This document shows, one piece after another, positions 1 through 6,503 of a stretch of DNA of 6,503 nt. Made by a program: the position numbers and the translations under genes. The DNA is from a virus. Taxonomy: Duplodnaviria; Heunggongvirae; Uroviricota; Caudoviricetes. The notes beneath the pieces were generated by a model. The model had not been told where the DNA came from and did not search any database. It worked only from the letters and a program-made list of their open reading frames with translations. Each line of letters opens with the position of its first letter. Position 1 is the stretch's first letter. The stretch lies in the IMG/VR virus record IMGVR_UViG_2713896737_000008. One strand, written 5' to 3'.

Positions 1-926
1 TTCATGATCCGCACTTTCTGCCGGTGATTTTTGAGCATCCTCCTGAAATGGTGGAAAGCGGGGCTCACCTGCTGATGGAAAACCTCGCCATGGTTAACCC
101 GAATCTCGGTTATTCGGTGGATGAGGCCTTTCTGTACCGGGAGTACCGTAAAGCCCGGGAGGCTGGTGAGGAAGCATTTCGTGGCTTCATGTCAAAACAC
201 GCCAATGTGGAAATCGGTCTTGCCCTGCGTTCTGACCGCTGGGCGGGCGCGGATTTCTGGGAGCAGCAGGGCAGGCGCGTCAGCCTGGACGATATCCTGC
301 AGCGCGCTGATGTGGTGACGGTGGGGATTGACGGCGGGGGCCTGGATGATCTGCTGGGAATGTACGTGACTGGCCGTGACAGGGAAACCCGCGAATGGCT
401 GGGCTGGGGCCATGCCTGGGTGCATGAAACCGCGGTGGTCAGACGGAAGAGTGAGGCATCCCGGTTTCAGGATTTTGTGGCCTGTGGAGACATGACGATT
501 GTCCGTCGGGTCGGGGATGACACGGCGGAAGTGGCGGAGTATGTGCGTCGTATTCATGAGGCTGAGTTACTGGATCATATCGGTATTGACCCGTCAGGGG
601 TGGGGCAGATTCTGGATTCACTGGCGGAAGCCGGGATCCCCGATGAGAGTGTGGTGGGGATAAGCCAGGGCTGGAAGCTGGGCGGGGCCATCAAAACCAC
701 CGAGCGCAAACTGGCTGAAGGGGTGCTGATTCACGGTGATCAGCCCCTGATGGCCTGGTGTGTCGGTAATGCCCGGGTGGAGCCTAAAGGTAACGCCATT
801 CTTATCACCAAACAGGCCAGCGGACGGGGAAAAATTGACCCGCTGATGGCGCTCTTCAATGCGGTGTCCCTGATGTCCCTGAATCCGGAACCGAAAAAGA
901 AAGCGTATGAGGTTTTTTTCATATAA
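1..926 (+). CDS. Terminase large subunit (TerL), C-terminal nuclease domain; 5'-partial, with the reading frame open to the window edge (codons in phase with position 3)
   Basis: The frame containing ORF 24..926 has no stop back to position 3, so the gene starts upstream of the window. The translation carries hallmarks of the RNaseH-like nuclease domain of Terminase_1-type large subunits: 'VVTVGIDGGG...DDLLGMYVTGRD', 'GNARVEPKGNAILITKQ' and the near-C-terminal 'KIDPLMALFNAVSLM'. Stop TAA at 924-926. Recognised from memory. Confidence 0.8.
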   Translation, partial: HDPHFLPVIFEHPPEMVESGAHLLMENLAMVNPNLGYSVDEAFLYREYRKAREAGEEAFRGFMSKHANVEIGLALRSDRWAGADFWEQQGRRVSLDDILQRADVVTVGIDGGGLDDLLGMYVTGRDRETREWLGWGHAWVHETAVVRRKSEASRFQDFVACGDMTIVRRVGDDTAEVAEYVRRIHEAELLDHIGIDPSGVGQILDSLAEAGIPDESVVGISQGWKLGGAIKTTERKLAEGVLIHGDQPLMAWCVGNARVEPKGNAILITKQASGRGKIDPLMALFNAVSLMSLNPEPKKKAYEVFFI

Positions 927-952
927 CCCTGCTCACCCTGTAACCATCATGA

Positions 953-976
953 ACCGCTGCGGCGGTTTTTTTATTT
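953..976 (+). terminator. Candidate weak intrinsic terminator or RNA hairpin between terL and the capsid gene
   Basis: ACCGC (953-957) pairs with GCGGT (962-966) around a 4-nt loop, followed by a U-tract TTTTTTTATTTT (966-977). The stem is short (5 bp), so strength is uncertain. Confidence 0.35.
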
Positions 977-978
977 TC

Positions 979-984
979 AGGAGG
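979..984 (+). promoter_or_regulatory. Shine-Dalgarno sequence (AGGAGG) for the protease-capsid gene
   Basis: AGGAGG lies 5 nt upstream of GTG at 990, which is the first canonical start codon in the open frame after the terL stop. Confidence 0.6.
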
Positions 985-989
985 CTGAT

Positions 990-2927
990 GTGACTCTTAA
1001 ACGGGCCTGTTCCCTGCTGACGGTGAAATCCTTCAGTGAGGATGAACGGGTGATCACCGGGATTGCGTCAACGCCTTCTCCGGATCGGGATGGTGACATC
1101 CTGGAGCCGGAGGGGGCTGAGTTTGGCAGTACGATCCCGTTTCTCTGGCAGCATGACCATTCCCGCCCTGTAGGCCAGTGTACGGTGCGTCGGGTCAGGG
1201 AAGGGCTGGAAATCACGGCAATGCTGGTGAAGCCGGAGCCGGGGATGCCCTCCCAGATGGCAGCCCGGCTGGATGAGGCCTGGGCTGCCATTAAGACCGG
1301 GCTGGTCAGGGGGCTTTCTGTGGGCTTCCGGCCCCATGAATACACTTATCTGGACGGAGGCGGACTGCATTTTCTGCGCTGGGAGCTGATGGAGGTGTCT
1401 GCCGTCACCGTGCCCGCGAATGCGGAATGCACCATCCGGACCATTAAATATTTCGACCGCCCGTTTTCTGCCGCGTCCGGCAACCGGAAACCGGTGGTGA
1501 AAATCGCATCTTCTGCCGGCGCTTCGGCACAGTCAATAACCTCTTTTCATAAGGAAAAGTCAGCAATGAATACTGGTGAACAGATTAAAAGTTTTGAAAA
1601 CAAGCGTGCGGCGCTGGCAGCCTCCCTTGAGGAGATCATGAACAAAGCCGCAGAGGAAGGCCGCACACTGGATGTGGAAGAGGAAGAGCACTACGACAAC
1701 ACCGCAGCGGAAATCCGTCAGGTGGATGCGCACCTGAAGCGTCTGCGTGAACTGGAAACCAGTAAGGCCGCCACGGCACAGCCGGTGAAACAGGCCGGTA
1801 ACGGGAATGTGGCCACGGTGGCTTCAGCGCCGGTGATCCGTGTTGAGCAGAAACTGGAGAAGGGGATTGGTTTCGCCCGCTTTGCCAAATCACTGGCCGC
1901 GGCTAAAGGTGTCCGCTCTGAAGCCCTGGAAGTGGCCCGTCGTCAGTATCCGGATGACAGTCGTCTGCATCATGTCCTGAAATCGGCGGTGGGGGCAGGG
2001 ACCACCACGGACCCGCAGTGGGCAGGCAGCCTGTCTGAATACCAGGAATATGCGCAGGACTTTATTGATTACCTGCGTCCGCAGACCATTATCGGGCGAT
2101 TTGGTCAGGGCGGGATCCCTGCACTTCGTCAGGTGCCGTTCAATATCCGCGTGCATGCCCAGGTGTCCGGTGGTGCTGCCGGCTGGGTGGGTGAGGGTAA
2201 GGCCAGACCCCTGACGAAGTTTGATTTTGAATCCATCACCTTCAGTCATGCGAAAGTGTCGGCCATTGCGGTACTGACGGAAGAATTGATCCGTTTTTCC
2301 AGTCCGGCTGCTGATGCACTGGTCCGTAATGCGCTGGCGGAAGCGGTGGTGGCGCGTCTGGACACAGACTTTGTGGACCCGAAAAAAGCGGCGGTGGCGG
2401 ATGTCTCCCCGGCGTCCATCACCCATGATGTGAAGGGCACGGCATCAACCGGTAACCCGGATGCGGATGCCGAGGCCGCGTTTGGCCAGTTTGTGACGGC
2501 AAATCTGCAGCCCACCGGTGCGGTCTGGCTGATGTCCAGCACGAATGCCCTGGCGCTGTCCATGCGTAAAAATGCGCTGGGGCAGAAGGAATATCCGGAC
2601 ATGACCTTGCTGGGCGGGACCTTCCAGGGGCTTCCGGTAATTGTCTCCCAGTATGTGGGTGACCAGCTGGTACTGGTGAATGCACCGGATATTTATCTGG
2701 CTGATGACGGCGGTGTGGCGGTGGATATGTCCCGTGAAGCGTCACTGGAGATGCAGTCTGAACCGACCTGCGACAGCAGCACACCGTCACCGGTGGAACT
2801 GGTCTCCATGTTTCAGACCGGCAGCGTGGCCATCCGTGCGGAGCGCTGGATCAACTGGCGTCGTCGCCGTACCGCGGCAGTGGCGGTGATCACCGGTGTG
2901 AACTACGGAACTGCGTCCGGTGGCTGA
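990..2927 (+). CDS. Prohead (head-maturation) protease fused in frame to an HK97-family major capsid protein: protease domain about aa 1-160, Ala/Ser-rich linker about aa 160-192, capsid delta domain and body aa 193-645
   Basis: N-terminal part matches HK97-type prohead protease (Peptidase S78/U35-like): 'GIASTPSPDRDGDILEP', 'LWQHDHSRPVG' (candidate catalytic His), 'GLSVGF' (candidate catalytic Ser). From M193 (nt 1566) the sequence looks like the coiled-coil delta domain of HK97-fold capsid proteins ('MNTGEQIKSFENKRAALAASLEEIMNKAAEEGRTLDVEEEEHYD...LKRLRELE'), followed by capsid-body motifs ('WVGEGKARPLTKFDFESITFSHAKVSAIAVLTEELIRFSSPAADALV'). GTG start at 990 with SD; stop TGA 2925-2927. No stop separates the two domains in this sequence. 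Confidence 0.85.
   Translation: MTLKRACSLLTVKSFSEDERVITGIASTPSPDRDGDILEPEGAEFGSTIPFLWQHDHSRPVGQCTVRRVREGLEITAMLVKPEPGMPSQMAARLDEAWAAIKTGLVRGLSVGFRPHEYTYLDGGGLHFLRWELMEVSAVTVPANAECTIRTIKYFDRPFSAASGNRKPVVKIASSAGASAQSITSFHKEKSAMNTGEQIKSFENKRAALAASLEEIMNKAAEEGRTLDVEEEEHYDNTAAEIRQVDAHLKRLRELETSKAATAQPVKQAGNGNVATVASAPVIRVEQKLEKGIGFARFAKSLAAAKGVRSEALEVARRQYPDDSRLHHVLKSAVGAGTTTDPQWAGSLSEYQEYAQDFIDYLRPQTIIGRFGQGGIPALRQVPFNIRVHAQVSGGAAGWVGEGKARPLTKFDFESITFSHAKVSAIAVLTEELIRFSSPAADALVRNALAEAVVARLDTDFVDPKKAAVADVSPASITHDVKGTASTGNPDADAEAAFGQFVTANLQPTGAVWLMSSTNALALSMRKNALGQKEYPDMTLLGGTFQGLPVIVSQYVGDQLVLVNAPDIYLADDGGVAVDMSREASLEMQSEPTCDSSTPSPVELVSMFQTGSVAIRAERWINWRRRRTAAVAVITGVNYGTASGG
1551..1568 (+). promoter_or_regulatory. 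Internal Shine-Dalgarno (AAGGA) plus in-frame ATG at the protease/capsid domain junction; possible internal translation start for a protease-free capsid protein
   Basis: AAGGAAAAGTCAGCAATG: AAGGA at 1551-1555 sits 10 nt upstream of in-frame ATG 1566-1568, which is exactly where the capsid delta-domain sequence begins. Confidence 0.4.
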
Positions 2928-2971
2928 GTCTGATGAGGAGGGCGGGAGGCGCGAGCTTCCCGCAGTAACAG

Positions 2972-3193
2972 ATGGCAAAAATCCAGTATCTGCAGGGCAC
3001 GCATGATGCCCGGGCCGGGGATATCCGTGATGTGGCACAGCCGTGTGCGGAGGTGCTGGTTCGCCTGGGGAAGGCGGAGTACATCACAGCGCGACGTCCG
3101 GCAGGTCAGAAAAAGAAACGTGATGCGGAGCATGGCGAATGTGGAACCTTTTGCGGCGAACCCGAAAAAACCAGAAATCAGGACGTGACGTAA
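2972..3193 (+). CDS. Hypothetical small protein (73 aa) between capsid and portal genes
   Basis: ATG 2972 to TAA 3191-3193. The first ~45 codons have third-position and codon choices like the flanking structural genes (ctg, ccg, gcg, cgt). No recognisable SD and no motif I can assign. It overlaps the annotated portal start by 55 nt. Confidence 0.3.
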   Translation: MAKIQYLQGTHDARAGDIRDVAQPCAEVLVRLGKAEYITARRPAGQKKKRDAEHGECGTFCGEPEKTRNQDVT

Positions 3194-4503
3194 GAGAAGT
3201 GGGCTGGCGGTCCCTGTTTCAGGCGGTGGCTGAGCCTTTTGCCGGTGCCTGGCAGCAGGGTGTGAAAGCCGATCCGGAAACCGTTTTGTCCTTTCACGCG
3301 GTGTTTTCTTGCATTTCGCTGATATCCCAGGATATCGCCAAAATGCGACTGCGCCTGATGCAGACCGATACACAGGGGATCCGCCGTGAAAAACGGCAGG
3401 GGGATATTGCCCGTCTCTGTCGTCGTCCTAATGCACAGCAGAATCGTATCCAGTTTTTTGAACTGTGGCTGAACGCCAAACTGCGTCACGGCAATACGGT
3501 GGTGCTGAAAATCCGTAACTCCCGGGGGCAGATCAAAGAACTGCGTATTCTGGACTGGAACCGGGTTGAACCTCTGGTGGCGGATGACGGCGAGGTGTTC
3601 TATCGCATCACGCCGGACCGGAACTGCGGGATCACGGAGGCGGTGACGGTGCCTGCCCGGGAAGTGATCCACGACCGGTTTAACTGTTTTTTTCATCCGC
3701 TTGTGGGGCTGCCGCCGGTGTATGCCGCCGGGCTGGCGGCCATGCAGGGGCATCATATTCAGGCAAATTCGACGTATTTTTTCAGAAATGGCGGGCGACC
3801 ATCAGGCGTGATTGAGGTCCCCGGCAGTATTACGGAAGAAAACGCGAAAAAACTGAAGGGGAACTGGGACAGCGGATATACGGGCGAAAATGCCGGGAAG
3901 ACGGCCATACTGAGCAACGGGGCAAAATACAGCCCCACGACGTTTTCACCGGTGGATGCGCAGACGGTGGAACAACTGAAAATGACGGCTGAAATTGTCT
4001 GTTCGGTGTTCCGTGTCCCGGCCTACAAGATTGGCGTTGGCCACCCGCCTTCCAGTGACAACGTGGAGGCGCTGGAGCAGCAGTATTATTCCCAGTGTCT
4101 GCAGACGCTGATTGAGTCCATTGAGCTGTTACTGGATGAGGCGCTGGAAACGGGGGAAAACGAGAGCACGGAGTTTGACGTCACCACGCTGCTGAGAATG
4201 GACAGCGAACGGCGCATGAAAACACTGGGTGAATCGGTGAAAAATACGCTTCTCACGCCCAATGAGGCCCGTAAACGTGAGAACCTGCCGCCCCTTGCCG
4301 GCGGTGATGCACTGTATCTTCAGCAGCAGAACTACAGTCTGGAGGCGCTGTCCCGTCGTGATGCCCGTGAGGACCCGTTCGCGTCGGCCGGGAAAACAGT
4401 TTCAGCACAACTGCCTGACGGCGCATCTGACGGTAATAAGGCAATCAGTGAAACAGAGCATGATGCAGTGAAAGCGATGTTCAGGGGGATACTGAGAAAA
4501 TGA
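3139..4503 (+). CDS. Portal protein, HK97 family
   Basis: Portal-type motifs: N-terminal 'PETVLSFHAVFSCISLISQDIAKMRLRL'; central 'FFRNGGRPSGVIEVPGSITEENAKKLKGNWDSGYTGENAGKTAILSNGAKYSPTTFSPVDAQTVEQLKMTAEIVCSVFRVPAYKIG'. ATG 3139 has GGAG 8 nt upstream. An in-frame GTG at 3199, just after the small-ORF stop, is an alternative start. Stop TGA 4501-4503. Confidence 0.85.
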   Translation: MWNLLRRTRKNQKSGRDVREVGWRSLFQAVAEPFAGAWQQGVKADPETVLSFHAVFSCISLISQDIAKMRLRLMQTDTQGIRREKRQGDIARLCRRPNAQQNRIQFFELWLNAKLRHGNTVVLKIRNSRGQIKELRILDWNRVEPLVADDGEVFYRITPDRNCGITEAVTVPAREVIHDRFNCFFHPLVGLPPVYAAGLAAMQGHHIQANSTYFFRNGGRPSGVIEVPGSITEENAKKLKGNWDSGYTGENAGKTAILSNGAKYSPTTFSPVDAQTVEQLKMTAEIVCSVFRVPAYKIGVGHPPSSDNVEALEQQYYSQCLQTLIESIELLLDEALETGENESTEFDVTTLLRMDSERRMKTLGESVKNTLLTPNEARKRENLPPLAGGDALYLQQQNYSLEALSRRDAREDPFASAGKTVSAQLPDGASDGNKAISETEHDAVKAMFRGILRK

Positions 4504-5399
4504 CGGAACGGGAACTGTCCATTATTCGTGCACTGGGCGAAGAATTCTCCACGGTGCTGGCGGATTTACAGCGCACATTTGAGGGGAAGATGGCCGCGCA
4601 GGCACAAGCGTTTGAAGAGAAACTGGCTTCCCTGTCGGCGGTATTACAGAAGCATGTGACGGTGGATGAGGTACATCCGGTTCTGCAGGCGATGGTGGAT
4701 GACGCTGTGGGGACCATTCCGGTACCGCGTGATGGTCGTGATTATGATCCGGATGTACTGCAGCAGGCGGTGAATGATGCGGTTGCGAATATTCCGGTAC
4801 CGGCGGACGGCAAAAGTATCACCCCCGATGATGTGCGTCCGATGCTTGAGCAGATGGTGAAAGAGGCTGTAAGCCATATCCCTGCTCCGCGTGACGGTCG
4901 TGATTATGATCCGGAAGTACTGAAGCAGGCGGTTCTGGAGGCGGTGAATGCCCTTCCGGCTCCGCAGGACGGGCGTGATGCCACGGCACTGGAAGTGCTC
5001 CCCGCTATTGACGATCAAAAATCCTTTCCCCGGGGCACGTATGCCACACACCTGGGTGGACTCTGGCGGGCGTATGAAAAAACGCACGGGATGCGGGGAT
5101 GGGAATGCCTGGTTGACGGGGTGGCGGATATCGACGTCAGCATGACGGATGAGCGGTTGTTCTCTGTGGTGATCCGGCAGAGCAGTGGCCAGTGTACGGA
5201 AAAAACATTTTCCCTGCCGGTGATGCTCTACCGCGGTGTGTTCAGAGCCGGTGAAACCTACCACCCCGGCGATACGGTGACGTGGGGGGGCTCGCTGTGG
5301 CACTGCAACAGTATGACCGGTGATAAACCCGGAGAAGCTCATTCATCAGGCTGGACCCTGGCTGCAAAACGTGGACGGGATGCAGGAGGCGGAAAATGA
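4500..5399 (+). CDS. Repeat-containing protein of unknown function: N-terminal coiled-coil-like segment, tandem Pro/Asp/Gly-containing repeats, C-terminal aromatic-rich globular domain; candidate virion accessory (decoration or fibre-like) protein
   Basis: ATG 4500-4502 overlaps the portal stop (ATGA), with a G-rich SD upstream. Protein-like composition and the same codon usage as its neighbours. Contains two ~54-aa tandem repeats and a C-terminal segment with 'YHPGDTVTWGGSLWHCN...GWTL'. Function is not assignable from sequence alone. Confidence 0.7.
   Translation: MTERELSIIRALGEEFSTVLADLQRTFEGKMAAQAQAFEEKLASLSAVLQKHVTVDEVHPVLQAMVDDAVGTIPVPRDGRDYDPDVLQQAVNDAVANIPVPADGKSITPDDVRPMLEQMVKEAVSHIPAPRDGRDYDPEVLKQAVLEAVNALPAPQDGRDATALEVLPAIDDQKSFPRGTYATHLGGLWRAYEKTHGMRGWECLVDGVADIDVSMTDERLFSVVIRQSSGQCTEKTFSLPVMLYRGVFRAGETYHPGDTVTWGGSLWHCNSMTGDKPGEAHSSGWTLAAKRGRDAGGGK
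4671..4994 (+). repeat. In-frame tandem repeat inside CDS 4500..5399: two 54-aa (162-nt) units, each made of ~25-aa subunits of the type [I/L]-P-x-P-x-D-G-[R/K]-D...V-L-x-Q-A-V-x-[D/E]-A-V
   Basis: Protein: 'VHPVLQAMVDDAVGT IPVPRDGRDYDPDVLQQAVNDAVAN IPVPADGKS...' against 'VRPMLEQMVKEAVSH IPAPRDGRDYDPEVLKQAVLEAVNA LPAPQDGRD...'. DNA: core 4725-4771 (ccgcgtgatggtcgtgattatgatccggatgtactgcagcaggcggt) against 4887-4933 (ccgcgtgacggtcgtgattatgatccggaagtactgaagcaggcggt), offset 162 nt, 3 mismatches in 47 nt. 'attccggtaccg' also recurs at 4716 and 4791. Confidence 0.8.
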
Positions 5400-5722
5400 C
5401 GGCATTACTGACACTGGAAGAGATCAAGGCACATCTGCGTGTTGACCATGACGCGGATGATGACATGCTGATGGACAAGGTTCGTCAGGCTACCGCCGTG
5501 CTGCTGGCCTACATTCAGGGTAGCCGGGATAAAGTGATTCGTGAGGACGGTGAGCTGATCCCGGGCGAGGCATTAACCCGGATGAAGGGGGCTGCCATGC
5601 GACTGACCGGGATGCTGTACCGGAATCCGGATCTTGCTGAGCGGGAAGACCTCGTGCAGGGGGAACTGCCGTTTTCTGTGTCCGTGCTGATTTACGATTT
5701 GCGTTGTCCGACGGTGTTATGA
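5396..5722 (+). CDS. Head-tail connector protein, phage gp6-like (Phage_connect_1 type)
   Basis: N-terminal signature 'LTLEEIKAHLRVDHDADDDMLMDKVRQATAVLLAYI' and C-terminal 'LTGMLYRNPD' are typical of gp6-like connectors. ATG 5396 overlaps the upstream stop (ATGA); AGGAGG lies 6 nt upstream. Stop TGA 5720-5722. Confidence 0.8.
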   Translation: MTALLTLEEIKAHLRVDHDADDDMLMDKVRQATAVLLAYIQGSRDKVIREDGELIPGEALTRMKGAAMRLTGMLYRNPDLAEREDLVQGELPFSVSVLIYDLRCPTVL

Positions 5723-5732
5723 GGAGGGAGGA

Positions 5733-6083
5733 ATGGCAATATCTGCAGGTCGTCTGACACAGATGATAAGTGTTCTGAAGCCGGTGTTAACCCGTAATGC
5801 TGCCGGAGAAATGACGGAAGAATGGGTGTCATGCGGGAAAATTCATGCGGATATCCGTGGCAGGAGCAGCCGGGAGCGGATGCAGTCCGGTGCGGAAATG
5901 GCGCAGGCGGAAATCCGCATCTGGGTGCGCGGTCAGTCCGGCCGGGAAATCACGGCAGCGTCACGACTTCATGTGCTGAGTGGTCCATGGCGTGACCGGA
6001 TCCTGAACGTTGTCGGGCTGCCCGTGCCGGATGCGACCGGCGGGCGTCTGGAAATTCTCTGTCGGCTGGGAGGGGAAAAATGA
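5733..6083 (+). CDS. Head-tail adaptor / head-closure protein (Phage_H_T_join, SPP1 gp16-like type)
   Basis: 116 aa with the family pattern 'RLTQMISVLKPV...GEMTEEWVSCGKIHADIRGRSSRERMQSGAEMAQAEIRIWVR...ITAASRLHV...RILNVVGLPVPDATGGRLEILCR'. GGAGGGAGG SD directly upstream; stop TGA 6081-6083. Confidence 0.75.
   Translation: MAISAGRLTQMISVLKPVLTRNAAGEMTEEWVSCGKIHADIRGRSSRERMQSGAEMAQAEIRIWVRGQSGREITAASRLHVLSGPWRDRILNVVGLPVPDATGGRLEILCRLGGEK

Positions 6084-6503: not shown

Follow-up and report, generated by a model that had tools for sequence, protein, structure and literature searches.

A protease-capsid fusion gene of a Shiga-toxin-type prophage with a conserved candidate start for a protease-free capsid protein

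The fusion gene and its domains

The window analyzed here is a stretch of 6,503 nucleotides from a member of the Caudoviricetes (IMG/VR record IMGVR_UViG_2713896737_000008), in which one uninterrupted frame at positions 990 to 2927 encodes a protein of 645 amino acids, as a sequence-only reading of this DNA had set out. The host of the gene is an Escherichia coli prophage of the Shiga-toxin type, and over window positions 900 to 3000 the DNA is 100% identical to a RefSeq record in which the 645-aa coding sequence is annotated as "phage major capsid protein" (WP_000173077.1). The protein is ordered as protease, linker, scaffold (delta) domain, and HK97-fold capsid domain, and its gene is the sole capsid-fold gene of the head module. 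The features of the locus are as follows.

951 to 978, + strand: terminator-like hairpin (951-968) and T-run, from a consensus scan, located after the terminase large subunit gene and ahead of the fusion gene
979 to 984, + strand: main Shine-Dalgarno (SD) sequence AGGAGG, 5 nt upstream of GTG 990, from sequence inspection
990 to 2927, + strand: full-length open reading frame (645 aa, ~70 kDa), with a GTG start and a TGA stop at 2925-2927
990 to 1460, + strand: prohead serine protease domain by profile match (aa 1-157; codons 1152-1154 for His55 and 1317-1319 for Ser110)
1461 to 1565, + strand: Ala/Ser-rich, hypervariable linker, predicted to be disordered (aa 158-192)
1566 to 1844, + strand: predicted scaffold ("delta") domain (aa 193-285), from an AlphaFold2 model
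2013 to 2924, + strand: HK97-fold capsid domain by profile and model (about aa 342-645)
2942 to 2963, + strand: strong GC-rich hairpin with no T-run, 15 nt past the fusion-gene stop codon

The sequence-only reading had assigned a protease to the N-terminal part of the protein, and profile comparisons bear this out: the domain is, by homology, a prohead serine protease of the HK97 gp4 type, and it has the assemblin/prohead-protease fold. It matches Pfam PF04586 (Peptidase_S78) over residues 48 to 151 (32.7 bits; cutoff, 21) and PHROG 80, "head maturation protease" (E value of 1.4e-40), and aligns with HK97 gp4 in hhalign (probability of 96.6%; E value of 5e-10), with homology to gp4 stopping at about residue 157. 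H55 and S110 of the fusion protein align to H65 and S114 of gp4, which we take to be the catalytic residues of that enzyme, and both are invariant across 34 sequences with identities down to 37%. The serine proposed from the motif GLSVGF is thus the conserved S110, and the histidine proposed from HDHSRPVG can be narrowed to the first of the motif (H55), the other, H57, being variable. A sequence search of the PDB with the fusion protein returned no protease match and one weak capsid match (9d9w; E value of 0.004).

The Ala/Ser-rich linker, also recognized at the outset, spans residues 158 to 192 and is the most variable segment in the alignment of relatives; an AlphaFold2 model predicts disorder (pLDDT below 50) over residues 146 to 192. 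It sits where HK97 gp4 has its C-terminal tail, which, as Duda et al. are said to have reported in 2013, directs the HK97 protease into the shell. That tail is absent from the window protein, where the protease is instead covalently linked to the capsid part.

Beyond the linker, the same model predicts long helices at residues 195 to 223 and 229 to 262, followed by a disordered stretch (264 to 285), and the helices at 293 to 331 may also be part of the scaffold domain. These predicted N-terminal helices ahead of the capsid fold fit a delta domain, which has been described as a capsid-fused scaffold (PMC10275583), and the major head protein profiles PHROG 10 and PHROG 617 span this region. The capsid protein that had been placed in the C-terminal part is recovered by Pfam PF05065 (Phage_capsid) over residues 386 to 635 (55.2 bits; cutoff, 24.2). 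In a Foldseek search of the PDB, the modeled capsid domain matches the capsids of Bxb1, HK97, D3, and T5 with E values of 2e-14 to 1e-9, whereas the family profile gave no significant hhalign match to HK97 gp5 (probability of 2%). Judged from model and profiles, the domain has the HK97 fold yet no close relative in gp5, although both proteins, as far as the model goes, carry a helical scaffold domain N-terminal to that fold.

The main SD (duplex energy of -10.3 kcal/mol) is kept in relatives, where the start codon is mostly ATG, and a GCGGGTTTTTT motif upstream of the fusion-gene start is conserved among the enterobacterial relatives. In the predicted fold of positions 925 to 1010 the main SD is partly paired, with a z-score of only -1.15. 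Downstream of the gene, the predicted fold of positions 2925 to 2975 is stronger (-21.6 kcal/mol; z-score, -3.3), and the hairpin at 2942-2963 is possibly a 3' stabilizer or processing element of the mRNA. Farther downstream, a repeat search found a 162-nt repeat unit in the open reading frame at 4500-5399, where Tandem Repeats Finder missed the repeats.

Conservation of the fusion

The window gene belongs to the PHROG 617 family, whose members resemble it from end to end at 48 to 100% identity and share its domain order. Among them are the long-tailed Stx phages Stx2a_WGPS4/6/8, BP-4795, and 1717, in which the protein is named "major head protein/prohead protease," and Salmonella phage FSL SP-016. 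Phages of this family also share the module order of the window, namely, TerL, fusion gene, small open reading frames, and portal. The order differs from that of HK97 in that the window portal lies downstream of the capsid gene; moreover, HK97 has separate, adjacent genes for gp4 (3348-4025) and gp5 (4028-5185) where the window has one. ORF003 of Pseudomonas phage PAJU2, "prohead protease fused capsid protein," covers 100% of the query at 48% identity.

A single frame across two normally separate functions could be produced by error, a 1-nt indel at about 1448-1550 having joined two genes, in which case the true protease would stop at TAA 1550-1552. That stop codon is indeed present in the +2 frame, and some relatives have truly separate protease and capsid genes. 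However, the same uninterrupted frame is found ~3,000 times in a set of 5,426 E. coli genomes, of which 1,251 carry it. Homologues of 644 to 648 aa with both Pfam domains are found throughout the Enterobacterales, at 73 to 77% identity in many genera, and uninterrupted homologues at 31 to 54% identity extend to alpha- and betaproteobacterial genomes and metagenomes. Thousands of independent assemblies show this open frame, as do distant genera whose linkers differ in length and sequence. The match to PHROG 617, which covers residues 1 to 639 on a 626-position profile (E value of 3.5e-259), likewise argues against joined genes, as does the PAJU2 fusion, which is annotated as a "structural protein." We consider the chance of such an artifact or pseudogene negligible; comparative conservation of the open frame rules it out and confirms that the fusion is genuine and widely conserved, as the sequence-only reading had argued.

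That reading had also proposed counting fused against split homologues. The family comprises over a thousand clusters at 50% identity (E <= 1e-30), and among the best-scoring 150 distant representatives of these clusters, 144 are fused, which makes the fusion old rather than a series of recent events. Surveys of genome loci spanning the gene and of viral contigs agree, with uninterrupted frames in 19 of 22 and 78 of 80 loci, respectively. Where the genes are split, as in Acidovorax, Snodgrassella, L104, and Moraxella Mcat6, the protease stop codon overlaps the capsid start codon or sits just before it, and the standalone capsid proteins begin at the position aligned to residue 193 of the fusion. 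These split relatives keep the same SD and capsid start that are found inside the fusion gene.

Candidate start signals at the protease-capsid junction

At the boundary between linker and scaffold domain, the elements of a second translation start had been pointed out from the sequence, and they are present as described.

1551 to 1555, + strand: internal SD AAGGA, which reads Lys-Glu within the fusion, with ATG 1566 10 nt downstream
1566 to 1568, + strand: in-frame ATG, Met193 (codon 193), the candidate start of a protease-free capsid protein
1566 to 2927, + strand: nested open reading frame (453 aa, ~49 kDa) with the scaffold and capsid domains, the putative second product (predicted N terminus, MNTGEQ)

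In the AlphaFold2 model, Met193 stands at the end of the disordered linker, two residues ahead of the first scaffold helix; all 16 sequences with 73% identity or more have this Met. To follow the junction further, 98 fused frames were grouped into 34 clusters below 80% identity. Taking as the junction start the start-type codon closest to, and within 10 residues of, an alignment anchor, a choice that carries some selection bias, we found ATG in 94 and GTG in 4 of the 98. An SD core lies 5 to 12 nt upstream of this codon in every one of the 34 clusters (5 to 10 nt in 33), so that start codon and SD are both retained down to 33% identity. The Reyranella locus has AAGGAGG and then GTG, and the PAJU2 junction has AGGAGG and then ATG (M197). 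Among the 144 distant fused representatives, a Met falls in the junction window in 130, and a Val in 13 of the other 14, against a background of 28%. The Met count was obtained by re-anchoring on a conserved EQI, since the linker aligns poorly and the exact column of the MAFFT alignment (150 sequences) holds Met in only 73 of the 144.

The surroundings of the junction codon also differ from those of other in-frame ATGs. SD strength was scored by duplex energy instead of an ungapped information-content profile, which weakened the signal because the spacing shifts by a few nucleotides. The median is -6.4 kcal/mol at the junction versus -2.8 kcal/mol at 435 other in-frame ATGs (Mann-Whitney P = 2.6e-16), and the 50-nt mRNA window at the junction start is less structured (-7.5 versus -13.9 kcal/mol; P = 5e-14), although the kinship of the sequences means that both P values overstate independence even after clustering. 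The GC content of that window is 0.48 versus 0.61. In 20 of the 34 clusters the junction SD is the strongest internal SD of the gene. The window gene itself is less striking; its internal SD, which had been called good, has an energy of -6.2 kcal/mol, a value equaled at 2 of 11 other in-frame ATGs, and is thus unremarkable within the window, the claim holding instead for its retention in all 34 clusters.

Two readings of the junction that invoke no second product have to be weighed against these data. The first is that the purine-rich element works in the protein or during elongation, either by offering the protease a place to cut within the linker or by causing an SD-like ribosome pause that gives the protease time to fold ahead of the capsid part. 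K, E, and G are abundant before the Met, and it would be plausible for processing to occur between the two parts of the fusion. The SD core, however, is found in each of the three codon registers (in 23, 9, and 2 clusters) and encodes 13 different peptides (KG, QEG, KE, KD, RR, LE, PE, and others), so that no peptide motif is conserved at the junction and the constraint acts on the RNA. Neither cleavage nor a pause explains an ATG or GTG at a fixed 5 to 12 nt downstream, or the match to the starts of the standalone capsid genes. The register and peptide analysis leads us to reject a peptide motif or cleavage site as the cause of the purine-rich conservation, and we regard this reading as a whole as very improbable.

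The second is that the fusion alone is made, with the junction SD and ATG a functionless relic of once separate genes; all capsid subunits would on this view start out with a protease domain, which would excise itself once assembly is complete. Set beside the split relatives, the fused form is the split form minus a stop codon, and the modest internal SD of this gene is weaker than the main SD. The actinophage literature, which calls the protease-capsid fusion architecture unusual, speaks of such genes simply as fusions (PMC5513430, PMC7302621), and a clear junction start is absent from two of seven actinophage fusions that we scanned. A relic would nevertheless be expected to decay in a hypervariable, disordered linker, and none of the 34 clusters has lost the start codon or the SD. 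With 144 of 150 representatives sharing it, the fusion is old. The SD drifts across registers and peptides yet holds an SD-like spacing, and the junction mRNA is kept unstructured and A/U-rich. On balance, we find a mere relic unlikely.

A nested-gene model and its counterparts in known systems

The reading that we prefer, and judge probable on this comparative evidence, is that the gene is a nested pair, encoding both the fusion and a protease-free scaffold-capsid protein from the internal start. The earlier suggestion that the locus could make both products thereby gains strong support from comparison of relatives. Ribosomes starting at GTG 990 would produce the 645-aa fusion, and those recruited by the internal SD to ATG 1566 would produce the 453-aa protein without the protease. 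Because the whole assembly-competent part is common to the two, they would co-assemble in the same procapsids, with the protease of the fusion subunits brought inside the shell on a tether of ~45 residues; this tether would replace the tail that targets the separate HK97 gp4 to the capsid. Once the shell is assembled, the protease would trim off linkers and scaffold domains, with the maturation cleavage predicted between about residues 263 and 341, and maturation of the shell would follow. The relative use of the two starts would fix the dose of protease per procapsid, and with the dose set by translation, the protease would need no separate targeting signal. We infer the use of the internal site, co-assembly, product stoichiometry, and cleavage sites. 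Counting against the model, AAGGA is weaker than AGGAGG (-6.2 versus -10.3 kcal/mol), ribosomes already translating from GTG 990 could cover the internal site, and by rough estimate packing may allow a procapsid of the fusion alone. A crude scan of positions 850 to 3200 returned no internal sigma-70 promoter for a separate capsid transcript of the kind known from herpes simplex virus (HSV) UL26.5; late lambdoid transcription starts far upstream.

[quoted passage not shown] In lambda C/Nu3 and HSV-1 UL26/UL26.5, as in HFTV1 gp17/gp17.5, the long product has an N-terminal protease of the assemblin fold, and an abundant second product, begun at an in-frame start within the gene, lacks the protease but shares the assembly-active C-terminal part; the ratio of the two sets the protease dose. 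HSV UL26.5 has a separate transcript and no internal ribosome-binding site. The window gene resembles the lambda C/Nu3 type in its N-terminal protease, shared assembly domain, and ribosome-binding and start signals at the boundary, all as predicted from sequence. In HFTV1 gp17/gp17.5, an internal in-frame start yields an abundant protease-free product, and the ratio of products sets the protease dose (bioRxiv 10.64898/2026.09.13.751334); in gp17, ribosomes are denser downstream of the internal start than upstream of it. Internal initiation has been demonstrated for genes of the lambda, HSV-1, and HFTV1 type, whereas we infer it for the window gene. The shared part also differs, being a free scaffolding protein in those three systems and a capsid protein with a built-in scaffold in the window. 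As the predicted short product joins the scaffold domain to the major capsid protein and is no free scaffold, the window gene would be a distinct variant of the nested protease/scaffold pair. Preprints on CBASS escape and on cf-PICIs were considered as precedents and set aside, since they describe protease-scaffold fusions or separate genes, which is another architecture.

Protease-capsid fusions as such are ordinary and already catalogued. Database records of the fusion family, however, give a single product, with the internal start annotated in none, and our literature searches, with incomplete coverage, returned no earlier description of an internal start in such fusions. If the internal start is used, it would represent a third route for the dosed entry of protease into the procapsid, next to the targeting tail of HK97 gp4 and the fusion to a free scaffold in lambda C/Nu3 and HSV UL26, and the nested-gene logic of tailed phages, herpesviruses, and archaeal viruses would reach capsid-embedded scaffolds. 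The production of capsids or nanocompartments from such genes would then need both products. The model is easy to test, since the gene is present in isolated phages such as PAJU2 and in Stx phages that can be induced.

Actinophage fusions likewise combine a protease, a scaffold, and an HK97-like capsid part within one gene. Sequence similarity between them and the window protein is undetectable, RRH1 Orf7 has no Pfam match, and they probably arose independently. In five of the seven, with putative domain boundaries, an in-frame ATG with an SD, open mRNA, and a plausible junction position ranks first or second. We therefore lean, by a little, toward the view that protease-capsid fusion genes are generally nested pairs, across the whole proteobacterial family and, independently, in at least some of the actinobacteriophage fusions.

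The fusion gene and its prophage setting

The window comes from a long-tailed lambdoid prophage of Escherichia coli O157 (Stx-type, Sawaravirus-like) and constitutes its head-morphogenesis module. Over positions 900-3000 it matches chromosomal prophages of O157 strains at 100% identity and Stx2a_WGPS2 at 99.9%. Of 5,426 complete E. coli genomes, 1,251 carry similar sequence, at 2,976 places in total and in as many as 7 copies each; the head module carrying the fusion gene is very common. Its genes are arranged as follows.

24-926, TerL C-terminus
990-2927 (+), protease-capsid fusion ORF
2972-3193, 73-aa ORF of unknown function (PHROG 829), between the capsid and portal genes
3139-4503, portal, 454 aa
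4500-5399, repeat-containing ORF, 299 aa
3' of ORF 4500-5399, head-tail adaptor, then head closure protein

From 24 to 4503, the order is TerL, protease/capsid, small ORF(s), portal, which places the portal downstream of the capsid gene. This differs from the usual order represented by HK97 (TerL, portal, protease, capsid) and is shared with PAJU2 and the Moraxella Mcat phages, including Mcat6. The 73-aa ORF is conserved; RefSeq lists it as hypothetical, and it extends 55 nt beyond the annotated portal start.

The sequence-only reading had described one uninterrupted frame joining a protease, an Ala/Ser-rich linker, and a capsid protein, and this anatomy is borne out exactly: the ORF opens with GTG behind AGGAGG and encodes 645 aa, and both AAGGA at 1551-1555 and the in-frame ATG at 1566 (codon 193) are present. 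By homology, the N-terminal 157 residues are assigned to the HK97-gp4-type prohead serine proteases, with a Pfam PF04586 match above threshold and an hhalign match to HK97 gp4 residues 12-163 (96.6% probability) that pairs H55 with gp4 H65 and S110 with gp4 S114. H55 and S110 are invariant across 34 homologues, down to 37% identity, and H57 is variable. Because the homology ends near residue 157, the gp4 C-terminal tail is without a counterpart in the fusion protein. In the full-length predicted model (pLDDT 76), the linker is a disordered stretch (residues 146-192) that is also the most variable segment of the protein in alignments. Two long modeled helices (195-223 and 229-262), as would be expected of a delta/scaffold domain, start two residues past Met193, and the HK97 fold begins at about residue 342 (model; Pfam PF05065), with Foldseek matches to the Bxb1, HK97, D3, and T5 capsids (E values of 2e-14 to 1e-9). 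One fusion variant (P0005, 602 aa, from E. coli O157:H-) is missing about 40 residues (aa ~294-334), a helical stretch that links the scaffold hairpin to the HK97 fold; either this is a defective prophage copy or the segment is dispensable.

A sequencing frameshift, already disfavored by the sequence-only reading, is excluded because the frame is uninterrupted across homologues and loci. The best 120 homologues, at 73-77% identity and from Salmonella, Klebsiella, Enterobacter, Serratia, Pantoea, Kosakonia, and others, are mostly 644-648 aa long, and both Pfam domains are present in nearly all of them. When 1.84 billion cluster representatives were searched exhaustively, there were 12,107 hits (1,164 at E <= 1e-30), and among the 150 best of these (38-56% identity), the two parts are fused in 144. 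The frame is likewise open in 19 of 22 genome loci spanning the gene (Reyranella, Caulobacter, a Burkholderiaceae MAG, and Candidimonas among them) and in 78 of 80 viral contigs. The fusion itself is already catalogued and not new: the protein aligns end to end with PHROG 617, several Stx phage records name the product "major head protein/prohead protease," and ORF003 of Pseudomonas phage PAJU2 (GenBank AP009624; 48% identity) is labeled "structural protein; prohead protease fused capsid protein." Analogous fusions are a recognized curiosity of small actinobacteriophages (PMC5513430, PMC7302621). Some distant representatives, P0123, P0132 (~1,090 aa), P0134, P0195, and P0250 (~850-866 aa), have 200-440 additional residues N-terminal to the protease-capsid fusion and may be larger fusions (e.g., with portal or terminase) or gene-calling run-ons.

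Conserved initiation signals at the junction

Although it comes directly after the most variable segment of the protein, Met193 is unchanged in all 16 sequences with identity of 73% or more. The junction DNA was compared in 98 fused ORFs, which form 34 clusters at <80% identity and reach 33% identity to the window. All 98 have a start-type codon at the junction (94 ATG and 4 GTG) and an SD-like element upstream of it, often a full AGGAGG. With one representative per cluster and 435 further in-frame ATGs from those genes as controls, the median anti-SD duplex energy was -6.4 kcal/mol at the junction versus -2.8 at control ATGs (Mann-Whitney p = 2.6e-16), and the 50 nt around the junction start were far less structured (-7.5 versus -13.9 kcal/mol, p = 5e-14) and more A/U-rich, although both p-values overstate independence because the sequences are related. 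In 20 of the 34 clusters, no other internal SD is as good as the junction SD, whose core lies 5-10 nt from the start in 33 clusters.

A constraint on the peptide, such as a cleavage site, is ruled out: the SD core falls in each of the three codon registers (23, 9, and 2 cases), giving 13 different peptides when translated (KG, QEG, KE, KEG, KD, QE, EEG, LE, KV, ED, KEA, RR, and PE), which places the constraint on the RNA. Among the 144 distant fused representatives, 130 have a Met within the junction window, against a background of 28%, and 13 of the remaining 14 have Val at the usual Met position, consistent with GTG starts.

Relatives with separate genes are a minority. In Acidovorax, Snodgrassella, viral contig L104, and Moraxella phage Mcat6, the capsid gene begins at the same aligned position as the junction, behind the same kind of SD, and the stop codon of the protease gene either overlaps the capsid start codon or sits immediately 5' of it. 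Where a cluster representative is a standalone capsid protein, its first residue falls at query residue 193. At the level of sequence, the split relatives confirm the nature of the junction site. Since their capsid start is the aligned junction, the fused form amounts to the split form minus a stop codon, and it has retained a complete translation-initiation region through long divergence.

The window's own internal SD is of modest strength (-6.2 kcal/mol) and equalled at 2 of 11 other in-frame ATGs, and the main SD is stronger (-10.3). The case for an internal start rests on comparative conservation. Such conservation, across 34 clusters, supports the earlier proposal that the internal SD and ATG could yield a protease-free capsid protein. 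We consider the nested start well supported but unproven; no prior description was found in the literature searched, to which access was partial.

Proposed two-product expression

We infer that the internal site is used, such that the late mRNA, with initiation at two in-frame sites, would yield both a ~70-kDa protease-linker-scaffold-capsid fusion from the upstream start and a ~49-kDa scaffold-capsid protein from the internal start. With all assembly surfaces in common, the two would co-assemble, and fusion subunits would carry the protease into the shell on a flexible tether. HK97 gp4 relies on a targeting tail, which the tether would make unnecessary. After assembly, the protease would strip linkers and scaffold domains at presumptive cleavage sites, the stoichiometry being such that the protease dose would be fixed by the ratio of the two initiations. 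The same logic operates in the nested protease/scaffold genes of lambda (C/Nu3), HSV-1 (UL26/UL26.5), and the archaeal virus HFTV1 (gp17/gp17.5; bioRxiv 10.64898/2026.09.13.751334), whereas in the window phage the scaffold belongs to the capsid protein. To a specialist, a nested start here is neat and readily testable, not startling.

A small side test covered seven fusion genes of actinophages, none detectably similar to the window family (Rhodococcus RRH1; Gordonia GMA5 and EricDab; Arthrobacter BlueFeather, Maggie, and Adaia; Curtobacterium Root). Five have a candidate nested start (RRH1 M274, GMA5 M265, Root M178, Maggie M160, and Adaia M162), each an in-frame ATG, ranked first or second, that has an SD and lies in open mRNA at a plausible domain boundary; these junctions typically read "...RKE.." before the break and "M..." after it, coded by GAAAGGAA. 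EricDab and BlueFeather gave no clear candidate among the seven scanned. Because the domain boundaries are presumed, nested starts in these unrelated fusions are only suggestive. The annotated RRH1 and EricDab ORFs also open with a hydrophobic segment resembling a membrane one, which points to a mis-set start or to a third fused part.

Flanking hairpins and the portal region

A terminator-like hairpin with a T-run lies at 951-978, directly upstream of the main SD, and its motif is conserved among enterobacterial relatives (GCGGGTTTTTT). The main SD is partly paired in the MFE fold, and such pairing could reduce upstream initiation relative to the internal start, but this fold is not significant (z = -1.15). 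A second, strong GC-rich hairpin (2942-2963; -21.6 kcal/mol, z = -3.3) begins 15 nt past the capsid stop codon, is preceded by GAGGAGG, and is without a T-run; it may be an mRNA stabilizer or processing site.

The portal gene and the following ORF overlap at ATGA. In CP022050, RefSeq treats the two as a single "frameshifted" portal pseudogene, and both are covered by PHROG 2271 (859 positions). Nearly all of 16 enterobacterial relatives, however, have a ~450-480-aa portal gene and, overlapping it by 4 nt (8 nt in two loci), a separate downstream ORF of ~294-400 aa, so the split is the native, translationally coupled arrangement, and the RefSeq flag looks like an annotation artifact.

The post-portal ORF holds a 162-nt (54-aa) repeat unit ("...PVPRDGRDYDPDVLQQAV..."; window 4665-4945, and 8766-9551 of locus L002), with 2 copies in the window and ~5 in CP022050. 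Its products are 299, 407, and 461 aa long across prophages, differing by multiples of 54 aa. It has a weak C-terminal CBM_5_12 match (E = 0.0014, below threshold). The protein may be a head decoration or fiber protein of variable length.

Follow-up and report, generated by a model that had tools for sequence, protein, structure and literature searches.

ORF X is a 299-aa reading frame that follows the portal gene in a long-tailed, lambdoid E. coli prophage of the Stx type, within the head module. It is a gene in its own right and no fragment split off from the portal gene. Its product belongs to a very large family built on one plan, with an N-terminal helix, a stalk of varying length and a conserved all-beta knob of ~140 aa. 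Over its final ~50 residues the knob has a three-dimensional fold like that of the CBM5/12 chitin-binding modules. The reading we prefer, to which we give about an even chance of being right, is that X is a low-copy, probably trimeric fiber anchored near the portal vertex, with a sugar-binding-like tip.

Genomic setting of ORF X

The window, i.e. the entire 6,503-nucleotide stretch of DNA that was analyzed (IMG/VR record IMGVR_UViG_2713896737_000008), is occupied by the head module, which according to Pfam encodes a protease-MCP fusion; the main features around ORF X are collected in Table 1. The Phage_portal domain covers aa 54-382 of the portal protein and is followed by a low-complexity tail of ~70 aa, the last residues of which are ...KAMFRGILRK. 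The nearest solved portals are 9lbn, HK97 (8cez) and RcGTA (6tba). Ahead of the portal gene lies a small ORF with no match in Pfam; distant relatives have an E3_binding ORF in that slot.

The initial annotation held that X is translationally coupled on both sides, and an ATGA overlap is indeed present at each end, X being a separate cistron between the portal and a gp6-like connector. Because its translation is coupled to that of the portal cistron, X would probably be made in similarly low, portal-like amounts. The gene order TerL, protease-MCP, portal, X, Phage_connect_1, Phage_HCP never varies and the gene ends overlap, in remote family members of the collagen type as well; X lies directly 3' of the portal gene in 56 of 59 loci, these loci having been retrieved with the portal as query.

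Table 1. Features of ORF X and of the adjoining genes, in window coordinates
Feature	Position	Strand	Evidence or remarks
Portal gene	3139..4503	+	454 aa; Phage_portal domain, Pfam PF04860, E=2.9e-80
G5 homopolymer in the last portal codons, 12 nt upstream of the X ATG	4484..4488	+	Junction census
ATGA overlap, portal stop / ORF X start	4500..4503	+	Sequence reading
ORF X, candidate fiber	4500..5399	+	299 aa; matches to phrog_1289 and phrog_2271; 1627 homologues
N-terminal helix, aa 3-49	4506..4646	+	AF2 secondary structure; invariant alignment columns, start M[NT]ERELS.I..LGEEF
Stalk repeat unit 1, aa 52-105	4653..4814	+	Two helix + PxPxDG half-units
Stalk repeat unit 2, aa 106-159	4815..4976	+	Tandem copy of unit 1
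Conserved all-beta C-terminal knob, aa 160-299	4977..5396	+	AF2 pLDDT 93.6; family hallmark
CBM5/12-like module inside the knob, aa 243-290, YRGVFRAGETYHPGDTVTWGGSLWHC...GWTL	5226..5369	+	CBM5/12 fold
ATGA overlap, ORF X stop / connector start	5396..5399	+	Sequence reading
gp6-like head-tail connector (adaptor Ad1), downstream of ORF X	5396..5722	+	Pfam PF05135, E=7.8e-8; phrog_40

Architecture of the protein

The whole-protein AF2 model of X is poor (pLDDT 58). For the N-terminus, which had been described as coiled-coil-like, AF2 predicts a single long helix (pLDDT 65-79), and we propose this helix as the segment of virion attachment and oligomerization. The tandem repeat of 2 x 54 aa reported earlier is confirmed and lies in the stalk; the two units share 57-59% identity as protein and 67% as DNA, and the best 40-aa self-match within X has 26 identities, far above the mean of 9.4 and maximum of 14 obtained in 300 shuffles. 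Each unit is made up of half-repeats of 25 and 29 aa, in which a helix is followed by a PxPxDG loop. Four motifs of the form IP-x-P-x-DG-[RK]-D had been claimed here: IPVPRDGRD (aa 73) and IPAPRDGRD (aa 127) are exact, while IPVPADGKS (aa 98) and LPAPQDGRD (aa 152) deviate at one position each. Tandem Repeats Finder sees no array in the DNA of ORF X, because the copies are old, and the repeats are visible only in the protein. Across E. coli alleles the 54-aa unit is present in one to six copies. The protein is acidic (pI 4.9), as is the family (median 5.0).

The C-terminal domain is larger than first thought, the conserved region measuring ~140 aa instead of ~110. Both members of the pair of aromatic motifs that had been noted in it are present; their mutual similarity is not significant, an equal score being reached in 148 of 500 shuffles, and an internal duplication of the two was rejected on this ground. 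A resemblance to CBM5/12 is demonstrated for the second aromatic motif only. X has in common with the CBM5/12 modules of Serratia ChiB, Streptomyces ChiC, Bacillus ChiA1 and a Vibrio chitin deacetylase not only the fold of aa 243-290 but also the motif Y..GD.V.W.G..W and a conserved Trp downstream of it. Pfam PF02839 (CBM_5_12) matches aa 249-271 of X at 19.1 bits (E=1.4e-3), under the gathering cut-off of 26.2 bits; one family member, P0195, reaches 27.4 bits. W262, W267 and W285, candidate residues for sugar stacking, hardly vary across the alignment, if at all; where ChiC has a WW pair there is just one W. A sequence search of the PDB with X returned only noise apart from the CBM-like stretch of All3316. 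Unlike the chitinase modules, that of X is embedded in a 140-aa beta knob at a putative fiber tip and is accompanied by no enzyme, and glycan binding by this tip is a prediction from the model.

The family of X

At E<=1e-3, the knob is matched by 5386 clusters (50% identity), and it is always C-terminal in the protein. The stalk in front of it is of collagen type, with at least five consecutive G-X-Y triplets, in 66 of 144 family representatives (46%), the longest such run being 49 triplets; P0195 matches the Pfam Collagen family (E=2e-9), and stalks of 25 units also occur. The X of the window has no G-X-Y run, with one or two triplets at most. Its structural neighbors in BFVD are collagen-repeat, ChiC_BD and tail-fiber proteins. 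The fiber nature suggested for X by the initial annotation is thus strengthened by relatives with genuine collagen stalks, and it is from these collagen-bearing relatives that X is judged to be probably trimeric.

Knob sequences are 64-71% identical, compared with 57-69% for the portals of the same loci; the knob, about as conserved as the portal, therefore tracks the head module and not the host. Conservation of the tip reaches from Escherichia as far as Pseudomonas and Marinobacter, and that of its C-terminal half extends to Rhizobium as well. Such strong conservation of the tip, together with near-universal presence, is unusual for an accessory adsorption fiber. X is found in 1245 of 5426 complete E. 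coli genomes, often in several copies per genome, and in Stx1, Stx2a and Stx2c phages. Searches of 50,697 phage records gave 93-99 with a match, nearly all of them E. coli Stx-type; the few others are, by record label, of Salmonella (FSL SP-016), EBPR, Rhizobium (RHph_X2_26) and Pseudomonas. None of the 93-99 records comes with functional data. The family is huge and behaves like a core part of the type of HK97-like head module that has a protease-MCP fusion.

Split and fused alleles

X had been called unassigned, which does not hold: the family is already in the databases, under a wrong name. The window protein matches phrog_1289 (E=3.6e-158) and phrog_2271 (E=9.8e-194, best over profile positions 689-859), as distant family members do too. 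Both PHROGs are uncharacterized and labelled "portal protein", X corresponding to the C-terminal half of phrog_2271, and RefSeq uses "phage portal protein". PF04860 has no match in the 299-aa protein even at E<=1, the domain lying wholly in the upstream ORF, and NCBIfam has no family for X. The portal label is an artefact of fusion alleles, in which a one-base slip has joined X to the portal in some strains. Where the G5 run of the window is G6, portal and X are fused in frame (...MFRGDTEKMTERE...); throughout the junction census G5 is split and G6 fused, without exception. Among E. coli-type loci 23 of 78 are G6 and 55 split. Phages 2851, YYZ-2008 and 569R3 carry the fused form, and 2851 is reportedly infectious.

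Beyond E. coli the picture is simpler. In each of the 20 species genomes where a portal precedes X, the two are in different frames; this set spans Pantoea, Kluyvera, Enterobacter, Citrobacter, Pseudomonas, Morganella, Marinobacter, Haliea, Proteus and others; an AAATGA overlap is kept in 36 of 36 non-E. coli enterobacterial IMG/VR loci and in Enterobacterales species genomes; and no G6 fusion was seen in related loci of other taxa, from Klebsiella to Pseudomonas, Marinobacter and Rhizobium. Fusions make up two of 150 family representatives, and one fused protein, P0146 (1237 aa), is from another lineage. Stand-alone homologues of X all begin at one conserved Met.

These data bear directly on the reading of PGAP, that portal and X are one portal gene of ~750-860 aa and that the window copy is a frameshifted pseudogene. 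RefSeq does give the name "phage portal protein, frameshifted" to the identical locus of E. coli C7, phrog_2271 covers both ORFs, and fused ORFs exist. However, the split state with its conserved Met and ATGA is the only one in related loci of other taxa and the majority state in E. coli, and the Pfam portal domain stops 70 aa before the junction. Split alleles also occur in BP-4795, Lys8385Vzw and FSL SP-016, which are deposited as phage genome records, and in the Sakai prophage Sp10 (ECs1974 and ECs1975), which, besides being rated morphogenesis-intact, underwent packaging and passed to K-12 (PMC2669165). We find this reading scarcely credible and reject it, contradicted as it is by the split loci and by the transfer of Sp10. 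The misnaming is systematic, and it has consequences: with the split form, which is the normal one, marked as a pseudogene or "defective portal", decisions on whether a prophage is intact become distorted.

A programmed -1 ribosomal slip might instead yield a minority of portal-X fusion from split alleles and so anchor the fiber covalently; the candidate sites are G GGG followed by the rare codon ATA (4484-4491) and A AAA before the TGA stop. At the former the G5 run allows a P-site GGG to slip back by one base and pair again, with a rare codon next in line, and the product would be the G6 protein; a related prophage has tRNA-Ile(CAT) and tRNA-Arg(TCT). Against this, most genera lack the G run and have AGA GGA TTG/TTT in its place, and the codon preceding AAA is variable (ACC, GCC, ACA, CGA, AGA), so that no slippery site is conserved. 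A conserved programmed frameshift at the junction was rejected, since neither the G run nor the A AAA context is kept outside E. coli, and we regard slippage as very improbable.

Comparison with known fibers and the proposed portal-vertex model

The collar and whisker fibers, such as T4 fibritin Wac, XM1 gp40, those of Bas63 and Sf14 and the neck passage structure of lactococcal TP901-1, are low-copy and fibrous, as we propose for X. In T4, XM1 and Bas63 the N-terminal part of the whisker is anchored at the portal-adaptor region, and whiskers are thought to help in fiber deployment, adsorption and head-tail bracing (PMC12609058, PMC4493119). In line with a neck whisker, the gene of X adjoins those of portal and adaptor and is always found between the portal and Phage_connect_1. 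Wac is built as a segmented trimer and has a small folding unit at its C-terminus. No similarity of sequence or fold to these fibers was detected, however; the knob of X is CBM5/12-like where theirs is a foldon or Ig domain, and X is portal-coupled and near-universal in its type of head module, whereas whiskers are usually dispensable extras.

In overall design X resembles the collagen-like tail fiber and minor tail proteins with ChiC_BD tips (PHROGs 5073 and 1806, fibers of Agrobacterium phages 7-7-1 and Milano, All3316 of the Anabaena CIS), which have a collagen or segmented stalk and a small beta-hairpin tip and are its nearest neighbors in Foldseek and BFVD. Those genes belong to tail or baseplate modules and their tips vary with the host, in contrast to the conserved tip and the portal-adaptor position of X.

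In the portal-vertex model the product would be a thin, segmented, probably trimeric virion fiber, its N-terminal helix anchored at or near the portal vertex, on the neck or collar or on adjacent capsid. The acidic stalk of varying length would consist of helix and PxPxDG units, for which many relatives have collagen G-X-Y instead, and would carry the knob distally, with the CBM5/12 fold at the fiber tip. The tip would probably bind, weakly and reversibly, either a widespread glycan of the GlcNAc type or some other virion component, and such binding would aid adsorption or brace the head-tail joint as collar and whisker fibers do elsewhere. We found no proteomic, EM or genetic data in the literature that place X in virions and no virion structures, and a paper on EHEC phages that includes MS data leaves out the proteins of siphovirus phi330. 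Should X be an adsorption fiber whose conserved tip binds glycans, Stx phages would have a host-contact element so far left out of consideration.

The version of the initial annotation, a head fiber or decoration on capsomers away from the portal, like phi29 gp8.5 or the filaments on the heads of flagellotropic phages, seems to us unlikely. The fiber architecture, the CBM-like tip and the location of the gene within the head module all agree with it. So does the case of Agrobacterium phage Miki, in which gp42 occupies the slot of X, after the protease-MCP gp39 and the portal gp41 and before the stopper, and in which a 410-aa gp42 was modelled as a collagen trimer more than 50 nm long that the authors guess to act in decoration, of capsid or tail, or in adsorption (PMC13611946). 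Kinship between gp42 and X is deduced from position and description only, and the gp42 stalk is of collagen type, that of the window X of helix/PxPxDG type. The gp42 model also speaks for the fiber of the portal-vertex reading, against which the negative-stain result given next counts too. On the other side, Miki heads have no fibers visible by negative stain (PMC13611946), the gene of X is coupled to that of the low-copy portal and not to a capsid gene, always lying between portal and adaptor, and no capsid-binding domain is recognized in it.

A possible internal location

The fused alleles raise a different possibility. In the solved portals of HK97, SPP1, P22 and T4 the portal C-terminus faces the capsid interior, and fusions that join X to it are a mild argument against a surface-exposed X. 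If such fusions are functional, as in phage 2851, an external X takes additional assumptions, either internal re-initiation at the retained ATG or release by proteolysis. X could instead be an internal head protein on the portal crown, a thin fiber along the axis of the DNA spool and perhaps ejected through the tail, its N-terminal helix extending the portal's C-terminal tail, by covalent linkage in G6 alleles and non-covalently where the genes are split; we think this improbable. In-frame fusions are nevertheless common in E. coli, and P0146 represents a second, unrelated one. The slot right after the portal also encodes internal portal-bound proteins elsewhere, the minor head proteins of the SPP1 gp7/Mu gpF type, which are sometimes fused to the portal, and a near-universal protein whose tip evolves as slowly as the portal is what one would expect of a core internal part. 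An ejected chitin-binding-like tip could hold glycan strands of the peptidoglycan.

More improbable still is the elaboration in which X, held to the inner side of the crown by the portal C-terminal tail, leaves as an axial fiber with or before the DNA to engage the peptidoglycan glycan backbone with its tip, as an ejected "pilot fiber" of a siphovirus, with the G5/G6 tract switching between free and tethered forms. If X is internal, it would represent a type of ejected protein not described before.

Several findings speak against placing X inside the head. Fusions are rare beyond one E. coli lineage (0/20 species genomes, 0/36 IMG/VR loci); any ATGA-overlapped gene pair is one indel away from fusion, so that fusions may be tolerated accidents; and the retained ATG could still yield free X. 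X has no similarity to Phage_Mu_F, MuF or gp7 in Pfam, NCBIfam or PHROGs, and MuF proteins are globular with variable C-termini, whereas X has a fibrous body and a conserved C-terminus. An acidic protein would be odd beside packed DNA, and the hundreds of prohead protease domains supplied by the protease-MCP fusion would endanger an extended internal protein. Finally, the longest stalks, those with up to 49 collagen triplets or with 25 units, are longer than a ~55-nm head is wide on the inside.

Genomic context and conservation

The window comes from a lambdoid prophage with a long tail, of the Stx-converting type, and makes up its head-neck module; dozens of Stx1a, Stx2a and Stx2c phages are 95-99.7% identical to it across 2.6 kb. 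The ORF of interest, here called X, lies between the portal and connector genes and was matched in 1245 of 5426 complete E. coli genomes. The S78 prohead protease is N-terminal to the major capsid protein in a single ORF, and this fusion and X occur together in all related loci with the upstream region captured, remote metagenomic ones included. The small ORF at the start of portal is without a Pfam match and is called "hypothetical" in the annotation of related phages; in distant relatives the slot before portal holds an ORF of about 100 aa with an E3_binding (peripheral subunit-binding) domain (L194 5348-5644, L195 2450-2788).

Genes of the head-neck module, with positions in the window
Feature	Position	Remarks
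Terminase large subunit, C-terminal part	24-926	
Prohead protease / major capsid fusion, 645 aa	990-2927	Peptidase_S78 aa 48-151, Phage_capsid aa 386-635
Small ORF, 73 aa	2972-3193	overlaps portal start by 55 bases
Portal	3139-4503	
X (ORF in question)	4500-5399	
gp6-like head-tail connector	5396-5722	
Head closure protein	5733-6083	

From terminase through the protease-capsid fusion, portal, X and Phage_connect_1 to Phage_HCP, the gene order is the same in every locus, collagen-type members some 40% identical to X included, and X abuts or overlaps both neighbouring genes in the loci compared. When the search was made reciprocally, by portal instead of X, 59 loci had enough downstream sequence; an ORF with the knob (the conserved all-beta C-terminal domain of X, aa 160-299) lay directly 3' of portal in 56 of them, and two of the other three were fusions. 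Conservation within the same loci is 64-71% for the knob vs. 57-69% for portal, the connector being less conserved than the knob. With its order fixed and its knob conserved about like portal, X thus acts like a core component of this type of head module and not like a cassette for host range. One new point is that X, coupled to portal, is almost universal in one large class of head modules, those of Stx phages included. The finding is directly testable and bears on a group of phages of medical importance.

The "portal protein" label and the G5/G6 junction

X sequences are already known and abundant, yet misnamed. PHROG 2271 (859 positions) matches portal over positions 1-451 and X over its C-terminal half; RefSeq gives the E. 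coli C7 locus, which is identical, as one pseudogene, "phage portal protein, frameshifted", and elsewhere the pair is annotated as two neighbouring "portal proteins" or as one 860-aa protein (phages 2851 and YYZ-2008). A comparison of the junction in 104 related loci makes the cause clear, namely a difference in homopolymer length near the end of the portal gene. All fused alleles have six Gs (G6), vs. five (G5) in the window (4484-4488, twelve bases 5' of the ATG), and with the sixth G portal is read on in the frame of X, giving ...MFRGDTEKMTERE... in the product. G6 was seen in 23 of the 78 E. coli-type loci; the fused alleles include 2851, YYZ-2008 and 569R3, while BP-4795, 1717, JLK-2012, Lys8385Vzw and the window are G5. 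Since G6 stands in at least two sequence contexts at the junction, GAGAAA and GCGAAA (L106, L109, L112), it has recombined or arisen more than once.

No portal-X fusion turned up in the genomes of 20 species, which range from Pantoea to Pseudomonas, Marinobacter, Haliea and Proteus, nor in 36 viral contigs of enterobacterial origin other than E. coli or in three remote metagenomic members. Enterobacterales keep both the start Met of X and the AAATGA overlap, the Pfam portal domain stops 70 residues short of the junction, and in Sakai prophage Sp10 the two genes are split (ECs1974 and ECs1975). Sp10 was rated morphogenesis-intact, and was packaged and transferred to K-12, in the 2009 survey of Sakai prophages, whose Table 1 gives portal as 'defective' in Sp6, Sp9 and Sp12 and intact in Sp10 (PMC2669165). 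On these four grounds (no fusion in those non-E. coli loci, the conserved Met and overlap, the earlier end of the portal domain and the transferability of Sp10) the split form is the ancestral, functional one, and both the name "portal" and the flagging as a pseudogene are artefacts. X is almost certainly a separately translated gene, and the programmed-frameshift and the pseudogene readings are both highly improbable. A conserved programmed frameshift is unlikely because most genera have AGA GGA in place of the G run and the codon before AAA TGA is variable.

It is the ancestral form, G5, that PGAP marks as a frameshifted pseudogene. The only further fusion seen, beyond the E. coli G6 alleles, is P0146, a metagenomic protein of 1237 aa belonging to another lineage, in which some 25 helix + LPEPEPLPDI units separate portal from knob; it may be a true independent fusion or an assembly or frameshift error. 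A 3-kb contig binned as a Chitinophaga MAG (L015, NZ_DATCVJ010000643.1) carries enterobacterial-type portal, fibre and connector genes about 50-59% identical to those of the window and is probably a binning contaminant. The final portal codons (window 4483-4500) are rich in the rare E. coli codons AGG, ATA and AGA; Sp10 encodes, 5' of its late genes (L274 15706-15958), a tRNA-Ile (anticodon CAT, reading ATA) and a tRNA-Arg (TCT, reading AGA).

Architecture of X and its family

The 299-aa ORF with an ATGA overlap at each end, as described in the initial annotation, was confirmed, as were two tandem 54-aa units forming the stalk (residues 52-105 and 106-159; 57-59% identity); the best 40-residue self-match has 26 identities vs. 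a maximum of 14 in 300 shuffles. Tandem Repeats Finder reports no array because the copies are only 67% identical at the DNA level. Each unit consists of two half-units, a helix followed by a PxPxDG loop, and all four of the motifs first noted are there (aa 73, 98, 127 and 152), though two depart from the proposed pattern by one residue. The N-terminus is a single predicted helix (aa 3-49). The C-terminal domain also exists and is conserved, but is about 140 aa long rather than 110, and the apparent duplication of two aromatic motifs in X is not significant. An identical 11 bases, GAAAATGACGG, occur at both junctions of X (portal/X, 4496-4506; X/connector, 5392-5402).

A search with the last 150 residues hit 5386 clusters (50% identity) at E<=1e-3 and 351 at E<=1e-30, the match always lying at the C-terminus of proteins mostly 200-660 aa long. 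Members have an amphipathic helix at the N-terminus and end in the conserved knob, and the part between varies greatly in length; in 66 of 144 representatives it contains a run of five or more G-X-Y triplets (maximum 49), and one member has both Pfam Collagen (E=2e-9) and CBM_5_12 over cut-off. The 54-aa unit is present in one to six copies in E. coli: among E. coli-type viral contigs (L025-L104), two copies were counted in 7, three in 23, four in 42, five in 4 and six in 1, and one-copy proteins (245 aa) are present in the protein database. Near-identical units in some multi-copy alleles point to recent stalk expansion. The window allele is a short one, with two copies.

The AlphaFold2 model of the knob (79-sequence alignment) is all-beta and confident (pLDDT 93.6), and Foldseek agrees; against the PDB it found no full-length match, and the neighbours in a viral structure library are collagen-repeat, ChiC_BD and tail-fibre proteins. 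The suggested likeness to carbohydrate-binding modules holds only for the last 50 or so residues (aa 243-290), the preceding beta subdomain being without a match. The tip of the family very likely has the CBM5/12 fold, and the family is very probably fibrous; as a kind of protein, a phage fibre whose stalk is collagen or segmented and whose small tip is CBM-like is familiar and ordinary.

Proposed role

A fibre or decoration protein had been guessed initially. We propose that X would be an external fibre at the portal vertex, a reading to which we give about even chances with the uncertainty of its exact anchor included. Collagen-bearing relatives suggest a trimer, coupling to the portal cistron a low copy number, and the fixed gene position an anchor at or near the portal vertex; the fold, taken by itself, hints at a glycan ligand. 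The closest functional analogues would be the collar and whisker fibres T4 Wac, XM1 gp40, Bas63 and TP901-1 NPS. Agrobacterium phage Miki gp42 is a probable family member, the only one on which we found published comment; its authors likewise guess a decorating collagen trimer, with no fibres visible (PMC13611946).

Placement as a fibre on the capsid surface appears unlikely. The main rival, that X is internal and bound at the portal crown, seems decidedly unlikely, though the fused/split polymorphism does pose a question of topology: the fusions link X to the portal C-terminus, which in solved portals points into the capsid interior, and at least one phage with a fused allele, 2851, is reportedly infectious. 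However, fusions are rare beyond one lineage, any overlapped gene pair is one indel away from fusion, and the fused alleles keep the ATG of X; moreover, some stalks far exceed the width of the capsid, and the protein is acidic (pI 4.9 for X, with a family median of 5.0).
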